Position numbers and translations under genes: made by a program. This document shows positions 1 through 64,000 of a stretch of 64,000 bases of DNA, piece by piece. The notes under the pieces were generated by a model, which ran no database searches, was not told the DNA's origin, and saw only the letters and a list, made by a program, of their open reading frames with translations. How positions within the stretch are numbered: position 1 is the stretch's first letter; every line of letters begins with the position of its first letter. The stretch lies in the sequence record NC_048016.1. One strand, given 5' to 3'.

Positions 1-249
1 ATGAACTTGTATTTGCTGAAACGACTTGATTCCGTTGACTACGATGAGTTTGATTCCATAGTCGTGGCTGCCTCTAACCGGGGTGCCGCGCGGGTAACTC
101 GTCCGGCGTTCGGACATTGGACTAGCTCTGGCTGTTATGAAGACGACTGTGACGGTAGCTGCGAAGAGGGCATTCGCCTGAGCGTTACTTGTATCGGTCG
201 GACTGACTTGCCAGCGGGCGTTATCCATGAGTCATTTTGTGCAGGCTAG
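1..249 (+). CDS. Small hypothetical phage protein (82 aa)
   Basis: ATG at 1, stop at 249, followed by a hairpin. The YDEFDSIVVAA...IG...GVI..SF.AG pattern resembles a common family of uncharacterised phage proteins. Confidence 0.7.
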   Translation: MNLYLLKRLDSVDYDEFDSIVVAASNRGAARVTRPAFGHWTSSGCYEDDCDGSCEEGIRLSVTCIGRTDLPAGVIHESFCAG

Positions 250-254
250 ATAAC

Positions 255-272
255 GGTGGGCTTCGGCCCACC
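255..272 (+). terminator. Hairpin, weak terminator or processing signal
   Basis: GGTGGGC-TTCG-GCCCACC with a weak U-tract. Confidence 0.55.
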
Positions 273-301
273 AATCTCTTGACTCTCTTTTCGAGACTCG
301 A

Positions 302-472
302 ATGAAATTGAAGACCAAGTTGTATATCGCGGCGGCATTGTTTTTCATGCTGCTCGGTCACTTTGTTGGCCGAATCATGACACTGTTCGGTATCGTCATC
401 GCTATCGGCTTTGTTGTCGTTCTGGCTTGGCCTGTCATCAAACGCTTCTTGCCTAACCGTAAGCGCGTCTGA
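302..472 (+). CDS. Small membrane protein (56 aa), absent from the ORF track
   Basis: Manual translation: MKLKTKLYIAAALFFMLLGHFVGRIMTLFGIVIAIGFVVVLAWPVIKRFLPNRKRV. Long hydrophobic core with basic ends. Confidence 0.65.
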   Translation: MKLKTKLYIAAALFFMLLGHFVGRIMTLFGIVIAIGFVVVLAWPVIKRFLPNRKRV

Positions 473-533
473 TACGTACTGGGGTCGTTCCCTCCGTACG
501 CACTCTCTCAATCATCTAAGGTATAAATCAATC

Positions 534-1364
534 ATGAGAAAGTTACTCATTGGGGTATTGGCATTTTTAAGCTTTTCGGTCATGGCGGGCGAGAACGTCA
601 TCATCACCACAGGCCAGCAGGGTCTGACGTATAACTCCGTGTACGGGGTGAACTTAGCCGGTGCGTTGGCCGAGTTCGGTAACAAGTCGCAGGTCGTCCC
701 GTCCAAAGGGTCGCTGGATAACCTCGACAAAGTCGCGGCGAATGAAGCACAGGTTGGCTTCACGCAGGCAGATGCATTCCAGTTCTGGCGCGCTAAGCAC
801 CCGAACGAAGCGCAGAACGTAGACATCGTTGGCCAGTTAGCCCGCGAATGTGTCTGGGTAGCTGTGAAGCAGGATGGCAAAATTGGTAAAGCCGAAGAGC
901 TGACTAACGGTGCGAAGATTGCGGTCGGTGAACCCGATAGTGGCTCGTACGCCAGTTGGCAGTATCTGCAGCAACTGGTAAAAGAATACGGTAAAGCTGA
1001 GACCTACGCCAAAGGCGGTATCCGTTCACTGGCCAAAGTGGCAACCGGTGAATACGATGCATTCCTGTGGGTGTCGGCTCCGGGCAAACCCAATAAGTTT
1101 CTGGATGCGGTCAACCAAGACGGCTCTGGCTTAAAACTGATTGATATGTCCACGTGGAACGTGAACGACAAACTGCCGAACGGCCAGTCTGTGTACACCA
1201 AAGAGTCTGCTAAGGTGAATAACAACATCTGGAATAGCTCGGTGGATGTTCCGTGCACCACGACGCTCGTTGTTGCCAACAACAACAGTAGCGAAGACCT
1301 GCTTGAAGCGGTGTCGACGATTCTGCTGAAGAATCAGTCCCGTGTCCTCGGCACTGCGAAATAG
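534..1364 (+). CDS. TAXI-family TRAP transporter solute-binding protein (276 aa, signal peptide)
   Basis: Signal peptide MRKLLIGVLAFLSFSVMA-G. Motifs ITTGQQGLTY, SKGSLDNL..V...AQVGFTQADA and KIAVGEPDSGSYA match TAXI SBPs. Confidence 0.85.
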   Translation: MRKLLIGVLAFLSFSVMAGENVIITTGQQGLTYNSVYGVNLAGALAEFGNKSQVVPSKGSLDNLDKVAANEAQVGFTQADAFQFWRAKHPNEAQNVDIVGQLARECVWVAVKQDGKIGKAEELTNGAKIAVGEPDSGSYASWQYLQQLVKEYGKAETYAKGGIRSLAKVATGEYDAFLWVSAPGKPNKFLDAVNQDGSGLKLIDMSTWNVNDKLPNGQSVYTKESAKVNNNIWNSSVDVPCTTTLVVANNNSSEDLLEAVSTILLKNQSRVLGTAK

Positions 1365-1379
1365 TTATCTGACAATACG

Positions 1380-1951
1380 GCCGATGTGGGCTGATATCCC
1401 CATCGCGACGGAACGCGAGATTGCTGTTATCGCGAAGCGTAGACCGCAAGCAGACCCGTAAGCCTTGCGCAGCCGGGACACACAAAGCACTATTGCTCCG
1501 GCGGTAGGTGTCCCGTCCGTTCACAACTTATTCGATGAGCGAAACATGATAAGAGCCTTTGTGCAACATGCTCTTGGCCTTCTTCGGAATGTCATCAGCA
1601 ACCTGCGCATCTGGAGGCTCGATACTTATTGGTTATCAGGCTGTGGGACTGTACGCCATAAACCTTTTTCAGGACGCAAGTCCTCAACTCCGGCGCACGT
1701 CGTGAAGGACGAAGGTCAAGCACCGGCCCATTAAGCCGACTCGCTGACAAAAGCAACCTTCACCCACAATTTGAAAATAACTGATGGGATTGAGTTCCCA
1801 GATGCGAAAGAGTAGCTGTGTGCTACTGAGCACCTCCCCGGGACTGCTAAGCAGCGGGGGAATAGGGCCAACAGGAAAGTAATCGGAGGGGATGGCTCGA
1901 GAGACATTAGCCCGCGGGCACTGTTACTCACGACCTGCATCCCCTCCTGTT
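1380..1951 (+). ncRNA. Candidate large structured ncRNA (or 2-3 adjacent RNAs)
   Basis: No credible CDS. Helices include 1606-1614/1798-1806, 1885-1894/1938-1947 and AGGAC-GCAA-GTCCT, plus a loop-to-downstream pseudoknot. Confidence 0.6.
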
Positions 1952-1975
1952 TAAAGATGAGTTAGTATATATGTT

Positions 1976-2051
1976 GCAGGCATAGCTCAGTTGGTAGAGC
2001 ATCTGATTTCCAATCAGAGGGTCGTCAGTTCGAACCTGACTGTCTGCTCCA
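1976..2051 (+). tRNA. tRNA-Gly(TCC)
   Basis: Acceptor GCAGGCA/TGTCTGC, anticodon arm TCTGA-TTTCCAA-TCAGA, T-loop TTCGAAC, U73, encoded CCA. Confidence 0.96.
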
Positions 2052-2150
2052 GAAATGTAATTACAGGTTTACACTGTATTATGTACAAGACATGTGCGCT
2101 TAGCTAAACTGTTGCAAAAATAACAGGTTATCTCAGTACATATGTGCAAT

Positions 2151-2233
2151 GGTTGTGTCACGTTGGCGTGAGTTGGGTTTACGGCAGGCAAACGGACGTA
2201 AGCTCTTCGTGGTTCAATTCCACAGCACAGCCC
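2151..2233 (+). ncRNA. tRNA-like RNA without a canonical anticodon arm
   Basis: Acceptor GGTTGTG/CACAGCC, D-like TCACG-TTGG-CGTGA, T-arm GTGG-TTCAATT-CCAC. A 9-bp stem with a 13-nt loop replaces the anticodon arm. No CCA. Confidence 0.6.
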
Positions 2234-2255
2234 TCTTGTTATGTAAAAGAATTCT

Positions 2256-2340
2256 GGCGGGTTACTCAAGCGGCAACGAGAGCAGACTGTAAATCTGTTG
2301 ACTTCGGTCTTCGGTGGTTCGAGTCCACCACACGCCACCA
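2256..2340 (+). tRNA. tRNA-Tyr(GTA)
   Basis: Anticodon arm GCAGA-CTGTAAA-TCTGT, long variable arm, TTCGAGT, CCA. G5-A68 mismatch in the acceptor. Confidence 0.94.
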
Positions 2341-2345
2341 GTTAT

Positions 2346-2420
2346 ACACCCATCGTCTAGCGGTTAGGACCGCTGCCTTTCGAGCAGTTAACCGGGGTTC
2401 AAATCCCCGTGGGTGTACCA
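2346..2420 (+). tRNA. tRNA-Glu(TTC) copy 1
   Basis: Acceptor ACACCCA/TGGGTGT, anticodon arm GCTGC-CTTTCGA-GCAGT, CCA. Confidence 0.93.
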
Positions 2421-2423
2421 AAC

Positions 2424-2499
2424 ATTCCCGTCATCTAGTTGGTAAGGATACGACACTTTCACTGTCGGTACACGAGTTCGAGTCTCGTCGGGAATACCA
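2424..2499 (+). tRNA. tRNA-Glu(TTC) copy 2
   Basis: Acceptor ATTCCCG/CGGGAAT, anticodon arm CGACA-CTTTCAC-TGTCG, CCA. Confidence 0.94.
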
Positions 2500-2509
2500 A
2501 ACACAAGAC

Positions 2510-2601
2510 CGTAACCCTGCGGTGTGGTTAGTCGCCACTACTAGCGGTTACGCGATGCCCACTGCTGCGGGGTGTGTGATAGTGAGGTGGTTGACCCCAC
2601 C
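2510..2601 (+). ncRNA. Structured inter-tRNA element with two T-arm-like hairpins
   Basis: CGTAACC/GGTTACG helix enclosing GTGG-TTAGTCG-CCAC, plus GGTGG-TTGACC-CCACC. Confidence 0.4.
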
Positions 2602-2622
2602 AAGCGAGCAGCGAGCAATTTT

Positions 2623-2698
2623 AGGGAAGTAGTTCAATTGGTAGAGCGTCGGTCTCCAAAACCGGTTGTTGGAGGTTCGAGTCCTCTCTTCCCTGCCA
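2623..2698 (+). tRNA. tRNA-Trp(CCA)
   Basis: Acceptor AGGGAAG/CTTCCCT, anticodon arm TCGGT-CTCCAAA-ACCGG, G73, CCA. Confidence 0.96.
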
Positions 2699-2704
2699 AA
2701 CAGT

Positions 2705-2781
2705 AGGACTGTAGCTCAGACGGTTAGAGTGCCGCCCTGTCACGGCGGAGGTCGCGGGTTCGAAACCCGTCAGTCCTGCCA
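2705..2781 (+). tRNA. tRNA-Asp(GTC)
   Basis: Acceptor AGGACTG/CAGTCCT, anticodon arm CCGCC-CTGTCAC-GGCGG, CCA. Confidence 0.96.
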
Positions 2782-2786
2782 TATCT

Positions 2787-2876
2787 GGAGAATTGGATGA
2801 GTGGCTTAAGTCGCTCCCCTGCTAAGGGAGTGTATCCGAAAGGGTACCGTTGGTTCGAATCCAACATTCTCCGCCA
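2787..2876 (+). tRNA. tRNA-Ser(GCT)
   Basis: Acceptor GGAGAAT/ATTCTCC, anticodon arm CTCCC-CTGCTAA-GGGAG, long variable arm, CCA. Confidence 0.96.
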
Positions 2877-2882
2877 TTACAA

Positions 2883-3038
2883 TGACACCCGCACCTCAAA
2901 ACCCTGGGTATTGCACCCAGAAAAAGAGTGCTGGCAGCCAATAAAGGCATCCGTTAGTAACCGTAGCCTTCGGGCGTAGATGGTGAAGACCGCCAAGTGC
3001 AGCCTTTAGAACTCCGTGGGATTCGGAGGGGTGTCACC
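2883..3038 (+). ncRNA. ~155-nt tRNA-framed structured RNA
   Basis: Terminal stem TGACACCC/GGGTGTCA stacked on CTCCG-TGGGATT-CGGAG. Internal helices CTGGGT/ACCCAG, TAAAGGC/GCCTTTA and GCC-TTCG-GGC. Confidence 0.65.
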
Positions 3039-3064
3039 TACACACGTTAAAAGGATCATCCTCC

Positions 3065-3160
3065 TTGGGCGAAACCAATGGGCGCGCGGGGTGTATAGTC
3101 TGGGGCAAAGCAATCCCAGATGAGTCGTCTGACGTTAACTCGTCAGGGGGCAAGCGGCCA
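3065..3160 (+). ncRNA. Second structured domain between tRNA-Ser and the pseudo-tRNA
   Basis: Hairpins TTGG-GCGAAA-CCAA, TCTGGG/CCCAGA and CTGACG-TTAACT-CGTCAG; ends in GGCCA. Confidence 0.4.
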
Positions 3161-3169
3161 CACAATTTC

Positions 3170-3245
3170 TCAACGGTAAGCAAAACTGTGATGCACTGTG
3201 CTCGCGAACAGATTAGGTGGGTTAGAATCCCATAACCGTTGACCC
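3170..3245 (+). pseudogene. Degenerate tRNA or tRNA-like element, identity unassignable
   Basis: TCAACGGT/ACCGTTGA acceptor, T-arm GTGGG-TTAGAAT-CCCAT, CTGT/ACAG stem with 8-nt loop GCTCGCGA. D-loop lacks GG; ends in CCC. Confidence 0.6.
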
Positions 3246-3251
3246 TTTTAT

Positions 3252-3327
3252 TGGTGATTAGTTCAGTCGGTAGAACAGTGGACTGTTAATCCATATGTCG
3301 CAGGTTCGATTCCTGCATCACCAGCCA
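3252..3327 (+). tRNA. tRNA-Asn(GTT)
   Basis: Acceptor TGGTGAT/ATCACCA, anticodon arm GTGGA-CTGTTAA-TCCAT, CCA. Confidence 0.96.
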
Positions 3328-3332
3328 CCTTT

Positions 3333-3757
3333 GCTCTGAGATAACTGTGAATGGCATTCCGGAAAAATTTCATTCAACCTAACACGTGCGGTCGTCTCAG
3401 CGCAAAACCCTTTCGGGATAGTGAACCCTGCAGACCGGTGTGCTTGCATATCGGGTGTCCGCTATCCCGGACCTAATACAGACAGAAGCCGAATAGGTTT
3501 TTCTACTGCACATACGCCCAGAGCCATTACGGGCTTTTGTCTGTACCAAATAGGGCATGGAGAGAGGTTGGTGATAATAGGCCGCCCTGTCTGTGTCCGT
3601 CCCCGTTTGTCGGGTAGGTAGTTCGCTTCCCCCCAAGGATGCTAGCTGTGTCAGCCTGCCCGGCAATCCAAATTAGCGCGCTTGCTAATGAGTGTCTGAA
3701 CCTGACCCGTCGGATACTGCCCAGGTAGTTAGAAAGACTTCGACCACACCAGGGTAC
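3333..3757 (+). ncRNA. Candidate ~430-450-nt multi-domain structured ncRNA
   Basis: No credible CDS. 14-bp helix 3477-3490/3532-3545, CGGGATAG/CTATCCCG, CTGAGA/TCTCAG, GTGTCCG/CGGATAC, GGGTAGG/CCTGCCC. Confidence 0.62.
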
Positions 3758-3798
3758 CCCCTCTCCGTTTTGGAGAGGGGAATACTCTATTTTATTTC
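3758..3798 (+). terminator. Terminator closing the RNA island
   Basis: CCCCTCTCC-GTTTT-GGAGAGGGG followed by an AT/U-rich tail. Confidence 0.7.
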
Positions 3799-3802
3799 GG
3801 AT

Positions 3803-3819
3803 AGATATTATCTCTGTGA
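3803..3819 (+). promoter_or_regulatory. Putative early promoter motif AGATATTAT-N5-TGA
   Basis: One of 8 copies of the motif in the window. Confidence 0.7.
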
Positions 3820-3866
3820 ACGAAGATGTATTCACTTTAATCGACTGATCACAGAGGCCAGTAAAA

Positions 3867-4922
3867 ATGAAAAATCGTCACTTCAGTAATACCCGCAACG
3901 GTGCACCTAAGATTGATGCACTGAGCAGCTTGCAAGGCTTAGGCTACACAGCACTCCAGGCAAAGAATATTCGCATGTGGCTTCCTCGCCAGTTCGGCAT
4001 GGGTGGTCTGGCATTACCTCGGGCTAACTACGAGTTCTGGAAAGCCTACGAGATTGTCAAGGACATGCAGCAGTACCGCAAGACCAATGCCCTCTCTTTA
4101 CAATTCGCGGGCTACGCAAAGGGCCGTACCGTATTCCAGTTCACGGATAACGAGTTCTTGGAGTACCGCAGTCCGACACTGCACTCAACGGTGTGGTCAT
4201 TGGAGTTTGTGCGTCACTTTGGTAACGGCCTGTGGCGTAGTAGCACGGATGCCTTTGAAGGTGGTCCACGCCAGCTTGAGTACATCGGGGATAACCTGCG
4301 TTTGAAGCGTGGCGAGTTGGCAACCCGTATCGTGGAGATGGAAGCCACACAGACGGTGTACGACCTTAACGCAGACGGCGGCTACTTACCCCGTAACCTC
4401 GAACGCTACACCGAGAACGCGCGTGAGTCCATCGCTACGCTGTTCACCATGGCAGCGGTGTGTCACAGTAACCTGACGCTGAAAAGCGGCTGGAACCTCA
4501 ACCCAGAGCGTCTGTGTTTCACCAAGTACCAGCACTGCGATTCACATCGCTTAGCGTTTGCCATCGGTAAACTCTGTGAGCTTTACCCACAGAAGGAGCA
4601 GTCGATTCGCAGTCACGTGATTCGGATTATGCAGACCCCGAACCACATTCAACTGATGAACGATGACTTTATCCCCGGGGTGTATCATGAAGGTGGAAAC
4701 GTACTCGCGGTGGAACAACCAAATTTCGTTCTCAGTCCCGCCGGGAGTTTTATTCCGAGTGCCTTACAAGGAAGTCTGCCTGCCTTCTTTGTGAACCTAC
4801 CTTTCGCGTACGGGCCAAGCACCACCATCAACAAGCCGATGTTGTTTGTACCGAAAGAGTTGCGGGACGCCCACACCGAAGAAGAGTGGATTCTCGGTGC
4901 TCGCTTGTTCTTTAAACTGTAA
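3867..4922 (+). CDS. Hypothetical protein (351 aa)
   Basis: Long ORF bounded by the promoter motif and a terminator; no family recognised. Confidence 0.9.
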   Translation: MKNRHFSNTRNGAPKIDALSSLQGLGYTALQAKNIRMWLPRQFGMGGLALPRANYEFWKAYEIVKDMQQYRKTNALSLQFAGYAKGRTVFQFTDNEFLEYRSPTLHSTVWSLEFVRHFGNGLWRSSTDAFEGGPRQLEYIGDNLRLKRGELATRIVEMEATQTVYDLNADGGYLPRNLERYTENARESIATLFTMAAVCHSNLTLKSGWNLNPERLCFTKYQHCDSHRLAFAIGKLCELYPQKEQSIRSHVIRIMQTPNHIQLMNDDFIPGVYHEGGNVLAVEQPNFVLSPAGSFIPSALQGSLPAFFVNLPFAYGPSTTINKPMLFVPKELRDAHTEEEWILGARLFFKL

Positions 4923-4928
4923 TACGAG

Positions 4929-4954
4929 AAAGAGCCTGCGGGCTCTTTTTTTTT
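4929..4954 (+). terminator. Intrinsic terminator
   Basis: AGAGCC-TGCG-GGCTCT plus a T run. Confidence 0.85.
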
Positions 4955-4960
4955 CTTTTT

Positions 4961-4988
4961 TTACTTCATGCATGATTTCTTATAGAAG
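4961..4988 (+). promoter_or_regulatory. Putative middle promoter motif TTAC-N16-TATAG
   Basis: Same arrangement at 5409, 11299 and 43541-43565 (minus strand). Confidence 0.5.
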
Positions 4989-5004
4989 GCGATAGGAGAC
5001 CTCA

Positions 5005-5403
5005 ATGCAAACCACATCTAGCTTTTTCGAATTACTTGAAAAGGGCATCAAGCCAAACGACTTTATCGAACGTTCACGTATCGACGAGATTCACTCTGAC
5101 GTCATGGAAGTCATGGGCAGTCTGCCTATGTTCCAGAGTTGGATTGCAAGCCTAAAGCTCAGCGATGAGATGGCAATGCGTGACGGGGCCGATGTGCCTG
5201 TTTATACCACACAGTACAATATTTCCACCGCCGAAGCCGGTGCAATGCGCAATAACCCGAAAGTGGGTTTACGTTTCTTTGCGTCCATGGCACAGGCGTT
5301 GGTCGATCGTGCGATTCCTTGTGATGAAGTTTTTGCTATCGTAACAGACTGCATCCATTCCTTGGCCTACGCTACGGGTAACCGTATCGAGAACGTCCAC
5401 TAA
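5005..5403 (+). CDS. Hypothetical protein (132 aa)
   Basis: RBS AGGAG, ATG start. Confidence 0.85.
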   Translation: MQTTSSFFELLEKGIKPNDFIERSRIDEIHSDVMEVMGSLPMFQSWIASLKLSDEMAMRDGADVPVYTTQYNISTAEAGAMRNNPKVGLRFFASMAQALVDRAIPCDEVFAIVTDCIHSLAYATGNRIENVH

Positions 5404-5408
5404 GTTTT

Positions 5409-5432
5409 TTACGGCACCCGGTCTCATTATAG
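5409..5432 (+). promoter_or_regulatory. Putative middle promoter motif TTAC-N15-TATAG
   Basis: Recurrent motif. Confidence 0.5.
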
Positions 5433-5471
5433 GGAAGTGTGTGCTGTAGCTTCTCTCAAGGAGACCTTATC

Positions 5472-5858
5472 ATGAGCATCAAAGTTCGACCGATGGACGT
5501 TATACGCGCCCATCCGGATTCTTTGGCTAATATTGAGCCAACGTCAGAACTGGACAAAGAACTCCTGAATTCTATTCAGTGGGGTTTTGCTTTGCACCCA
5601 GATGAAGCTGACAATACCCATCCAATGGAAATCCCGAAAGGGTCAACCATTGACTGGTCTGAAACAGACAATTGTGAAGACGTTACCCAATTCGTACGTC
5701 AAGCAACTGTGCCCCCGCGGTATCCTATCGCCGGTGCGGCAGAGCACGTTATCTCCCTGCGTCGCGTTATCAACGCGCAGGAGGCAATCGTGCGTGAGGG
5801 CGTGGCGTGGCAGCATGGCACCACTGCACACCTTAAAGATATCTTTCAGCCCGGTTAA
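5472..5858 (+). CDS. Hypothetical protein (128 aa)
   Basis: RBS AAGGAG before ATG 5472; terminator follows. Confidence 0.85.
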   Translation: MSIKVRPMDVIRAHPDSLANIEPTSELDKELLNSIQWGFALHPDEADNTHPMEIPKGSTIDWSETDNCEDVTQFVRQATVPPRYPIAGAAEHVISLRRVINAQEAIVREGVAWQHGTTAHLKDIFQPG

Positions 5859-5863
5859 GTGAT

Positions 5864-5890
5864 ACCCTGCTCACTGGGCAGGGTTTTCTT
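5864..5890 (+). terminator. Intrinsic terminator
   Basis: ACCCTGCTC/GGGCAGGGT plus TTTTCTT. Confidence 0.75.
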
Positions 5891-5914
5891 ATTTCTACTG
5901 ACCGAGGAGTGTTT

Positions 5915-6127
5915 GTGCGTATCTTCAAAGTGATGTTCGTTTGGGGTCTGTTTAGTTTCTTTCTGACCGCGATAATCACTGTTCCGATTGGCTTTCGGTT
6001 ATTGAATCCAGAGCGACCATTTGCCGCCACCTGTATTGGTGCACTGGTGAGTTTGTTGCTGGCCGATATCTTTCACCGCGTTTATAACTACTACACATTT
6101 GCAATGTTAAAATACACCCGCATGTAA
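5915..6127 (+). CDS. Small membrane protein (~70 aa, two hydrophobic segments)
   Basis: GAGGAG 5 nt before GTG 5915; hydrophobic translation. Confidence 0.7.
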   Translation: MRIFKVMFVWGLFSFFLTAIITVPIGFRLLNPERPFAATCIGALVSLLLADIFHRVYNYYTFAMLKYTRM

Positions 6128-6206
6128 GACCTGTCTTCGGACAGGTCAACGTGTTTTTATTTTTTGCATTAAAAAAGAAAAGACTGCCCACCTTTCGGCG
6201 GGCAGT
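6128..6206. terminator. Back-to-back terminators between convergent genes
   Basis: GACCTGTC-TTCG-GACAGGTC (+) and an A run plus ACTGCCC/GGGCAGT (-). Confidence 0.75.
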
Positions 6207-6208
6207 GC

Positions 6209-7021
6209 TTAGGCGGTGAAACGACCACCGGACATGTAGTTGAAACGGTCACCGATGTCATCGTTGTGAACCATACAGCGACGCACTTTCGGTATCAGGT
6301 CATCGAACATTTGACCGGCATCGGAATACGTCTGAATCACATCCGCAAAGGCACCGAACTGCATACCGTTCTGTAACTGCCCGGCATCCATATCGAAGAT
6401 GAGCTTGCTGTGGATATAACCCTTACAGGCATACTCCGCCAGTTCCTCAACAATCGGGAAGAAGGCCGGTTTGATTTCGTTCAGCTCTTCGGTCATGGCG
6501 AACTGCGCCATAATCTTCGTGGCGTAAACAAACATCCCCGGGTCTTTTATCACGATAGCGTTCGGGCCTGCGATGCGCACCTCAGCAGATGAGATGCGGG
6601 GCATTGCAGAGTTACTGTCAACGATTTTGTTAACCGAGGCCAGCACACCCGAAGACACCCCATCCAAATACGACCCTGCCGGGGGGAGCGTGTACGCCTG
6701 TCCAGCGACGGGGGTTACTGCAACGTGGGCGGCAACCAGTTCACGACCACCGGTGATTTGCTCATCGATGAAGTACACACGACTGTACTGGTCAATCGGA
6801 TCGGGTTCGTACGTTGCCGAGGTCAGGTCGATTTCCATGTACTGACCAATTCGGGCTACTTCGGGAATGACAAACTCACGCAACACGCGGTTCATTATCT
6901 CATTGTCGACACTACTCGCAATCCCCAGAAGTTTTAAATTGTCGGGGACAAAAGCCGCCCGCAAGATAGGTTCGGGTATCTTGCGACGGATACGACGTAG
7001 GCAAGCATCTAACACATTCAT
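6209..7021 (-). CDS. Conserved virion protein (phiKZ gp42-like by synteny), 270 aa
   Basis: GAGGAG RBS and TATG late-type motifs upstream. N-terminus ..RIRRKIPEPILRAAF resembles phiKZ-family virion proteins (from recall). Confidence 0.75.
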   Translation of the reverse strand: MNVLDACLRRIRRKIPEPILRAAFVPDNLKLLGIASSVDNEIMNRVLREFVIPEVARIGQYMEIDLTSATYEPDPIDQYSRVYFIDEQITGGRELVAAHVAVTPVAGQAYTLPPAGSYLDGVSSGVLASVNKIVDSNSAMPRISSAEVRIAGPNAIVIKDPGMFVYATKIMAQFAMTEELNEIKPAFFPIVEELAEYACKGYIHSKLIFDMDAGQLQNGMQFGAFADVIQTYSDAGQMFDDLIPKVRRCMVHNDDIGDRFNYMSGGRFTA

Positions 7022-7147
7022 TGTACGCTCCTCAGAAACGTTTTGCGGGCACCATAGCAAAAGGCGAAGGGTCAGTACCTACCCATACTAAAATTACATT
7101 ACAGTGCTATTCTGTGCGGCATGACGCAAGGTAAAAAAGATTTAGAT

Positions 7148-7164
7148 AGATATTATTACCATGA
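7148..7164 (+). promoter_or_regulatory. Putative early promoter motif
   Basis: AGATATTAT-TACCA-TGA. Confidence 0.7.
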
Positions 7165-7186
7165 TTAATCGTAAGGAGTATCTAAT

Positions 7187-7498
7187 GTGACCCATGTCGT
7201 GTTTGAGCTGTACCAACAACAGAATCTCTGCACGCCGCTGATGTTAATCAATGCGATGCAGGAGCTGCTTTATCCGGGAATGCATCCCGATATTCCAAGT
7301 TGTGTCCTTGACCATGCCGAGCGCTATTTCGGCAGTTCTGCATGGTTTATGTTGTACTCACTTGGCCGAAATCATTATCAGCCGTTTTACTTTAGCAATG
7401 GGGTTGTACTAACGTGGTCAAACTACACATCGAACCAATTGATGTCCATAATCAGATCTGGGAACCCATCAGCCTGTCACCGTACGGCCGATGTTTAA
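7187..7498 (+). CDS. Hypothetical protein (GTG start)
   Basis: TAAGGAG RBS; first gene of an overlapping operon. Confidence 0.7.
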   Translation: MTHVVFELYQQQNLCTPLMLINAMQELLYPGMHPDIPSCVLDHAERYFGSSAWFMLYSLGRNHYQPFYFSNGVVLTWSNYTSNQLMSIIRSGNPSACHRTADV

Positions 7499-8091
7499 AC
7501 CTGACTGAGAGTGAGCGCCAAAAGTTAACACTCCAATTCTTACACACAGCATTGGAGGATATCTTCCTCTCCATCCCACTGATGCAGCACACGAACTTTG
7601 AAGACCTCCTCGCCCCGTTTGTGAATCAGGAACAGCTTAATGCGTATCTGATGACCTACGGTATGGTCGGGGAACCTGACATTGTTACCACCAAGTCGAC
7701 ACTGACCCAAGAGAGTATTCTGGGTGTCACGCCGACGGGTCAGGTGGAAAAGCAACGGCATGTGTTGATGTCAACCGAGTGTTTAGTACAGCTTGCCTTT
7801 GATGATATGTTCTTGGCATTCCGCGACGGTGTTGAGCAGCTTATCCGCACAGCGTGCCGACGTCTGGAACTTCGATTCAATCCGTACTCAACGGTTACGC
7901 TCAATCCACTGATCAGTCGGAATGGGCGCTTATTAACTCTGGAGTTAATACTCGGTGAAGACATTCGACACATTTACTTCCGTCAGACGTTCCCCGGTGG
8001 ACGATACCGTGAGGGTCACCAGTCTGAAGTTCGTGACCTTTCGGGCTTACGAGAATCTGCTGAAGACGGACATCTTGACAACGGGTTATGA
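7414..8091 (+). CDS. Hypothetical core-block protein
   Basis: 225-aa ORF; start uncertain. Confidence 0.75.
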   Translation: MVKLHIEPIDVHNQIWEPISLSPYGRCLNLTESERQKLTLQFLHTALEDIFLSIPLMQHTNFEDLLAPFVNQEQLNAYLMTYGMVGEPDIVTTKSTLTQESILGVTPTGQVEKQRHVLMSTECLVQLAFDDMFLAFRDGVEQLIRTACRRLELRFNPYSTVTLNPLISRNGRLLTLELILGEDIRHIYFRQTFPGGRYREGHQSEVRDLSGLRESAEDGHLDNGL

Positions 8092-8398
8092 TTGCCAGTT
8101 CGCTATCAAACAAACCATCCTCGATGTCCTCGACTACTTGATTGATACCTTTAGCCCCCACGGGATGTGGGACGCGAAACACGTGCTGCTGTTGTGCCGG
8201 GTCTCGCGTCCTCAGACAACCATTGCCCAAGCCTTTCTCATTACCCGCACGGTGCGTGAGGTGTTATGTGAAGAGCTGGCGGTACCACCCAAAGGCTTTC
8301 GGTTATTACTCAAGCGTCAAGGGGAATTCATTTACTACATTCCTGTAGAGGAAAACGGTTATGATTACTATTCTCCTGCACACGCCGGAGCTGTATAA
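7955..8398 (+). CDS. Hypothetical core-block protein
   Basis: 147-aa ORF overlapping its neighbours; start uncertain. Confidence 0.7.
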   Translation: MKTFDTFTSVRRSPVDDTVRVTSLKFVTFRAYENLLKTDILTTGYDCQFAIKQTILDVLDYLIDTFSPHGMWDAKHVLLLCRVSRPQTTIAQAFLITRTVREVLCEELAVPPKGFRLLLKRQGEFIYYIPVEENGYDYYSPAHAGAV

Positions 8399-8792
8399 GG
8401 AAATCATGGCCGTCATTCGTCGGTTCACTCGCGTCGAGTATCAAGACGAAGCTGAGTTAATCGACTATTATGCCCAGCAGTTTATCCTGACGGAGATTCG
8501 TCGTCGCCAGTTTCCAATCAGCGACAACCAAGCCCGGACAATGGTTTACTGCCAGATATGGGAGCATCCGCTGGTCACGGATTATCTCATTAACCACTCG
8601 GTCATTCATCACATGGTGGACGAGCCGAAGGTGTGGCAAGCGGTCGAAGAAGAAGTCACCTTCTCTGTCGCCGGTGAACCGTGGATGTGGAGTCTCGGTG
8701 CCGGTGTCTGGAAAATATTAACCCTGGGGTACGTGCCATGTCAGAACAATACTTCCTTATCCACAACTACCAATTCAACGCTGGCCCACTGA
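8361..8792 (+). CDS. Hypothetical core-block protein
   Basis: 143-aa ORF; alternative start at 8406. Confidence 0.75.
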   Translation: MITILLHTPELYKEIMAVIRRFTRVEYQDEAELIDYYAQQFILTEIRRRQFPISDNQARTMVYCQIWEHPLVTDYLINHSVIHHMVDEPKVWQAVEEEVTFSVAGEPWMWSLGAGVWKILTLGYVPCQNNTSLSTTTNSTLAH

Positions 8793-9244
8793 CAGAATTC
8801 GATCCTAACTCGATTCTGCGGGAGATTAATACCGATGTGAACAACATCATTAATCAGGCCATCTCGTTTGTTCAAAACGGGACCGTCGGTCAGGTTGACT
8901 ACACCCTGCCGAACGCGATGCAGTTTGTTTCAACTGAACTCAACGCACAGGGCATCACCATTGAAGGTGAAACGCTGATAACGTATGGGCGCGCAATACA
9001 AGATATTGCCAAACTCTACGTCGTGTCCCTGTCGGAGTCGCCGTTCTGGATTACGCGCTTCCCGCAGTTCTGTGGTGCGCGCTACAGTAACCAAGTGCCG
9101 GATGCCGTTGAGATGATGTTGGACTTTAACCAAATCAAATTCCCGGAACTCGAGAACCAACAAACGCTGGATCAGATTGCCCCAATCATGATGAACGTTG
9201 TGATGGAGCTTATCGGGTCACTGGGCGGAGGGTTGAGACCATAA
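8738..9244 (+). CDS. Hypothetical core-block protein
   Basis: ATG 8738 (MSEQYFLIHN...); stop overlaps the next ATG. Confidence 0.8.
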   Translation: MSEQYFLIHNYQFNAGPLTEFDPNSILREINTDVNNIINQAISFVQNGTVGQVDYTLPNAMQFVSTELNAQGITIEGETLITYGRAIQDIAKLYVVSLSESPFWITRFPQFCGARYSNQVPDAVEMMLDFNQIKFPELENQQTLDQIAPIMMNVVMELIGSLGGGLRP

Positions 9245-9813
9245 TGCGCGGTCTTTACGATATGCTCGACATCGTCAAAGGCTACGGGGTAGATAAACTC
9301 TACGAACATGTTCGTGAGCACATCTATAAAATCGTGGAGCGGTCACAGCTTAACTTCGTGGAAACGGATGAAGCGGTTGTTAACCTGTATCAGAAGTACG
9401 CGTTTGCTTATGCGATTGCCACGAAAGCCCGTTGCGTTGACACGCTGGTCGATTTGTTGTTTGAGGACACCCACGACCCGATTGGGAACTGGCAAATCCA
9501 AGAAGACAAAGGCCTGAATGAAATTATCGATAACCTCTCCAAGCCCATGCTCTTCGTTACCCAAGATGAGTTTGCGCTGGAGACGGATTCTTTACAGACA
9601 TTCCCTAACAGTTATGGTTCCGATGAGCAGCATCTTCAAGCGATGCAAGAGGTTCTGGAATTGTTCACGACGGAGATGGAAAGTCAGACTGGGCTGTTCG
9701 CCTTGTTTGACAGTTTACTCCCCGGTGAAATGGAACGCTACTTCGGTGACGATTACTTTAATTTAGTGGTGGTGTGTAATGCGAATGTATCTCAGCTTGG
9801 CGGACATTTATAA
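9244..9813 (+). CDS. Hypothetical core-block protein
   Basis: 189-aa ORF, TAATG coupling. Confidence 0.8.
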   Translation: MRGLYDMLDIVKGYGVDKLYEHVREHIYKIVERSQLNFVETDEAVVNLYQKYAFAYAIATKARCVDTLVDLLFEDTHDPIGNWQIQEDKGLNEIIDNLSKPMLFVTQDEFALETDSLQTFPNSYGSDEQHLQAMQEVLELFTTEMESQTGLFALFDSLLPGEMERYFGDDYFNLVVVCNANVSQLGGHL

Positions 9814-10234
9814 CCCGGAGCCGATGCGGAACGCACTCGAACGAATGAGTCGCCTGTCGGTGGGCACCGCAGAACTCTTCTACATCTTTGTGAGTGAATA
9901 CGCTCGCGAGTGTTTAGAGTCTGTGGTGAGAAATAAATGCCACGGGATAGGTTTCCTAACCTACACCCGACCGGACATCTCTAAGGTGCTCCAGTTACTG
10001 CGACAGTCGGGTATCCCGACTGATACGTGGATTGAGTTGAAAGACAATATTGATGAGTGGTGGAAGTCAGAAGGGCTAAGCGAGGATAGTTTGATTCGTG
10101 CACAGCACCTGCTGCAACTCGCCGAAGCCGCTCGTGCCAATGCAGGCTTAACCTATGAAGCGTTTGCCGAGTCGGTAAAGGTCAAATTAGAAATGAACGA
10201 GATAAGGACGGCGTATATCCTTGTTGAAGTTTAA
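9779..10234 (+). CDS. Hypothetical core-block protein
   Basis: 151-aa ORF. Confidence 0.8.
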   Translation: MRMYLSLADIYNPEPMRNALERMSRLSVGTAELFYIFVSEYARECLESVVRNKCHGIGFLTYTRPDISKVLQLLRQSGIPTDTWIELKDNIDEWWKSEGLSEDSLIRAQHLLQLAEAARANAGLTYEAFAESVKVKLEMNEIRTAYILVEV

Positions 10235-10243
10235 GGAGTAAGC

Positions 10244-10858
10244 ATGGTGTACAGAGTGCTCGCCCCGCAGGCCTACTCGATAGATTTAGGCGTTGTGGGA
10301 TATATCGATCACGGTCAGGATTTCTTACAGGCTGTGAACGACGTGATTAAAGGTCTTGCACCTTTCTCGCTTGAAGTGAATCCAATTAACTTCACGCCAG
10401 AGGCTTTGTTCGACTCCGCTTACGACGGCTTGGTGCTGTCTGCCCAGTCCAAAACTCCTGTGCATTGGCCGACCAGTCGTCGGTCACAGCTCAAGGATTT
10501 TCTGGCGAAGGTGTTTCGTGAGCATCGCCAGTGGAAGTTCCGCTCCAAATACGATGAGGGTTCGGTCAACGACCAAGTCTTCTACGAATTGGAACCGGTA
10601 GCGGAAATCTGTCAGGAGATGAACAAAGGCAGCTTCGACGTGGTGGACGGTATCGTGTCATTCACTATCAGCCGCTTTGCGCACGACCTGTCCATGATTA
10701 TCTTCAACGAGTTCGGTGACACCTTGGAGATGTTTACCAAGGCCCACCGTGCACGCATTAAAGCGGTTCGTGTGAAGGTGGATGCGGGCAGGTTGGACAG
10801 CGCAATGCTGGACATGAAAATGCTCATTGAAGTTGAAGAGGGCGAAAATGACCGTTGA
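10244..10858 (+). CDS. Hypothetical core-block protein
   Basis: AAGGAG RBS; 204 aa. Confidence 0.85.
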   Translation: MVYRVLAPQAYSIDLGVVGYIDHGQDFLQAVNDVIKGLAPFSLEVNPINFTPEALFDSAYDGLVLSAQSKTPVHWPTSRRSQLKDFLAKVFREHRQWKFRSKYDEGSVNDQVFYELEPVAEICQEMNKGSFDVVDGIVSFTISRFAHDLSMIIFNEFGDTLEMFTKAHRARIKAVRVKVDAGRLDSAMLDMKMLIEVEEGENDR

Positions 10859-11258
10859 TGTTAAGCAGTTCGAACCGGGACAAATCGTTAACCTCATCTA
10901 CGACACGGAGGCTCTTGCACAGGAGTCCCGCGTGGTGGTGCAGGGGTACATCGGTTTTGCTCAGGCACAGAAAACAGAAGATGTTCGTGTTAAGCACAGC
11001 AACATCTACTCGACGCTGGTCAGTAAGCCTGAGAATAAAATCGAAAAGAGTTTGTTCCTGCTCTACACCGACAGCAATAACAAGTTGCACGTCGCCGCTG
11101 ATGTGTGGCTACGTGAGGTGAAGATTATCAAGAACCTCCAAGTGAACTTTACCGTGACCTTGGACAATCGCGATGAGCTTGACCTGATGACGAAAGCGCT
11201 GGCAGCCCGTGGGTTCAGTGATGTCAAATACGACATCGTTGATAACACGGCCGGGTGA
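10848..11258 (+). CDS. Conserved small beta-rich protein (phiKZ gp49-like by synteny, possible SH3-like fold)
   Basis: Sits directly upstream of the polymerase gene; beta-strand pattern. Confidence 0.75.
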   Translation: MTVDVKQFEPGQIVNLIYDTEALAQESRVVVQGYIGFAQAQKTEDVRVKHSNIYSTLVSKPENKIEKSLFLLYTDSNNKLHVAADVWLREVKIIKNLQVNFTVTLDNRDELDLMTKALAARGFSDVKYDIVDNTAG

Positions 11259-11264
11259 GAAAGG

Positions 11265-11299
11265 CCTACCGCTTCGGCGGTAGGTTCTTCTTTTTTTTT
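11265..11299 (+). terminator. Intrinsic terminator
   Basis: CCTACCGC-TTCG-GCGGTAGG plus a T run. Confidence 0.9.
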
Positions 11300-11322
11300 C
11301 ACAGCAGCGTTATCTATTATAG
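11299..11322 (+). promoter_or_regulatory. Putative middle promoter of the DNA polymerase gene
   Basis: TCAC-N15-TATAG. Confidence 0.5.
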
Positions 11323-11347
11323 ATGAAGACTTGGACAGGAGTTAGCC

Positions 11348-13636
11348 GTGAGCTACCAAGAACCCTTCCGGCTAACGGAAGATGAGTACGACCGCGATAT
11401 TGATGTTCAAGACGCGTACCTGCAACAAGTTACCCATTATATCTTTACCATGCTCTGCGGTGAGTACACCGAGGAGTACATCCGTGCACAGCTCGAAAGC
11501 ATGTTCGGACCCGAGGGTGAACTGCAACACAGTTACCCGACCTGTAAGATGTGGGTGCGTAATCCACAGACTGGCGATCGTGAAGAGAAACACACCACGG
11601 TCGATAAGCTATTTCGTAAGGTTATCGAAAAGGACATTATCTTTGCCCCGTCGTTAACCTTCTACATGCCGGAGTCTGCTAAGCGTTCCAAGCTTTCGGA
11701 GTTTACTGCCGATAACGTGCGTAAACGTGGCGTGATCAAAGGCGAGATGCAAGATGCATTCGCCGCCGGTAATCCGGTTCTGGGGACCAATAAAAAGAAC
11801 GAGCAGAACGCCGTTAAGACCCTGAACAACGGCATGTCCGGTGCGTTCTCATCGCCGTACACCATTCTCTTTAACCAGTCAGCACACTCCACGTTGACCT
11901 CGACGTGTCGTACGGCCACCTCGTTTGGTAATGCCGGTAACGAACGTCTGCTGGGTGGTCGTCGTCATTACGACAATGCATCGCGTGTTATCGATCACTT
12001 CCTCAGCATCTCGACACTCACCGACTTCGTTGAGTTCAAAGCGTGCATGGACAAATACGGTCTGCATGTACCGACCGTTGATGAAACCATGGAAGTCATC
12101 GAATACTCAGCGAATGACTACTGGCGTTCAACAGACAACATGGCGAAGGTACGCCACTACGTTGAACGGACGCATGACATGGCGCGTGCGGCCTTCGTCT
12201 ACATGGGTGACTTCTTCCATCTGGCGAAGTACAACGACGAATTCATGCGTGGCTTTATCGGTGCCTTGATTGCCAAGGACATGGCCTGTGAAGAAGAAAT
12301 CACAGACTGGAAAGCCGCTGAGAAATCGGTTGACGGGGACATGAAAATCATCATCTCCCAGTTCCGTACCGATATCGTGCCAAAAGGCAAGTCGTTCAAA
12401 GACGTGAAGTTGATTAACGATGAAACCAAGGTGCCGTTGCCGTGGGACGAGCAGGGCAAATACAAAGAGCTGATTCGCTCTGCGTTGTTCCTGCAAAAAA
12501 CCATCGGGCAATACAGCTGCCTTATCAAAAACATCCTGACCACCAAAAACCTGCCAATCAACATTGCGCGTCTGCCGGATGTGATTCGTAATGTGGGGGT
12601 GGTGTCAGATACTGACTCAACCATGATGACCGCACAGTGGTGGGCACAGTGGTACACAGGCAAGCATTACGGTGAAGAGGCTACCCGTGTATCGGATGCC
12701 ATGATCTACATCGCTACGCAGCACCTGCGTCACCTGATGGCGAGTATGTCAGTGAACTTGGGCGTGGCAAAGAAACGTCTGTTCCTGTACGCCATGAAGA
12801 ACGAGTATAAGTTTGACTCGTTTGCTTTGACCACGAAAGCCAAACACTACTTCTCCATTATCACGGGGCAGGAAGGTCAGCTGAAGAAAGAGCCGGAACT
12901 CGAAGTTAAGGGTGTATCCCTGCGTACCTCGAACATCCCGCCTGTCATCATGCGTGAGTTTAAGAAAACCATTAAGCAGTTGTGCATTCAGGTCGCTGCC
13001 GGTGAGAAGATTGAAATTGTGAAGCTGCTGGAGAAGGTCGCCAGTATCGAACACAACGTCATGGACTCCATCAAAGCCGGTAACGGTAACTTCTTGAAGA
13101 CCACGAACATCAAAGACCGTTCTGCGTATACGGGCGACGAGAAGCAATACCATTACCACCGCATGTACAACACTATCTTCGGGCCGAAATACGGCATGCT
13201 GCCAGAACCACCGTACGACTGCGTAAAACTTCCGGTTAACCTCCAGAACAAAACCGCAATCAACGACTGGCTGGAAAGCATCAAAGACCCGATTATCAAA
13301 AACGGCGCGAAGGCTTGGTTTGAAGAAACCAACTATCGCAAATATACCACCTTGGTTATCCCGGGCCACCTGATTGAGAACTTCGGCCTGCCAGAAGATC
13401 TCAGCATCGTTGCCGACGTTCGTCGTTCTGCGTTTGCAACCGTAGAACCTTATTACCACGCACTGGAGTGTTTGGGTGTGTTCATGATTGATAAGAACCG
13501 TACGCGTCTGTTGTCAGACTACTACGGTGCCTCTATCGAAGATGTCATGGCGCAACTGGAAGCTGCAGACGACGGTGAAGAGCTGTGGGAAGACGAGGAA
13601 GAAGAGGACGACGACGATGCTGTCGAAGAAGATTGA
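11348..13636 (+). CDS. Family B DNA polymerase, C-terminal (palm motifs B and C) subunit, phiKZ gp50-like
   Basis: Motif B EQNAVKTLNNGMSGAF, motif C VVSDTDST, KAKHY and EVKG; acidic tail; no motif A or exonuclease. Confidence 0.9.
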   Translation: MSYQEPFRLTEDEYDRDIDVQDAYLQQVTHYIFTMLCGEYTEEYIRAQLESMFGPEGELQHSYPTCKMWVRNPQTGDREEKHTTVDKLFRKVIEKDIIFAPSLTFYMPESAKRSKLSEFTADNVRKRGVIKGEMQDAFAAGNPVLGTNKKNEQNAVKTLNNGMSGAFSSPYTILFNQSAHSTLTSTCRTATSFGNAGNERLLGGRRHYDNASRVIDHFLSISTLTDFVEFKACMDKYGLHVPTVDETMEVIEYSANDYWRSTDNMAKVRHYVERTHDMARAAFVYMGDFFHLAKYNDEFMRGFIGALIAKDMACEEEITDWKAAEKSVDGDMKIIISQFRTDIVPKGKSFKDVKLINDETKVPLPWDEQGKYKELIRSALFLQKTIGQYSCLIKNILTTKNLPINIARLPDVIRNVGVVSDTDSTMMTAQWWAQWYTGKHYGEEATRVSDAMIYIATQHLRHLMASMSVNLGVAKKRLFLYAMKNEYKFDSFALTTKAKHYFSIITGQEGQLKKEPELEVKGVSLRTSNIPPVIMREFKKTIKQLCIQVAAGEKIEIVKLLEKVASIEHNVMDSIKAGNGNFLKTTNIKDRSAYTGDEKQYHYHRMYNTIFGPKYGMLPEPPYDCVKLPVNLQNKTAINDWLESIKDPIIKNGAKAWFEETNYRKYTTLVIPGHLIENFGLPEDLSIVADVRRSAFATVEPYYHALECLGVFMIDKNRTRLLSDYYGASIEDVMAQLEAADDGEELWEDEEEEDDDDAVEED

Positions 13637-13982
13637 AACGCACATTCGTAACTCGGTTGAGCAGTATCTGAATAAGCTGCGCAGTTGCCCGGGGATTACC
13701 CGGGTGGATTGTGAGTTCGACGGTAAAGACGGTCTGGTGATGCGGGCGGTGCACGAAGTCAATACGCAGGTGGTTAAACTTACTCCTGCGGAGATGGAGC
13801 ATCTGACCCGCACTGCGTACGAATACGTCGCAGCGAAAGGTTTCCCTCAGTTAGGCGCTGTCTACGAGGAGAAGGTGCGTGTCGCGGCGTTGGAGTACGC
13901 AAGCCAAGGTGTGCAAATCAAGGAAGTCGTCCTGCGGGGCGATGCCCATCCGTTTCGTGTCACGTATTTGGCGAAGCAATGA
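13617..13982 (+). CDS. Hypothetical protein (121 aa)
   Basis: ATG 13617 overlaps the end of the polymerase gene; ATGA coupling to the next gene. Confidence 0.75.
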   Translation: MLSKKIETHIRNSVEQYLNKLRSCPGITRVDCEFDGKDGLVMRAVHEVNTQVVKLTPAEMEHLTRTAYEYVAAKGFPQLGAVYEEKVRVAALEYASQGVQIKEVVLRGDAHPFRVTYLAKQ

Positions 13983-14176
13983 ACTACAACGATCAGAAGG
14001 CCATTGCCAAAGCCCAAGCGGCGGCGTCAGAGATGCGGCGTGAATTAGAGGAGCGTGGACTCGAACAGGTTATCTGTCACCACGTTTCCCCAACTAACAT
14101 TCGATTTACAGCGTACAACCCCAAGAAGAAAAGAACGATTGAATCTCATGGGGTTGTGCGGGAGGACACAGAATGA
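13979..14176 (+). CDS. Hypothetical protein (65 aa)
   Basis: ATGA-coupled on both sides. Confidence 0.75.
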   Translation: MNYNDQKAIAKAQAAASEMRRELEERGLEQVICHHVSPTNIRFTAYNPKKKRTIESHGVVREDTE

Positions 14177-14472
14177 AGATGTATGCCTTCAGATTTAAAG
14201 ACGGTGGTCAGCACCAACACTTTGCCTACGAGACCGAAGAGGAAGCATTCCTCGAGTTTCTCAAGGGGCATTTGAAACAAGGCGACATCCCGACGTTTGA
14301 ATACGACGAGGGGGTGCCGCACTTCCGCCACTCATCTGATATCCAGTTGCCGGATTTCTTCTACTGGGAAATCGAAGATGGGCACGCCAAAGATCAAGTC
14401 GGGTACACAGGCTACACCCTGCGCAAGTGGCTTGAAAAACGATTCATGAAGTTCACCGAAAACAAAACGTAA
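14173..14472 (+). CDS. Hypothetical protein (99 aa)
   Basis: GGAGG RBS, coupled start. Confidence 0.8.
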   Translation: MKMYAFRFKDGGQHQHFAYETEEEAFLEFLKGHLKQGDIPTFEYDEGVPHFRHSSDIQLPDFFYWEIEDGHAKDQVGYTGYTLRKWLEKRFMKFTENKT

Positions 14473-14481
14473 GGAGTTGCC

Positions 14482-14859
14482 ATGGGTTCTGTTCGTAAAT
14501 TGCATTACTGTGCCATCCCGGGAGATTCTACTGTGCCTGTTGGTACGCCGCTCTATCGTACCTCGTATGCCGCTGCCCGCGAGTTCCTAAGAGAGCATCC
14601 GGACTTCAGCGAAGACCAAGGTAGCTACTTTGGCAAGCAGGTCTTTATCGGTAACGACACTGACAAAAAGTACAGTGTGGTGATTGGAACGGTTACCGTT
14701 TCATCCGATGAAGCCGATCCGAAGGTATTGCTGGAGGAGCACTGCGTGAACCAGATGGTGTATTGCGATATGGCGTACGACGATTTCGTTTCCGGCTTAC
14801 CGGTGCTGACTGTCCGCAAGGATAATCACGAAAAGCTGATCACGAAAGCTGCAGGCTAA
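14482..14859 (+). CDS. Hypothetical protein (125 aa)
   Basis: AAGGAG RBS; terminator follows. Confidence 0.85.
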   Translation: MGSVRKLHYCAIPGDSTVPVGTPLYRTSYAAAREFLREHPDFSEDQGSYFGKQVFIGNDTDKKYSVVIGTVTVSSDEADPKVLLEEHCVNQMVYCDMAYDDFVSGLPVLTVRKDNHEKLITKAAG

Positions 14860-14895
14860 TAAAAAGAAAGCCCTGCACCGTGAGGTGCAGGTTTT
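14860..14895. terminator. Bidirectional terminator
   Basis: A run, CCTGCACC-GTGA-GGTGCAGG, T run, between convergent genes. Confidence 0.8.
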
Positions 14896-14950
14896 ATTAC
14901 CCTATTATATGAAGCATCCTAACGGGTGTTTCGTGCAGGGGAAAGAATTG

Positions 14951-16012
14951 CTAATTTTGTTCGAGGATACGATACAGCGGATACAGGAGACTGTGCTTGT
15001 AGTGGTTCTGTACGGGACGCTTGAGTTTATCAAGCACGCGCAGGTCCTCAAAGCGCTCAAGGTCAACCTTTAGGTTAGACTTGTCTTTTTGCATCGCTGG
15101 GTTGTCGTACTGATAACAGAACAGTGCCCATTCCCAATTCACAATCTCCCGTGGCCAGTTTGATTGCAGCGTAGACCCGCTTTCTCTAAAGAGGATACGG
15201 TCCAATGCGGTTGACGGTTCAAAGGTAGAGAAGAACTGGGGGACGTGTCGCAGTACCACACCGGGAAGTGGCGTGCCTTTCTTAAGGGCTTCGTCTATCT
15301 TGGTGGCGTGACGCACTGCAAGGTCGCGTAACGGAGGTACAGGCACAACACGGCTAGGAGCATCTTTCTCAACCTCCAGTCCTGTGGCAACCCGACGGTG
15401 GATATTCAGAAAGGCAATATCCATGTACGAGGGAAGCATACGGTACACGACGTGTTGCTGTGCGTAGACCGGAGACGTTATAGGTGTTTTGGTTCGCTGG
15501 TAGTATTCCACCCCTTTGGCGTATTGCCAGAGCAGGGCCACCAGGTTAATCTCAATGATACTTACACCCTGCGGTTTGTCCGTACCCAGTTGCCAGTTCA
15601 GATTGGTATACTCGTGGTAAAGGTAGACAGCCGGGGTGTAATCCTGAAAAGGCAGATTGGGATCAACCGGGCGTGCAACCAGCGAAATGATCTCATCTTG
15701 GCCGGTGATGAATTTGCCATTGTGTACTTGGCCGAATTCTCCCACCGAGGAAAGTTTTAGCGCGTTACCGATTCCGGCGAGTTTTCTCATGCAGGCCCAT
15801 TCGACATTGTCGTACGTTATCTCTCCTGCGTAGCCTACATTGGTGATTAACTCGAGAATCAAATGGTTCGATACCACTCGGGTACCTGAGCGTTCCAGAA
15901 AGTTGCGGATACGTTGTTGGTTATTTTTTACAGCAGCGGCAATCTGTATAGCGGACGGGTCCGCGTAGATGCCTTTGATTGCGGCCTGATTTAAATCGGC
16001 GTGACTGAACAT
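14951..16012 (-). CDS. Conserved protein divergent from chimallin (phiKZ gp52-like virion protein by synteny)
   Basis: AAGGAG RBS at MFSHADLNQ; 353 aa. Confidence 0.8.
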   Translation of the reverse strand: MFSHADLNQAAIKGIYADPSAIQIAAAVKNNQQRIRNFLERSGTRVVSNHLILELITNVGYAGEITYDNVEWACMRKLAGIGNALKLSSVGEFGQVHNGKFITGQDEIISLVARPVDPNLPFQDYTPAVYLYHEYTNLNWQLGTDKPQGVSIIEINLVALLWQYAKGVEYYQRTKTPITSPVYAQQHVVYRMLPSYMDIAFLNIHRRVATGLEVEKDAPSRVVPVPPLRDLAVRHATKIDEALKKGTPLPGVVLRHVPQFFSTFEPSTALDRILFRESGSTLQSNWPREIVNWEWALFCYQYDNPAMQKDKSNLKVDLERFEDLRVLDKLKRPVQNHYKHSLLYPLYRILEQN

Positions 16013-16065
16013 GACTGTCTCCTTTGGTTGCACATAGGAAATCCCCAATCTAAATAATTACAGAT

Positions 16066-16169
16066 TGATATTATCTATGTGACAGAACGGTGAAACTGTC
16101 TGTATATGTGTTCATAAGCGACGGCTTACCCACATTGTAAAATATCACAGGCAGATATTATTCCCGTGA
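16066..16169 (+). promoter_or_regulatory. Tandem early promoter motifs upstream of chimallin
   Basis: TGATATTAT-CTATG-TGA (16066) and AGATATTAT-TCCCG-TGA (16153). Confidence 0.7.
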
Positions 16170-16209
16170 TGCACTACATTACTCTATTAATCCTTAAGGA
16201 ATATATACC

Positions 16210-18021
16210 ATGGTCAAAGAAGTTACTCCTACTCAAACTGCACAGTCTACTACTACTCAGCAGACTACTCAGACTACCCAGTCAGCTCCACTGAACACCG
16301 GCGCAAGCTCGCTGGACTTCGGTTCTCTGGGTGCAGCAGTTACGATGGACCAGGCCTTCGGCTGGCAGTCCGTCTCTTCCATGGCGAATGATTTCGTCAC
16401 CCGTATTGCGAACCACGCCAAAGAAAATCCAAACGCTCGTCTGGACCGTTTCAAAGTTGGCATGGTCGAAGCTATCTCTCAGTCTGACTTTGCCTCCGGT
16501 GCCTACGTTGCGCTGCAGTACAAAGACCAGTGGCTGTACGGCATCATCCTGTTCGAGAAAGGCGACAGCATGCGTGTTGTGGTTAACAACAACGTTGAGT
16601 CGTACTACACCGTTGCCGGTCTGGTAAACAAAGACGTGCTGCGCAGCGTTGAAGCAGCAGCCGGTGAAAAGCATGGCATCGGTAACATGGCCTTCATCTC
16701 CCTGAACGCTGTGCCGGATCTCGGCAAGCAGATGGACGATGCATGGGCACTGCAGCTGATGGGTCAGATGCTGACCGGTATCGCTGGTCGTATCGCCGGT
16801 GCACTGGGCGACGCTAAGCTGTCTAAATCTGACCGCTTTGCCATCAACGTGGCTGGCGTTCCATCTGGTGTTGTGGTTGATACCAATGCGCACCCACAGC
16901 GTGCTGGTTTCGCACTGTCTGTGAACCATCAGCAGCAGACCCAGAACGAAGCAGGCCCAACCCTGCTGAGTAATGGTGGTGACCGTACGCTGCCTAAGAC
17001 CGTTGCAACTGGTTTCGTTAACCTGCGCTACACCGGTCTGAAGCCACAGGTTCAGGGCGTTACTGACCTGAAACAGCTGCAGGGCGAAGTGGTGGTCTCT
17101 CTGGTCGATTCTCAGATGGCCGGTTCTAAAGCACCGTACGAACGTCACCTGCTGGCACTGGCTGCCTTCGCTGACATCGCACAGATCGGTGGATGGCGCA
17201 GTGAGCTGAAGAACTCTCTGAACAACAGCGACCGTAAGTTCTCTGCGGTAGCATCGTACCTGAGCTGGGGCGGTGAGAAAGTTGATGTTAAGAAGTTGGA
17301 CGGCAACCGCGATGCAATCGACATGGCACTGGATACCTTCTGCCCGGCTCAGGCTGCGCTGGTTGTATCACATCGTGCAGGTAACGGTCTGGGTGGTCTG
17401 TCAACTCTGCTGGCAGAAATCGCAGTGGGCAACGTGAACTCTCTGGCACAGCTGCTGAACATCGCAGACGCCATGTTCCCGGGCGACACCAAGTTCCGTA
17501 ACATCCTGGCTACCAATCTCGGCGGCGTGACTGAAATCAAAACCAGCCACATCGTTGCAGCTGCAGTACCGACTATCGCTGGCCTGTACGTAGGTACCGG
17601 TGAGAAGCGTTCTGCTGCTGATATGGATCTGGTATCTGTGCTGACCCACCTCGGCGACAAACAGTCTGATGCGTACCGCTACATGCATGCGCAGTCATTC
17701 TCTAACCGTCAGATGGATCAGAAAGAACAGCGTATCTACCTGCTGAAACTGGCAGCGTCCATGTACGGCGGTCGTGAGTTCCGTCCTACTGGCGAATCAC
17801 TGGATATGGCTATCCATCCGGTGTTCGCTAAGACTGTACTGGATTGCGTACGCGGTTCTGTATCTGCATGGCAGCTGAACGGTGTCGAAGCGCACGACGC
17901 GATGACCAACAGCCTGTTCACCAACAACGGCAACGAAACCTTCGTTCTGTCTGGCGGCGGCAGCAATGGTTCATTCAACAACTTCGACCTGAGCCTGACT
18001 ACCAACTCCTTCACCCTGTAA
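16210..18021 (+). CDS. chmA: Chimallin (phage nuclear shell protein)
   Basis: 603 aa, immediately upstream of the nvRNAP beta' N-terminal subunit. Extended T/Q-rich N-terminal arm and C-terminal tail, strong codon bias, double promoter. Confidence 0.8.
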   Translation: MVKEVTPTQTAQSTTTQQTTQTTQSAPLNTGASSLDFGSLGAAVTMDQAFGWQSVSSMANDFVTRIANHAKENPNARLDRFKVGMVEAISQSDFASGAYVALQYKDQWLYGIILFEKGDSMRVVVNNNVESYYTVAGLVNKDVLRSVEAAAGEKHGIGNMAFISLNAVPDLGKQMDDAWALQLMGQMLTGIAGRIAGALGDAKLSKSDRFAINVAGVPSGVVVDTNAHPQRAGFALSVNHQQQTQNEAGPTLLSNGGDRTLPKTVATGFVNLRYTGLKPQVQGVTDLKQLQGEVVVSLVDSQMAGSKAPYERHLLALAAFADIAQIGGWRSELKNSLNNSDRKFSAVASYLSWGGEKVDVKKLDGNRDAIDMALDTFCPAQAALVVSHRAGNGLGGLSTLLAEIAVGNVNSLAQLLNIADAMFPGDTKFRNILATNLGGVTEIKTSHIVAAAVPTIAGLYVGTGEKRSAADMDLVSVLTHLGDKQSDAYRYMHAQSFSNRQMDQKEQRIYLLKLAASMYGGREFRPTGESLDMAIHPVFAKTVLDCVRGSVSAWQLNGVEAHDAMTNSLFTNNGNETFVLSGGGSNGSFNNFDLSLTTNSFTL

Positions 18022-18050
18022 GGTGCTGTGTAGTTAAACTGTAAGAAAAA

Positions 18051-18090
18051 AAAAGCAGGGGTTAACGCCCCTGCTTTTCCCTCTTTTTTT
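18051..18090 (+). terminator. Terminator after chimallin
   Basis: AAAAGCAGGGG-TTAACG-CCCCTGCTTTT plus a T run. Confidence 0.85.
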
Positions 18091-18105
18091 GTTAGTGAGG
18101 AATCT

Positions 18106-19695
18106 GTGCATAAAACCCCTAAGTTCTACGGCATCTCGGGCCGACTAGAATGCCAAGATAATTATCTGAAGGATTTGTTCATCGAGGCCGCTGCGAAGAA
18201 CATTAAACCTCCGACAGTTATCAATGATGTGGCACGTTCTGGTGACCCGATTAAAGTCGCTGAAGAAATTGACTTGTTGGTGCAAAACCGCATACGCGAT
18301 GAGCAGCTCAACAGTGCACCGATTTGCAGCATCACCTGTGAGCGTCCGATTGCCCATCGTTATAACTTGGGTGTTGTCTGTCCAACCTGCGGGTACGCTG
18401 TAACCGAACACCGCATTGAGTCCGAAGTCTGGATTCGTGCCCCAGAAGAGATGGAGTTCTTTGTCAGTCCCCGCTTCTGGGCAATGTTCAACGCCTTCTT
18501 CGGCGGTAAGATGAAGAAGTTTGACCGTAACAAAGTCACTGTGCAGCGTGGCTCGGATTTGATGATGTGGATGCTCGACCCGTATTACCGTCCAGAAGAT
18601 TCAGATTCGAAACGTATGCAGGTGGTGAAGCGGATCTTATTGGAACGCGGCTTTGAGCGTGGGATCAGAAACTTCGTTGACCGTCACCAGTCCGTATTTG
18701 CTGTTCTGACGGACCCAGAAGTCTGGAAGGAGATTTATCCGAGCAACCGTAATACGTCGGGTGCCAGTGAGATACTCCGCCAGCAATGGAAGACGTTCTT
18801 TGAATCCCAAGCACACGGCATGTTCACCCGCCATCTCCCGATTATCTCACCAAAGCTGATTGTGTCGGAAGAAGGGCGTCGTGGAATAATGATTGACCCG
18901 GTCTTTACCGGTGCAATTGATGCGGTGAAGAACATCAGCTTACTGTATACCCGCGGTAAGATGATTGAACCTCGCTTCTTAATCAGCCGTGCGATCAAAG
19001 CCAACCAACAGCTGGCGTATTTCCACATGGACTTCCGTCGTGAAGTGCTGGAACAGAAACCCGGTTATTATCGTGGTAAGGTCAGTGCAACACATATCCC
19101 GTTCTCGGGTCGTGCGACTATCTCACCTATCTCTGAACCGCATGATGCATGGAAGCTTAAAGCGCCGTGGCGTTGGATGGTTGGGTTGATGTCGGTTGAC
19201 ATCGAAAACAAACTGATGCGTCGTGGGTATTCACCACGGGAATGTGAACGCGTCATTGCAATGGCCTGCATGCAGTTTATGCCGGAAGTCAAAGAGATTC
19301 TCGATGAGTTGATTCGTGAGTCACCGGGTGGCATTGGTATTCCTGTTGTGCCTCTGCGTAACCCAACGCTTGTGCAGTTGTCAGTGCAGTTGCTGTACAT
19401 TGATGAAGTTGTAACTGATGTGAACCAGTGTTCTATCCGAATCTCCGACCGCGTTATCAAATGTGCGAACGGCGACTTCGATGGTGACCAGTTCATGGTG
19501 TACCGTCCAGTTGACAAACTCGAGATGGATCTTGCCGAAGCGTATCGTCCTGATAACGGCTTCATGTCTTCGACCAATGTGGATAAGGTAGAAGGTGGCA
19601 TGATTTTACATAACGAGCTCATCAGTATGCAGAACCAGTTCCTCATTGAAGCGGATGAGGATGACGAAGTCGGTGTGGCTTTAGAAGATCTTTAG
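18106..19695 (+). CDS. Non-virion RNA polymerase beta' N-terminal subunit (phiKZ gp55-like)
   Basis: Catalytic NGDFDGD motif, RNP.L motif, Zn-ribbon C..C...CPTC, FSGRATISP. Confidence 0.92.
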   Translation: MHKTPKFYGISGRLECQDNYLKDLFIEAAAKNIKPPTVINDVARSGDPIKVAEEIDLLVQNRIRDEQLNSAPICSITCERPIAHRYNLGVVCPTCGYAVTEHRIESEVWIRAPEEMEFFVSPRFWAMFNAFFGGKMKKFDRNKVTVQRGSDLMMWMLDPYYRPEDSDSKRMQVVKRILLERGFERGIRNFVDRHQSVFAVLTDPEVWKEIYPSNRNTSGASEILRQQWKTFFESQAHGMFTRHLPIISPKLIVSEEGRRGIMIDPVFTGAIDAVKNISLLYTRGKMIEPRFLISRAIKANQQLAYFHMDFRREVLEQKPGYYRGKVSATHIPFSGRATISPISEPHDAWKLKAPWRWMVGLMSVDIENKLMRRGYSPRECERVIAMACMQFMPEVKEILDELIRESPGGIGIPVVPLRNPTLVQLSVQLLYIDEVVTDVNQCSIRISDRVIKCANGDFDGDQFMVYRPVDKLEMDLAEAYRPDNGFMSSTNVDKVEGGMILHNELISMQNQFLIEADEDDEVGVALEDL

Positions 19696-19722
19696 TAACA
19701 ACTGTAAGGAGTAACCAACGAA

Positions 19723-20313
19723 ATGGGCATGTGGAATCAGGCACTGAGCCCGTGGCATCAGCAAACCGAGGGCGGAGGGTTCTTTGATATCATCAAGGAC
19801 ACTTTCGACTTAAGTAAGTTATCCCCGGGGCTGTTGGAACGAGTGACAGAGCACGATAACGAATTAGTCTCACTGGACACATTCCGTAAGACGAACGCTG
19901 CGGCGCGTAAAGTGCTGTACGATGGTCTGGACGATGTCATCCGGATTCTGGACAACTTGGGCGAGTTCCAGTTTGCACCAGAGTCTGTGCAGGGGTATCT
20001 GGTTGCAATGCCAGAGTACCGCAACCTGTATAACCAGAACATGGCGGCTGGCTTTGAGAATGGATTTGCGAAAGTAGACCCGTACCGTGGTAATGCGTAT
20101 ATGCACACGGATACCAACTACCGAGAAATCACCAGTGACCTCCAGACCGAATACGATGAAGACCGTATTTGGCACTGGGCAGGTGACGAAGCGCGCACCA
20201 AACGACCCACGATGGTTGAGAAGCATATCGTGGTCAACATGAACTGGGCGAAGATGCGTGACATGGATTGGGAAGATGATGACCCACTGTCACAACTTGG
20301 CGCGTCCTGCTAA
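19723..20313 (+). CDS. Conserved hypothetical protein
   Basis: AAGGAG RBS, 196 aa. Confidence 0.85.
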   Translation: MGMWNQALSPWHQQTEGGGFFDIIKDTFDLSKLSPGLLERVTEHDNELVSLDTFRKTNAAARKVLYDGLDDVIRILDNLGEFQFAPESVQGYLVAMPEYRNLYNQNMAAGFENGFAKVDPYRGNAYMHTDTNYREITSDLQTEYDEDRIWHWAGDEARTKRPTMVEKHIVVNMNWAKMRDMDWEDDDPLSQLGASC

Positions 20314-20317
20314 ATAA

Positions 20318-20346
20318 AGAGAGGGGTTGGTCGCCCCTCTTTTTTT
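20318..20346 (+). terminator. Intrinsic terminator
   Basis: AGAGGGG/CCCCTCT plus a T run. Confidence 0.8.
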
Positions 20347-20359
20347 GCTGGAGTTTGAA

Positions 20360-20734
20360 ATGGGAAAAGCAGTTGGCACCCTATCAGTCCGCGGCTGGGC
20401 GAAAACACCTGAAGACATGATTCGTGAGCTGATGAATCATTATACTGAAGCAGGTGCAAGTCAATCGGTTATCTACCGCGGCAAAATTAAGTCGCTGGCC
20501 TACACCAAAGCAATGCTGGCACAAAGCCCAGATGCGATGGCAGAACAGGTCAAGCAAGATTTGACGGATTTGTACGGCGTGTACTTCGACAGTGTCGAGT
20601 GTAACGTGGATGTCACGTACGAAACCGATTCCGATGTTCGGTTCAATCTCAACATTCAGTTAAGCGTGGTCTATAACGGTGTGCGTATGGATGCGGTGAA
20701 CTACGTTGAGACTGTTGATGGAGAAAGTGCATGA
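20360..20734 (+). CDS. Conserved small virion protein, possibly gp25-like baseplate wedge fold
   Basis: GGAG RBS at 20360. The TLSVRGW...SQS.IYRGKIKSL pattern is recalled from phiKZ-family virion proteins. Confidence 0.65.
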   Translation: MGKAVGTLSVRGWAKTPEDMIRELMNHYTEAGASQSVIYRGKIKSLAYTKAMLAQSPDAMAEQVKQDLTDLYGVYFDSVECNVDVTYETDSDVRFNLNIQLSVVYNGVRMDAVNYVETVDGESA

Positions 20735-21390
20735 GTCACGAATACGATGCAATAAAAGATAAGCTGACCGCCGAAGGTCGCTTTCACGTTGAACGCCTGT
20801 TAGAGATGGAGGAAGAAATGGCACCTGCAATCAGTGGGGCAAGCCGTTTCCCTGAATCCCACTTCCGTCGTCAGGGCTTACCCCTGCTGGCGATGATGTT
20901 GGACGACACCTTCGATCCGCAGTTGTGGGCGCAATACGTGGGCTCGATGTTTGTGCCGTTGGAAGTGGTATCTGACAACGACTACGACGACGTGCTGTTT
21001 ACGTTCCCCCCTGTGCTCTATACCGGGCCGTCACTGCGTCAGGTTGAAGGGCAGGCGTCACTCTCTGAAGAGTCGAACGAAATCTACAACCAAACCCTGA
21101 TCATGTCGAGCACCGGTCACAGCATGATGGCGAGTCTTATCAAAGACACGCTGGGCGGGATTGAAGATTTGTCGTTCCGTGAAAACACGGTACGGGCCTA
21201 CAACACCATCAAGACACTGAACTTCGTGTTCGAGCGCTACGGCTTAACTGGCCGTGTTCCGATGCCGGAAGGATTGGAAGAAACAGCACTGCGCATTGCC
21301 GGTAAAGCAACACCGACAAAAGCAGCAGCCGCAGGCACAAGCGCAGGATCAGAAGGTGGGTATCATGGTGGTGGCGGAGAAGATCTTTAG
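20731..21390 (+). CDS. Conserved hypothetical protein
   Basis: 219 aa, ATGA coupling. Confidence 0.85.
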   Translation: MSHEYDAIKDKLTAEGRFHVERLLEMEEEMAPAISGASRFPESHFRRQGLPLLAMMLDDTFDPQLWAQYVGSMFVPLEVVSDNDYDDVLFTFPPVLYTGPSLRQVEGQASLSEESNEIYNQTLIMSSTGHSMMASLIKDTLGGIEDLSFRENTVRAYNTIKTLNFVFERYGLTGRVPMPEGLEETALRIAGKATPTKAAAAGTSAGSEGGYHGGGGEDL

Positions 21391-22531
21391 TTTTCGGCCA
21401 ATTGCAAAGGCAGCCAGCCTGACGCGTATGTTGGTTTTCAGTGATGTGCATCTATTGCATCGCCGGGTACCGACGTGGCACATGGTGACTTACCTGCGCG
21501 ATATGATTGAAGCCTGTGGTAACACAGTTGACGCCATTTATATAGCAGGGGATCTATTTGACGATTCCCGCTATCTGCGCCAATCTGATTCGCAAGAGTC
21601 CGTTGGCTTTGTGACTTGGCTGTTGTGGTGGTGCAAGTCTACCAACACCGCCCTGCGTATCCTTGAAGGCACACCTTCTCATGACCACGGTCAATCGAAA
21701 ATTGTCGAAACTCTAAACCTCGCGATAGGGGCAGAGTGTCTTTATTTAGACAAAATCGGCATCTTTTACGATGAGGTGATTAACGCCACGGTTGGTTGGG
21801 TGCAAGACGAGTACAAGGCCAATGGTGCAGATAGTATAAATGCGGTTGCTACGGAACAAGAGATGGCCGAACTCATGGCCACCCGGTGTTTGGATAAGGT
21901 TGATTTCTTCTTCATGCACGGTTGTTTCAAGTTTCAACTTCCCATGATTGACTCACCAAGAAGTTTTGATGAGGCTTTCTGGCTGTCCCGTACCCGACAT
22001 GGTATCTATATCGGCCATGACCATCGGCGTAAGACGTTGGATAAAATCACCGTTACCGGTTCTACGGACCGATTAACTGTGGGGGAAGAAGAACCCAAAG
22101 GCATGACCATCGTGGACTTTAATGACACGTTGAGTCGCAACTGGTTCTACGAGAATCCGTACGCATGTCCGCAACGCAAGGTGCGGCATAACGATGACCA
22201 AGACGCGCACTACGAGGCGTGTATTGAAGCATTGCGGTTTATCGATGAACACCCAGCGTCACAAATCGGTTGGCTTGAGATTGAATATCAGGCCGGCTCT
22301 CCGATAGCGGGGCATATCGCCCGCTGGAAGAAGCAATACTCCTTTCACATCGAGGGGAGCAAGGTTGCAACTGCCGAAGAGAAAGAGTTGCTCACGCAGG
22401 CCTTTTCAAACGAGGCAAGTGTGGTCGAAGCGATTACGCCCGAGAATACCGAGCGTATCTTGTTGGAAGAGATGGCTGGGATGAAATACAACCCTACTAT
22501 CGTTTCTGAGATTATCAGGAAGGTCTTATGA
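21365..22531 (+). CDS. SbcD/Mre11-like metallophosphoesterase nuclease
   Basis: Motifs SDVH, GDLFD, GTPSHD, MHG and GHDH. Confidence 0.88.
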   Translation: MVVAEKIFSFRPIAKAASLTRMLVFSDVHLLHRRVPTWHMVTYLRDMIEACGNTVDAIYIAGDLFDDSRYLRQSDSQESVGFVTWLLWWCKSTNTALRILEGTPSHDHGQSKIVETLNLAIGAECLYLDKIGIFYDEVINATVGWVQDEYKANGADSINAVATEQEMAELMATRCLDKVDFFFMHGCFKFQLPMIDSPRSFDEAFWLSRTRHGIYIGHDHRRKTLDKITVTGSTDRLTVGEEEPKGMTIVDFNDTLSRNWFYENPYACPQRKVRHNDDQDAHYEACIEALRFIDEHPASQIGWLEIEYQAGSPIAGHIARWKKQYSFHIEGSKVATAEEKELLTQAFSNEASVVEAITPENTERILLEEMAGMKYNPTIVSEIIRKVL

Positions 22532-23346
22532 CACCCATTAGCACTGACCGTGTTTTTGGGCATTATCCTGTCTCTATCGCCAGTTCGCTGGCGATCGAAG
22601 GTTTAACACACACTGGTGAATTTGCCAGTTGGGGGCCGAAGCCTCCGATTCATGACTATCAGGTATTGTACCTGAACCTCCGGACTCTGTTCCGTAACGC
22701 TTTCTACGCGTTTGAAGATAATCGTGAAAGATTGACACCCGACGTTATACTGACATCGATTGAAGAAGATATTAAAAATATTCTGGCTGCGGCATCGTCC
22801 GCGGCCCCTTCGATGTTATGTGTCCCGTACCTGTGTCAGTACAATTCAGTGAACAAAACGTTCCCTGAAGCGGCGTTTCGCAATGCGAATACCCCGTCAC
22901 AGATTTTCTACAATTCGCTGGAGCAAGACGTTTACAAACAGGTCGTGGGGCAACAGTTGTGGGGTGTTGAATTGTTCGACTGTGCGCCGAAGGGCGAACA
23001 TGACACGGTACTGCTCACCCATATGCCGTCGGACTTATTAGCCCGATCGGAGTTCCCGAAACTCGCCCTGATTGAATCCCATACAGGCAAACTGAAAACC
23101 CATCTGGAATGGTACACCAAGGTAAACGGCAAGTCCGCTCAGATTCCGTTTAACAAGGCATTCCTGACGTTGTTCGGTGACGGGGTAATGTTCCATCCGC
23201 TTGACAGGAAGGTTCGTAGTGTGGTGACAAAGACAGCGGAGAAATACCACTGGACTCAAACCACGACCATGGACCGCATTAACAATTGCCTGAGACTGGT
23301 GAACGAGCCGCACGTGGTGGATTACCTGCGCAAACTCGCTCGCTAG
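22528..23346 (+). CDS. Conserved protein, possible PIN/5'-3' exonuclease-like fold
   Basis: 272 aa. YLNLRTLFRN, LLTH...D and TLFGD loosely resemble FEN/H3TH motifs; function is tentative. Confidence 0.6.
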   Translation: MTPISTDRVFGHYPVSIASSLAIEGLTHTGEFASWGPKPPIHDYQVLYLNLRTLFRNAFYAFEDNRERLTPDVILTSIEEDIKNILAAASSAAPSMLCVPYLCQYNSVNKTFPEAAFRNANTPSQIFYNSLEQDVYKQVVGQQLWGVELFDCAPKGEHDTVLLTHMPSDLLARSEFPKLALIESHTGKLKTHLEWYTKVNGKSAQIPFNKAFLTLFGDGVMFHPLDRKVRSVVTKTAEKYHWTQTTTMDRINNCLRLVNEPHVVDYLRKLAR

Positions 23347-23409
23347 TTTTTTACATTACCGGGTCTTAATTTGAAGGTAAGACCTAGAGTATTTACGAAG
23401 GATAAAATA

Positions 23410-24114
23410 ATGAACGCACAAATCTTTAACGAACGCACGCTCTTTCCCCTGTCAGAGCCGGATAATCAGGGCAAGCAACGCAAGTTTAACATTGAGCCGA
23501 ACGTCTTCAATGGTGACTGTGAAGGCTTGAAGTTTTCTTACAGCTGGGGCAAAGGCGAAGGCGTGTACTTCGATGCGCCGTATGGCACCTGCCGTCAGAT
23601 TATCGAAGCGTTCCATGACGCACTGAAAAAGCCTGAGAAGTCTACCCTCTCGTTTGAGAACGGTCGTGGTAACAAAGCCCCGAGCGTTGTGCACGTGGGT
23701 CGTGGTGAAGATCTGGTTCCGTTTATGGCACTGTCCGGTGAAGTCAACGGCCAGAAGCGCACCAAGAAGTTCTTCTTCTACCCAGCGAAAGGTTTCCGTA
23801 TCCTGCGTGACGGTCAGCCACTGAGCGATCTGGAAATCCGTGAGCGTTGTGCCCGTTCATTCATCACTGATTTTGAACTGTTCCTGCAACACCTGATTGA
23901 AGTCTATAAACCGCGTGATTTCAATAACGCCGGTGGCTTCGGTAAAGGTGGTGGCGGTGGTTATCAGCGTGGCGGTCAGTCACAGGGTAACGGCAATCAG
24001 GGCGGCGGCTACCAGAACAACCAAGGTGGTGGCCAGCAAGGCGGTTATCAGAACAACAATAACAACAATCGTCAGGCACCGCCTGACCAGTCGTTTGACG
24101 ACATTATGCTTTAA
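23410..24114 (+). CDS. chmC: ChmC-like nucleic-acid-binding protein (Whirly-type) with a G/N/Q-rich tail
   Basis: Directly upstream of the gp68-like subunit; low-complexity C-terminus with GGYQ x3 and acidic end SFDDIML. Confidence 0.65.
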   Translation: MNAQIFNERTLFPLSEPDNQGKQRKFNIEPNVFNGDCEGLKFSYSWGKGEGVYFDAPYGTCRQIIEAFHDALKKPEKSTLSFENGRGNKAPSVVHVGRGEDLVPFMALSGEVNGQKRTKKFFFYPAKGFRILRDGQPLSDLEIRERCARSFITDFELFLQHLIEVYKPRDFNNAGGFGKGGGGGYQRGGQSQGNGNQGGGYQNNQGGGQQGGYQNNNNNNRQAPPDQSFDDIML

Positions 24115-24123
24115 TAAAGCGAT

Positions 24124-24171
24124 GGGTGTGACCTACGGGTCACACCCCTTTAGCAGTTATGTGTACTGCTA
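24124..24171 (+). terminator. Tandem hairpins after chmC
   Basis: GGGTGTGACC-TACG-GGTCACACCC and TAGCAGT/ACTGCTA. Confidence 0.55.
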
Positions 24172-24202
24172 GCATTTAGACCCACTCGATAAGATCTGAA
24201 AT

Positions 24203-24219
24203 AGATATTATCATCGTGA
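24203..24219 (+). promoter_or_regulatory. Putative early promoter motif
   Basis: AGATATTAT-CATCG-TGA. Confidence 0.7.
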
Positions 24220-24246
24220 ACAATCAACTGGTATCGGAGTTTTCGC

Positions 24247-25860
24247 ATGAAAATCAAAAAGGTCAAAGACGAGATTACGATTTCGCGTAATGGTCAGACC
24301 CTCACGTTCGACGGCCTGCCCGCCATTAACCGCAAGCGTAATACGATCCAGACCGATTTGAGTCGCGATGATTTATTGTTCCTCGAACTCGAACGTTACT
24401 GGAGTACGCTGCCGGCAAAAAGTCTCGATGAGCTGTGGGAAGCTTACGAGATGGTTCAGGACTTAACTGCGGTCGATTCTTCTGTATTAGAAGAGCATCT
24501 GCCAAAGGTCATCCGTGTGATTGACCGCTTGCACCCGCCTGAGGTGTTCAAGCAGTTGTACCCCATGAATAAGGTGTGGATTCCTGAGAAGCTCCAAGAG
24601 AACTTTGACGGCCTCCCGCCAAACTACCCGGAGGCGATGACCTATATCCGTCCGGAGTATTACGAACTGCTGATTGAGACCTTGGCCATCAAACCGTTCC
24701 TGCCGGTGTTTAACCTGCTGGGTGCGTATATCGGCGGTAAAGGCCTCTCTCAGGACACCAAGCGTAAAGTGGTGCTGAGTATGGTTCGTTGCTTCAGCGT
24801 CATCTCTGACACCGCTGTGGCGCGCTCTCCGGCCATTGATAAGCTGCGGGTGTTCCTGAACTGTCTGGTTGAGAAGTTCCAGCGGGAATCGAACAAAGGG
24901 ATGGGCGGTACCAGCCTGTCGGTACTGGCGTCGGTTCGGGGTTACGGGTCGGATATGTTAGAAGAGTATCTTCTGGCGTACACCGTGGTCTACGTACTGG
25001 GGCTGCATCCAGTGGGGGCAGACTTCGCCACCGCGGATCTCAACGACAACAACACCATCTCGCAAATCTTCTACGCGATTCGCAGTGAAGTAGACGGTGG
25101 CTTTGCCTCTAAGATTTCTGGACAGTCGGTTATCTTAAAGCAGCACCCAAGCAACACGGTGTTTAATGGTGAGAAGGGTAAGACGAACGCCATTGACTTG
25201 GTGCAGGCACGTAGCCCCGCACCGGTGAAGGAGTTTGTCCGAACGGCGGTTGGGTTCAAAGATTACCGGCGCTTTATCAAGACATTGAACATCGACATCG
25301 CACCGGCTACGGTGAAGACGTTGATTGATTCGATTCTGGTGAACCACACCGGACCTATCTACGAACTGCACGAGTGGTTAGTGGCAGCAGCCCTGCATTC
25401 GAAAGCACATCGTCAGACGTACAAAGATATCGAAGTCGAATTCAAATACGGCATGGGTATCGCACAAGCCGTGTATCTACATTACGGCATGTACGAAGTG
25501 GCGGCCTTGCTTAGCTGTCAGATGTTACCGGGCAATGTCTCGGGTCATCCCATCTACGCAATCGAGCCTGACATCAAAATTAAGATGGATAGATATTATC
25601 CTCATGACTATCGCACAGTTAAAGGCGGTGGCAGCAATGAAAGTCCGGCACGTGAATCGTTGCGTCTTCTGTTAGACCAGCATATCGCGCCGTACTATTT
25701 CAACTTCAACTGTACCGAAGAGGCCAGGGTACATTTGAAAAGCGACTCCACGACGGTGGAACGCATGCGGCTGGGTGGACGCATCCAAACGCAACTGGCC
25801 GAATTCTTGACCATCCAAGCCCGACGTAAGCTGGATGAAGTCGCATTCTTTGTATCGTAA
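24247..25860 (+). CDS. nvRNAP promoter-specificity subunit (phiKZ gp68-like)
   Basis: 537 aa; syntenic position between ChmC-like and PicA-like genes. Confidence 0.7.
   Translation: MKIKKVKDEITISRNGQTLTFDGLPAINRKRNTIQTDLSRDDLLFLELERYWSTLPAKSLDELWEAYEMVQDLTAVDSSVLEEHLPKVIRVIDRLHPPEVFKQLYPMNKVWIPEKLQENFDGLPPNYPEAMTYIRPEYYELLIETLAIKPFLPVFNLLGAYIGGKGLSQDTKRKVVLSMVRCFSVISDTAVARSPAIDKLRVFLNCLVEKFQRESNKGMGGTSLSVLASVRGYGSDMLEEYLLAYTVVYVLGLHPVGADFATADLNDNNTISQIFYAIRSEVDGGFASKISGQSVILKQHPSNTVFNGEKGKTNAIDLVQARSPAPVKEFVRTAVGFKDYRRFIKTLNIDIAPATVKTLIDSILVNHTGPIYELHEWLVAAALHSKAHRQTYKDIEVEFKYGMGIAQAVYLHYGMYEVAALLSCQMLPGNVSGHPIYAIEPDIKIKMDRYYPHDYRTVKGGGSNESPARESLRLLLDQHIAPYYFNFNCTEEARVHLKSDSTTVERMRLGGRIQTQLAEFLTIQARRKLDEVAFFVS
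25591..25607 (+). promoter_or_regulatory. Internal copy of the early promoter motif
   Basis: AGATATTAT-CCTCA-TGA, ~270 nt before the PicA-like gene. Confidence 0.55.
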
Positions 25861-25874
25861 GGAGTAATTAATAA

Positions 25875-27548
25875 ATGAAATTAGTCAACATGTTGATGTA
25901 CCCGGTCTATGGTATCCCAGAGCAAATCCGTCGTCGTATGGCGTACAGCTCTTCTCTCTCAGCGATGGATGAACTGAAAGAGATTGTTTCGCGTGAAGGC
26001 CGTAACGCGATTGCAACCCCAATGTATCAGCAGGCGCTGTCTGATGTGGTTTCCTTTGACTCAACGCCAAACGGTATTGAGCGTCCACTGGTTAACGTGG
26101 GCGAAGGGAACATGGTCGACCGCTTTAACTACAACAGTGACAGCACCGATGTGTATAACTTCATCGCTGTTCTGGTGGCTGACCCGGTTAACGATACCCG
26201 CAGCCAAGAAACCCAATTCATCATCACCGGTTATACCAGTCGTGCGGAGCAATCATTAACGGGCTTACTGCCTGATGACATGGTGCTTTATATCAACGAC
26301 GTGTTCGGTCTGCAGCAGACCTACGGTGCACCGGATCTGTTCGGTCAGCGTCAGGTTATCCCGGGCAGTGAGCGCATGGTGGACAACTACGTGTTGTCGC
26401 AGGCACTGAGTGTTGACAACTATCAGGAATCGACCATCGATCTTATCTCGATTGCAAAATCGGCAGATATGGTGCGTAAGATTCAACTGGGTGCCAATGA
26501 GCAGTTCGTGCCAGATGCCAACACCATCTTCTCACCGGTGGCGTCAACGCAGGCGCAGCTGATGTCTTCTCGCCTGACCAACCCGGGTGAGTTCGTCAGT
26601 GCCATGTCAACGAGCTATCTGAAGTCGCGTGGTCAGGACGACACACTGACCGCAGTGGATTCCTTCTTTGACTCTGACGGCGCAAACGGCGTACAGCGTG
26701 AACTGAATGGCATGGGTGTGATGCGCAGCTTTGCGTCATTCCCGTTCATCCGTTCTCTGCGTGAATCGCTGCAGCGCAACACCGGGCTGGGCAGTGAAGC
26801 GTGGCGTAATGCCCAGAAGGCAAACTTCCGCCTGATGGATATCCGTGCGGCTATCTCAAACCCTGAGAAGCTGAACGTGGATATCAGCACCTCGCTGCAC
26901 GATGCGTTCATGAACCGTACCGGCATTATCGAGAAGACCGATAACTGGCTGTCCATGAATGATTACTCGACGCCGGGCTCACTGGTTGCGTTCGACATCG
27001 CTATGCAGCTGTCTCAGGTAATGGCCCGCAGTAAAGTGGGTGCCTGTGCTATCACGTTTGACAACATGATGGCTGACTTCGTGACTGAACCGACGCTCAT
27101 GGTGAACCCACGTTCTGTCGAAGGGATCATGAAGACGCAGTTACCTGCCGCGTTAGCACAACAGTTGCTGTCGGATCTGAAGCGTTTGTTCATCACCGTG
27201 AGCAAGCACAACAGTCTGCGCTTTGAAGTGTTTATCGTTGCACGTCTGGGCACGGTTAACCGTATTGAGATCAGAATGGATGGCGACCTCGTAAAAGAGT
27301 TCTTCACCTTCGCCTCCTTTATGTCTAACCGCCTGCACATGGGTAACACCACTGACTTGAAATACGTAGGCCAGCTGGCAAAAGACACCGAACGCCTGTT
27401 CTCCAGCATCGACGAAGCGTACGTGGATAACGAACGTGCTGTTGGTAAGAGCAATCTCCAATTTAACATTCCTGATGCACCGGGTACGGGCAACGCGGGA
27501 CTGGGCGGTCTGGGGTTATCTTCCGACTTCGATAACTTCAAACTCTAA
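25875..27548 (+). CDS. picA: PicA/Imp1-like nuclear import factor (phiKZ gp69 position)
   Basis: 557 aa; synteny only (between gp68-like and gp70-like genes). Confidence 0.6.
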   Translation: MKLVNMLMYPVYGIPEQIRRRMAYSSSLSAMDELKEIVSREGRNAIATPMYQQALSDVVSFDSTPNGIERPLVNVGEGNMVDRFNYNSDSTDVYNFIAVLVADPVNDTRSQETQFIITGYTSRAEQSLTGLLPDDMVLYINDVFGLQQTYGAPDLFGQRQVIPGSERMVDNYVLSQALSVDNYQESTIDLISIAKSADMVRKIQLGANEQFVPDANTIFSPVASTQAQLMSSRLTNPGEFVSAMSTSYLKSRGQDDTLTAVDSFFDSDGANGVQRELNGMGVMRSFASFPFIRSLRESLQRNTGLGSEAWRNAQKANFRLMDIRAAISNPEKLNVDISTSLHDAFMNRTGIIEKTDNWLSMNDYSTPGSLVAFDIAMQLSQVMARSKVGACAITFDNMMADFVTEPTLMVNPRSVEGIMKTQLPAALAQQLLSDLKRLFITVSKHNSLRFEVFIVARLGTVNRIEIRMDGDLVKEFFTFASFMSNRLHMGNTTDLKYVGQLAKDTERLFSSIDEAYVDNERAVGKSNLQFNIPDAPGTGNAGLGGLGLSSDFDNFKL

Positions 27549-27566
27549 GCAAGGATCAATTAACCG

Positions 27567-28904
27567 ATGAACATTTTAGACTTCTATACTGGCCAGATGG
27601 GTTCGTGGGGTTTTGACCGTGATGGCGATAAGTTCGTCTATCGGGATGACAAGACCCCAGCGTATTTCACGTACAATAAAGTGCGTCGTCGTCTGGTGCT
27701 GCCAACCACAGCCATGCTGAAAGCGGGCATGGAAGATGAAGACGGCACCGAGTGCCATGCGTATCACCCGCTGTGCGAATCTGTGATGTACGGCGAATCG
27801 GGTACCAACCGTTTCATGAAGAAAGCCATCATGAACCAACTGTGGCTGCGTTCGATTGAGCTTATCGAGTACGTACTCGATACAGCCGCCGAAGGTAAGA
27901 AGGTGCGTCTGGCAGGTTACACCAACTGGTTAGCCGGCATCTGCGAAGGGATTAAAGACCCGAAGCTTGATAAGGTGCTCCAGCAAAGCTTCACCACGCT
28001 CATGAACTACGTGCGCGATAACATGGATGAAAAGAAACGTCTGCAGCTGTTTATCGCAACGGATCTGGTTATCGATGGGGTGAAGTACGTGCGTGCAGCG
28101 AACTTCCGTCACTGCTTTGAAGAAGAAGGCGAAGACGGAACCGCAACGTACTTTGGTGCAACCCTGCGCCGTAAGCAGGATAAGGTGATTCTGCATCGCC
28201 TGCTGACTGCGGTCTTTGGCTGGTATCCACCGGTCACGGGTTCTAATGATGACCGTCCGTACTTCGGTTGTCTGGCACGTGGTTGGGCGAACTATGTCAT
28301 CAACTACAACCAGATTGTCCGGGGCTTAAAGGATCACACGCCACTGCGTCCTCTGGACGATGCGTGGATCTCAGAGCTGGACTCGCTGGAGAAGTATAAC
28401 GATAAAATCCAAACGCTGCCGTATAACGTCGGTCCGCGTGGGGAGAACGAGCAGGATACGTCTGCCCGTGAATATCGTCTTAAGCCATCACAGGGCCACA
28501 TCGAGAAAGCGGCACCCACTGCATCCAGCAGTGAGGAACCAGCGAAAGATGACCCGATGGCATTCTTCTCACGGCATGGCGTTGCCCGTCGCGGAAACAA
28601 CTCTATCCTCGCGGCACCGGACCCGTCTCGCATGACGCCGGTACAGCAGGCAGAGTACGAACGTACGGGCCGTGTCAATGCACAGGGCGAAACCATCAGC
28701 AGTATGTCACTGGCATCGGCTGTGGGTAACAACACCACGCTGAACACCAACAACGGTGGCAGCTTGCTGAGCAATAACAACAGCGGTGGTTTGTTGGGCG
28801 GTGGTTCATTACTGGGCGGTGGGTCGCTCTTGGGTGGCGATAGCAACAGCGGGTCATTGTTAGGCGGGTCATCTAACAACGGCATCTGGGGCTTGGGCAT
28901 CTAA
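27567..28904 (+). CDS. Conserved protein (phiKZ gp70 position) with GSLLG-repeat tail
   Basis: 445 aa; HPL.ES...GES motif; low-complexity C-terminus. Confidence 0.8.
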   Translation: MNILDFYTGQMGSWGFDRDGDKFVYRDDKTPAYFTYNKVRRRLVLPTTAMLKAGMEDEDGTECHAYHPLCESVMYGESGTNRFMKKAIMNQLWLRSIELIEYVLDTAAEGKKVRLAGYTNWLAGICEGIKDPKLDKVLQQSFTTLMNYVRDNMDEKKRLQLFIATDLVIDGVKYVRAANFRHCFEEEGEDGTATYFGATLRRKQDKVILHRLLTAVFGWYPPVTGSNDDRPYFGCLARGWANYVINYNQIVRGLKDHTPLRPLDDAWISELDSLEKYNDKIQTLPYNVGPRGENEQDTSAREYRLKPSQGHIEKAAPTASSSEEPAKDDPMAFFSRHGVARRGNNSILAAPDPSRMTPVQQAEYERTGRVNAQGETISSMSLASAVGNNTTLNTNNGGSLLSNNNSGGLLGGGSLLGGGSLLGGDSNSGSLLGGSSNNGIWGLGI

Positions 28905-28906
28905 GC

Positions 28907-28945
28907 AAAAAAAAATAAAGGGGTCGCAGTGGCCCCTTCTTTTTT
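28907..28945. terminator. Bidirectional terminator
   Basis: A run, AAGGGG/CCCCTT, T run, between convergent genes. Confidence 0.75.
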
Positions 28946-29265
28946 TATAGAATGGTGGAGATAATGGAGTTCACCAGTGGGGCACTGGGGACTTTCAGCA
29001 TCGTGTACTTTTCAGGCGTGAAAGCAAGCGGGTTGGTGATACCGTTCAATAACATCGTGGGATAGATTTGAATATCTTCTAAACCAATGGCCTTACAAAA
29101 GGTGTAGAAGGAGTGGACCTCCGGGTAGCTGTGAGCAGGGTCAACCAGCATATCCGCGGTATCTGCGTGATTACGCATAAAGGCGATGTGATCGCGCAGC
29201 ACACGATTCCTATCCGTCTCCGGTGGAGGGATAATATTTCCTAGGGTGATAAACGATTCTAACAC
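28945..29265 (-). CDS. Small conserved protein, possible LysM/tail-X-like fold
   Basis: AAGGAG RBS, GTG start; MLLNGITNP....L.VP pattern. Confidence 0.7.
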   Translation of the reverse strand: MLESFITLGNIIPPPETDRNRVLRDHIAFMRNHADTADMLVDPAHSYPEVHSFYTFCKAIGLEDIQIYPTMLLNGITNPLAFTPEKYTMLKVPSAPLVNSIISTIL

Positions 29266-29293
29266 GGGTGTCTCCTTAAAAGAAACTAGAGAT

Positions 29294-29310
29294 AGATATT
29301 ATCCTCATGA
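29294..29310 (+). promoter_or_regulatory. Putative early promoter motif
   Basis: AGATATTAT-CCTCA-TGA. Confidence 0.7.
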
Positions 29311-29336
29311 TGCTACACGAAAGGAGTAATTCATAA

Positions 29337-31556
29337 ATGCAGTCGAATGTCGAATTTAAGGGCGTATCCGCCGACCGTGAACCGTTAATCGATCACGTTT
29401 CTGGTTCGCGCGCAGCAATGGTTGGTGGTCATATGAAATCGGCGGTACCGATTGACCATCCAACACCCTCCCCCCATTTTACCGGAGCTGATTCCGAGTA
29501 CGCGAAGTACATGTTCAATGACATTATCGAAGACGATGGCGAAGTTGCCACCTTTGACGATAAAGGTCGCCAACGTCGTGCTGTGTTTGCCCGTCATGCC
29601 AAACGCGGTGATCCGAATGTGTTGCAGTATGCCATCTTCTTCCGCCGTAGCGAAAAGGGTGCCGGTACGCAGCACAAGACGATGATTGATTTGGCGATGA
29701 CCAGTAACTATACCCATCACGATCATATCTTCACCTCAGAGTTGCGTCCGACCGATAAACTGCGTGGCATTGCCCGTGGTGAAATCAAAGAGGTGTTGCG
29801 TGATGATGTGCTGACCGAATTCAATGCGGTTCAGGACGGTGAGCTGGTTGACGGTGTGGCACTGCCTACCGTTGCGATGTCACACCCGGACATTATCGAG
29901 GATTCCTACACGATTTCTGAGACCGCGGCACATCTGATGCACGGTTGGGGTTATCGTGAGATAATGTTATCGCTGCGTGAAGATGAGTATCTGCTCGATA
30001 CGTACGGCACCTTTATTAACGGTGTGCGGCGTCCGCAGTATTTCCCGGAATACGGACAGGCGATTCGTGATGACGGTTTGGTGATTGCTGCCCGTCGCCA
30101 TGACCCGCTCTACGCGGCAATTGATTCTCACTTGGGTGAGACCATGCACGCCAGTCCGTTCTTTGACCATTGTGAGTACGTGGATGCGGACCCGGAGCAT
30201 TACATGCGTCCGACCGAATTCAACGGCAGTCGCGTAATTGACATTCAGGTCTGGCGTGATGAGTCGTCGATTAACAACGGACAGAACAACATCCGTTGTA
30301 CCACAGAAAACAAAACGGTGCTGGATCTCTACGCCGGTGCACTGAAAGATTTCTATCGGGAACTGGTGCGGTTCTACTTTACCATGAGCAAAGACGACAA
30401 CATCGTCTGGTCGCCTAAAGCAGCCGAGCTTCTGGATAAAGCGTTCGCCTCGGAAACCTACGAAGTCTATTCGGAGTTCCAGCGTGAGATGCGTCGTGAG
30501 ATTGATGAAGCCGTTAAACGTGGCGAGTACAAACGTGACCAAGCGGACACGCGTATTCTGCAGCGCTTAAAGGAGCCGGTTCAGCGTTCACTGAAAGACC
30601 CTATCAACACGTATACCGTGAAGATTGTGGTACGCTATCCGATTCCGGTTACGGTCTCGTCCAAAATCACCGACCGTTCAGGCACCAAGGGTATCGTGGG
30701 TCGGGTGTTACCTGACGAGCAGATGCCAATTAACAAACTGGGCCAGCGTGTACACGTCATTCGCTCTCAGAACGCCGTGGTACGTCGCTCGACCTATTCC
30801 GGATTATTCCACATCTATTGGTCTGCGGCCAGTGAGCAGTTGAAGCTGCGGCTCAAACCGATGCTGGAACAGGATCAGGTGAATGAAGCGTTTGATATTC
30901 TTATCGACTATCTCGCGCGCTTCAACATCGATTGGGCGAACTACATGCAGGAGGAGCACACAACGGAAGTGCAGCGCGTAGAACTCTTCAAAGAGATCTT
31001 CGACTTCACCATCCGTATTTGGCTTCCGCATGAACTCGACACCACACCGATGGACATCGTACACAAGCTGGGTGAGTATGCACCACAGAAATCGGAGCTG
31101 CTTATTACCAACTACGACGGTGTGCAGGAGTGGACGAAGAACAAGTTCTACGTGGGTCACGTGGAAACCCTTCGTCTGGATAAGACCGGTCGTGAGTTCT
31201 CGTGTATCTCCTCGATGCACTTGAACTACCTCGGTACCATCGATGCGTCCCACGCAGGCCGTGGCGGTTACCCGATTAACTTCTCTGCGAAGAAGTGGAT
31301 GGGGGAATCCGAACGTCGTCTGTTATCCGGTTACGGTAATCTGGCGGATGAGGTGCACAACCGTGCGAACTCAAACGTGGTGCACCGTACGGTCGTGGAG
31401 GCGATGTACGAATCAGACACGCCAACTAACCCGGGGTATATCATCGACAGGAAGAAATTCCCACTCGGTGAATCTCAGGTGGATAAGATGATTCGTAACA
31501 TTCACCGTTGCGAAGGTTTTGAATTGATTAGACCAGTCCGGGAGGATGCAGAATGA
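29337..31556 (+). CDS. nvRNAP beta subunit (phiKZ gp71-73-like), uninterrupted
   Basis: SRAAMVGGHMKSAV (cf. NRALMGSNMQRQAV) and SKITDRSGTKGIV (cf. GDKMAGRHGNKGVV). Confidence 0.9.
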   Translation: MQSNVEFKGVSADREPLIDHVSGSRAAMVGGHMKSAVPIDHPTPSPHFTGADSEYAKYMFNDIIEDDGEVATFDDKGRQRRAVFARHAKRGDPNVLQYAIFFRRSEKGAGTQHKTMIDLAMTSNYTHHDHIFTSELRPTDKLRGIARGEIKEVLRDDVLTEFNAVQDGELVDGVALPTVAMSHPDIIEDSYTISETAAHLMHGWGYREIMLSLREDEYLLDTYGTFINGVRRPQYFPEYGQAIRDDGLVIAARRHDPLYAAIDSHLGETMHASPFFDHCEYVDADPEHYMRPTEFNGSRVIDIQVWRDESSINNGQNNIRCTTENKTVLDLYAGALKDFYRELVRFYFTMSKDDNIVWSPKAAELLDKAFASETYEVYSEFQREMRREIDEAVKRGEYKRDQADTRILQRLKEPVQRSLKDPINTYTVKIVVRYPIPVTVSSKITDRSGTKGIVGRVLPDEQMPINKLGQRVHVIRSQNAVVRRSTYSGLFHIYWSAASEQLKLRLKPMLEQDQVNEAFDILIDYLARFNIDWANYMQEEHTTEVQRVELFKEIFDFTIRIWLPHELDTTPMDIVHKLGEYAPQKSELLITNYDGVQEWTKNKFYVGHVETLRLDKTGREFSCISSMHLNYLGTIDASHAGRGGYPINFSAKKWMGESERRLLSGYGNLADEVHNRANSNVVHRTVVEAMYESDTPTNPGYIIDRKKFPLGESQVDKMIRNIHRCEGFELIRPVREDAE

Positions 31557-33652
31557 ATGGGTGTCCTGTACACATTCGCGATTTAAGGATGTTACCTGCG
31601 GAGAAAGTCTGGAAGATGCGCGGTCGTTACGACGTGACCTTCGATGATGGCGTGACCTTGCCGGTGTCTTCACGACACGTTAAGTTGAGTTGGCCGTACT
31701 GGGCTCTGTCGCGTTACTATCCGCAAGTCTCGACACCCTCGTCTTTGTGCTTTAAACCGGGTGATGTGTCAACGGATGACCGTCACATTGACTTCATGTC
31801 GATTGCGGCCGTGCTGGCACGTGAAGCCGGTGTTGATCTGGGGGATACGCGTTATATCCTCTCGCAGCATGTGTACGCAGATGCTTTTAACTTAACCGTT
31901 AAGCACCTGCTGCCGTATTGCACCACGATTGACATCGACACCATGCGTGACATCTACGACCACCCGGACTTCCAGATTATTCTGCAGTGGGCAGTTGAGT
32001 ACCCAACGGGTTACGACTCGGAAGGTAACGACAAAGTTGAAGATGCCTATCAGATCATCGAAAAGATACTGCTGCTTGATCCGAACCTCTCCATGAACCC
32101 GTTGGCGATGTCGGTGAAAGACGGTACTATGAAGATGAACCAGATACTGCAAGCGTATGTGCGTGGTAAGACGTCAGAGATTGACTCGCGTGTCTACACT
32201 AATCAGGTTTGGGAAGGTTTCTTCAACGGTCTGCACAAACTGGCTTCACGTCTCAAGGAAGCGGGTGCCACCTCGCGTTCGCATCTGTATAACACGGATA
32301 ACATCGCCGAAGCGGAGTACGGTTCACGTAAGCTGCAGCTGGTAGCCAACGTGCTCATGAACTTCAGCTACGACGACTGTGGTACCACAGAGGCACACGA
32401 GTTCACCTTCACCGAGCTCGAACATCACAAGCAAGCGTTCAAAGCCATGAAAGGCATGCGCTATCGCTTTGAGAACGAGGGCGGGCCATGGCGTCGGTTT
32501 GAACCTGAAGACTTTGAAAAGGTGAAAGACCGTCCGCTGTTGTTCCGCAGTGCGATGACGTGTAAGCATCTGGCCAAGCAAGGGCTCTGTGCGGGTTGTA
32601 TGGGTGATCTCATCTTCAACCTGTCCGAAGACACCTCGCCGGGCCACCTTGCTTCGACCTCTATCTCAGAGAAGGGATCGCAGGGTATTCTCTCGACCAA
32701 GCACTTAGACTTCCTGCGTGCGTTGCTGAAGTTAATTCTGACGCCACCGATGCAGCAGTATCTGGACAAGTTCGAGAAGGATTCCCAGAAAGGCTTGAAG
32801 CTCAAGGGCAAACCGTTGAACGGTGCGTGGAGCGAATACGAGCTGGTGATTTCTGATAAGCTGTATTCTGAGCTGAGTCAGATTGCGTACCACGAGAACA
32901 TGGACGATGTCGATGAAACGGCACTGCCGGAAATCAACGACCTCACGTTCCAGCGGTACGACAAAGAAGGCGAGCTGCAGTTTGAAGAGTCTGTGGATGC
33001 ACGTATGGGTGTGTGCGGTAACTTCTCGAAGGCGTTCTTACGTTTCTTCTTGAAGCATCGCGACAGCCTGCGTTTTGTGAAGAAGCTCGTTCACATTCCA
33101 CTGGCCCAGTGGCACACCGCTCAACCCTTGCTTATCTATACCAACCGTTCTGAATCCATGGCAGAGTTCGTAGCCGGTCTTGAGACCAAGCTGCGTTCTG
33201 TTGCTGCCGATAAGAACGACGAAGCCGATGATGTTATCAGCGTCGACAACTCGGTGAAGATGAACAAGAAAGGCAAGGTGAAAACCTTAACGCTGGTTGA
33301 AATGGGTGGCGCGACTGAACGCCAATGTACGTATGCGTTGTTTGATACCTTCCGTTACATCAGTCGTAAGCTTAACGGCGTCCCGATGTGTCACGTGGGT
33401 ATCATGTTAGCGGTCTCGCGTGTTGAATCCCCAACCGATTCTTTCCCGGCGGTGGGCTTTGACCGTGAAGAAGCTAACGAGGTGAGCGGCAAACGTTTCG
33501 TGGATCACAACACCCTCATCGGGATTCGTAGTGGTGCACCGATGTTGCTGTTCCAAGGTCAACAAGACTACCTCAATAACGTCGGCTTCTGGGTAAATGA
33601 GAAACGTCCTGCCAGTCTTTATGATGGGGCGTTTCCTACGCTACCTAAGTAA
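31553..33652 (+). CDS. nvRNAP beta' middle/C-terminal subunit (phiKZ gp74-like)
   Basis: RSAMTC...GLCAGC zinc site; SEKGSQGILSTKH (cf. GEPGTQLTMRTFH). Confidence 0.88.
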   Translation: MNGCPVHIRDLRMLPAEKVWKMRGRYDVTFDDGVTLPVSSRHVKLSWPYWALSRYYPQVSTPSSLCFKPGDVSTDDRHIDFMSIAAVLAREAGVDLGDTRYILSQHVYADAFNLTVKHLLPYCTTIDIDTMRDIYDHPDFQIILQWAVEYPTGYDSEGNDKVEDAYQIIEKILLLDPNLSMNPLAMSVKDGTMKMNQILQAYVRGKTSEIDSRVYTNQVWEGFFNGLHKLASRLKEAGATSRSHLYNTDNIAEAEYGSRKLQLVANVLMNFSYDDCGTTEAHEFTFTELEHHKQAFKAMKGMRYRFENEGGPWRRFEPEDFEKVKDRPLLFRSAMTCKHLAKQGLCAGCMGDLIFNLSEDTSPGHLASTSISEKGSQGILSTKHLDFLRALLKLILTPPMQQYLDKFEKDSQKGLKLKGKPLNGAWSEYELVISDKLYSELSQIAYHENMDDVDETALPEINDLTFQRYDKEGELQFEESVDARMGVCGNFSKAFLRFFLKHRDSLRFVKKLVHIPLAQWHTAQPLLIYTNRSESMAEFVAGLETKLRSVAADKNDEADDVISVDNSVKMNKKGKVKTLTLVEMGGATERQCTYALFDTFRYISRKLNGVPMCHVGIMLAVSRVESPTDSFPAVGFDREEANEVSGKRFVDHNTLIGIRSGAPMLLFQGQQDYLNNVGFWVNEKRPASLYDGAFPTLPK

Positions 33653-33656
33653 ATAG

Positions 33657-33684
33657 AGAGAGGGGCACCCGCCCCTCTTTTTTT
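33657..33684 (+). terminator. Intrinsic terminator
   Basis: AGAGGGGC-ACCC-GCCCCTCT plus a T run. Confidence 0.85.
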
Positions 33685-33698
33685 CTCAGAGGGGCCTT

Positions 33699-35396
33699 AT
33701 GCGCTATACGATTCACATTACCCACACGAGCATGGGTATACGTGTGGAGGTGCCTGTCCGCCAGATGGAAGTGGCGATACTGGACTGGGCACAGGCGAAT
33801 CTGCACGCCCCGAAGATGGGCAAAGACCATGGAAGGATAGTGACGGAGAAAGGGGATGGCTTTTATGTCCACATGCCAACCATCCACACCTTTATCTTTC
33901 ACAAAACATTCTTGAATCGCATTCAGTCCATCCTCAATCACGTGGGTGTAGAGTATAAGGTTGACTACGAAATCCGGGAACATCATTACCCCCGCGCAGA
34001 ACCGTATCGGTGTGAATTCGCCAACTACGGTTTTGAGATGGTGGTAACGGATGAGACCTCACGTTTCTTTTACCAGAACGAAGTGGTGGAGACAGCCTGT
34101 TCAGACGGGCAGGAACAAACCATCTTCGCGATACAGACCGGAAGGGGCAAGACCAAAACCTTCCAGAAAGTCATGGTGAGAAAAGGTGTCAGGACAGCGT
34201 TGATACACCGAGCCTCTTACGTTGATAAGTGGAAGTTTGACTGTAGCGAAGACCCCACCGGTCTGCAAGAGCCCGCAGAAGGCGTGCACGTTTGTAAAGG
34301 AGTTGAAGGGATATACGAAGCCTACCAGATGGGCCTCAACGGGGAACTGGATGCGAAGGGGATAAAGATAATCATCTTCTCAACCACCTCACTCATGATG
34401 TTCTTGAAAGAGTACATCAATACCGCCCACTCCAACGCCGTGTGCTTAGAGAAGTTCTACGACGTGATGGGTGTCGGGCTGGTTGGGTGTGATGAGGTGC
34501 ACGAACATTTCTATCTGGTGTATCTGGCCGGGATCATGCTGAACCCGCCGGCAACCGTCGAGATGTCCGCAACCTTAACCCCGGGTGCCAGCAAGCAGTT
34601 TATTGGTGAACGCTACTTAGAGCGCTTCCCGATGAATTGTCGTGTGTCGGTGCCGTTTATCCCGGTTGTTGATGTGCGTGCTTTGTACTACAGCATCGAG
34701 AACAAGAAGCTTGTGACATACGGATCGAAGATGACCCCGTATAACCACAAGATGCTTGAGAAGGCGTTTGTTAAGTATAATGCACACGAGTCGTTCGCCG
34801 AGATGGTGTGGGACTTGATGGTTAAAACCTACCTCAAGAACTATGAGGTGGGTCAGAAGGCACTGGTGTTCTTTGCCACTGTTGACATGTGTGCGTTCTT
34901 TACTGAATTCTTGCAACGTAAGCTCGCGGCAACCGAGTGGGACTACTTGCAGGTGTTCAAGTATAATGCGGGGGATTCGTATGATGACTTCATCGCAGCC
35001 GATATCGGAGTGTCGACGCCGGGTAAAGCCGGTACCGCTATCGATATCCCGGGATTAATGCACGCGTACGTGACTATCCCAATTGATGACCAGCAGCTCA
35101 ACGAGCAGATTGCCGGTCGTCCACGCGCAACAACACGCTGGCCGATTGACCCGCGTGTCTGGTTCCTGCACTGCAATGATATCCCTAAACACGGGACGTA
35201 CCTGAGCTCACGCAAGAAGTCGTTGGGTGAGAAAGTCAAGTCGTTCCAAATCGCATTTTCGCCCTACGTTATCAGGAGCAGCAATGCTAGTACCTCCTAC
35301 TCCTTCGCTTCCCAAACCCCCGTACGCCGGATTGAACTTAGCAAGTTTTCTCCAAAACGTTCTAAGGGCGTATCCCGGCGCAGAAGACGTCGCTAA
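33699..35396 (+). CDS. SF2 (DEAH-type) helicase
   Basis: Walker A QTGRGKT, DEVH, SAT, STPGKAGTAIDIP and QIAGRPR. Confidence 0.92.
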   Translation: MRYTIHITHTSMGIRVEVPVRQMEVAILDWAQANLHAPKMGKDHGRIVTEKGDGFYVHMPTIHTFIFHKTFLNRIQSILNHVGVEYKVDYEIREHHYPRAEPYRCEFANYGFEMVVTDETSRFFYQNEVVETACSDGQEQTIFAIQTGRGKTKTFQKVMVRKGVRTALIHRASYVDKWKFDCSEDPTGLQEPAEGVHVCKGVEGIYEAYQMGLNGELDAKGIKIIIFSTTSLMMFLKEYINTAHSNAVCLEKFYDVMGVGLVGCDEVHEHFYLVYLAGIMLNPPATVEMSATLTPGASKQFIGERYLERFPMNCRVSVPFIPVVDVRALYYSIENKKLVTYGSKMTPYNHKMLEKAFVKYNAHESFAEMVWDLMVKTYLKNYEVGQKALVFFATVDMCAFFTEFLQRKLAATEWDYLQVFKYNAGDSYDDFIAADIGVSTPGKAGTAIDIPGLMHAYVTIPIDDQQLNEQIAGRPRATTRWPIDPRVWFLHCNDIPKHGTYLSSRKKSLGEKVKSFQIAFSPYVIRSSNASTSYSFASQTPVRRIELSKFSPKRSKGVSRRRRRR

Positions 35397-35664
35397 AGCA
35401 TTATGCACCGATCCGGTGATTGGCCCGGCGTTTCATTACTACATGGTGATGGAACACAAAGCCGGGCTGATGATTCAGCAACGGGGCAAGACGTACTACG
35501 TAACGCGCCAGTCCTCCATTCGGGGGACGGCGTCTTACGAGCTGTATAGCTTTGTGATGTACCGTAACGATCCATCAGGTAATGTGGATCAGAACCCAAA
35601 GGTGGCCTATCGTTTGTACGACAACGAATGGAACACGTGGGTAACGGTACCGCACGATATTTAA
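35284..35664 (+). CDS. Hypothetical protein overlapping the helicase 3' end
   Basis: AGGAG RBS before ATG 35284; alternative start at 35443. Confidence 0.55.
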   Translation: MLVPPTPSLPKPPYAGLNLASFLQNVLRAYPGAEDVAKALCTDPVIGPAFHYYMVMEHKAGLMIQQRGKTYYVTRQSSIRGTASYELYSFVMYRNDPSGNVDQNPKVAYRLYDNEWNTWVTVPHDI

Positions 35665-35723
35665 TAAAAACGTTACGGGTATATGGTGTGTAAACCACAC
35701 AACCCCTCGGTAAGGAATTAACA

Positions 35724-36326
35724 ATGTCACAGCGCAAAAAGAAACCCGCTTATAATCCACGTAAACTTGCACGTGAGCGTTTAGAGAAGCTGATGGCGAG
35801 CATCTTCTACGTTCAGGATATGTTCACCGCCGAGTCGGGTAAAATCGCAAAACGTTTGGATATGGACTTAGCCGAAATCACCGGCACCACCGAACTGGAT
35901 GCGTATAAGCGTGAACAGACTGAGCGTTCGAAAGCCGCCTACATCGGCCTTATCAGTCAGGTCAGTAAAGACCTGTCAGCCGTCATCGTCGCTGCCGACA
36001 ATGCTGCGGGTCAGGTTGTTGCTGACTTGAAAGTGCGTCCGTGGAAAGAGATGAAGGATGCGGCGTTTATCGCTGAATTGGCATTGGAGCACCACTCCAC
36101 GGAAGCTGCAATCGCCGGTCAGAAATACACCGGTCTGATTCTGGAAATCATGCAGGACTACTTCCGCAACATCGAATTCGTCTGCCGTGAAGTCAAAGCG
36201 GGCCGTTCGGTTGAAGATGCGAAGAAGACCCTGACTGAAAATATCGCGAAAGAAGCAGAAGTTGCTGCGGCAGCCGCTGCTGAAGTTGCGTCTGCTGAAA
36301 AGGAAACTGTCGATGTCGCAGAATGA
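35724..36326 (+). CDS. Conserved hypothetical protein (200 aa)
   Basis: TAAGGA RBS; TATG late-type motif upstream. Confidence 0.85.
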   Translation: MSQRKKKPAYNPRKLARERLEKLMASIFYVQDMFTAESGKIAKRLDMDLAEITGTTELDAYKREQTERSKAAYIGLISQVSKDLSAVIVAADNAAGQVVADLKVRPWKEMKDAAFIAELALEHHSTEAAIAGQKYTGLILEIMQDYFRNIEFVCREVKAGRSVEDAKKTLTENIAKEAEVAAAAAAEVASAEKETVDVAE

Positions 36327-38331
36327 AGGGCGTCCGGGCTCCGGTCGCGTTGCGCCGTCAGAGAGCAATGATACTGCTCAACTGATGGCCATCATGGAAG
36401 CTAACCCGTCTCTGGGCATTGCTCAGGCCCGGGTGTTGCTTGACGAACAACGTGGGCTCGCTAAGCTGGAAGAGCAAGAGAACGCTCAGCCAGTAGTCGC
36501 CCCTCCTCAACCTACTGTGCGTGAAGATATCGCTCCGGCAAACATCACACACCAACACGTTCACGTGGAGCCGCCTGAACCACTGCAAGCTGCTCCGCTG
36601 GACGTGAAGCCGCAGGAACAAGCGGTGCAGCCGCTTCATCCCCCTATTCGCTCTACAGCGTTTATGGATGCGGCGGTGGCCGCCGCTGCGCCTGCTGCCC
36701 CTTCTTTTTTGCCTCCGGAAGAGCCACAGCCTGCCCCTGAGCCGTTGACTGCCCAACCGGTAGCCCAACCTGCTCAGACCGCAGAGCCACTCTTGCCAGA
36801 GCAGGAAGAAGAACGTGTGCCGGATTATCAAAAAGCGGGTAAGCCGACCATCCGTCTGGGCAAGTCACTGGCCACCAGTGAAATCAACGCTATCGATTCT
36901 GAAGACCAAGAACTCCTGCTACTCGGCATGGGTGATCTGGTGGGGCCGATGCAATCCCTGCCGGAAATGCAAAAGCACGTGAATCAGTTCTTCTCAAGTT
37001 TGGAACGTGACCCGCGCACCAATGCGCCACTGTTCCGTTCTGAGGAAGAAGAAAGCACGTTCTCACGCCTGCAAGCGGCACTGGCAAATACCCCGCCGAC
37101 TGCCCCGGGTACGCGTAGCGCCAGCTTCGACATGGCAATGGGTCGTGAAGACACGGTGTGGAACCAAGGCATTCAGCCTGACGGTCAACCGTACCGTGGT
37201 GTGGTCAGTGTGAACACCGGCGGTAAAGGTGCTATCGCTGCACTGCGCCGTAAACGTAAGTCAGGTTCGCCGTCTACGGTCTTCCTGCCTGCGTCCGGTT
37301 TCTGCATTAGCTTCCGTGCCCCACACGAACGTGACTTCTGTGACTTCGATATTCGCATGGCGCTGGAAACCGCGAAAGTGGGCATGAGTTCCTACGGGTT
37401 GCTGATGTCTGCCTCGTCCGGTATCTACGTGCGTAACATCGTTGAGTTCTGTCTGCTGTTTGTTGAAGGCTGTTCACTGGAACTCGGCGGGGATGACCTG
37501 AAGACCACCCTTATCGATCGTATCGATAAAGATGACTACTGGTTCATTATCGTCGGCATGTTGGCGGCGAAATTCCCATCGGGTATTCCGTGGGGCTTAA
37601 GCTGCCTGAACCCGGCGTGTGACCACGTGCAGGAAGGGCGTCTGAATCTGGCCCGTGCGATTCGCATGGGAACCAGCTTACTGGCTGATGAGCAGCGCCA
37701 GCTGTATTACCGTCAGCGCAGTGAAGATGCCTCTGAAAACACCATCACGTACGAAGAGCAAACGCAGTACCGCCAGCAGCACAAGTCGGTGGCCGCGTCT
37801 ATCTTTGAGAAAGACGGTGTGACGATTGAGTTCGGTCGTTCTTCGCTGGGTGACTTCTTTGATGTTACCGAAGAGTGGGCGGATGAAATCAACGAAACCA
37901 CTACGCGGGCGTTGACTGACTATGCCACCGAAAAAGACCGTGAGACCCATCTGCGTGTGAACGCGGAGTCTCGTCGTCTGACGCGTTACCTGCACATGGT
38001 GAAATCCATTTCGATTGATGAAGGCGAAGGTCGGGTGTCGAAAGCCACCAACCGGGCTGAAATCAAAACCATGCTGGCAGAGATGTCGTCTGACCGTCTG
38101 TACGTGACCGAGTTCGAAGCGGCGGTAACGAAGTTCACCGAGATGTCTCGCTTGGCGGTGTTTGGCTACATGGGCAAGAAGTGTCCACAGTGCCAGCATT
38201 CGCAGGGTGAGGCCGACGGTGACTTCCGCGGTATCGTGACCATCTCACCGGACAGGGTTTTTTTCGCGCTATCTCGTGCGGTGTCCGCAATGCAGAGGCT
38301 TTGGCTCAGTCAATACGCCGATATTGGCTAG
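36313..38331 (+). CDS. Putative tail/baseplate assembly chaperone (T4 gp26-like C-terminal domain; phiKZ gp77 position)
   Basis: Pro/Gln-rich N-terminus, then ISFRAP...D...I...LSCLNPAC...LNL and CPQC patterns. Confidence 0.6.
   Translation: MSQNEGRPGSGRVAPSESNDTAQLMAIMEANPSLGIAQARVLLDEQRGLAKLEEQENAQPVVAPPQPTVREDIAPANITHQHVHVEPPEPLQAAPLDVKPQEQAVQPLHPPIRSTAFMDAAVAAAAPAAPSFLPPEEPQPAPEPLTAQPVAQPAQTAEPLLPEQEEERVPDYQKAGKPTIRLGKSLATSEINAIDSEDQELLLLGMGDLVGPMQSLPEMQKHVNQFFSSLERDPRTNAPLFRSEEEESTFSRLQAALANTPPTAPGTRSASFDMAMGREDTVWNQGIQPDGQPYRGVVSVNTGGKGAIAALRRKRKSGSPSTVFLPASGFCISFRAPHERDFCDFDIRMALETAKVGMSSYGLLMSASSGIYVRNIVEFCLLFVEGCSLELGGDDLKTTLIDRIDKDDYWFIIVGMLAAKFPSGIPWGLSCLNPACDHVQEGRLNLARAIRMGTSLLADEQRQLYYRQRSEDASENTITYEEQTQYRQQHKSVAASIFEKDGVTIEFGRSSLGDFFDVTEEWADEINETTTRALTDYATEKDRETHLRVNAESRRLTRYLHMVKSISIDEGEGRVSKATNRAEIKTMLAEMSSDRLYVTEFEAAVTKFTEMSRLAVFGYMGKKCPQCQHSQGEADGDFRGIVTISPDRVFFALSRAVSAMQRLWLSQYADIG
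38259..38265 (+). other. Candidate -1 programmed frameshift site T TTT TTC
   Basis: In-frame slippery heptamer. The -1 frame is open into ORF 38301-38744, which lacks a good start. Confidence 0.6.
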
Positions 38332-38744
38332 ACAGCGAGCACGTTTCAACCGAGACCATCATCACGACCTTAAAGCTTGATGCCACGTCACTCTTTAAAA
38401 GTCGTAAAGGCAAACCCATCACGTATCAGGAAGCACACGACACGTTGTTGGGGGCGTTCGACGATGCCATTGAACATGACACCGGGCCAAACTCGGTGTT
38501 CTTCTCTGACTTCGACGACCCGCTGACCGGTTCTCTGTTGGACATCTGGTTGGACACGTACATCCGTGAGCGAATCGGTGAACGGTTCAACCTGTCGTTT
38601 GATGAATTCCTTGACCGTCCCCGTTATGAAATCATGCGCATGATAAGTGTCGTTGGGCGTTATAACGCGGTGGTCAATCGGGAAATCAACAAAGCAGGGA
38701 AAGATGTTGACTCGTTGGAACAACAGTTGCACGGGAAAACGTAG
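38301..38744 (+). CDS. Probable frameshift-extension domain (gpT-like) of the chaperone
   Basis: TTG start with an RBS only 2 nt away; no early Met; FNLSFDEFLDRPRYEI resembles gpT/GpE' motifs. Confidence 0.6.
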   Translation: MAQSIRRYWLDSEHVSTETIITTLKLDATSLFKSRKGKPITYQEAHDTLLGAFDDAIEHDTGPNSVFFSDFDDPLTGSLLDIWLDTYIRERIGERFNLSFDEFLDRPRYEIMRMISVVGRYNAVVNREINKAGKDVDSLEQQLHGKT

Positions 38745-38750
38745 CATCGT

Positions 38751-38777
38751 GGGGGCTTCGGCCCCCTTTCTTTTTTT
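38751..38777 (+). terminator. Intrinsic terminator
   Basis: GGGGGC-TTCG-GCCCCC plus a T run. Confidence 0.85.
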
Positions 38778-38816
38778 GTCAGGGCGATGTTATGAACCCT
38801 TTGAAGGACACACACC

Positions 38817-39662
38817 ATGAATATCTACGACGATGTCGCTGACCAGCTCATCGCCCATCGGCATGAGACCCGCGCCGCGGCAATGTTAGACCTGACCACT
38901 ATCTTGATTGACAACGGCTATGAGCCGGCGTTGACTGAGATTTACCATCAGCCGATTCCTGACCCTAACGAAGAAACCGTTCGTTACGAAGAGATTATCA
39001 TTCGCTGTGCTAAAAACTTTGGGTCGAAATGCGGCATCGCGTTTAACCCACAGGTAGCATGGCACAAACCCAAAGAGACGGGGTTGATTCTCCATGGTCT
39101 CTTGGAAGGCTTTGAGGCCAACGAAGATGTGGACACCCTGTACGGTATCGTGCTCTCGGGTGAGCCGCCTATCTTTGTACTGGAAAACCTGATTCGCTAC
39201 GTCTTCGGTGATGACAACCTGCATGTTGAGGATTTAATCATCAACGTCGAGAACCGGGTGATGACGGTACTTCAAAACTTCCTCTCTGCGGCGACCATTG
39301 AGAAGAACAATCTCAACACCAACGATCGCATGGCACACATCGCAGCCTACCTGCGCTACTACCCGCAGAACCCCAGTGCATGGGTCTTTATGAACCTGCC
39401 ACCGGAAGTCGAGGAGAAAGTCCTTATTCAGCAGCTTGACTTCGGGGAAGACAACGGGGTAAGTGCCCTGGAATTACTGGCCATCTACAGCGTGGGCTTG
39501 TGTGTTGCCCAGTGTGATGATTTTGACAGCGCTTACACGCAGCTGGAGAAGTCTTTTGAAGCATTGAATACAGATGGGTACCCTGCGACCCCAACGCTTC
39601 AGGAAGGCTTACAGGCGCTTAAAACCATATACGGGGTAACAGTGGAACATGAACAAGCTTGA
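38817..39662 (+). CDS. Conserved protein (phiKZ gp79 position, probably virion)
   Basis: 281 aa; TATG motif and AAGGA RBS upstream. Confidence 0.8.
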   Translation: MNIYDDVADQLIAHRHETRAAAMLDLTTILIDNGYEPALTEIYHQPIPDPNEETVRYEEIIIRCAKNFGSKCGIAFNPQVAWHKPKETGLILHGLLEGFEANEDVDTLYGIVLSGEPPIFVLENLIRYVFGDDNLHVEDLIINVENRVMTVLQNFLSAATIEKNNLNTNDRMAHIAAYLRYYPQNPSAWVFMNLPPEVEEKVLIQQLDFGEDNGVSALELLAIYSVGLCVAQCDDFDSAYTQLEKSFEALNTDGYPATPTLQEGLQALKTIYGVTVEHEQA

Positions 39663-40953
39663 TTACCTGATTGCCGCCTGTAAAAGTGGGGCGTGGCGCA
39701 GACTGGTCTGGCGGTTGAGTATCTTCAACGTCTGCCAGTTTCCGGCCAATGAAGTACCCGAGCAGTATGACCTGAATTACATCGACGGCTACCCGCATTA
39801 CTGGGAAGCGGCGGATGAAGACAGCCCGGGCGAGTGGATTAAAATCGAGGGAGCGGATAAGGACAAGGAGTTGTTCTACGCAGAAGACCGCTTCACCCTG
39901 ATACCTGACCACTATCCGGGTTTCGAAGGGAAAGTTGAGACGGGTGTGGGACGCTACGTCTTTAACTGGATTGTCATCTATTACGCCTTTGGGACACGCA
40001 TGCCGTATCTGGCTGATGCGCCGACGGCAATGGTTTACCAGTCAGAGATTTACAAACGCTGTCTGGACACCGAAGATGAAGACCCAGAGAACGAAGAGGC
40101 GATTCGTCCGAGCATGGTTGGGAAGTTTATTCAGGGCTTGAGCGAGATTGCCCCGATGACCATTGCCATTGCCCCGACCGGTACGCTGCGTTCGCTCTCG
40201 GTTCACCCTGACACGTACAAAATGCGTGATGCGCTCCTGCTCAAGCACAAAGACGAGCTGGATAACCCGGCGGTTATCGTTGAGATTGAGAAGGCGCTGG
40301 ATGCACTGGATACCGAGTGGTTATCCGGTGACCAATCCATTCAGTTCTACGCCTCCAAGAAATCGCGTATGCGTCGCCGTAAACTGTTCCTGATGTACGG
40401 CATCGAAACCGCCTTTAAAGAAGGTGCGGACTTTACCCTGATTCCAACTTCCCTGATGGAAGTGGATAAAACGGGTATGGAGTATCTGGTTGACAAGTAC
40501 AACTCGACGCGTGAAGGCTCGTTCATGCGCGGTGCAGAAACCGCCAAAGGTGGTGAACAGGTACGTATCATCCAGATGATTTTCCAGAACCACCGTATCG
40601 TCGAAGGTGACTGCGGGACGAAGTTAACCCACGCGGTTCAAATCACACCGGCCAACCAATTCATGTACGTCGGCATGAACTCCGTGGAGAACGGCAAGTA
40701 CGTGCTCCTGAGTAAAGACGCACTGAAAGGCATGATCGGTAAAACTGTTCGTATTCGTCGACCTATTTTATGCCAACGGGGGCACGTGGACTGCTGCGCG
40801 GCTTGTGCGTCTCCTGACAAAGCAAAAGAAGAACGCGCGATTGCCGCCGATATTGCAACCGGGATGTCCAACATCATGTTGAACGCCATGGGTGCGATGC
40901 ACGGCCGTGAAACCGTCGTTGAAGAATACGATCCCCTAATCCACATTACGTAA
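39649..40953 (+). CDS. Virion RNA polymerase beta' subunit (phiKZ gp80-like)
   Basis: REGSFMRGAETAKGG (bridge-helix-like), IVEGDCGT, RRPILC...CCAAC zinc site, MGAMH. Confidence 0.85.
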   Translation: MNKLDYLIAACKSGAWRRLVWRLSIFNVCQFPANEVPEQYDLNYIDGYPHYWEAADEDSPGEWIKIEGADKDKELFYAEDRFTLIPDHYPGFEGKVETGVGRYVFNWIVIYYAFGTRMPYLADAPTAMVYQSEIYKRCLDTEDEDPENEEAIRPSMVGKFIQGLSEIAPMTIAIAPTGTLRSLSVHPDTYKMRDALLLKHKDELDNPAVIVEIEKALDALDTEWLSGDQSIQFYASKKSRMRRRKLFLMYGIETAFKEGADFTLIPTSLMEVDKTGMEYLVDKYNSTREGSFMRGAETAKGGEQVRIIQMIFQNHRIVEGDCGTKLTHAVQITPANQFMYVGMNSVENGKYVLLSKDALKGMIGKTVRIRRPILCQRGHVDCCAACASPDKAKEERAIAADIATGMSNIMLNAMGAMHGRETVVEEYDPLIHIT

Positions 40954-40963
40954 GGACTGAATC

Positions 40964-41485
40964 ATGGGTTCTGCTACCAACGATACCAATACCAACGCTG
41001 TACGCGTTGATACACCAAAGCGCGACAACGATGTTGTCTCCACTGCGGGTTATACGCAGGATGAAAAGTACGCAGTGAAGTTAATCACTGAGCTGTTGGA
41101 TGAAGCCGGCAAAGCCACTGCGCCGGGCAAACCAACCGGTACGCAGGAAGAGAAGCAAGCTATCGCCAAAGTGCAACAGGCGTGGCGTAAGCTGTGGGAA
41201 CTGCGCGGTGATGCGTTTATGGACGCCTTCGGTGTGTTTGTGACCTCGGCCACGAAATACAGCAAAGGTCTGTTCAGCCTGACCACCATTAACCGCTTTA
41301 TGGAAAGCTTCCCGGACCAGTCTGAGCGTGAAGTGTACCTTATCTTCATTAACAACGTGGCCCGGTTTGCGAAGTCCCAGAACAAAGCGGATTACGGTCA
41401 GCGTAACAACATCGACCGCCTGATTCGCCGTCTGGTGGATAATGACCTGAAGCAGTTGGTTGCCCACGCCTTCAACGTCATTTAA
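40964..41485 (+). CDS. Conserved hypothetical protein (173 aa)
   Basis: AAGGA RBS; terminator follows. Confidence 0.85.
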   Translation: MGSATNDTNTNAVRVDTPKRDNDVVSTAGYTQDEKYAVKLITELLDEAGKATAPGKPTGTQEEKQAIAKVQQAWRKLWELRGDAFMDAFGVFVTSATKYSKGLFSLTTINRFMESFPDQSEREVYLIFINNVARFAKSQNKADYGQRNNIDRLIRRLVDNDLKQLVAHAFNVI

Positions 41486-41495
41486 AAAGTAAAGG

Positions 41496-41530
41496 CCCTA
41501 CTACTCGAAGGAGTAGTAGGGTTTCTTTTA
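41496..41530. terminator. Bidirectional terminator
   Basis: CCCTACTACTC-GAAG-GAGTAGTAGGG. Confidence 0.85.
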
Positions 41531-41538
41531 TTTGCGGC

Positions 41539-41724
41539 TTAGTCGTCCGATGAGGAACGCTGCGGTAAGTTGGACTTCTTGGCTCGGGCCCGTCTCCTCC
41601 TCTTCCTCGCAGACCTCTCTTCGCGTCTCTTCTCGCACATGCGTGCTAGGTCGTGATGGGGTACGCCGCGCCAATTGCGGATTAATTGTCTGAGCCAAGC
41701 CCAGCGTGGTTTCAAAGATAGCAA
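41539..41724 (-). CDS. Small Arg/Lys-rich basic protein (61 aa)
   Basis: GGAGGAG 6 nt before TTG; ARKRRRRARAKK. Confidence 0.5.
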   Translation of the reverse strand: MLSLKPRWAWLRQLIRNWRGVPHHDLARMCEKRREERSARKRRRRARAKKSNLPQRSSSDD

Positions 41725-41740
41725 ACATATCTCCTCCCGA

Positions 41741-43513
41741 TTAATGGGTTGTGTGTTCAGCGTTGTCGGCCATGCGCTTCATAAAGGTTTCGAGTACAGT
41801 GTCTTTGTCCGGCAGCAAGAAGAAGTCCGTGGCAATCTCCATGGCATTGATACGTCCCGCAGTCAGGTTCACCCCGACACGACGACGCACCTCTTCGGTT
41901 ACCCCGTCAACGTAGATAAGCTCAATCAACGTTGTCTCACGCGATTGGTTTAACATATTCGTTGCCGATGGGTAGGCCTGCGTTAAGTCGGCATCCGCGG
42001 TTTGACCACGGAAGGCAGAATGGAAATCGCTAATCTCTGCCAGTATGTTACGCAAACCGTTCTCTTGGTTCATGTGTGCGGGCAGGGTAACAATCCATCC
42101 GTCGGTGCCGATAACCTCCTCATCCTTCTCGTTACGCATCTCCTTACCGGTTGCTCCGATGACCAGCCCTTGGTCGTACAGGTAAAAGGTGTAGGCATTA
42201 CAGATACGTTTGGGTAGGGAAGGGAAGATATCGAACATCGACACACCGGCCAGCACCGAGAACGCCGAGGCCAAGTCTTTGGTCTTGTGGTCCAACAGGA
42301 TAATCAACAGGTTATCCATGATGTTGTAGACCGCATACTCCGCCGGGAAGTCTCGCTGGGCTTTATCGTGCCAGCTCAGTTTGTCTTCGTAGTCCAGACC
42401 CGGAATGCTTAACTTGCCGACACCGATTTCGGTTTCCAGAATCGAACTGAGTTTGTAGTTCGGACGGTTACCTTCGTGCGTACGGATTTTCTTAAACAAG
42501 CACATGGCATCAACACAATAGAACGACGCCATGCAGTACATCACATGCCACTGGTCAGCTGGGGATTTGGTCAGTGACTTAGACTCGGTCTTTTTGTTGG
42601 CTTGGTCTTCTTTAAACCAGCAACGGCGATACTTAACCGGGACATCAGGATGGCAGTAAACATCCTCAGCAGGAATACCCTCAGCCGCCAACTGATTAAC
42701 GATGCAGTTGTGGTCGAACTGGTGGTTCCATGCCACAACCAAGTCCGGCAGACGTTCGTGAATTTTCTGGAACATCGAGACGATACACGCCCCCGGTGTC
42801 GCACAGGTGTAAACAAAGAGTTGGTAATCGCCGAGCACATCTCTCTCGACCCACTTCTCTTCCCCGGTGGCTTTGTCCTTTTCCAAGAACGGCACCCGGG
42901 TTAAGAGCTCTTTGGCTTTCTTGGCAATAATCTGGTCGGCGTCTTTACCGATGCGATCCATATACGGCTTGTCACCAAAGAAGTGAATCTCATCATCCAG
43001 CACAAAGCTCATGATGTTCGGTTCACGGTCACGTCCTTCCCGCACGTTGGTTTCCACGTCGATAACGCAGATGCGGTTTTCAGAAACGAACTGTGACCAC
43101 TTCTTGAGGTACTGGTTCTTGATATACGTGGGCAGGGTTAAGTCCGCCCAATAAACAAACGGGCTGCTGCACACCTGACGCAGGCTTTTCTTTTTGTCAA
43201 CGAAACGATAACCCAGACCGAGTTGAATGGTCGCTGCCATGTTCACATCGGTGGTCATGAGTTCCTGACACTTGCCGCGCTCTTCGTACTCTTTCTTTTC
43301 TTGGTGATTCCGGTGTTGTGGCAGAGTAATGTAGATGGGGCGTTTAACGTTCTCTGCAATGCGGATAGCCGGTATCTGCCGACCATCATTAGTATGGATG
43401 ACCTCTTTCACGAGGACACAGTCATTCTCTTTTTCTTCGTCTGTGGCGTACGTAATGTTTTTACATTCGCGTCCCGCGATATCAGAGGGACTGTAATACT
43501 GATTCTGTTCCAT
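41741..43513 (-). CDS. Family B DNA polymerase N-terminal subunit: 3'-5' exonuclease plus motif A (phiKZ gp82-like)
   Basis: ExoI IDVET, ExoII AWNHQFD, ExoIII YNIMD, motif A DADLTQAYPS..N.SRET. Confidence 0.88.
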   Translation of the reverse strand: MEQNQYYSPSDIAGRECKNITYATDEEKENDCVLVKEVIHTNDGRQIPAIRIAENVKRPIYITLPQHRNHQEKKEYEERGKCQELMTTDVNMAATIQLGLGYRFVDKKKSLRQVCSSPFVYWADLTLPTYIKNQYLKKWSQFVSENRICVIDVETNVREGRDREPNIMSFVLDDEIHFFGDKPYMDRIGKDADQIIAKKAKELLTRVPFLEKDKATGEEKWVERDVLGDYQLFVYTCATPGACIVSMFQKIHERLPDLVVAWNHQFDHNCIVNQLAAEGIPAEDVYCHPDVPVKYRRCWFKEDQANKKTESKSLTKSPADQWHVMYCMASFYCVDAMCLFKKIRTHEGNRPNYKLSSILETEIGVGKLSIPGLDYEDKLSWHDKAQRDFPAEYAVYNIMDNLLIILLDHKTKDLASAFSVLAGVSMFDIFPSLPKRICNAYTFYLYDQGLVIGATGKEMRNEKDEEVIGTDGWIVTLPAHMNQENGLRNILAEISDFHSAFRGQTADADLTQAYPSATNMLNQSRETTLIELIYVDGVTEEVRRRVGVNLTAGRINAMEIATDFFLLPDKDTVLETFMKRMADNAEHTTH

Positions 43514-43540
43514 GGGTGTCTCTCAAGCTATATAGGGCTT

Positions 43541-43569
43541 CTATAGTTATCCAGCGGAGACGTAATTTT
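43541..43569 (-). promoter_or_regulatory. Putative middle promoter AAAATTAC-N16-TATAG
   Basis: Reverse complement reads AAAATTAC GTCTCCGCTGGATAAC TATAG AAG. Confidence 0.55.
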
Positions 43570-43585
43570 CTTAGAAGGAAAGATA

Positions 43586-44941
43586 ATGAAAGGTTACTGG
43601 GCTAAACGCGCCAAGACGGTGGCTGAGCATAAGCTCGTTGCCGCGGAGTCAATTCGATTCCAAGATAAAAAGAAGCTTGCGGCATTAGCGGAATTGGTTG
43701 AAGCCTTTCGGCGTGCCGGTGACTTCTCTCCTGCCGGGTATGAAAACTCCGGCATTGAAAAGTGGGTATTAGAAAACTGTGGTATCACCATCTTCTTTCG
43801 CAACGGCTCTGAAATCGGCTTAGCCGCTTATGCCTTTGCCGGTGTTGAGCCACCTAAGCTCGATGCCAACAACCCAATTGTCTCCAACCTCCATCGCCAG
43901 TATTACCGTGGCAACAATGACTTGGATGCCTACACCAAGTTCATTAAAGAGAACGAACTGGCAGGTTCGTTTGATGACAGCAACGCCAAAATCTCCGGTG
44001 ACCTGAGCAAGGTCTCAAGCCCGCTGTATGTGACGCCTGTCCTGATGGACGGTCTGAAGATGACGGACTACGAGATTGCCGCCATCATCCTGCATGAAGT
44101 GGGCCACGTTTATTACTACTTCCGCAGTCTGATGCGTGGGGTGGTGGTGAACCTGATTGCTGACGCCGCCGCGAACCGCATGATGGGCATGGAGTCGGAT
44201 GTGGAGAAGCTGCGCGTTATCAAAGACGTTGAGCGCATGCTGAACACCAAAATCGACCAACCGGAAACCATCTGCAAAGAGTTCAAGAAAGAGAACATCT
44301 ATATCCACTTGGTGACCGCGACCCTCTTAGAGCGTCCGAACATCACCGGGGGTGAAGGGTTTGGTAACCGTTCGTGGGAACGTGCGGCCGATGACTACGC
44401 TGCCCGCTTCGGCGCAGCCCCGCATCTGGCAACCGGTCTGTACAAACTGGAAACCGCGCCGATGTATCTGCTGCGCAGCAGCTCGTACATGAACATGGGT
44501 GTGCACCTGACGCTGGAGCTCGGCCGGGTTTCCCTGTTGGTGTTGTGGTCAACCACCCCAATGGGTCTGCTGCTGGCCACCGCGTCCATCGCCTTTGGCC
44601 TGCTGGCCAATGACCCGTCAGCCACTATCTACGATCCACCGCAAGAGCGCTTTGAAACCATGCGTCGTGCATTGGTTGAAGAACTCAAGACACTGGAAGG
44701 GGCGAACACCAAAGCGGCGAACGCACACCGCCAGCGTATCTTGGAAGGTATCTCGCAGATTGATGATTTGCTCAAAGTCGTGAAAGACAAAGACAATCTC
44801 TATGCGTTTATCTACAAGAACCTCATCCCGTCCGGTCGCCGTGAACGTGATGCGGTGGACTACCAGCGCGATGTGGAATCGTATCTGTCTAACGACCTGA
44901 CTGTTGCCATGAACAAACTGAAGGCGTCTTCCGCAAAGTAG
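43586..44941 (+). CDS. Head-cluster protein with a zincin (M48-like) motif
   Basis: AIILHEVGH and ERAADDYAARFG...LATGLYKL; hydrophobic segment near the C-terminus. Confidence 0.75.
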   Translation: MKGYWAKRAKTVAEHKLVAAESIRFQDKKKLAALAELVEAFRRAGDFSPAGYENSGIEKWVLENCGITIFFRNGSEIGLAAYAFAGVEPPKLDANNPIVSNLHRQYYRGNNDLDAYTKFIKENELAGSFDDSNAKISGDLSKVSSPLYVTPVLMDGLKMTDYEIAAIILHEVGHVYYYFRSLMRGVVVNLIADAAANRMMGMESDVEKLRVIKDVERMLNTKIDQPETICKEFKKENIYIHLVTATLLERPNITGGEGFGNRSWERAADDYAARFGAAPHLATGLYKLETAPMYLLRSSSYMNMGVHLTLELGRVSLLVLWSTTPMGLLLATASIAFGLLANDPSATIYDPPQERFETMRRALVEELKTLEGANTKAANAHRQRILEGISQIDDLLKVVKDKDNLYAFIYKNLIPSGRRERDAVDYQRDVESYLSNDLTVAMNKLKASSAK

Positions 44942-44952
44942 CAACCGAGTCT

Positions 44953-45420
44953 GTGGGCCGCGGGCAATCCCTCTGGATGGTATTACCCTTCCATTGGAGC
45001 CCGCTCTCACCCGTGCAGATAGACCATGACCTCAACGGTATGCGTTACGGCGTGGAGACTCCGCCGTTAATTGCGTACAGCAGTAAAGTTGAGGCCATCA
45101 AGGCCGGAATTGAATGGGCGTCATTTAAAAATCGGTCAGCTGATTCAGAAAATTCCGTGGGGTCTTCTTCTGCACCAATGAAGGTAGAACAGCGTGGAAA
45201 CACGTTATACTTGAAGGCACTGGGTTCGAGTAACACCCTCGTCAGTCAAGACACCATCTATCTTTATCGGCTTGACCCGAATGCCGCCTCTGAAGCGTGG
45301 CAACAGTCTTACGAAGGGTCCTTGCAATACTTCACGCACGGCGTAACCCCGTACGCGGAAGTCACGCACGACTCACTTCTTAATCTTATCAAAGACGCCG
45401 GTCTCACCGTCGCTTACTGA
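44953..45420 (+). CDS. Hypothetical protein, possible Arr-like ADP-ribosyltransferase fold
   Basis: PFHWS, IAYSS, IYLYRLDP, QYFT..V and GLTVAY align by eye with the Arr strand order; start 44953 or 44977. Confidence 0.55.
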   Translation: MGRGQSLWMVLPFHWSPLSPVQIDHDLNGMRYGVETPPLIAYSSKVEAIKAGIEWASFKNRSADSENSVGSSSAPMKVEQRGNTLYLKALGSSNTLVSQDTIYLYRLDPNAASEAWQQSYEGSLQYFTHGVTPYAEVTHDSLLNLIKDAGLTVAY

Positions 45421-45431
45421 AAGGTATTATC

Positions 45432-45875
45432 ATGACACACAAAGTTTCTTTAGGCGGACTCGTCTACGATTTCAAACGTGCGAACGAAGGTCAGGGTGTG
45501 CAGGCCACACGTGCCCTGACGGCACTGGTAGCATTCTCCATCGCGTTCTCCACACCGGTTCCGGACAACGGCATCAACGGCTCACTGGAAGCGGCTAACC
45601 AGTTGCTGCGCCCACTGATGAGTTCGGTTATCTCTGATGTCAACGAAATCATGCAGGTTGACTTAGGGTCGATTCAAGACCTGACGTCGGGTCTGTACCT
45701 GAACCGTTACGACTCCGCATGGGGGCGCTACAAAGCACTGGAAGCGTTCACCATCAAACAAATCTTTGATGACGCGGTCGGTAGCGATGTCTGGGCAACC
45801 GTGACCCTGTGGGCAGAGCGCTTCTTGGAAGCGGTTGGTTTCTACATGCAGGAACTGAAAGGACAGGCAGCATGA
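45432..45875 (+). CDS. Virion head protein (147 aa)
   Basis: Position in the head cluster; SLE motif. Confidence 0.75.
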   Translation: MTHKVSLGGLVYDFKRANEGQGVQATRALTALVAFSIAFSTPVPDNGINGSLEAANQLLRPLMSSVISDVNEIMQVDLGSIQDLTSGLYLNRYDSAWGRYKALEAFTIKQIFDDAVGSDVWATVTLWAERFLEAVGFYMQELKGQAA

Positions 45876-47569
45876 CTTCAATGACTGGGCCTTCGGGCAC
45901 CGTCAGTGTTCACCCGAAATGGCGTCTGGGTGAGATTGGCGCTTTGTTAAAAGACCGCATGGACGAGAAGGTTGATTCCGTTGACCAGCTTTCTTTGTAC
46001 ATGCAACGCAACGATGCTGACTTGGTGTACGGTGCGCGTCTGATGACGCAGATTGAAGCCGTTATCGAGCAGGTCAAACGTCAGGGGTTAAGCCGCGACC
46101 AAGCCGTGGCGGTGGAGTCGGTTCGCCCGGGGACTATCCCAAGCAACGTGCAAAAGTTGCTGACCTCCAACTACAGCCGTACGCACCAGAAAGAAACACT
46201 GGTGGCGCTGGAGTCGTGGGCCAAAGCCGGTCGCATGGGACTTATCGTATTGGCCATCACTGCCCTGTTGAAAGTGGTGTCGTGGATTATCGAGAACGGA
46301 AAACCGTTTGGGGGGAAAGGCGATGCGGATGCAAGCGGGTATGCTTCGAAAGTCAAAGAGAAAGTTGATGCGGTTGAAGTGGGCGGACGGAGTGTGCTCG
46401 GTTCTCTGACTGTCACCACGGTGAAAGATGCGTATCTGGCGTATGCCAAAGATGCGTCGTCAGTTGACCACTACAACCTCTCTGTGGCCCAGCTGGACAA
46501 AGTGCTGGCTGACCTCAAAGCTGAAGACTTCCTGAACAAGGTTGCTGCTGCCAATGGCGGTAAGTCCCCGTTCATGGCAATGTTTTCTGAATATGCCAAA
46601 GGTGGCAAGAAAGCTGAAAACGAAGTGCTGTTTGACGCCATCGATGCCCTGCTGGGTCTGTGCGTCACCTCGGCTGTGTTCGATGCCCGTACCTCTAAAG
46701 CGGCGTACGACCGTTTACCAAAAACGGTTCAGGCCACAGGCATGAAGTTTGCGTGTGACTTGGTGTACAAACGCTACGGCGGAACAGTGAAAGACCTTAT
46801 CGACTACTTCAACGTGATGATGCGTGGCTTTGCCGCCATGGATCGTAAAACCCTGTTGGACAACTACCGCGACCCACGCGGGGTGTTCACCAAAGGCCAA
46901 CGTTCAGTATTCCCGGCAGGTGATATCGCCGTAGGGTTGTTTGCAGAAGGTCTGGAGCAGCTGAACAACGCCTCAATGGGGATTGTTGACGACGCCACCC
47001 GTGGCTTCTCGTTTGACATGGGCCCTGCGGTGTTAATCGGTCCTGCGCAGTCCCGTGACTTGGTCGGTTACGACGAAGGGATTGACATGGTGAACGGCAT
47101 TCGCCTGCACACCACGCAAGAAGGCGCGTACTTTACCCGCAGCTCGTTCCAAACCCTGCGTGAGAAAATCAAACTCACCGCAACCGATGCGCGTGGTATC
47201 TTAGCGGCCCTCGTGTGTTTGAATCCAGAAGGCTACACCAAGGATGCGAACCGTGGGGCACTGAGTAACTACACGGCATTGCGTCAGCAGATTGACCAGT
47301 TCATGAAAGTGTTTGAAGCGTGGGCCGAGGGTGTGAATAAACTCGAGCCTGACTTCTTCAAATACCTCGCGGATGCAATCCAGCGTGACGTCGGGCAGGG
47401 TAAACGCGGGAGCGGTGACGGTCGTGAGTTGTCACTGGTGTACATGAAGTCCGATGACTTCGTGACAGGTCTGCGTGCGAACATGGATGTGGTGCGCCGC
47501 ATCTGTATTGCCGGTGCGTCGTTACAAGCGGTGGCGAACACCTCCACGCGTAACAAGATGGCAAAATAA
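45872..47569 (+). CDS. Virion head/ejection protein (565 aa)
   Basis: ATGA coupling; AVES and ALES candidate protease sites in the N-terminal part. Confidence 0.75.
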   Translation: MTSMTGPSGTVSVHPKWRLGEIGALLKDRMDEKVDSVDQLSLYMQRNDADLVYGARLMTQIEAVIEQVKRQGLSRDQAVAVESVRPGTIPSNVQKLLTSNYSRTHQKETLVALESWAKAGRMGLIVLAITALLKVVSWIIENGKPFGGKGDADASGYASKVKEKVDAVEVGGRSVLGSLTVTTVKDAYLAYAKDASSVDHYNLSVAQLDKVLADLKAEDFLNKVAAANGGKSPFMAMFSEYAKGGKKAENEVLFDAIDALLGLCVTSAVFDARTSKAAYDRLPKTVQATGMKFACDLVYKRYGGTVKDLIDYFNVMMRGFAAMDRKTLLDNYRDPRGVFTKGQRSVFPAGDIAVGLFAEGLEQLNNASMGIVDDATRGFSFDMGPAVLIGPAQSRDLVGYDEGIDMVNGIRLHTTQEGAYFTRSSFQTLREKIKLTATDARGILAALVCLNPEGYTKDANRGALSNYTALRQQIDQFMKVFEAWAEGVNKLEPDFFKYLADAIQRDVGQGKRGSGDGRELSLVYMKSDDFVTGLRANMDVVRRICIAGASLQAVANTSTRNKMAK

Positions 47570-47616
47570 AGAAAAGTCCCACCTCCCGTAAAGGAGGTGG
47601 GTACTTCATTTTATTT
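47570..47616. terminator. Bidirectional terminator
   Basis: CCCACCTCC-CGTAAA-GGAGGTGGG between convergent genes. Confidence 0.8.
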
Positions 47617-50565
47617 GGCGTCGGTGTCGTGGCGGTTAAAGGCCAAGACGATGTCGTCCTTGAGTTTCATGGTGCCGTCCACGTCGAGCGTCAGTACCTT
47701 ACCAATGGTGGCTTGTGAGGCATCGCCGACCACGGTGAAGATACGCCAGTCGCTGTCTGGTCCCATGCCACCCATCTCAACCGCAATCACGGATTCCAGC
47801 AACTCTGACTTCAGTGCCTCGCCCAGCTTGGTGGCTGAGACGGTTTTGTTGGCAATGAGGTAATCGTTGATGACCTTCGAGGTTTTGGTGCGGATGATTT
47901 TCAGCAGGTCGGTGTTCTGACGGTTTGCTGCGGTCAAGTAGTAACTCACCGTGAAACGGTTCTCTGCCTGAATCGGAGTAACGGTACCGTCCTCGGTACG
48001 GGCTTGGATGTAACCCATGGTGGTGACCGGCACAAAGTACGCTTCGGTCTGGTCTAACAGGCTACCCGCAATCGCAGGAATCTTAACCGTTACCACACCC
48101 ACAATGTAGTCAATCACCGAACGCAGGTACGCCTGCACTGTGGGGTCAGTGGCAAACATGTACCGGGCATCGTAGACTGACATCTCACTGCGGAAGATAA
48201 GGCTACGCGGTTTATCAATAATCGGTTGGTTATTGTTGTCGCGCATCAGGTCACCTTTGGTGTAGCGGATTTCCTGATTGCCGTTCTCATCCAACACCGG
48301 GTCACCTTTGCGGTGCAGGTAGACGAACTCGATGGTGTTGGTGTCTTTGTCGTACGTGTACTCGGGAATGGAGTCCGAGCCTTCCTTGTACTTGATGACA
48401 TCCGATTCGTAGAACGCCAGCACATCCTCTTGGTAGTATTTGTAGTTAATCCCATCCGTCTGAGGACGGGCCTTACGCCAATACGCCGAGAGGGCCTTAC
48501 CGAGTTGCAGGGTATAAATCTCCTGCGTAACACCGATAGCATCACGGGTCGGTGGGACAATAATCGCATCCATGGAGGCACGCTCGTAGTTGCCCGGGTA
48601 GTAACCAGTGACACCAAAGAACACGTTGAACTCCGATTCAAGGGCAACCGGTACTGGTGTGGCATTGGCCGAGGCTAAACGGGTGTTGGTCAGAATCAGC
48701 TCATCGTTACGGTCAACGTCGAGGTTCGTTTCCAGTGGGAACTCCCACACACGTTCATCATCACGGTAGCCAATTAAGGTGCCGTTGATATACGCGTACT
48801 GGTCGGTGTAGCCGCGAGGCACGTACGAGATTTGGGCAAAGCATTGCTCATCCGCGATAGCCTTGTAGGAGGCTTCTGACTTCGTTACAACGCGCAATGC
48901 AAACCCTTTCTCGGTGGCCACCAGTTCGTAGTTACCCGACACCACACTCAACGCGGTTGACACGTTGGTGGAGACAAAGCGTTTGCCGGTAACCTGCGGG
49001 CTGTCCAGCTGATAGATACGCACGTCAATGGCGGTGTTGTTGATGTCCACAACGTAATGGAACGGGGTGAACATGTACGGCACCGCATTGGCGAGGTTAA
49101 TCAGTTGGTCGGGTGCAAGGTTCTTGGCAAGCTCCGTCATCTGCGCATCCACGGTAATCGACCCGTTGGTGTAGCGGTAGATAGTCGAGGGCAGAATGGT
49201 CAGGCGGTTATCGTTAACGCGCACGGTCGACAGGTTCGCCAACTCATCCCAGCTAAACAGCAGCGGGGCCGTCAGGGCACCGATCGGGGAACTCACCCCT
49301 TTCACCGTCGAGGCAGGTAACGGCGAGGACAGGTGGAACGTGCGGCCGGTCACGTAGTCAATCGGTACCGACAGGTCCAAGCCGTAATCGTTCGCGGTTG
49401 ATTTCACCTGTGCCAAGGTCACCGGTAGCTGGCGTTGACCAACGGCGTTGTTCACCACCCGGTCACGCAGCTCTGCAAAGGTCAGTGGCAGTCGACCCCC
49501 GGTGGTTACTGAACCGGACTCCGCGGTGAGCTGACGAATGGAGAAGTCTTTAATCGGGTTCGAGTAAGTCTCATCCACTTCGCCATTGAAATCCCGCAGA
49601 CCAAAGGTAAACTGGTCACCGGTGTACGAGGAGATGTCCACACTCAGCGGGCCTAAGGTGGTGTAGATGTCAAGGCGAATCTCACCCGACACCAATCCCG
49701 TTTGCAGATAGATAGACGGAATCGTCATCCGTACGTTCTGCCCGTTCACCTGAATCAACGCCGTGGCCACCTGTGGGTCGTACACGTCACGGGAGTGGGT
49801 ATGTTTAATCTCAACCCACGTCCGGCTACCTGATGCTTTCATCCACACACGGGCGTAGAAGAAGTTGTTGGTAAACGGACGCTCCATGACGTACTGACTG
49901 TTACCGGCCACGGTGTCGTGGTTGTTATCCGAGGAGACCGAATACTGCAGCATTGGGATACGGATACCCAGCAGCATCGAGGTGGTGTTCGGCGCACTGG
50001 TCAGAATCCAATCCAGTGCATTGGTGGAGACCGGGGTAATCGGTGATTGGTTCTCGGTTAACCACACCACCTGAAACGCCGGTTGGTCCACGGTGCCGTA
50101 GGGCAGCACACGAATCTCAAGTGGGTACTGAATAGCAAACTCGTAACCGGCCACCTTAAACACCGTGTCACGCGGGAAGGTCACGCGGCGCACACCGTCT
50201 GAAATCAGCGGCATGGCTTTTGACATCACCGAGTCCACATCCAAGACCAACAGCATCTGCACACTGGATGGCTGGGCAAACACATCCACGTAATCCACAT
50301 CCGACATGTGACGGAACAGGTCATCGTAGTCGTTGGCCATCGATGGGTACACTTTGGGCAGCATCTCACGCTGGCCTTGGATACTGGCGTGGGCTAACAT
50401 CACCCCCATCTCTGCCACAAACACCACGGGGTCAGTGGGGTCCATCAAAACGACTTGGTTGTTCTCTTCTACCGCCGCCAGCTGGTTTAACATCAACGTC
50501 TGCATGGCAGCCGGATTGTGTGCCATTAGCAGCATGTTCTTTTTAAGCGTGTTGTAAGTATCCAT
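47611..50565 (-). CDS. Large baseplate (wedge/J-like) protein (phiKZ gp87 position)
   Basis: TGATG-coupled start at 50565; DPTDPVVFVAE and TTGGRLPLTFAELR resemble baseplate-J motifs. Confidence 0.75.
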   Translation of the reverse strand: MDTYNTLKKNMLLMAHNPAAMQTLMLNQLAAVEENNQVVLMDPTDPVVFVAEMGVMLAHASIQGQREMLPKVYPSMANDYDDLFRHMSDVDYVDVFAQPSSVQMLLVLDVDSVMSKAMPLISDGVRRVTFPRDTVFKVAGYEFAIQYPLEIRVLPYGTVDQPAFQVVWLTENQSPITPVSTNALDWILTSAPNTTSMLLGIRIPMLQYSVSSDNNHDTVAGNSQYVMERPFTNNFFYARVWMKASGSRTWVEIKHTHSRDVYDPQVATALIQVNGQNVRMTIPSIYLQTGLVSGEIRLDIYTTLGPLSVDISSYTGDQFTFGLRDFNGEVDETYSNPIKDFSIRQLTAESGSVTTGGRLPLTFAELRDRVVNNAVGQRQLPVTLAQVKSTANDYGLDLSVPIDYVTGRTFHLSSPLPASTVKGVSSPIGALTAPLLFSWDELANLSTVRVNDNRLTILPSTIYRYTNGSITVDAQMTELAKNLAPDQLINLANAVPYMFTPFHYVVDINNTAIDVRIYQLDSPQVTGKRFVSTNVSTALSVVSGNYELVATEKGFALRVVTKSEASYKAIADEQCFAQISYVPRGYTDQYAYINGTLIGYRDDERVWEFPLETNLDVDRNDELILTNTRLASANATPVPVALESEFNVFFGVTGYYPGNYERASMDAIIVPPTRDAIGVTQEIYTLQLGKALSAYWRKARPQTDGINYKYYQEDVLAFYESDVIKYKEGSDSIPEYTYDKDTNTIEFVYLHRKGDPVLDENGNQEIRYTKGDLMRDNNNQPIIDKPRSLIFRSEMSVYDARYMFATDPTVQAYLRSVIDYIVGVVTVKIPAIAGSLLDQTEAYFVPVTTMGYIQARTEDGTVTPIQAENRFTVSYYLTAANRQNTDLLKIIRTKTSKVINDYLIANKTVSATKLGEALKSELLESVIAVEMGGMGPDSDWRIFTVVGDASQATIGKVLTLDVDGTMKLKDDIVLAFNRHDTDAK

Positions 50566-51818
50566 CAGCGTAGTATTCCTGCTTTGGTCAGCACAGTACG
50601 GTAGTCGGCTTGGTAAACGTACCAAGTGATGCGACGGCGCACTGAGTCAAGATAAGGATAGCCGTAGTAGTTAAACAGCGGCAGCAGTTCAGCCGGGATA
50701 GGCACCAGTGAGTTGCCCCCCATCGGTGTGAACGTTTCCTGTCGAGGGTCAGGCGTCATGTCCGGGTTAAAGATGGCCACAGTGCGGTTAAACATTTCCA
50801 TGTACAGCGGGTCATTGTAACGCGCCCCAAACATCTGCCAGTTGATGGTCACCGTGGTGTCATCATCCAGTGAGGGTTTGGAGTTGTCGACCTGTGCCAT
50901 GGAACCGGCGTTGTTGTTCGTTGGGAAACCCACACACATCGTCCAGAAACGGGAGATGTTGCCAAGGGCGTCGTAGCGAATCCCGTAGATGCGACTGAAG
51001 TAGTCCATGCGCCGTTGAATGGAGTTGCGAATCTTGGGCTTGAACTTGCCCATCTTTACCCCAGCCATGTATTCCAGCCACACCGACATCATCCTCATGA
51101 TGGGGTCACCGTACGGGTTATTCAACGACGCAGACACCGTGTAGCCGTTGTTGACCTCGTTGGTGGAATCCACCATACCCCACTGTTCACGCATCAAGCC
51201 TTCCTGCGAAGTCCACACGTCCACCGACTCATCTGGCGGGGCGGAGAGGCTCATCAGCTGCGTGCTGAGTAATGGTATGAAAGCCTGTAGGTTATCGAAC
51301 GGAATGTCTGGGTGGAAAGGTGTCCCCAGACGGTTTTTTCGCTGACCATTAGCATTGCGTGGTGAATCCGAAAACCCGAGCTCAAAGTCCGGGTCCAGTG
51401 CCGCCAGAATCGAGTAATCGAGCGACCCCTTCGGTTGTGCCGCCATGTTCGAGAAACGCCGCGAGTTGGCTAAATTGTCGAACTCGAGGTTAAAGTCTGG
51501 ACGGGTAAAGAATGTCAGTCCCCCGTATTCCTTATTAATAGGAACCGGGCTGGAGGCCATTCTATGGTTGAAACCCATGAGGGGGTTTGTCATGCGTTGT
51601 GCAGCCAAACCTTGGCCGCTAAGCAAACGTAAGCGGGACGTCCATGCTGTTAACTCGTCACCGAAATTAAACGCAGTGTTCGGGTTAGCGGTAGACCGGC
51701 GTGCATCAATGTATCCCGCGACTGAGGGCACGGCGTCCGCGTTGTTCGGATTGCTATAGCCGGAGTCCTCCGGGGTATTGGGATCATATCCCGGATCGTT
51801 TTCAGTCTCGTTACTCAT
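50565..51818 (-). CDS. Baseplate/tail-tube-like protein (phiKZ gp88 position)
   Basis: 417 aa; FFTRPDFNL and tube-like beta pattern. Confidence 0.7.
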   Translation of the reverse strand: MSNETENDPGYDPNTPEDSGYSNPNNADAVPSVAGYIDARRSTANPNTAFNFGDELTAWTSRLRLLSGQGLAAQRMTNPLMGFNHRMASSPVPINKEYGGLTFFTRPDFNLEFDNLANSRRFSNMAAQPKGSLDYSILAALDPDFELGFSDSPRNANGQRKNRLGTPFHPDIPFDNLQAFIPLLSTQLMSLSAPPDESVDVWTSQEGLMREQWGMVDSTNEVNNGYTVSASLNNPYGDPIMRMMSVWLEYMAGVKMGKFKPKIRNSIQRRMDYFSRIYGIRYDALGNISRFWTMCVGFPTNNNAGSMAQVDNSKPSLDDDTTVTINWQMFGARYNDPLYMEMFNRTVAIFNPDMTPDPRQETFTPMGGNSLVPIPAELLPLFNYYGYPYLDSVRRRITWYVYQADYRTVLTKAGILR

Positions 51819-51843
51819 TATTAACTCCGGAGTTAGAAAAAAG

Positions 51844-53007
51844 ATGATACAGAGAACCGTAGAGTCAAGCGTAATTACGTTCTTAGCTGCCTTCCCCTCG
51901 CTGTTTCGTCAGCGGGCGGACTCGCTGGAGGAGTTCAACTCCGTTCTACAGAATGACTACACTACGCTGGTCGAAGATAGCTTGCTGGGTCTGGACTACC
52001 TGCCCGGCATTATGGAAAAGATGCAGTTACTGTTGGCAGGGCAAACCCTGACCGCCATTTCACTGCTGACCGGTGTTCCAGAAGTTGACGTTATCGGCAC
52101 GCTGGACAAAATCTCCACCAAACGTAGCGCATTGGATGCTGCGGTTCGTACCGGGAGTGCACTGGGTGCATTGGCAATCGGCGAGTCGTCACGTCCGGGT
52201 CGCTTTGCGCTGCCGTCATACGATAACCTCGCTTTGGCAGTTGGTGAATCTTCTCGTCGTAAAGTGGCGCGTGAATCGCGTGATGACAAGAGCAAAGAGC
52301 GCACCGGCGTGGCCCTGCAAAGTGATTTCGCTAAGCGTCTGAGCGAGCAGGAAAGCCTGTCCAGCGGTAAGCAGTTCAGCGTGACCTTTGAGCGTAATGG
52401 TAACAAGCTCGAAGTGCCAATGCGCGTGCGTCTGGAAGTCAGCTCCACCGATACCGGGTCTATCGAAAACATCATCCTGCTGGGCGAAGAGAACCGTAGC
52501 CTGTGGGAACGTTGGATTCGCCGCTCTACCGGTAAAAACGGTGGCTCGTCTGCCGTGGATAAAATCCGCGCGACGAAAGACATCGCCTTCTCCAACGACC
52601 TTATCGATGAGTACCGTAAGAATCGCTTCCGCGACAAATCGGGCTACTACTCGAAGATGATGGAGAAGAGAAACGGCAACTGGCTGTCAGGTATGCTGAC
52701 GCTGTCACCGTCCATCAACAACGCCTCCGCGCTGATGATTGTCTCGCAGGAAACCATCGACGGCTTAGAAGCGCGTCTGGGTGGTGACTTCGATGACTTC
52801 AACGTGCGCAAACGTGTGTTCGAAAACACACTGACCATGTACTACGTCGTGGTTGACCAGACGTGGGGCCGTGTCACTATTTACACTCGCGGTCAGAACG
52901 GTTCACAGCAGCTGGATAAGAACGATTTCAGCAAGGCTAAAGCTGGCTCTGCCGACGTGAACAAAATCATCGAAGCGTATCGCTCCGGTGCTCAACCGGT
53001 GCTTTAA
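51844..53007 (+). CDS. Virion head protein (phiKZ gp89 position)
   Basis: 387 aa; VARES candidate cleavage site. Confidence 0.75.
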   Translation: MIQRTVESSVITFLAAFPSLFRQRADSLEEFNSVLQNDYTTLVEDSLLGLDYLPGIMEKMQLLLAGQTLTAISLLTGVPEVDVIGTLDKISTKRSALDAAVRTGSALGALAIGESSRPGRFALPSYDNLALAVGESSRRKVARESRDDKSKERTGVALQSDFAKRLSEQESLSSGKQFSVTFERNGNKLEVPMRVRLEVSSTDTGSIENIILLGEENRSLWERWIRRSTGKNGGSSAVDKIRATKDIAFSNDLIDEYRKNRFRDKSGYYSKMMEKRNGNWLSGMLTLSPSINNASALMIVSQETIDGLEARLGGDFDDFNVRKRVFENTLTMYYVVVDQTWGRVTIYTRGQNGSQQLDKNDFSKAKAGSADVNKIIEAYRSGAQPVL

Positions 53008-53017
53008 GGGGTCTTTC

Positions 53018-53953
53018 ATGCCTATTCCGAACATGCTGGCAATGTTACTGCCAAGCTTTGAGTCCATTAACCTGAAGAACCAGCTCTCGTCCAACTGTGA
53101 CGCGATTGGGGAAGCCCTGCTGCCGCGTTTCCAAACGTTGCAGGAAGTGGTGGGTACCCAAGAGGGCAAACACTTCAAGAACAGCACCGTGCAAGAGATG
53201 AGCGAAGACATCGTCTCTAGCCTGCGTAGCAGTTCCCTGAACGTGAAAGGCCTGCGTGTTGCCTCGATGCTGGAGTATATCATTCCATCATTAGAGAACG
53301 TGCTGACCCTGCGCAGCTTCTTAGAGCAGCACATCACCAAAGACATCGGTAAGTCACTGGTGACCTCGGCGCTGACCTTTAACAAGCAGACCCTGCTGCA
53401 GATGCTGGACATCATTGACTTCGCCACCAAGTACAGCAGTGTTCTGCTGAACTACGTCACAGCCGTTGAGCTGAACGCGGTGGAAGGGTCAAACATTGAT
53501 GGCGGCGCTATCGCACCAAACGACCTGCAATACCTGAAGACGCAGAGCACGGTCTTCTGTATCGCCCTGCGGGTGCTGGGGACGCCTATCAATAAACTGA
53601 AAGCGGACTACGCTGAGATTCCAGAGGCTATCTTCGATGAAGACACCTACAACGATCTCGTCGCCTCTTTCGGTTCTGGCACCACCGACCCACTCGGCAT
53701 GCGTTCGGTTCCATTCCCACTGACGATTGTCTATCGCGTTCGTCTGAACTTCGCTGAATGGCAGATGGATCGCTACGACGAATGTGTGGCTGCCGGTAAA
53801 GCGGCAGAGCTACGTATTCTGCTGTGGAAAAAGCAGCAGGCAGAAGGCAGTGGTGATGCGGCTATTGAGCGTCTGATTAAAGACCAGGAAAAACGCTTGA
53901 TGGACCTCAAGTACAAGCGTGAAAAACTGGAGAAGAAGTATGGACTTCAATAA
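53018..53953 (+). CDS. Virion head protein (phiKZ gp90 position)
   Basis: 311 aa; coiled-coil C-terminus. Confidence 0.75.
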   Translation: MPIPNMLAMLLPSFESINLKNQLSSNCDAIGEALLPRFQTLQEVVGTQEGKHFKNSTVQEMSEDIVSSLRSSSLNVKGLRVASMLEYIIPSLENVLTLRSFLEQHITKDIGKSLVTSALTFNKQTLLQMLDIIDFATKYSSVLLNYVTAVELNAVEGSNIDGGAIAPNDLQYLKTQSTVFCIALRVLGTPINKLKADYAEIPEAIFDEDTYNDLVASFGSGTTDPLGMRSVPFPLTIVYRVRLNFAEWQMDRYDECVAAGKAAELRILLWKKQQAEGSGDAAIERLIKDQEKRLMDLKYKREKLEKKYGLQ

Positions 53954-54482
53954 CGCCGAACAGGCCATCAAAGAGTACATGGACTTGCTCAGCCAAAACG
54001 CTGTGCTGGTTCACGATGACAAAGTCATTCACGGTGTCCTGCCGGCCTGTGCGGTGGTTCTGGCGCGTTTTCGTCTGTGTGCCCTGTCAAGTGTGCAGGA
54101 AGTATTATATGACGAATACCCGCAAATCGGGTTTACTTTCAATACGTTTTATAATGAAACGGTTAAGTTCATTCTCGATGGAAAGCGTCGCGATATCTCA
54201 GTTGGGCAATACTCAGTTCTGATGCAACAGTATATGAACGATGTTCATGGTACTAAGTACGTGCGTCAGACCGGTAGCCTCGGTAGTCGAATGATGGCTG
54301 CTTCGTTCGGAGACTCCGGACAAGTGCGTAATCTGGGCGCTTCGCATCAAACGCAGCAACCGGACACCCGTCTGCTATCTTATGCAGACCACGAACTGCT
54401 GGCGCAGTGGCTTACGCGTGTCAATGGATTGTCAGACATGGTATCCTCGCTTGCAGTATTTTTAAAGATCGCACGTCCCTGA
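53940..54482 (+). CDS. Virion protein (180 aa)
   Basis: Overlapping start; position in the head cluster. Confidence 0.75.
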   Translation: MDFNNAEQAIKEYMDLLSQNAVLVHDDKVIHGVLPACAVVLARFRLCALSSVQEVLYDEYPQIGFTFNTFYNETVKFILDGKRRDISVGQYSVLMQQYMNDVHGTKYVRQTGSLGSRMMAASFGDSGQVRNLGASHQTQQPDTRLLSYADHELLAQWLTRVNGLSDMVSSLAVFLKIARP

Positions 54483-54540
54483 GGGGGCCCCTTAATCAGG
54501 GGCGTGTGGGTATTTGGTTATAACCAATAGGAACTGAAGC

Positions 54541-55809
54541 ATGAACTTTATCCAACAGCGCATCGCGCGTGAGTCAGTTGAATCTGATCCAAGCGCAATT
54601 GACGGCCTGAGCAACGTTGAGACTTCTGAAGATAACCTCGACGTGCAACTGACCGAAGTGGCTTCCATCGATGGTCAGCTGGACCGTCTGGACAATGACC
54701 AGGAAACGCTGGCCATTGACGCCGTTCGTACTGATGATGCAATCGACCAGGCCAGCGAAGCTGTCGAAAACGGCGAAGAGCTGCCTGAAGAAACCATCGC
54801 CAAAACTGAAGTGGCGCAGGAATCTATCCGTCGCCGCTGGGCTCTGGATACACCTAAGCTGGCGCGTGAAAGCTACCGTCGTGGCCGTGGCATGACCATC
54901 GCTGCGCAGGAAGGCTGGAAAGAAACCTTCAAAGACCTGATGAAGCGTTTCATCGACTTCTGCAACATGGTCATTGATAAGATCAAAGATGCCAAGCTGA
55001 AATACCTGAACGTGGGTAAAACCGCACAGGCGCGTGCCAAGAAATATCAGGCTGCGATTAAAACGCTGGGCAAAAAGAACAAAGAGCAGATCTCTGGCGG
55101 CTTCATCAGCAAGCTGGCTATTGAAGGTCAGTTCAATCTGGAACAGTCTATCGCCGCGGCGAAAGAAGTGGCCGGCGGCAAAGCGAAATCTGCCATCAGC
55201 CATCTGCAAGGCCAGGCCTCTGCAGCTGAAACCGTTGTGACCAAAGCGTCTAAGTCCGATGCTGCTGTAGCGACCTCTGGTTTCTACGACACCATCGAGC
55301 TGTTCGGTTCTGCTGCTAAGAAGATGAAGAACCTGCCGCAGTTTGACAACGAAGAAGCACAGCGTCTGTACGCACTGCCGGGCAATGCCTATATCCAGTG
55401 TGGTAAGAAAGCTGTTAACGGCGTTGACTTCACTGCTGTTGGCTTCCTGTCAACTGGCGATCGCAGCGACACCAAAGAAGTCCCAACTCCGGACATCGCG
55501 AAACTGAACTCTTCTGCTCAGGCGCTGGATGCTATCGGTAAAGGCTTCGAAGGCACGCTGAAAGATTTCCGCAGCTACGATGACGAAATCGGCAAACTGC
55601 GTTCAGCAGCACAGGCAGCGGTTCAGGCGATCGATAAAGCAGCGGATAACGCTGAGCACAAAACTCTGAGCGCAGCACGTTCTGCAGCTGACCAAGCGGT
55701 CCGTAACTACCAGACTCTGCATCGCGCAGTGTCTTACGTAGCGAACACCGTTATCAGCGGCCTGAATGGCTACATCGGTGCGGGCATCGGCGCTTACGCT
55801 AAAGGCTAA
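54541..55809 (+). CDS. Inner-body/ejection protein, phiKZ gp93-family paralog 1
   Basis: Acidic propeptide with ARE/AQE sites; strong codon bias. Confidence 0.8.
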   Translation: MNFIQQRIARESVESDPSAIDGLSNVETSEDNLDVQLTEVASIDGQLDRLDNDQETLAIDAVRTDDAIDQASEAVENGEELPEETIAKTEVAQESIRRRWALDTPKLARESYRRGRGMTIAAQEGWKETFKDLMKRFIDFCNMVIDKIKDAKLKYLNVGKTAQARAKKYQAAIKTLGKKNKEQISGGFISKLAIEGQFNLEQSIAAAKEVAGGKAKSAISHLQGQASAAETVVTKASKSDAAVATSGFYDTIELFGSAAKKMKNLPQFDNEEAQRLYALPGNAYIQCGKKAVNGVDFTAVGFLSTGDRSDTKEVPTPDIAKLNSSAQALDAIGKGFEGTLKDFRSYDDEIGKLRSAAQAAVQAIDKAADNAEHKTLSAARSAADQAVRNYQTLHRAVSYVANTVISGLNGYIGAGIGAYAKG

Positions 55810-55886
55810 TCCCCCTTAGCGTCGCAAGGCTTTCCAGTTTCTAAATTAAAGGGGGTGGCGTTGTCCACCCCAGAGGAAAAGAGAAC

Positions 55887-57158
55887 ATGAACTTTATTCA
55901 ACAGAAACTCGCGCGTGAGTCCATCGAAGGAACCGGCACCGTCGTTCCAGACGGTCTGGAACTGCCAGCTGAGTCGGTAGAGGGTATCCTCGCTGACCTG
56001 GCCCACGACGACCGCGTAATCGACAGTAACGACGCTGATGCTGCTGTACTGGCTGCTGATGCTGACGAAACTGATGCGCAGCTGGACGACGTTGACGCTG
56101 CTGTCGACGCTGCTGACCCGGATAGCGAAACGCCGGCTGACGAAAAGATGGAAGCCGAAGAAGACATGCCTGACTCCGCTGCGGAAGCACTGGACGTTGC
56201 GCAGGAGTCTATCCGTCGTCGTTGGGGTCTGGATGCTCGTCAGTCAGTCGCCCGCGAAAGCTATGGCTCGTCTAACCGCCGTCAGGTTGCTCGTGAATCC
56301 CTGTGGACCGATATCAAAGGTTTCCTGCAGCGTATCCTCGAGTGGCTGCAAGAGCAGGGTCGTAAGCTGAAAGACCGTTGGCTGAAATTCAGCAACGTCG
56401 GCAAGTCCATTCAGGGGCGTGCGGCTAAGTACGAAGCGCAGATCCGTGCACTGGGCAAGCAGAACAAAGACACCATCTCTGGTCCATTCGTTAAGCAACT
56501 GTCTATCAATGGCAAGTTCATCGGTAACGACAGCGCTAAACTGAACGAGCAGCTGGCGGTTTGTACTGGTCTGGTTGACCTGCTGGCGGAAGTGACTGGC
56601 GTGGGTGAAGAGATGGTATCGGCACTGGAAGGCGCAGGCAATCCAGAAACTGCAACCACCGCGAATGCCAAGAAGCTGATTACGATGATCCGTACCCGTG
56701 TGGACGGTGAAGAAGAAATGCTGGGCGGCAACAAAATGGTTATCAAAACCGAAGGCGAAGGCGACGACACCACGGCAACTCTGTCGTATGTTGCTTCCGA
56801 AGCTGAAGGCGAAGCCTCTGTCCCTACTCCTAATGCCGGTCAGCTGGCCTCTGCTAACACCTTCTACAAGAAAGTGGGCGTGGAGCTGGAGAAACAGGTT
56901 CAGAACTACCGCAAAGTCGACGCAGCCCGTAGCAAGTTCGAAAGCGAACTGCAGAAGCTGGTTAAGCGTGTTGACGGCGTTAAGATCGATGAGAAACCGG
57001 GTCTGGCTCGCGCCGTCCGTGTTATCCGTCGTGGCGTAACTGGCATCAATGCGACCGTGTCCTCTTCTGAGCGCGCGATTGCCATGATCCAGAAAAACCT
57101 GACCGCTGGCCTGAACGGCTACATCGCGTCTGGTATTGCTGCACACGCCAAAGGTTAA
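55887..57158 (+). CDS. Inner-body/ejection protein, phiKZ gp93-family paralog 2
   Basis: Shares the MNFIQQ..ARES start and GLNGYI..GI.A.AKG end with paralog 1. Confidence 0.8.
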   Translation: MNFIQQKLARESIEGTGTVVPDGLELPAESVEGILADLAHDDRVIDSNDADAAVLAADADETDAQLDDVDAAVDAADPDSETPADEKMEAEEDMPDSAAEALDVAQESIRRRWGLDARQSVARESYGSSNRRQVARESLWTDIKGFLQRILEWLQEQGRKLKDRWLKFSNVGKSIQGRAAKYEAQIRALGKQNKDTISGPFVKQLSINGKFIGNDSAKLNEQLAVCTGLVDLLAEVTGVGEEMVSALEGAGNPETATTANAKKLITMIRTRVDGEEEMLGGNKMVIKTEGEGDDTTATLSYVASEAEGEASVPTPNAGQLASANTFYKKVGVELEKQVQNYRKVDAARSKFESELQKLVKRVDGVKIDEKPGLARAVRVIRRGVTGINATVSSSERAIAMIQKNLTAGLNGYIASGIAAHAKG

Positions 57159-57178
57159 TTCCTTTACGTGTCGGGAAA

Positions 57179-57212
57179 CCCCACTCTTCGGAGTGGGGAT
57201 TCTTTCTTTTAT
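57179..57212 (+). terminator. Intrinsic terminator
   Basis: CCCCACTC-TTCG-GAGTGGGG plus a T-rich tail. Confidence 0.85.
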
Positions 57213-57229
57213 TCGACCGAATCTGAGAT

Positions 57230-57246
57230 AGATATCATTTAGGTGA
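57230..57246 (+). promoter_or_regulatory. Putative early promoter motif (variant)
   Basis: AGATATCAT-TTAGG-TGA. Confidence 0.6.
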
Positions 57247-57311
57247 GGTTACGCTATGACCTTTTTTACACGAGACCCATTCAATTATGTAATCGTAAGG
57301 AGAATTTACCC

Positions 57312-57932
57312 ATGAACTATAACCTGCTCTCTGTAATCGACGTAACGGGCAACACTGCAAACCTGAGTGATGCTAAAGTCTTTGAGTTGCATTTCGAACA
57401 TCAAGCACCATTACGTGTACCGCGTCCGGTTATGCTTGGCATCGCTTCCTTCGTACAAGCCTGCTACGCTCGCAACACGGAGCACGCTACCCTCCACTAC
57501 AACAGCCGTACCTTCACACTGGGCCAGAAGTGTGACTTCGATACATACAAGCGCCTACAGCCGCTTTACAAGTGGGCTATCGCCGCCGGTATGGAATACA
57601 TGCACAAAACCGCCAGCCGTGACTACAGTAAGTTTGAACACTTCTACCGTAAACACGTTGCCCGTGTGCCGGAAGTCATGGACGGTTATCTGACCGTCGT
57701 AACCGAAGTGTGCTTTGATAAAGCCGACATGCAAATGGTGTTGGATATCGAGCAGCGCATGATGAACGAACATCTGCTGGATGATGCCAACGGTGCCGTC
57801 GAGTCTGAGCAGATTACTCATGCGCGGGTTACGCATTTGTCCAGTGCGAAGGAACGACTGATTACGGCTCAACCGCTGACAATGCCACAGCTGGTGATTC
57901 ACCGTAAAAGCTCGGTTCAGTCGCAGTTCTAA
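57312..57932 (+). CDS. Hypothetical protein (206 aa)
   Basis: AAGGAG RBS before ATG 57312. Confidence 0.85.
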   Translation: MNYNLLSVIDVTGNTANLSDAKVFELHFEHQAPLRVPRPVMLGIASFVQACYARNTEHATLHYNSRTFTLGQKCDFDTYKRLQPLYKWAIAAGMEYMHKTASRDYSKFEHFYRKHVARVPEVMDGYLTVVTEVCFDKADMQMVLDIEQRMMNEHLLDDANGAVESEQITHARVTHLSSAKERLITAQPLTMPQLVIHRKSSVQSQF

Positions 57933-57940
57933 TTAACACG

Positions 57941-57967
57941 CCCCACTTCGGTGGGGTTAGTTTTTTT
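57941..57967 (+). terminator. Intrinsic terminator
   Basis: CCCCAC-TTCG-GTGGGG plus a T run. Confidence 0.75.
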
Positions 57968-57980
57968 GTAAGGAGTAATC

Positions 57981-58325
57981 ATGCCACACGTCATGTTAGA
58001 CTTTCCAGATGAAGCTTTGCATCAATCACACGGCTTACTGTTTAGACTCGGGGACATCACCTACGATTTACAAATCGAGTCTGTCAAAGAAGCGATTGAG
58101 CAGCTCGCCGACAAAGATTTCCAGGGTCAGATTACCGTGAAGTTGCACCGTAGTGTTCACGGCCTGGGTCGCCTCATCCACATTGAGGTCCATGCACTGA
58201 GCCTTGAGGTTGAGCCGCGTTATGTTCAACTCATTGATTTTAGCGATACCGTGCAGGTGCACAAATTCGAACGTCGTATTATCCTCGCCGCCTTGCGCGG
58301 TACTTTAGAGAAACTCCGCAAATGA
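57981..58325 (+). CDS. Hypothetical protein (114 aa)
   Basis: AAGGAG RBS; ATGA-coupled to DHFR. Confidence 0.8.
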   Translation: MPHVMLDFPDEALHQSHGLLFRLGDITYDLQIESVKEAIEQLADKDFQGQITVKLHRSVHGLGRLIHIEVHALSLEVEPRYVQLIDFSDTVQVHKFERRIILAALRGTLEKLRK

Positions 58326-58840
58326 AAATCACCGTCATCGCTGCTGTAGACAACCAATGGGGTCTGGGCAAAGACAATAAACTGGCATGGCGTTTACCGC
58401 GCGACTTCCAATGGTTTAAAGAACAGACCATGGGTAAGATGGTGGTCATGGGGCGTAAGACCTTTGAGTCTATCGGTTCCAAGCCATTGCCGAATCGCCG
58501 TAACTGGGTGATTACCCGCGACAGCCGTAACGTCGTTCCAGCCCAAGGCACTGAATACGGTGTGGGGATTATCACCAAGCCCGATGAGCTTCTGCTGATT
58601 GCCGATAGCTGGAAAGAGAAAGAGGTGGTTATCATCGGTGGTGCTGAGGTGTACGAGATGTTTCTCGAGCACGCTGACCGTATTCTGATTACCCACGTGG
58701 ATACGGAGATTGAAGGCGGGGCAGATGCGGTCTTCCCGCAGTTCGACCGTAACCTGTACAACCAGCGTAGCCTGCTGCACGTCCCAGCCGACGATAAACA
58801 CGCGCACGACTTCACCGTTGTGGAGTACACCAAGAAGTAG
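58322..58840 (+). CDS. folA: Dihydrofolate reductase
   Basis: IAAVDNQWGLGKDNKLAWRLPRDFQWFK, MGRKTFESI, LPNRRNWVIT, IIGGAEVY, ADAVFP. Confidence 0.97.
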   Translation: MKITVIAAVDNQWGLGKDNKLAWRLPRDFQWFKEQTMGKMVVMGRKTFESIGSKPLPNRRNWVITRDSRNVVPAQGTEYGVGIITKPDELLLIADSWKEKEVVIIGGAEVYEMFLEHADRILITHVDTEIEGGADAVFPQFDRNLYNQRSLLHVPADDKHAHDFTVVEYTKK

Positions 58841-58892
58841 ACAGTTACGTGCAAAGGGTTGATACTATGTCACTGGTCACGAGGACAAACAC

Positions 58893-59330
58893 ATGTATCG
58901 GCCCGAAGAAGGTTTAGGCACGTCGTTGAATCACCTGATAATCGAGGTGGGGTTGGGTACCGATTTGATTCGGCACTTTAACTCGCTGCCGCAGGTGCAT
59001 TTCTCTGAAGCGCAATACCTGAGCATCGCCCTCTGGTTTCGACTGGTGTACGAGGGCAAGACTGCGAAGCCACTTGCCATTCCCCGTAAAGGGCCAACCG
59101 TCACGGTCGGTGTCCCGATGAACCTCAACAAGTTTATCTGGCTGTACGACTTCGTGAAGGCAGGTACCGTGGTCTCGACCTCGGTAGACCGTCACGCGGA
59201 ATACGGACGGGGCGAGAACTGGCATCTTTTGGATGCACAGGGTGTGAAGTGGCGCAAGCAGAACCAGTTGGTACAGCTTTGGCACTATCCGAATCTGGAC
59301 CACGTGCTGCTGTTGGGTGTTGACAACTAA
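58893..59330 (+). CDS. Hypothetical protein (145 aa)
   Basis: GAGGA RBS; TATG motif upstream. Confidence 0.8.
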   Translation: MYRPEEGLGTSLNHLIIEVGLGTDLIRHFNSLPQVHFSEAQYLSIALWFRLVYEGKTAKPLAIPRKGPTVTVGVPMNLNKFIWLYDFVKAGTVVSTSVDRHAEYGRGENWHLLDAQGVKWRKQNQLVQLWHYPNLDHVLLLGVDN

Positions 59331-59334
59331 CACG

Positions 59335-59356
59335 GGGGACTTCGGTCCCCTTTTTT
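59335..59356 (+). terminator. Intrinsic terminator
   Basis: GGGGAC-TTCG-GTCCCC plus a T run. Confidence 0.85.
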
Positions 59357-59370
59357 ATTTGCAAGGATTA

Positions 59371-59997
59371 ATGATGAAGAAGATGTTAAAGCGTAAAGAC
59401 TTTATTGAACACCTCCGTAAGTTCGAGGGGATTGACCTTGACATTGTGGGCAACCCAGAAGACGAATTCAAAGAGTACGACGGCGGGTGTAACATTGGCA
59501 AGCTCAGCCTGAATGCCCGCGTGGTGAAGCTCCTAGAGCGTTTGCAGCTACACCAAGAGATTAGCCCGTCGACAGTCTACATCGAGATGCCCGGCGGTGC
59601 AACCCGCGGGGATGTGCTGATTACCTGCGAGAGCGATATTCGCATGGGGGCATTGCGTAAACTCCGAGCCGATGCTCAAGAAGTATCGCGCTACAACGTC
59701 AAAGGGCAGGAGATTTATATCTCCCAAGCCGTGCGGGATGAAATGAAAGACATCGCGGCACGCTTTAAATCGATGTTCCTGTTTCCCGATGCCCTCGTCA
59801 TCGTCATGCTAGACCGCCAGACCGACGCTGACGTGTTTGACCTGCAGCGTAATATGATTCCAGTGGTGAGCTCATTAACCTCGGTTAAAGGTGAGATTGT
59901 CTTCTTGGGTGAGGTCGCGGCCAAACTCACCGAGGAGTTGTTCACCATCAATGGGAGCGTCTACAAGCGGACCCGTAGCTTCTTCAAACAGGATTAA
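59371..59997 (+). CDS. Hypothetical protein (208 aa)
   Basis: AAGGA RBS before ATG 59371. Confidence 0.8.
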   Translation: MMKKMLKRKDFIEHLRKFEGIDLDIVGNPEDEFKEYDGGCNIGKLSLNARVVKLLERLQLHQEISPSTVYIEMPGGATRGDVLITCESDIRMGALRKLRADAQEVSRYNVKGQEIYISQAVRDEMKDIAARFKSMFLFPDALVIVMLDRQTDADVFDLQRNMIPVVSSLTSVKGEIVFLGEVAAKLTEELFTINGSVYKRTRSFFKQD

Positions 59998-60000
59998 TAA

Positions 60001-60030
60001 GAGAGGGCCTTCGGGCTCTCTGTTTTTTTT
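60001..60030 (+). terminator. Intrinsic terminator
   Basis: GAGAGGGCC-TTCG-GGCTCTC plus a T run. Confidence 0.8.
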
Positions 60031-60073
60031 TGCGTTACCAGCCAGTTTTATGAGCTAATGAGGAGACACCCCA

Positions 60074-61576
60074 ATGCAACAGTATTTTGAGATTCCTTCA
60101 TTAGACCAGACCATTCGAAAAGCCATCGTGGACGGTATTGTTCATCGAGCGTTAAATGAATCGGGAATCGCGAAAGCAGAAATCATCTATAACGATGAAC
60201 GCTTCAAGACAACCCATCAGGTCGGGTCTACCGAAGGCGAGGAAACCACCGCCGCCTATGCAGGCACCGACCGTGTCTACATCGGTGTGGTGGAAGAGCG
60301 TGACGAGTACGCACGTATCAATCGCCAAATCGGCATGAACGTCAATATCCCGTTCTTTGCAAACGACGATGATCAAGTACACGCGGTGGCCGGTACCTGC
60401 GGTTATGATGTAACCATCACCCTAACGCGCCACAATCAATCAGAAGACGAGTTACACCGTTGGGTGAACCGTCTCAACGCTTTGCAGGATATGGGCCGCT
60501 ACAGCCTGATGGCGGAGTCTGAGGCCTACTACATTATCCCTAAGCCTGCCCTGCAATTGCTGAACGCGTGCTACGTGGCTGCGAATACCCGGGTACCGAA
60601 GCATGAAAGCTTCCCGGAATACCTGCGGGCGTACTTTGGTAAAGAAGTCACCCGCGTCTCGAACGTGGCCGGTGGACAGGAGTCACTGGCGGTGCGCTTT
60701 GCACCAACCCGTGTGGAGCTTGTGTATTCAACTGAACCCCCAACGTGGGATAAGGATGAAAATCACTATGAAGCCGCTTTTAACATCAAGTTCTTTTACC
60801 AGCCGCCAGAAGAGGTGGTGGTCTCGTGCCCGTACATTATTAATCAAACGCCACTACCGGACGAATGGTGGCCGGACATTGACGGACCGTGGGTAAGCAA
60901 CGAGGAGTTCGTGCGTCGCTCCCAGCAGCAACAGAACCTCGATGGAACGTGGTGGGTCAATGAGAAACGCCCCCTGATTCAACTGCCGTACCTGCTGGCA
61001 CCCAAAGAGCAGTTCCTGCGTCTGCACTACCCAGCGAAGCACGCCCCGTTACCTATCTTCGGTACCGATGTCGCCTTTGAAGAAGACAACATGGTTGACC
61101 CGGTTGTCTTCAACGTTGCTGACCTGCCCTACCGGTGGAACGATGCGCTGCTGCCCTACATCGAGCACTGTCGCCGTATTGACCGCACCGGGATGACCGG
61201 GATGTTCCGCTTCCTTGCGTTTGAGGAAGGAGCACTTATCGAGCCGCGTCTCTACCATTGGGATAACGGTAACTTCCAGTTGCTGCGTCGTCAAAACGTC
61301 ACCAAGAACTATTTCGTGCTGGAGACGGTACTCTCTGATTGGCGGGATCTGGACTTGTGGCCGTTGCACCTGTACCCCAAAGCGGCAGAGGTGTTAATCA
61401 AGTGGTTGTTCCCGGATTGGGATACCCCGGATTGGTGGTGGGACTTACCGCGCTTACCGCCGTCAGTGATTGATAAAATCCCACGGGATAAATACAGAGA
61501 CCGGGACTATTACCTGACCATCTTTAACACGGGCATCCTGACTGTCGAAGGAGTAGAAGATGCTGAAGTCGAGTAA
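60074..61576 (+). CDS. Virion structural protein (phiKZ gp98 position)
   Basis: 500 aa; GAGGAG RBS; TATG motif upstream. Confidence 0.75.
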   Translation: MQQYFEIPSLDQTIRKAIVDGIVHRALNESGIAKAEIIYNDERFKTTHQVGSTEGEETTAAYAGTDRVYIGVVEERDEYARINRQIGMNVNIPFFANDDDQVHAVAGTCGYDVTITLTRHNQSEDELHRWVNRLNALQDMGRYSLMAESEAYYIIPKPALQLLNACYVAANTRVPKHESFPEYLRAYFGKEVTRVSNVAGGQESLAVRFAPTRVELVYSTEPPTWDKDENHYEAAFNIKFFYQPPEEVVVSCPYIINQTPLPDEWWPDIDGPWVSNEEFVRRSQQQQNLDGTWWVNEKRPLIQLPYLLAPKEQFLRLHYPAKHAPLPIFGTDVAFEEDNMVDPVVFNVADLPYRWNDALLPYIEHCRRIDRTGMTGMFRFLAFEEGALIEPRLYHWDNGNFQLLRRQNVTKNYFVLETVLSDWRDLDLWPLHLYPKAAEVLIKWLFPDWDTPDWWWDLPRLPPSVIDKIPRDKYRDRDYYLTIFNTGILTVEGVEDAEVE

Positions 61577-62885
61577 GTCGGGTGCCGAATGGCAACCTAT
61601 CAAACAGCCTACCCCGGAATTGGCACAAGCCCAAGACGGGATAAAGGAAGCCTCGAACATTGTGACCGAGCCATTACGCACCACGGTAATGGACTTGCAG
61701 CGTGTGTCGAAGCAGCACCTGTTACAGTACGTAACCGGTTCCTCGTGGTCGGTGACGTTCTACCACTTCCTGCGGGGCAAGAATGACCCGTTGAAAATTA
61801 TCGACCCCAAGGTTGATAACTCCACCCAACAGCTGGAGAAAATCCACAATCTCGAGCTGCGTGTCACCACCGCTTTGCAGCGTAGTCAGCAGTCCGACAA
61901 CCGCACCTTTGAAATCACCGGGGCTGCGACGGTAGTCAACTCGATTCCGCCGAACGTTACCGACTGCTTTGTGGCAGAGATGGATGGCGGTCGACTGGGC
62001 CTGTTTAACATCACGTCTTCAATCCGTGGGTCCGACAACAAAATCGCCACCTACGAGATTGAGTACGCGATGCTCTACGAGGTCACGCCGGATATTGCGA
62101 ACATCCTGAAAGCGTGTACGGTGCGTGAGTATTACTACGTCCGGGAACGTGCGTGGTGGGGCGAAGACACCCTCTTACAGCCGGACGAGTGGAATGAGTT
62201 TCTGCGGGTAGAACGTTTACTGCTGGATATCGAGCAGACGTATGTCAAACGCTTCTACGATCACGAAACCCAAACGCTGAAGTTCCCCGAGGATGAGTAC
62301 CGGGTGTACGATGTGTTCTTGGCACGGTTTGTTCGGGCAATTGGCTTGACCATGCCGGGGCACGATATCCGTATCTACCCGCACCCACCCAAACAGGTGA
62401 ACGATGTCGAAACCTTCTGGGACGCTATCATTAACCAAAGCGGAACCTTCCTTGAGGACTTCAACCGCCGTTGTGCGTGTTTCTCTGTGAAGACGTTCCG
62501 GGTATTGCAGATGATGAACACCATTGGCTGGTCAAAGTTCCATGCCACGTTGTTCTTCACTGCGGATAACAAGTACGCGACCTACCCGTACAACTTCCCG
62601 GGCTTTGCTGGTTTTGTACCAGAGAGCATTAACTACCGCGGCAACGTAGGGGAAACCTTACCGGCCTTCGGTGTTCCAACTCTCACGCCGTATATCCTGA
62701 GTGAAGAGTTTTACAAGGGCAGTTACACCAACGTGCTTGAGTGGGCGTTGCACCTCTTTATCAAACAGCAGCCGATTTCTCCCCAGCCGATCATTATCTT
62801 GGCTGAGATGTTACGTACGCTGCCGAAGACGGCGCAGTTCTACTACACCCCGCTGGTTTACGTGCTCCTCCGTTACGTGAGGTAG
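61560..62885 (+). CDS. Virion structural protein (phiKZ gp99 position, neck-like)
   Basis: 441 aa; PNVTDCFVAEMDGG..GLFNIT pattern. Confidence 0.75.
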   Translation: MLKSSKSGAEWQPIKQPTPELAQAQDGIKEASNIVTEPLRTTVMDLQRVSKQHLLQYVTGSSWSVTFYHFLRGKNDPLKIIDPKVDNSTQQLEKIHNLELRVTTALQRSQQSDNRTFEITGAATVVNSIPPNVTDCFVAEMDGGRLGLFNITSSIRGSDNKIATYEIEYAMLYEVTPDIANILKACTVREYYYVRERAWWGEDTLLQPDEWNEFLRVERLLLDIEQTYVKRFYDHETQTLKFPEDEYRVYDVFLARFVRAIGLTMPGHDIRIYPHPPKQVNDVETFWDAIINQSGTFLEDFNRRCACFSVKTFRVLQMMNTIGWSKFHATLFFTADNKYATYPYNFPGFAGFVPESINYRGNVGETLPAFGVPTLTPYILSEEFYKGSYTNVLEWALHLFIKQQPISPQPIIILAEMLRTLPKTAQFYYTPLVYVLLRYVR

Positions 62886-62887
62886 TA

Positions 62888-63433
62888 ATGAGCAAGAAGT
62901 TTACCCCCGCCTTCCATTTGTTTCACAGCTGGGTAAGCTGGCGTGTGCCGGCTTATGCAACGTTGACCGAGTACGCCTTGCAAGAGCACGGTGTCTTTTT
63001 GCCGGAAGACAAGAAGAAGGCCAACGCCATCCTGCACGACCGTAAGATGATAATGGCTCGTCCGTTTGAAATTGCGGAGTATCTGTCGCAGGGTATGCCA
63101 CTGGACATCAATGACCCCAACGATGCTATCAAGGTATACGGTTGGATAATGGAACACATGGCCAACTGGTTGAACTTTTCCAGTAACCCGTCCCTTATCA
63201 AACGGCATATCCCGATAGAAGGAATGCGTGAGTTTAATAACCTTGCGAACAAGCTCTTTCCGGTCGCCCACCGTTACGGGTATTTCCGTAAGGCGGAAAT
63301 CACGATGTCAGACTCGTTGCAGTCGTTCTTCGGTCAGGAGGTGAAAGCCACCAAAGACGAACACCGCTTTAACGACACCCTGATACGGCGACTGGAAGTG
63401 GCAGCGCGTTATCAATCCCGAGGAGCGAGATAA
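62888..63433 (+). CDS. Conserved protein (phiKZ gp100 position)
   Basis: 181 aa. Confidence 0.75.
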   Translation: MSKKFTPAFHLFHSWVSWRVPAYATLTEYALQEHGVFLPEDKKKANAILHDRKMIMARPFEIAEYLSQGMPLDINDPNDAIKVYGWIMEHMANWLNFSSNPSLIKRHIPIEGMREFNNLANKLFPVAHRYGYFRKAEITMSDSLQSFFGQEVKATKDEHRFNDTLIRRLEVAARYQSRGAR

Positions 63434-64000
63434 TGTTCGATAGGTTCCAGACAATTGTCAATAGCCACATCAGCCGGGCAATTGCGGCACCTGCCATCAA
63501 CTACAGCGCTATCGTCACCATCAAGGGCATCACGCTCAAAGTGTTGAAGGTGCGGGACGTTATCCACAGCAGTAACTTCGTGGGGGCGGTCTCAACGATA
63601 ACGCACATCACGATGGCAGTCCCGACCTCCCAGATGCGACTACTGACCACCCGTGCCAACGGAAACATGAATGTCAAACTCCTTACCTTGGCCGGTGAGA
63701 AGATTTTGAACACCGTGAACTACAATGGCGTGGTGGTCGGTACCCGTGACCCGGACATGGAATCCCCGACGATGTTCTTGGGGGAGTCTGATGATAAGTC
63801 GGTGGCCATGGTAACGCTTGAGCTGATGCCAGCCTCACTGTGGTACCAGCGTCTGAAGAACGTGGGCGGGACGTATCACGGGACGGATGGTCTCACGCTA
63901 CTGCGTAAACTGTTGGTTGATACCCTGCCCAATCAGCAGGCCGAAGCCGGCATTGTGCACTCGATTCAGTACGAGACGGAAGAGCAGCAACTTTATCGGG
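63433..64000 (+). CDS. Virion/baseplate protein (phiKZ gp101 position), truncated by the window end
   Basis: ATG 63433 overlaps the previous stop; the frame is open to 64000 (manually translated). Confidence 0.8.
   Translation, partial: MFDRFQTIVNSHISRAIAAPAINYSAIVTIKGITLKVLKVRDVIHSSNFVGAVSTITHITMAVPTSQMRLLTTRANGNMNVKLLTLAGEKILNTVNYNGVVVGTRDPDMESPTMFLGESDDKSVAMVTLELMPASLWYQRLKNVGGTYHGTDGLTLLRKLLVDTLPNQQAEAGIVHSIQYETEEQQLYR

Follow-up and report, generated by a model that had tools for sequence, protein, structure and literature searches.

A conserved, probably structured RNA element between the tRNA array and a terminator in Erwinia phage Wellington and related jumbo phages

Introduction

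What is specified by the stretch of about 470 nucleotides that follows the last tRNA gene of the lytic Erwinia jumbo phage Wellington and ends in a transcription terminator? A preliminary description of this DNA had proposed a structured, non-coding RNA built from four domains, one strand of which can pair with either of two partners. We have analyzed this proposal computationally in the first 64 kb of the Wellington genome (64,000 nucleotides of sequence record NC_048016.1; referred to here as the window) and in related phages.

Results

The element is framed by tRNA-Asn and an intrinsic terminator

The structured region (approximately 3328-3797, + strand) extends from the end of a tRNA array, whose content includes Tyr, Asp, Asn and His tRNAs, to an intrinsic terminator. 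The following features frame it:

1976-3327, + strand: array of eight tRNA genes, tRNA-Asn being the final one
3252-3327, + strand: tRNA-Asn(GUU) with encoded CCA, found by ARAGORN and Rfam (73.5 bits)
3751-3797, + strand: intrinsic terminator with a 9-bp GC stem, a 6-bp extension and a U-tract; presumed 3' end of the RNA
3800-3813, + strand: GATAGATATTATCT, a copy of an AT-rich promoter-like motif upstream of gp14 (3867-4922)

The first base pair of the closing helix P1 lies 3 nt past the CCA end of tRNA-Asn. While the placement between tRNA-Asn and the terminator had been recognized correctly in the preliminary description, the limits given there (3333-3780) have to be moved outwards on both sides. 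The GC stem of the terminator (CCCCUCUCC/GGAGAGGGG, 3758-3766/3772-3780) contains seven G-C and two A-U pairs; it is extended by the pairing of AGGGUA (3751-3756) with UACUCU (3783-3788) and is followed by the U-tract AUUUUAUUU (3789-3797). The region hence combines a GC-rich stem-loop, a U-tract and a stem that is kept in relatives; it escaped a simple scan for terminators because its U-tract begins 9 nt past the inner stem. Four of the 15 pairs of the terminator helix (helix 6) are changed on both sides, with 97% of the cells paired; the jumbo phage L078 from IMG/VR, for instance, carries AGGGAA/UUCUCU as the counterpart of the extension. An equivalent hairpin with a T-run is also present in other genera.

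The promoter-like motif positioned outside the RNA marks the next transcription unit. It has 15 matches in the window (nine of them on the + strand) compared with 2.1 expected, a number that none of 100 shuffled sequences reached, and relatives have kept it in front of their gp14 homologues and of further genes. AT-rich early-promoter motifs of this kind occur in RNAP-encoding jumbo phages (PMC7598289). No Pfam domain was detected in gp14, gp15, gp16 or the SPN3US protein gp4, which matched only PHROG families of unknown function; the PDB yielded no relative of the gp14 family or of gp4, and a scan of 185,579 species genomes for prophage or bacterial copies of the gp14 family returned no relative.

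The + strand folds in excess and lacks a conserved reading frame

The + strand of segment 3328-3790 is predicted to fold with -178.8 kcal/mol, compared with -144.1 +/- 6.0 kcal/mol for shuffled sequences (z -5.8; 0 of 100 shuffles as good), whereas the - strand deviates from its shuffles by a z of only -1.4. A strand-specific folding excess is also seen in divergent homologues (L078, z -4.3; Asesino, z -7.1). G-U pairs account for 24 of the 148 predicted pairs (16%) in the Wellington fold.

The open reading frames overlapping 3328-3797 are short, as had been noted before, and include one ATG-initiated frame of 41 codons starting at 3351. We considered a small protein as the product of the locus and rejected it: most homologues lack the ATG at 3351, and indels of 68 nt (for module B) and 53 nt (for module D; modules are defined below) break the frame. 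A comparison of the stop-free stretches among the homologues revealed no conserved in-frame ORF; these stretches agree between phages only where the nucleotides themselves are conserved, and they do so in differing frames.

A chain of hairpin modules with compensatory changes

Instead of the four domains proposed previously, the RNA is predicted to form a chain of seven or eight hairpin modules, each folding by itself, which we designate A, B, C, D, E1, E2a, E2b and the terminator:

3330-3406, + strand: module A; closing helix P1 (3330-3348/3388-3406) and apical hairpin (3349-3358/3366-3375)
3412-3471, + strand: module B; outer 12-bp helix (3412-3423/3460-3471) and inner hairpin (3430-3442/3447-3458)
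3477-3545, + strand: module C; 14-bp helix (3477-3490/3532-3545) around an inner helix and internal loops
3553-3598, + strand: module D; hairpin with 17 predicted pairs, five of them G-U; lineage-specific
3607-3666, + strand: module E1; outer helix (3607-3619/3654-3666) and inner hairpin (3620-3630/3637-3647)
3672-3689, + strand: module E2a; 6-bp hairpin AUUAGC/GCUAAU with a variable loop
3691-3718, + strand: module E2b; hairpin, 9 bp in Wellington, with the apical loop ACCUGACCCG
3724-3750, + strand: small hairpin region GUUAGAA/UUCGAC; a weak prediction of uncertain structure, poorly aligned among homologues

Five versions of the Wellington type were available for comparison, those of Wellington, Kwan, pEa_SNUABM_11 and two IMG/VR jumbo phages (L078 and a 248-kb phage). 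Most of the helices listed in the preliminary description are backed by compensatory changes in the four versions other than that of Wellington. Four modules (A, C, E2a and E2b) are shared with the further SPN3US-like genera Machinavirus, Erskinevirus and Seoulvirus, while modules B, D and E1 have been gained or lost between lineages. The covariation check advocated at the outset thus returned compensatory changes in modules A, B, C, the E region and the terminator; covariation exceeded both shuffles and slid controls for module C, for the E region together with the terminator, and for module A family-wide. In the family-wide alignments, whose 5-13 distinct sequences come from related phages so that the shuffle statistics overstate significance, 93.5% of the cells were paired for module A (alignment A6; 87.7% when shuffled) and 91.2% for module C (82.2% when shuffled), with 0 of 500 shuffles as good in either case and with changes on both sides in 8 of 20 pairs (A) and 8 of 21 pairs (C).

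Module A begins 1-5 nt past a tRNA 3' end in every relative examined. Its 41-nt apex (3349-3389) is identical in Wellington and pEa_SNUABM_11, although the sequence of the P1 stem below it is wholly different in the latter phage. The apical loop reads CCGGAAA; the CCGG within it is self-complementary and is not conserved family-wide. The UUCCGGAA or UUCGAA core of the module forms a perfect DNA palindrome devoid of G-U pairs. A covariance model of module A trained without Wellington-type sequences matches 3326-3413 (21.5 bits, E 0.03), and the module A model matches all 12 phage loci searched from other genera. By blastn alone, module A was found adjoining tRNA-Asn in 22 phage records, and Machinaviruses possess a second copy that follows an apparent decayed tRNA.

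Modules A and B together show compensatory changes in 8 of 49 pairs. The complementary strands CGGGAUAG/CUAUCCCG, described before as enclosing a hairpin, do so within the outer helix of module B, where U-A is exchanged for C-G and G-C for A-U; in L078, the inner stem has been swapped for a different complementary sequence. Two unpaired stretches of module B, UGAACCCUGCA and GUGUCCG, are conserved. Wellington, Kwan and L078 carry this module; pEa_SNUABM_11 and the 248-kb phage lack it. The 14-bp helix of module C had been placed exactly, and it is conserved with compensatory changes. It surrounds an invariant inner helix, GGUUU(U)/(A)GAGCC, with five pairs in a seven-phage consensus and a sixth in the minimum-energy fold of Wellington (3496-3501/3520-3525). 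Invariant G-U pairs are part of this module, which is further found in SPN3US, Proteus phage 7, pEa_SNUABM_29, L078 and L084; its model, R1, yields 66-93 bits for the + strand, and scores for the - strand do not exceed 22 bits. Module D is missing from pEa_SNUABM_11 and L078, the 248-kb phage has an unrelated hairpin in its stead, and its structure is a thermodynamic prediction only, since there are no independent homologues.

By manual reading and registration, the two strands of the outer helix of module E1 are GUCGGGUAGG/CCUGCCCGGC in Wellington, GUCAGUCAGG/CCUGACUGGC in pEa_SNUABM_11 and GCAGGUCGG/CCGACCCGC in L078; the conserved block of the module is GCUGUGUCAGCC. Module E2a occurs in all genera examined, directly after the stop codon in those relatives that carry a coding sequence, and changes to AUCAAC/GUUGAU in Caitlin and ChrisDB, which amounts to two compensatory pairs; because it lacks a G-U pair, E2a alone cannot tell an RNA hairpin from a DNA palindrome. 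The loop of E2b holds a family-wide ...ACCC... motif. In relatives, this hairpin is two-tiered with a 3'-side internal loop (e.g., UGCCUGA or UGCCCA). The E2b stems of the family, registered by hand, comprise the inner pairings UCUGA/UCGGA, GGGA/UCCC, GAGGA/UCCUC, GGAG/CUCC and GACGA/UCGUC and six different outer stems, each fully complementary. E2a and E2b are always located directly upstream of the terminator. A conserved CACCAGGG follows directly downstream of the GUUAGAA/UUCGAC hairpin.

Long-range and alternative pairings

A pairing of GTGTCCG with CGGATAC had been suggested as well. The complementarity exists, with GUGUCCG at 3455 and 3593 and CGGAUAC at 3711, but we reject the long-range pairing because the copy at 3593 lies in the lineage-specific module D; in the minimum-energy fold, CGGAUAC (3711) pairs locally with GUGUCUG at 3692. 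The strand CGGGUAGG (3611-3618) is indeed complementary to both partners assigned to it, CCUGCCCG (3655-3662) and, with one bulge, CCUGACCCG (3701-3709), but the switch deduced from this finds no backing, as discussed below. The first of these pairings forms part of the E1 outer helix. A tertiary pairing of GGUC in module A with GACC in the E2b loop, inspected by eye, was dismissed as uncompensated, since the loop varies (GACC, GGCC, UACC, CACC, AGCC) while GGUC is fixed. Neither a partner nor a tertiary contact or pseudoknot was demonstrated in this analysis.

Conservation and coding content of the homologous loci

As judged by nucleotide identity between Wellington and pEa_SNUABM_11, the RNA (module A, 79%; module C, 88%) is as conserved as the adjoining tRNA-Asn gene (80%) and more so than the flanking protein genes gp14 (62%; 52% at the amino acid level) and gp15 (66%). 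Among Wellington, pEa_SNUABM_11 and L078, 61% of the paired columns are invariant compared with 44% of the unpaired ones. This rules out that loops are in general more conserved than stems, and loop conservation is therefore limited to particular blocks.

Two genera and one uncultured phage carry a gp4-like coding sequence between the 5' and the 3' modules, while in Wellington, L078 and the Erskineviruses an RNA of about 330-470 nt is retained and this gene is absent. No significant remnant of such a gene was found when the gp4-like and other syntenic proteins were compared by tblastn with Wellington, pEa_SNUABM_11 and the 248-kb phage. A metagenome scan for further Wellington-type variants with the module C pattern gave only known sequences and chance matches.

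Searches for known RNA families

The Rfam search envisaged in the preliminary description gave no family match in 3328-3797, neither at gathering scores nor at E<=10. In the relatives, only tRNAs were found (14 related loci at gathering scores, four loci at E<=5). The GOLLD and ROOL models likewise had no match in Wellington 3328-3797 (E<=10), in the 14 loci (gathering scores) or in the four loci (E<=5), and there was no Rfam match to YrlA, RNase P RNA, tmRNA, 6S RNA or group I/II introns within the element of Wellington or its homologues. Weak YrlA matches in the homologous loci fall over tRNA genes, outside the element.

Three further candidates were discarded. Both Rfam (E<=10) and ARAGORN found no decayed tRNA inside 3328-3797; a sole weak tRNA match (20 bits) is situated upstream at 3172-3241. 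A mimic of a host RNA was sought by blastn against all complete E. coli genomes, with no match. For a CsrA-type sponge, eight GGA motifs compare with 6.6 expected (p 0.32), and only two ANGGA motifs are present.

Discussion

The folding excess and the compensatory helix changes bear out the earlier proposal of a structured, non-coding + strand RNA between tRNA-Asn and the terminator, and we consider it very probable that Wellington 3328-3797 encodes a real RNA whose structure is under selection. It is best read as a member of a previously undescribed family, absent from RNA databases, in SPN3US-like jumbo phages of Enterobacterales.

The closest positional counterparts are the species 1 and 2 RNAs of phage T4 (rnaC, rnaD), annotated small stable RNAs that directly follow the operon's final tRNA gene (tRNA-Arg) on the same strand, with spacers of 1-6 nt; they also appear on the map of the T4 tRNA region (PMC2330249). 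T4 rnaD starts 1 nt past tRNA-Arg, P1 of the Wellington element is likewise placed immediately after the last tRNA, and both systems have the same presumed origin, tRNA-type processing of one precursor. However, T4 has two RNAs of 119 and 139 nt that are known to accumulate, whereas in Wellington a single predicted RNA of about 470 nt comprises seven or eight modules and carries a terminator of its own. Models R1 and R2 (modules C and A) found nothing in T4 rnaC/rnaD with the filters turned off. GOLLD and ROOL are large, highly structured phage and prophage RNAs of unknown function that often reside near tRNA islands (bioRxiv 10.1101/2024.12.08.627333). The Wellington RNA shares this setting, being phage-encoded and directly 3' of tRNA-Asn in an eight-tRNA array, but the prediction, restricted to nested pairs, gives hairpins strung in a line, with frequent module turnover, in contrast to the multi-way junctions, pseudoknots and RNA-only cages of GOLLD and ROOL. 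Staphylococcus phage K (Kayvirus) produces abundant long non-coding RNAs beside its tRNA genes, which its authors liken by position to GOLLD and ROOL (PMC9241854); these RNAs belong to another phage family and host and their expression has been shown, and the Wellington RNA is compared with them by description only.

We infer from the sequence how the RNA is transcribed, where its ends lie and that it is stable. It would be part of the tRNA operon transcript, forming the 3' trailer, with no promoter motif present between tRNA-Asn and P1, and maturation of the tRNA-Asn 3' end would create its 5' end and set it free. A helix close to a processed 5' end, combined with a 3' terminator hairpin, is the classic guard against the 5'-end-dependent RNase E and 3' exonucleases, as exemplified by the ompA 5' UTR; P1 and the terminator would provide such stability here. 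The Wellington element resembles stabilizers of the ompA kind in the position of P1 and in its 3' terminator, and its modules flank a coding sequence in relatives. It differs from them in that it has no coding sequence to protect, has invariant loops, and contains about 400 nt of structure, the latter two being more than a stabilizer requires. In the least certain step of the proposed mechanism, the invariant unpaired blocks would be recognized by a protein or RNA partner of phage or host origin, with the element serving as a scaffold or decoy; the candidates are CCGGAAA (A loop), GGUUUUU and GAGCC (C), UGUCAG (E1) and UGACCC (E2b). That we are dealing with a new family of stable RNAs, processed from the tRNA operon and acting in its own right during infection, may be given an even chance on the evidence of sequence comparison; that its main role is played in trans, and not in cis as a trailer, falls slightly short of that. 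This explanation has to accommodate that modules B, C, D and E1 can each be dispensed with in one lineage or another, an observation that fits a loosely constrained trailer equally well.

A trailer or UTR cassette whose hairpins serve only their own transcript is a serious rival, if a rather unlikely one. Module A would mark and shield the junction behind the tRNA, guide 3' maturation of tRNA-Asn and protect the downstream 5' end, while protection of the 3' end would fall to E2a, E2b and the terminator; the modules of relatives would be 5' and 3' UTRs that stabilize or tune the gp4-like mRNA, with Wellington having been left with a UTR shell for tRNA operon processing and termination. The constant attachment of module A to a tRNA or tRNA-like 3' end (including the second Machinavirus copy), the fixed place of E2a/E2b between a stop codon, where there is one, and the terminator, the free gain and loss of modules, and the higher average conservation of stems than of loops all speak for it. 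It does not account readily for the identity of the module A apex above unrelated P1 stems in phages whose neighboring proteins are about 52% identical, for unpaired blocks of C, E1 and E2b that are invariant across genera, for ornate structure far exceeding what a terminator or stabilizer needs, or for tRNA-like conservation in three lineages without the coding sequence. These lineages bear equally on the idea that the element is a functionless relic, made up of UTRs that outlasted a lost gp4-like gene and are themselves drifting towards loss. The position of that gene in relatives and the loss of modules in some lineages would fit, but conservation at the level of tRNA-Asn and above that of the flanking genes, compensatory substitutions within the lineages devoid of the coding sequence, which show continuing selection for pairing, the retention of RNAs of this size in three separate lineages and the failure to find a gene remnant make a relic very unlikely.

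Even less probable is a riboswitch-like leader in which a ligand or factor alters the fate of the transcript by directing 3611-3618 to 3655-3662 or to 3701-3709. The 8-bp complementarity with one bulge is present in Wellington, Kwan and the 248-kb phage, its second partner is the conserved apical loop of E2b, and relatives have the 5' modules in the leader of a coding sequence. Yet the alternative helix lacks covariation and shrinks to 4-6 bp in a shifted register in pEa_SNUABM_11 and L078 (registered by hand), two phages in which the competing E1 outer helix covaries; at a cost of +8.7 kcal/mol when forced, this helix has an equilibrium probability of about 2e-7. No conserved strand competes with the terminator as an antiterminator would, no riboswitch or leader in Rfam matches, and no gene separates the RNA from the terminator in Wellington. 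Least probable of all, to the point of being barely credible, is a locus that makes no RNA and acts as DNA (palindromic protein sites, or an origin-like element) or as a small protein gene. E2a and the core of module A are perfect palindromes, and the 41-codon frame exists; set against this are the restriction of the folding excess to the + strand, the share of G-U pairs, invariant ones in module C among them, which would turn into A-C mismatches on the opposite strand, substitution paths that pass through G-U intermediates, and a reading frame that most homologues lack and that is interrupted by indels of lengths not divisible by three.

Large structured RNAs next to phage tRNA genes, from the T4 species 1/2 RNAs to GOLLD, ROOL and the RNAs of phage K, were recognized decades ago and still lack an assigned function. 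The RNA family described here extends this list to lytic phages of Erwinia, Salmonella, E. coli and Proteus that can be cultured and are tractable in the laboratory, and its natural variants, with modules deleted, swapped or duplicated and with the protein gene present or absent, allow comparisons of dispensability and of action in cis or in trans. It also matters for annotation, since several deposited genomes have apparently spurious gene calls over the RNA and the element is absent from Rfam. A bolder reading, to which we assign a low probability, sees in it a new class of large, modular, trans-acting RNA of the RNAP-encoding SPN3US-like phages, released from the tRNA operon by processing, whose invariant loops bind, sequester or scaffold a host or phage factor. 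The target might be a component of RNA decay or of a tRNA-targeting defence, which would fit the Tyr/Asp/Asn/His tRNA load of the array, and the RNA might associate with itself through the CCGG loop of module A. If true, it would provide a genetically tractable functional counterpart of GOLLD and ROOL in phages of the Enterobacterales.

Setting of the element and the neighboring tRNA genes

Positions 1-64000 of Erwinia phage Wellington (MH426724; 244,950 bp; genus Wellingtonvirus) have exactly the sequence of the window. In the Wellington record the annotation is blank between the end of tRNA-Asn and gp14:

1976-3327: tRNA array, eight genes
3252-3327: tRNA-Asn(GUU), the last of the eight
3867-4922: gp14, the next annotated feature

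Helix P1, which closes the first hairpin module of the RNA, starts 3 nt past the CCA of tRNA-Asn. Because this would leave no room for a promoter, the simplest reading is that the element is transcribed as a trailer behind the tRNA operon; the AT-rich stretch AGTTAGTATATATG directly 5' of tRNA-Gly could be the promoter of this operon.

Two gaps in the array hold tRNA-like sequences. In the 375-nt gap between tRNA-Ser and tRNA-Asn (2878-3251; fold z -2.3), positions 3172-3241 combine a 7-bp acceptor-like stem (CAACGGU/ACCGUUG) and a T-arm (GUGGG-UUAGAAU-CCCAU) with an aberrant D and anticodon region. ARAGORN does not call this sequence, and it scores 20.1 bits against the Rfam tRNA model (cut-off 29 bits). 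Its near-identity in a 248-kb IMG/VR phage and an Erskinevirus-like contig (L082) suggests a conserved RNA, either a non-canonical tRNA or a tRNA-like species, and not a recent pseudogene. The minimum-energy fold of the gap between tRNA-Gly and tRNA-Tyr (2052-2255; z -2.1) contains a cloverleaf-like unit at ~2151-2235, whose D-arm, T-arm and acceptor stem (GGUUGUG/CACAGCC) are joined by an anticodon arm of excessive length; called by neither ARAGORN nor Rfam, it may represent a tRNA that has decayed or that carries an intron. In pEa_SNUABM_11 (locus L002, 2354-2475), ~120 extra nucleotides between tRNA-Asn and the RNA include pieces like tRNA halves, e.g., a T-loop (GGTTCGAATCC) and a D-arm (GTAGCTCAGAGCGGTCTAGAGC), and these are apparently what is left of tRNA genes once located there.

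A chain of hairpin modules ending in a terminator

The preliminary description had placed a structured RNA between tRNA-Asn and the terminator, and this is borne out: over 3328-3790 the + strand has a folding energy of -178.8 kcal/mol, compared with -144.1 +/- 6.0 in dinucleotide shuffles (z -5.8), while the - strand yields z -1.4. G-U pairs make up 24 of the 148 predicted pairs. Instead of the four domains originally counted, the alignment of relatives resolves seven hairpin modules plus the terminator:

3330-3406, + strand: module A
3412-3471, + strand: module B
3477-3545, + strand: module C
3553-3598, + strand: module D
3607-3666, + strand: module E1
3672-3689, + strand: module E2a
3691-3718, + strand: module E2b
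3751-3797, + strand: terminator, stem 3758-3766/3772-3780
3800-3813, + strand: AT-rich motif GATAGATATTATCT, just 3' of the terminator
3800, 7145, 16063, 24200, 25588, 29291, 57227 and others, + strand: copies of this motif upstream of genes

The 14-bp helix reported earlier is exact (3477-3490/3532-3545), and CGGGAUAG/CUAUCCCG lies inside the helix 3412-3423/3460-3471, enclosing a hairpin (3430-3442/3447-3458). A proposed long-range pairing of GTGTCCG with CGGATAC is not supported: CGGAUAC (3711) pairs locally with GUGUCUG (3692), and GUGUCCG at 3593 sits in the dispensable module D. The terminator extends beyond the scan's call through AGGGUA (3751-3756) paired with UACUCU (3783-3788), an extension that reads AGGGAA/UUCUCU in L078, a locus of a 239.5-kb IMG/VR phage.

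With up to three mismatches, GATAGATATTATCT occurs 15 times in the window (nine on the + strand) vs. 2.1 expected. In relatives the motif is kept 5' of other genes as well as of gp14 homologues, and related genera carry it as GGATATATATTACC or AGATAGATATTACC. AT-rich motifs of this type are found at early promoters of jumbo phages encoding RNA polymerases (PMC7598289), and GATAGATATTATCT may be an early promoter read by the virion RNA polymerase.

Covariation and module turnover in full-length relatives

Full-length versions are present in Kwan (97% identical to Wellington), pEa_SNUABM_11, the 248-kb IMG/VR phage (L010, L071, L072) and the 239.5-kb phage (L037/L078). Aligning them makes the modular construction evident: module B is absent from pEa_SNUABM_11 and the 248-kb phage, module D is absent from pEa_SNUABM_11 and L078 and replaced by an unrelated hairpin in the 248-kb phage, and L078 has an additional hairpin 3' of E1. 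Independently made minimum-energy folds of five versions give the same domain order.

Covariation analysis, proposed earlier as a check on the helices, revealed compensatory changes in modules A, B, C and E1-to-terminator. For module C (seven phages, three lineages), 91.2% of cells are paired vs. 82.2% in shuffles and 22-48% in slid controls, and 8 of 21 pairs show changes at both positions; the corresponding values for E1-to-terminator (five phages) are 94.5% vs. 89.2% and 10 of 52. None of 500 shuffles was as good in either case, counts that are indicative rather than probabilities because the sets are small and the sequences related. Modules A and B together (Wellington, Kwan, L078) have 49 pairs, eight of which differ at both positions. 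P1 reads CUGAGAU/GUCUCAG in Wellington and UGGGACAAUCA/UGAUUGUUCCA in pEa_SNUABM_11, and the two phages share the enclosed 41 nt without a difference. Between these phages, nucleotide identity amounts to 79% for module A, 88% for module C, 80% for tRNA-Asn, 62% for gp14 (52% in amino acids) and 66% for gp15.

Distribution among SPN3US-like genera

A gp14 homologue lies 3' of the tRNA array in ~50 SPN3US-like jumbo phages, from which representatives were taken for the wider comparison. Module A directly follows tRNA-Asn in members of Machinavirus, Erskinevirus and Seoulvirus and in the IMG/VR phage L084; by blastn alone, it adjoins tRNA-Asn in 22 phage records. In an alignment of ten module A sequences that left out all Wellington-type members, 93.5% of cells are paired vs. 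87.7%, with 8 of 20 pairs compensated, and the resulting covariance model matches Wellington 3326-3413 (21.5 bits, E 0.03). The same model detects a second module A in Machinaviruses (49-63 bits):

L019 (Huxley), 2022-2097
L023 (pEa_SNUABM_10), 2868-2943
L027 (pSal-SNUABM-04), 2929-3005

This copy lies inside the tRNA array, 5' of tRNA-Asp and 3' of a sequence resembling a decayed tRNA reduced to its T-arm and acceptor 3' strand, which suggests that tRNA and module A were duplicated jointly as a single unit.

Module C also occurs in SPN3US, Proteus phage 7, pEa_SNUABM_29 and L084, and E2a and E2b were found in every genus examined. E2a has the stem AUUAGC/GCUAAU, which Caitlin and ChrisDB replace by AUCAAC/GUUGAU. 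E2b, registered manually since MAFFT did not align it consistently with the structure, has five inner and six outer stem variants, all complementary, and its loop retains ACCC.

Candidate functions

Cmscan, suggested earlier for identification, matched no Rfam family to the element or its homologues. No tRNA-like element was found inside it, and nothing in complete E. coli genomes resembles it. The neighboring gp14 family is absent from the bacterial genomes scanned, which fits strictly lytic phages. A CsrA-type sponge was considered and rejected.

We tentatively prefer, at somewhat less than even confidence, a reading in which 3'-end maturation of tRNA-Asn would set free a stable RNA, shielded by base pairing at its 5' end and by the terminator, whose invariant loops would act on a partner. 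Paired columns are overall more conserved than unpaired ones, and the distinctive feature is a set of particular invariant unpaired blocks, not loops generally. The main rival, which we rate lower but still consider serious, is a cassette that acts purely in cis on the processing and stability of the tRNA operon transcript and, in relatives, of the embedded mRNA. A CDS of ~160-270 codons similar to SPN3US gp4, in which no known domain was found, lies between the 5' modules and E2a/E2b in Seoulvirus, Machinavirus and L084. Wellington-type phages, L078 and Erskineviruses (Asesino, Stratton/phiEaH2, L082) are without it and have a single continuous RNA of 330-470 nt; tblastn found no remnant of the gene in Wellington, pEa_SNUABM_11 or the 248-kb phage. 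Other annotated CDSs overlie conserved modules:

L018, 3220-3561: Stratton gp19
L025, 4119-4523: Asesino gp20 and gp21
L019, 3206-4240: Huxley gp20, via a long N-terminal extension

Stratton gp19 and Asesino gp20/gp21 lack homologues and have an odd composition, and pSal-SNUABM-04 has a near-identical homologue of Huxley gp20 whose annotation is ~220 nt shorter on the 5' side; these three genes and the Huxley extension are probably annotation artefacts.

A switch, proposed from the complementarity of the E1 5' strand (3611-3618) to the E2b loop in Wellington, is less likely: the alternative pairing is without covariation, costs +8.7 kcal/mol when forced (equilibrium probability ~2e-7) and, registered by hand, is down to 4-6 bp, no longer in the Wellington register, in pEa_SNUABM_11 and L078, while the E1 helix itself covaries. 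We likewise regard an evolutionary relic, a DNA element and a coding element as less likely; the ORFs are short, as first described, and comparison with homologues led us to reject a coding reading.

GUN-anticodon tRNAs (Tyr, Asp, Asn) are consistent members of the array in Wellington (1976-3327) and all related arrays, with His in several relatives. Such tRNAs form the queuosine-modified set and are targets of some anticodon nucleases, e.g., colicin E5; this targeting could bear on the retention of the array and its trailing RNA.

The closest positional analogues of the element are rnaD (119 nt) and rnaC (139 nt) of T4, annotated as small stable RNAs 3' of the last tRNA of its tRNA operon (PMC2330249); our module covariance models do not match this region. 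GOLLD and ROOL RNAs resemble the Wellington element in their phage and tRNA-island setting, but neither model matches it, and long non-coding RNAs of phage K have the same setting. Because this setting is shared while the T4 and GOLLD/ROOL comparisons give no match, we have filed the element as a putative new family within a known, functionally unexplained kind, the structured RNAs attached to phage tRNA clusters, from which its predicted architecture, a modular hairpin chain, sets it apart.

Follow-up and report, generated by a model that had tools for sequence, protein, structure and literature searches.

The window, i.e., the whole stretch of DNA that was analysed, comprises bases 1-64000 of Erwinia phage Wellington. 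The features around the gene gp51 (ORF1 in the following) are compiled in Table 1. ORF1 is flanked by a helicase gene and by a virion RNA polymerase subunit gene, the latter 1 kb downstream, and an in-frame TTG is also present 17 codons upstream of its ATG. The protein was matched by phrog_8054 (1e-272), by phrog_4585 (2e-67) and, in a tblastn search, by PHIKZ077 (2e-17). A total of 226 phage records contain a homologue. Sequence homology together with conserved synteny revealed that gp51 is a member of the phiKZ gp77 family, i.e., cg18. The synteny with gp78-, gp79- and gp80-like genes is common to the gp77 loci of Wellington and phiKZ, and in all lineages the neighbours are a helicase, two small hypothetical genes, a phiKZ gp79-like gene and a virion RNA polymerase beta-like subunit. 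The protein identity of ORF1 between Wellington and the distant lineages is only 18-22%. The Chimalliviridae have 68 core genes, the majority of which have no function assigned. In the supplement of Prichard et al. 2023, phiKZ gp77 (cg18) is a hypothetical protein, and recoding is not mentioned there.

Table 1. Features of the gp51 locus, in positions of the window.
Feature	Positions	Strand	Description
ORF1 (Wellington gp51)	36313..38331	+	672 aa from ATG; predicted zero-frame short product; phrog_8054/phrog_4585; phiKZ gp77 family; Chimalliviridae core gene cg18
Variable N-terminal region of ORF1	36313..37062	+	Rich in Pro/Ala/Gln/Glu; lineages cannot be aligned with each other
Conserved ORF1 domain	37063..38331	+	422 aa; four nearly invariant Cys forming two CxxC-type pairs
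Zone open in both frames	38223..38331	+	Contains the T-run with the slippery heptamer; nucleotide conservation within the locus is highest here
-1 open reading frame, stop to stop	38223..38744	+	Annotated as gp52 with TTG start at 38301; about 160 codons after the T-run form the proposed C-terminal extension
5-bp hairpin	38277..38289	+	11 nt after the heptamer; fully formed in three Wellingtonvirus sequences only
Conserved core of the -1 frame domain	38376..38738	+	Match to phrog_7580, which cross-matches phrog_12109; all-helical with a long C-terminal helix; contains the SFDEFLDRPRYEI motif
Terminator-like hairpin and T-tract	38751..38776	+	Strong, resembles an intrinsic terminator; directly 3' of the stop of the -1 frame

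Close to the end of the conserved domain ORF1 encodes a Phe-Phe site, at which seven T are followed by a C. In the register of ORF1 they read T TTT TTC, a canonical X XXY YYZ heptamer (38259-38265), 22 codons upstream of the TAG stop. A first-pass annotation of this DNA had proposed that a programmed -1 frameshift at this heptamer joins ORF1 to an orphan downstream ORF, and on the window both the register and the distance to the stop were exactly as described. Among the runs of at least seven T in the window, only the one at the gp51 site is well within a coding region; the other 12 are intergenic or in leaders. The -1 frame is indeed open across the run to 38744, but it opens at 38223 and thus further upstream than position 38262, which had been given before. 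For the annotated TTG start of gp52 (38301), the sequence GAGG two bases upstream and the absence of an early ATG in the -1 frame were confirmed, and the predicted product sizes of 672 aa and about 810 aa are arithmetically right. A terminator scan of the locus revealed no terminator between ORF1 and the -1 ORF. Because a strong one follows the second ORF, both ORFs are expected to share one transcript end.

For the comparison 29 loci of annotated phages and 11 loci from IMG/VR were used, i.e., about 40 loci of about 16 genus-level lineages with hosts ranging from Pseudomonas to Bacillus. They included SPN3US-like phages, phiKZ, 201phi2-1, PCH45, RSL2, a Bacillus phage and metagenomic contigs; 11 of the loci came from single-protein scans. 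In every locus examined (about 40) the downstream ORF occupies the -1 frame, this frame is open across the T-run, and the distance from the T-run to the stop of ORF1 is 8-50 codons. The T-run is at the same aligned position in all of the about 40 loci, despite a protein identity of only about 20%. It has a length of seven or eight in most loci, of six in three, and of nine and five in one locus each. The heptamer has the form T TTT TTC in Wellington and all SPN3US-like phages, and T TTT TTT or T TTT TTA in the phiKZ-like and other phages. A canonical heptamer in register was found in 33 of about 36 distinct loci; the exceptions are pVa-21, which has five T and no canonical heptamer, and two metagenomic relatives of 201phi2-1, in which a run of six is in a non-canonical register. 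Conservation of the heptamer and the frame relation in orthologues had been suggested as a check of the frameshift, and orthologues lacking a slippery site and having their own ATG and ribosome binding site had been named as evidence against it. Instead, the T-run is kept, the -1 relation is constant, and no start codon is conserved.

The choice of codons at the site was also biased. Elsewhere in the ORF1 homologues TTT makes up 36% of the Phe codons (0 of 18 in RSL2 and 2 of 14 in PCH45), whereas 16 of 16 lineages have TTT as the first Phe codon of the site, preceded by a codon with a terminal T. In the Bacillus phage the T-run is kept even though the zero frame reads Phe-Leu. Judging from these sequences, selection at the T-run acts on the nucleotides. 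Within the SPN3US-like clade (17 distinct sequences) the nucleotide entropy has its minimum of 0.17-0.19 bits from the run to +30, and the codon periodicity follows the ORF1 frame upstream and the -1 frame immediately past the stop of ORF1.

The RNA around the site was analyzed for elements that could stimulate a shift. The first-pass annotation had pointed to the hairpin 11 nt downstream of the heptamer. The hairpin is present, but a stimulatory role was not borne out: the z-score of the single sequence is +0.16, the alifold consensus has an energy of -1 kcal/mol, no covariation was detected, the z-scores are near 0 and the energies are no better than those of shuffled sequences. The Wellingtonvirus hairpin is probably incidental, and if it stimulates at all, it does so weakly. 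An alternative 5-bp stem with a spacer of 6 nt is complete in 9 of 12 distinct sequences of the clade, also without covariation. A structure common to the distant lineages was not found, and a Shine-Dalgarno-like element is absent at the usual distance of 10-14 nt upstream of the site.

Taken together, the comparison established the signal, the frame relation and the conservation of a coding region without a start, and it strongly supports the view that a programmed -1 shift joins gp51 to the start-less downstream ORF. This is in line with the main proposal of the first-pass annotation. Programmed -1 ribosomal frameshifting, which would yield isoforms of 672 aa and about 810 aa, is the explanation that we favour with moderate confidence. 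According to this model gp51 and 'gp52' would be one recoded gene. Most ribosomes would stop at the end of ORF1 and produce the 672-aa protein, while a fraction would slip back by one base at the U-run, where the tRNA-Phe in the P-site and that in the A-site could both re-pair with UUU. The slipped ribosomes would read about 160 codons of the -1 frame, and the resulting isoform of about 810 aa would carry an extra helical C-terminal domain. The arrangement would be ancestral to the phiKZ gp77 family, and thus to a core gene of the nucleus-forming jumbo phages.

Three other explanations were considered. One of them assumes two separate genes, with the small ORF started at the TTG at 38301 or by re-initiation after the ORF1 stop, and with the T-run as nothing but Phe-Phe codons. 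The deposited records do annotate separate ORFs, the Wellington TTG has its GAGG, and an ATG is found 39 codons after the run in the Seoulviruses. However, no ATG, GTG or TTG is conserved across the first 62 codons of the -1 frame after the run, a region with a protein identity of 54-74%. ChrisDB has no start-type codon in 66 codons, and SNUABM_11 and EarlPhillipIV have none before codon 63. The Wellington TTG is unique to this phage and is missing even in its closest relatives. Among the relatives in general, the annotated starts of the downstream ORF are spread over about 200 nt and make use of ATG, GTG, TTG and CTG. Moreover, two separate genes would leave unexplained the constant -1 relation, the TTT bias at the site and the T-run of the Bacillus phage, which has no Phe-Phe in the zero frame. 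Two genes are thus quite improbable. Even less credible, and close to negligible, is an artefact or decay, i.e., an error of the assembly in the length of the homopolymer or a gene that was broken by one frameshift in this phage. It is true that some sequencing chemistries are error-prone at homopolymer runs and that one record, SEGD1, shows a single ORF of 795 aa. But about 40 genomes and contigs, all sequenced independently, have the same frame relation, and these comparative data contradict an artefact or decay. SEGD1 has the same T-run as the others; it was rejected as a natural fusion because its one extra base, seen in comparison to the near-identical SPN3US and Proteus phage 7, lies elsewhere, and it is therefore the exception and not the rule. 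The only other apparent fusion, P0054, was rejected as well, because it stems from an error-prone contig of 1.6 kb and the -1 frame is entered about 30 codons too early. A genuine in-frame fusion was not found among 44 ORF1 clusters and 33 ORF2 representatives, and a second protein search with the family alignment added little diversity.

The third explanation retains the two products and differs in the way in which the long isoform is made. The multisubunit RNA polymerase of the phage, or that of the host, would stutter on the A-run of the template and add one U. The conserved element is always a T homopolymer, mostly of seven or eight and never another slippery heptamer, whatever the host, and a homopolymeric U-run as the exclusive signal over such distances suits slippage equally well. 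The lack of a conserved stimulatory RNA structure points in the same direction. Furthermore, the Chimalliviridae transcribe with their own polymerases, and thus a polymerase-based signal could be host-independent; a polymerase subunit gene is located as near as 1 kb downstream. Against slippage stand the runs of five and six T in some lineages (four loci), a length that is short for efficient slippage by bacterial polymerases. The high number of canonical heptamers in register also speaks for the ribosome, but it discriminates weakly because most registers of a run of seven or eight T are canonical anyway. On balance, transcriptional slippage is rather unlikely, though clearly less so than the other two alternatives, and the shift is probably made by the ribosome. 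The ribosomal nature of the shift, its efficiency and the function are inferred. A report of the trans-frame product was not found in the literature searched. The first-pass annotation had known of no description of such a shift for the Chimalliviridae, and a literature search for a frameshift in phiKZ gp77, SPN3US gp39/40 or the Chimalliviridae likewise found none; its coverage of subscription papers, e.g., the infected-cell proteome of SPN3US, was incomplete.

If gp51 is recoded, none of the annotated records examined shows the pair correctly, and the starts given for the downstream ORF are inconsistent. The phiKZ record is an example, because the -1 frame region is partly unannotated; SEGD1 is the only record with a single ORF. 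The downstream region encodes a common domain, as ten distant phages, phiKZ among them, have a -1 frame domain homologous to that of Wellington. The best-conserved part of this domain is the FNLSFDEFLDRPRYEI motif, in which the Pro is invariant. The motif had been noted before together with a resemblance to gpT domains; it is present as described, while the resemblance was supported by no tool.

Few phages have been studied as intensively as the Chimalliviridae, with their phage nucleus, their own RNA polymerases and their role as therapy candidates. Recoding of cg18 (phiKZ gp77) would mean that one core gene gives rise to two proteins, and that the larger isoform has so far been overlooked in proteomic, genetic, localisation and structural studies. 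As the U-run signal extends from Pseudomonas phages to a Bacillus phage, it offers a natural test of a ribosomal versus a polymerase-made shift, in a system in which transcription and translation are physically separated. Polymerase stuttering would, if true, to our knowledge be the first known programmed slippage by a phage multisubunit RNA polymerase.

Both ORFs were compared with known systems. Searches of Pfam, NCBIfam and PDB sequences with both ORFs and the family profiles gave nothing significant, and a Foldseek search of the PDB with the AlphaFold2 models of both ORFs gave no match below an E-value of 0.29. The model of the conserved ORF1 domain (pLDDT 81.5, pTM 0.83) matched about ten BFVD models of about 250 aa (E-values 5e-5 to 1e-3), which bear the names baseplate hub assembly protein, chaperone or hub subunit. 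These Foldseek matches are weak; for the models with chaperone names the E-values extend from 5e-5 to 3e-3, with a probability of about 1.0 and TM-scores, normalised by target, of 0.3-0.55, and ORF1 is two to three times longer. In addition, 15 diverse members of the ORF1 family were matched by no Pfam profile at E<=1, those for T4-type hub chaperones included. The predicted fold of ORF1 thus weakly resembles T4-type baseplate-hub assembly chaperones, and in this unexpected way the earlier label 'chaperone-like' receives weak support, though not from a match to a tail chaperone family. We know of no frameshift in T4 gene 26 or 51. The products of these two genes are listed as baseplate hub assembly chaperones (PMC3004832). 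In the records of phiKZ and 201phi2-1 the ORF1 homologues have no 'structural' or 'mass spectrometry' note, while their neighbours carry one, and the preprint on the Goslar virion structure makes no mention of the homologue gp081 in its main text. The protein would probably be a non-virion assembly factor, and the weak fold link provides the first testable functional idea for cg18.

The two isoforms would be analogous to short and long phage assembly chaperones, with a common body and a docking domain on the minority. The pairs gpG/gpGT of lambda and E/E+E' of P2 are similar to the gp51 pair in that a -1 shift occurs at a heptamer near the 3'-end of the upstream ORF, the downstream ORF lacks a start of its own, the isoforms have a common N-terminal body, and the arrangement is kept while the sequences diverge. 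In contrast, the upstream ORF has 530-720 aa in the gp51 family and about 100-150 aa in tail assembly chaperones, gp51 is not located between a major tail or tube gene and a tape measure gene, the slippery sequence is invariably a U-run, and no tail-assembly-chaperone family match was found for either ORF in Pfam, NCBIfam, PHROGs labels or PDB sequences. Therefore, of the gpG/gpGT classification in the first-pass annotation, the two-isoform -1 arrangement near the end of the upstream ORF holds at the level of the sequence, while size, neighbourhood and family do not fit. It is a tentative idea, which we regard as more doubtful than the frameshift itself, that an ancient, host-independent switch sets the isoform ratio of the missing tail or baseplate-hub assembly chaperone, a counterpart of G/GT with a fold like that of T4 gp26/gp51, or that the phage polymerase stutters at the run.

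Another similar system is dnaX. The tau and gamma forms are made by a -1 frameshift in E. coli, and Thermus dnaX makes use of transcriptional slippage on an A-run. The recoding of dnaX has been reviewed (PMC5009743). Like gp51, dnaX encodes a large protein in two forms from one gene, with the shift at a homopolymer-like run. The shifted product is shorter in dnaX and longer in the gp51 pair, and the site of E. coli dnaX is followed by a strong hairpin and preceded by a Shine-Dalgarno-like element, neither of which is supported at gp51. In dnaX the ribosomal and the transcriptional route lead to the same outcome in different lineages.

The window covers the opening 64 kb of Erwinia phage Wellington (MH426724.1), and its coordinates are identical to those of that record. 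As proposed in the first-pass annotation, seven T followed by C form an in-register X XXY YYZ heptamer, 22 codons upstream of the stop of gp51, a 5-bp hairpin is present 11 nt downstream of the heptamer, and the downstream ORF gp52 has an annotated TTG start with GAGG two bases upstream as well as the conserved C-terminal motif. The -1 frame was indeed open across the site, but it opens at 38223, earlier than had been stated. There are 13 runs of at least seven T in the window, and the gp51 run alone sits deep within a coding region. The abundance of such runs was twice that of shuffled sequences (23 overlapping matches versus 10.7 expected). The other runs, found on either strand, are intergenic or in leaders and often form facing pairs; a role as terminators or promoter elements is probable.

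Features of the locus (positions in Wellington unless another record is named)
Feature	Position	Strand	Remark
gp48, helicase CDS	33699-35396		
Helicase CDS of phage Kwan (KX397369.1)	33700-36423		
gp49, small annotated ORF	35332-35664		
gp51	36313-38331	+	672 aa
gp51, residues 1-250	36313-37062		
gp51, conserved domain	37063-38331		
Slippery heptamer T TTT TTC	38259-38265		
Proposed stimulatory hairpin	38277-38289		5-bp stem
gp52	38301-38744	+	annotated TTG start
Terminator-like hairpin	38751-38776		strong, intrinsic type; 6 G-C pairs, TTCG loop, T-tract
Other runs of at least seven T (examples)	4946-4962, 11291-11299, 18046-18054, 28907-28915, 60023-60031		
phiKZ locus (NC_004629.1)	69418-75590		reverse complement

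A tblastn search identified phiKZ gp77 as the homologue of gp51, and homologous loci were fetched from the records of 28 further annotated phages and from IMG/VR (11 contigs, of which two duplicate annotated phages). The lineages in the set were Wellingtonvirus, Seoulvirus (SPN3US), Erskinevirus, Machinavirus and Derbicusvirus, Phikzvirus, Serwervirus (201phi2-1), Agricanvirus, Chiangmaivirus (RSL2), PCH45 and Maaswegvirus, Xanthomonas phage LucasX, Halocynthia phage JM-2012, two Vibrio phages, and Bacillus phage AgentSmith with its metagenomic relatives. At every locus the downstream ORF occupied the -1 frame relative to the gp77 homologue, and this frame was open across a T-run located 8-50 codons before the stop of the gp77 homologue. 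The run had a length of seven or eight in most loci, nine in one, six in three and five in one. The gp77-family proteins of Wellington and the distant lineages share only 18-22% identity, so the retention of the layout and the T-run is selection at the nucleotide level. All 16 lineages use TTT for the first Phe codon of the site and end the codon before it in T, while away from the site TTT accounts for 36% of the Phe codons in gp77-family genes (0 of 18 in RSL2). In AgentSmith the T-run was kept although the zero frame there encodes Phe-Leu.

In the SPN3US-like clade, codon periodicity tracks ORF1 (gp51 and its homologues) upstream and the -1 frame directly after the ORF1 stop, and among 17 distinct sequences nucleotide variability was lowest from the T-run through 30 nt beyond it. 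Translated in the -1 frame, the 62 codons directly past the T-run showed 54-74% protein identity in 15 SPN3US-like phages, and no ATG, GTG or TTG was conserved within them. ChrisDB lacks all three across 66 codons, two further phages have none before codon 63, and the TTG of Wellington gp52 is missing in its nearest relatives. Because no start codon is conserved, the annotated starts are scattered over about 200 nt. Ten distant phages have a -1 frame domain homologous to that of Wellington. Directly after the -1 frame stop, ahead of the next gene start at 38817, lies a terminator-like hairpin, and there is no such hairpin between gp51 and the downstream ORF. From these comparisons, the downstream ORF almost certainly cannot stand alone as a gene.

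A sequencing artefact or pseudogene in Wellington was excluded by the comparative data, as no genuine in-frame fusion occurred among 44 ORF1 clusters and 33 representatives of the ORF2 family (the downstream ORF). The apparent fusion P0054 was rejected; it comes from a 1.6-kb contig and enters the -1 frame about 30 codons too early. SEGD1 (KU726251.1) is the only record annotated with a single ORF (SEGD1_042, 795 aa); it contains the T-run of its relatives and, at another place in the gene, has one base more than the near-identical SPN3US and Proteus phage 7, and was also rejected as a genuine fusion. Either an error of sequencing or a naturally occurring, constitutive long form would account for the single ORF.

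The T-run signal fits -1 ribosomal frameshifting; on a U-run, two tRNA-Phe can re-pair after slipping by one base. The retention of a homopolymer across very different hosts would also suit transcriptional slippage on the T-run by the phages' own RNA polymerases. No supported stimulator of frameshifting was found. The hairpin proposed for this role is complete in three Wellingtonvirus sequences only. An alternative 5-bp stem with a 6-nt spacer occurs in nine of 12 distinct sequences of the SPN3US-like clade, no covariation was seen in stems downstream of the T-run, folding energies near the site were no better than those of shuffles, and no structure is common to the SPN3US-like clade and the distant lineages. 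Weak or missing stimulators are compatible with a ribosomal shift of low efficiency. In the SPN3US-like clade the position of the zero-frame stop is fixed, and the overlapping -1 frame Leu/Ile codon always retains the bases that form TAG, suggesting that the end of the short product is also important.

In the phiKZ record, 218 nt of the -1 frame coding region were left as a gap between PHIKZ077 and PHIKZ076.4. The whole 167-codon -1 frame matches phrog_12109 from residue 29, and the annotated gp76.4 comprises only its last 80 aa. Wellington gp52 matched phrog_7580 and phrog_12109, gp51 matched phrog_8054 over its entire length and phrog_4585 more distantly, and all four families are of unknown function. 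The supplement of Prichard et al. 2023 has phiKZ gp77 as cg18 among the core genes of the nucleus-forming phage family, under the label hypothetical protein. Upstream of gp51 lie a helicase gene, gp49 and a phiKZ gp78-like gene; downstream of gp51/gp52 are genes for a phiKZ gp79-like protein and a beta-like subunit of the virion RNA polymerase. The helicase CDS has 1698 nt, versus 2724 nt in Kwan, a phage 99.8% identical to Wellington, and the roughly 1 kb of additional in-frame sequence may represent an intein or an inserted domain. gp49 overlaps the helicase gene end by 65 nt; it is uncertain whether it is real, because relatives have annotated ORFs of differing size there, or none.

The N-terminal region of gp51 is rich in Pro, Ala, Gln and Glu, highly variable in length and unalignable across lineages, and is probably disordered. 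Confident AlphaFold2 models were obtained for the conserved domain (pLDDT 81.5, pTM 0.83) and for the -1 frame part (pLDDT 84), which consists of helices throughout and ends in a long one; no solved structure matched either. Four Cys of the conserved domain hardly vary across all the lineages; they form two pairs separated by about 190 residues, which suggests a putative zinc site linking distant parts of the fold. In BFVD the domain matched its own family strongly and, more weakly, about ten models (E 5e-5 to 3e-3, TM 0.3-0.55) of proteins of about 250 aa named T4-like baseplate hub assembly protein, chaperone or hub subunit. PMC3004832 counts the T4 proteins gp26 and gp51 among the hub assembly chaperones. 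Some records already label the gp77 family 'putative baseplate hub assembly protein', the records of phiKZ and 201phi2-1 do not mark the homologues as virion proteins, and the Goslar homologue goes unmentioned in the main text of the preprint on the Goslar virion structure. Based on these weak fold matches, labels and missing virion assignments, it is a reasonable, unproven hypothesis that the gp77 family is an assembly factor absent from the virion, with the long isoform in the minority.

No prior description of recoding in the gp77 family was found in the papers covered, among them the core-genome paper and a review of nucleus-forming phages from 2025; literature coverage was incomplete, and an earlier mention may exist. 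The locus would work like the G/GT tail-chaperone pairs, but its size and neighbourhood are wrong for them, and neither gp51 nor gp52 matched a tail-assembly-chaperone family. The reading of the locus as a gpG/gpGT-type frameshift was thus supported for the -1 recoding, but not for membership in the G/GT family. Taken together, the comparative sequence data indicate that gp51/gp52 is a deeply conserved new case of a known recoding type.
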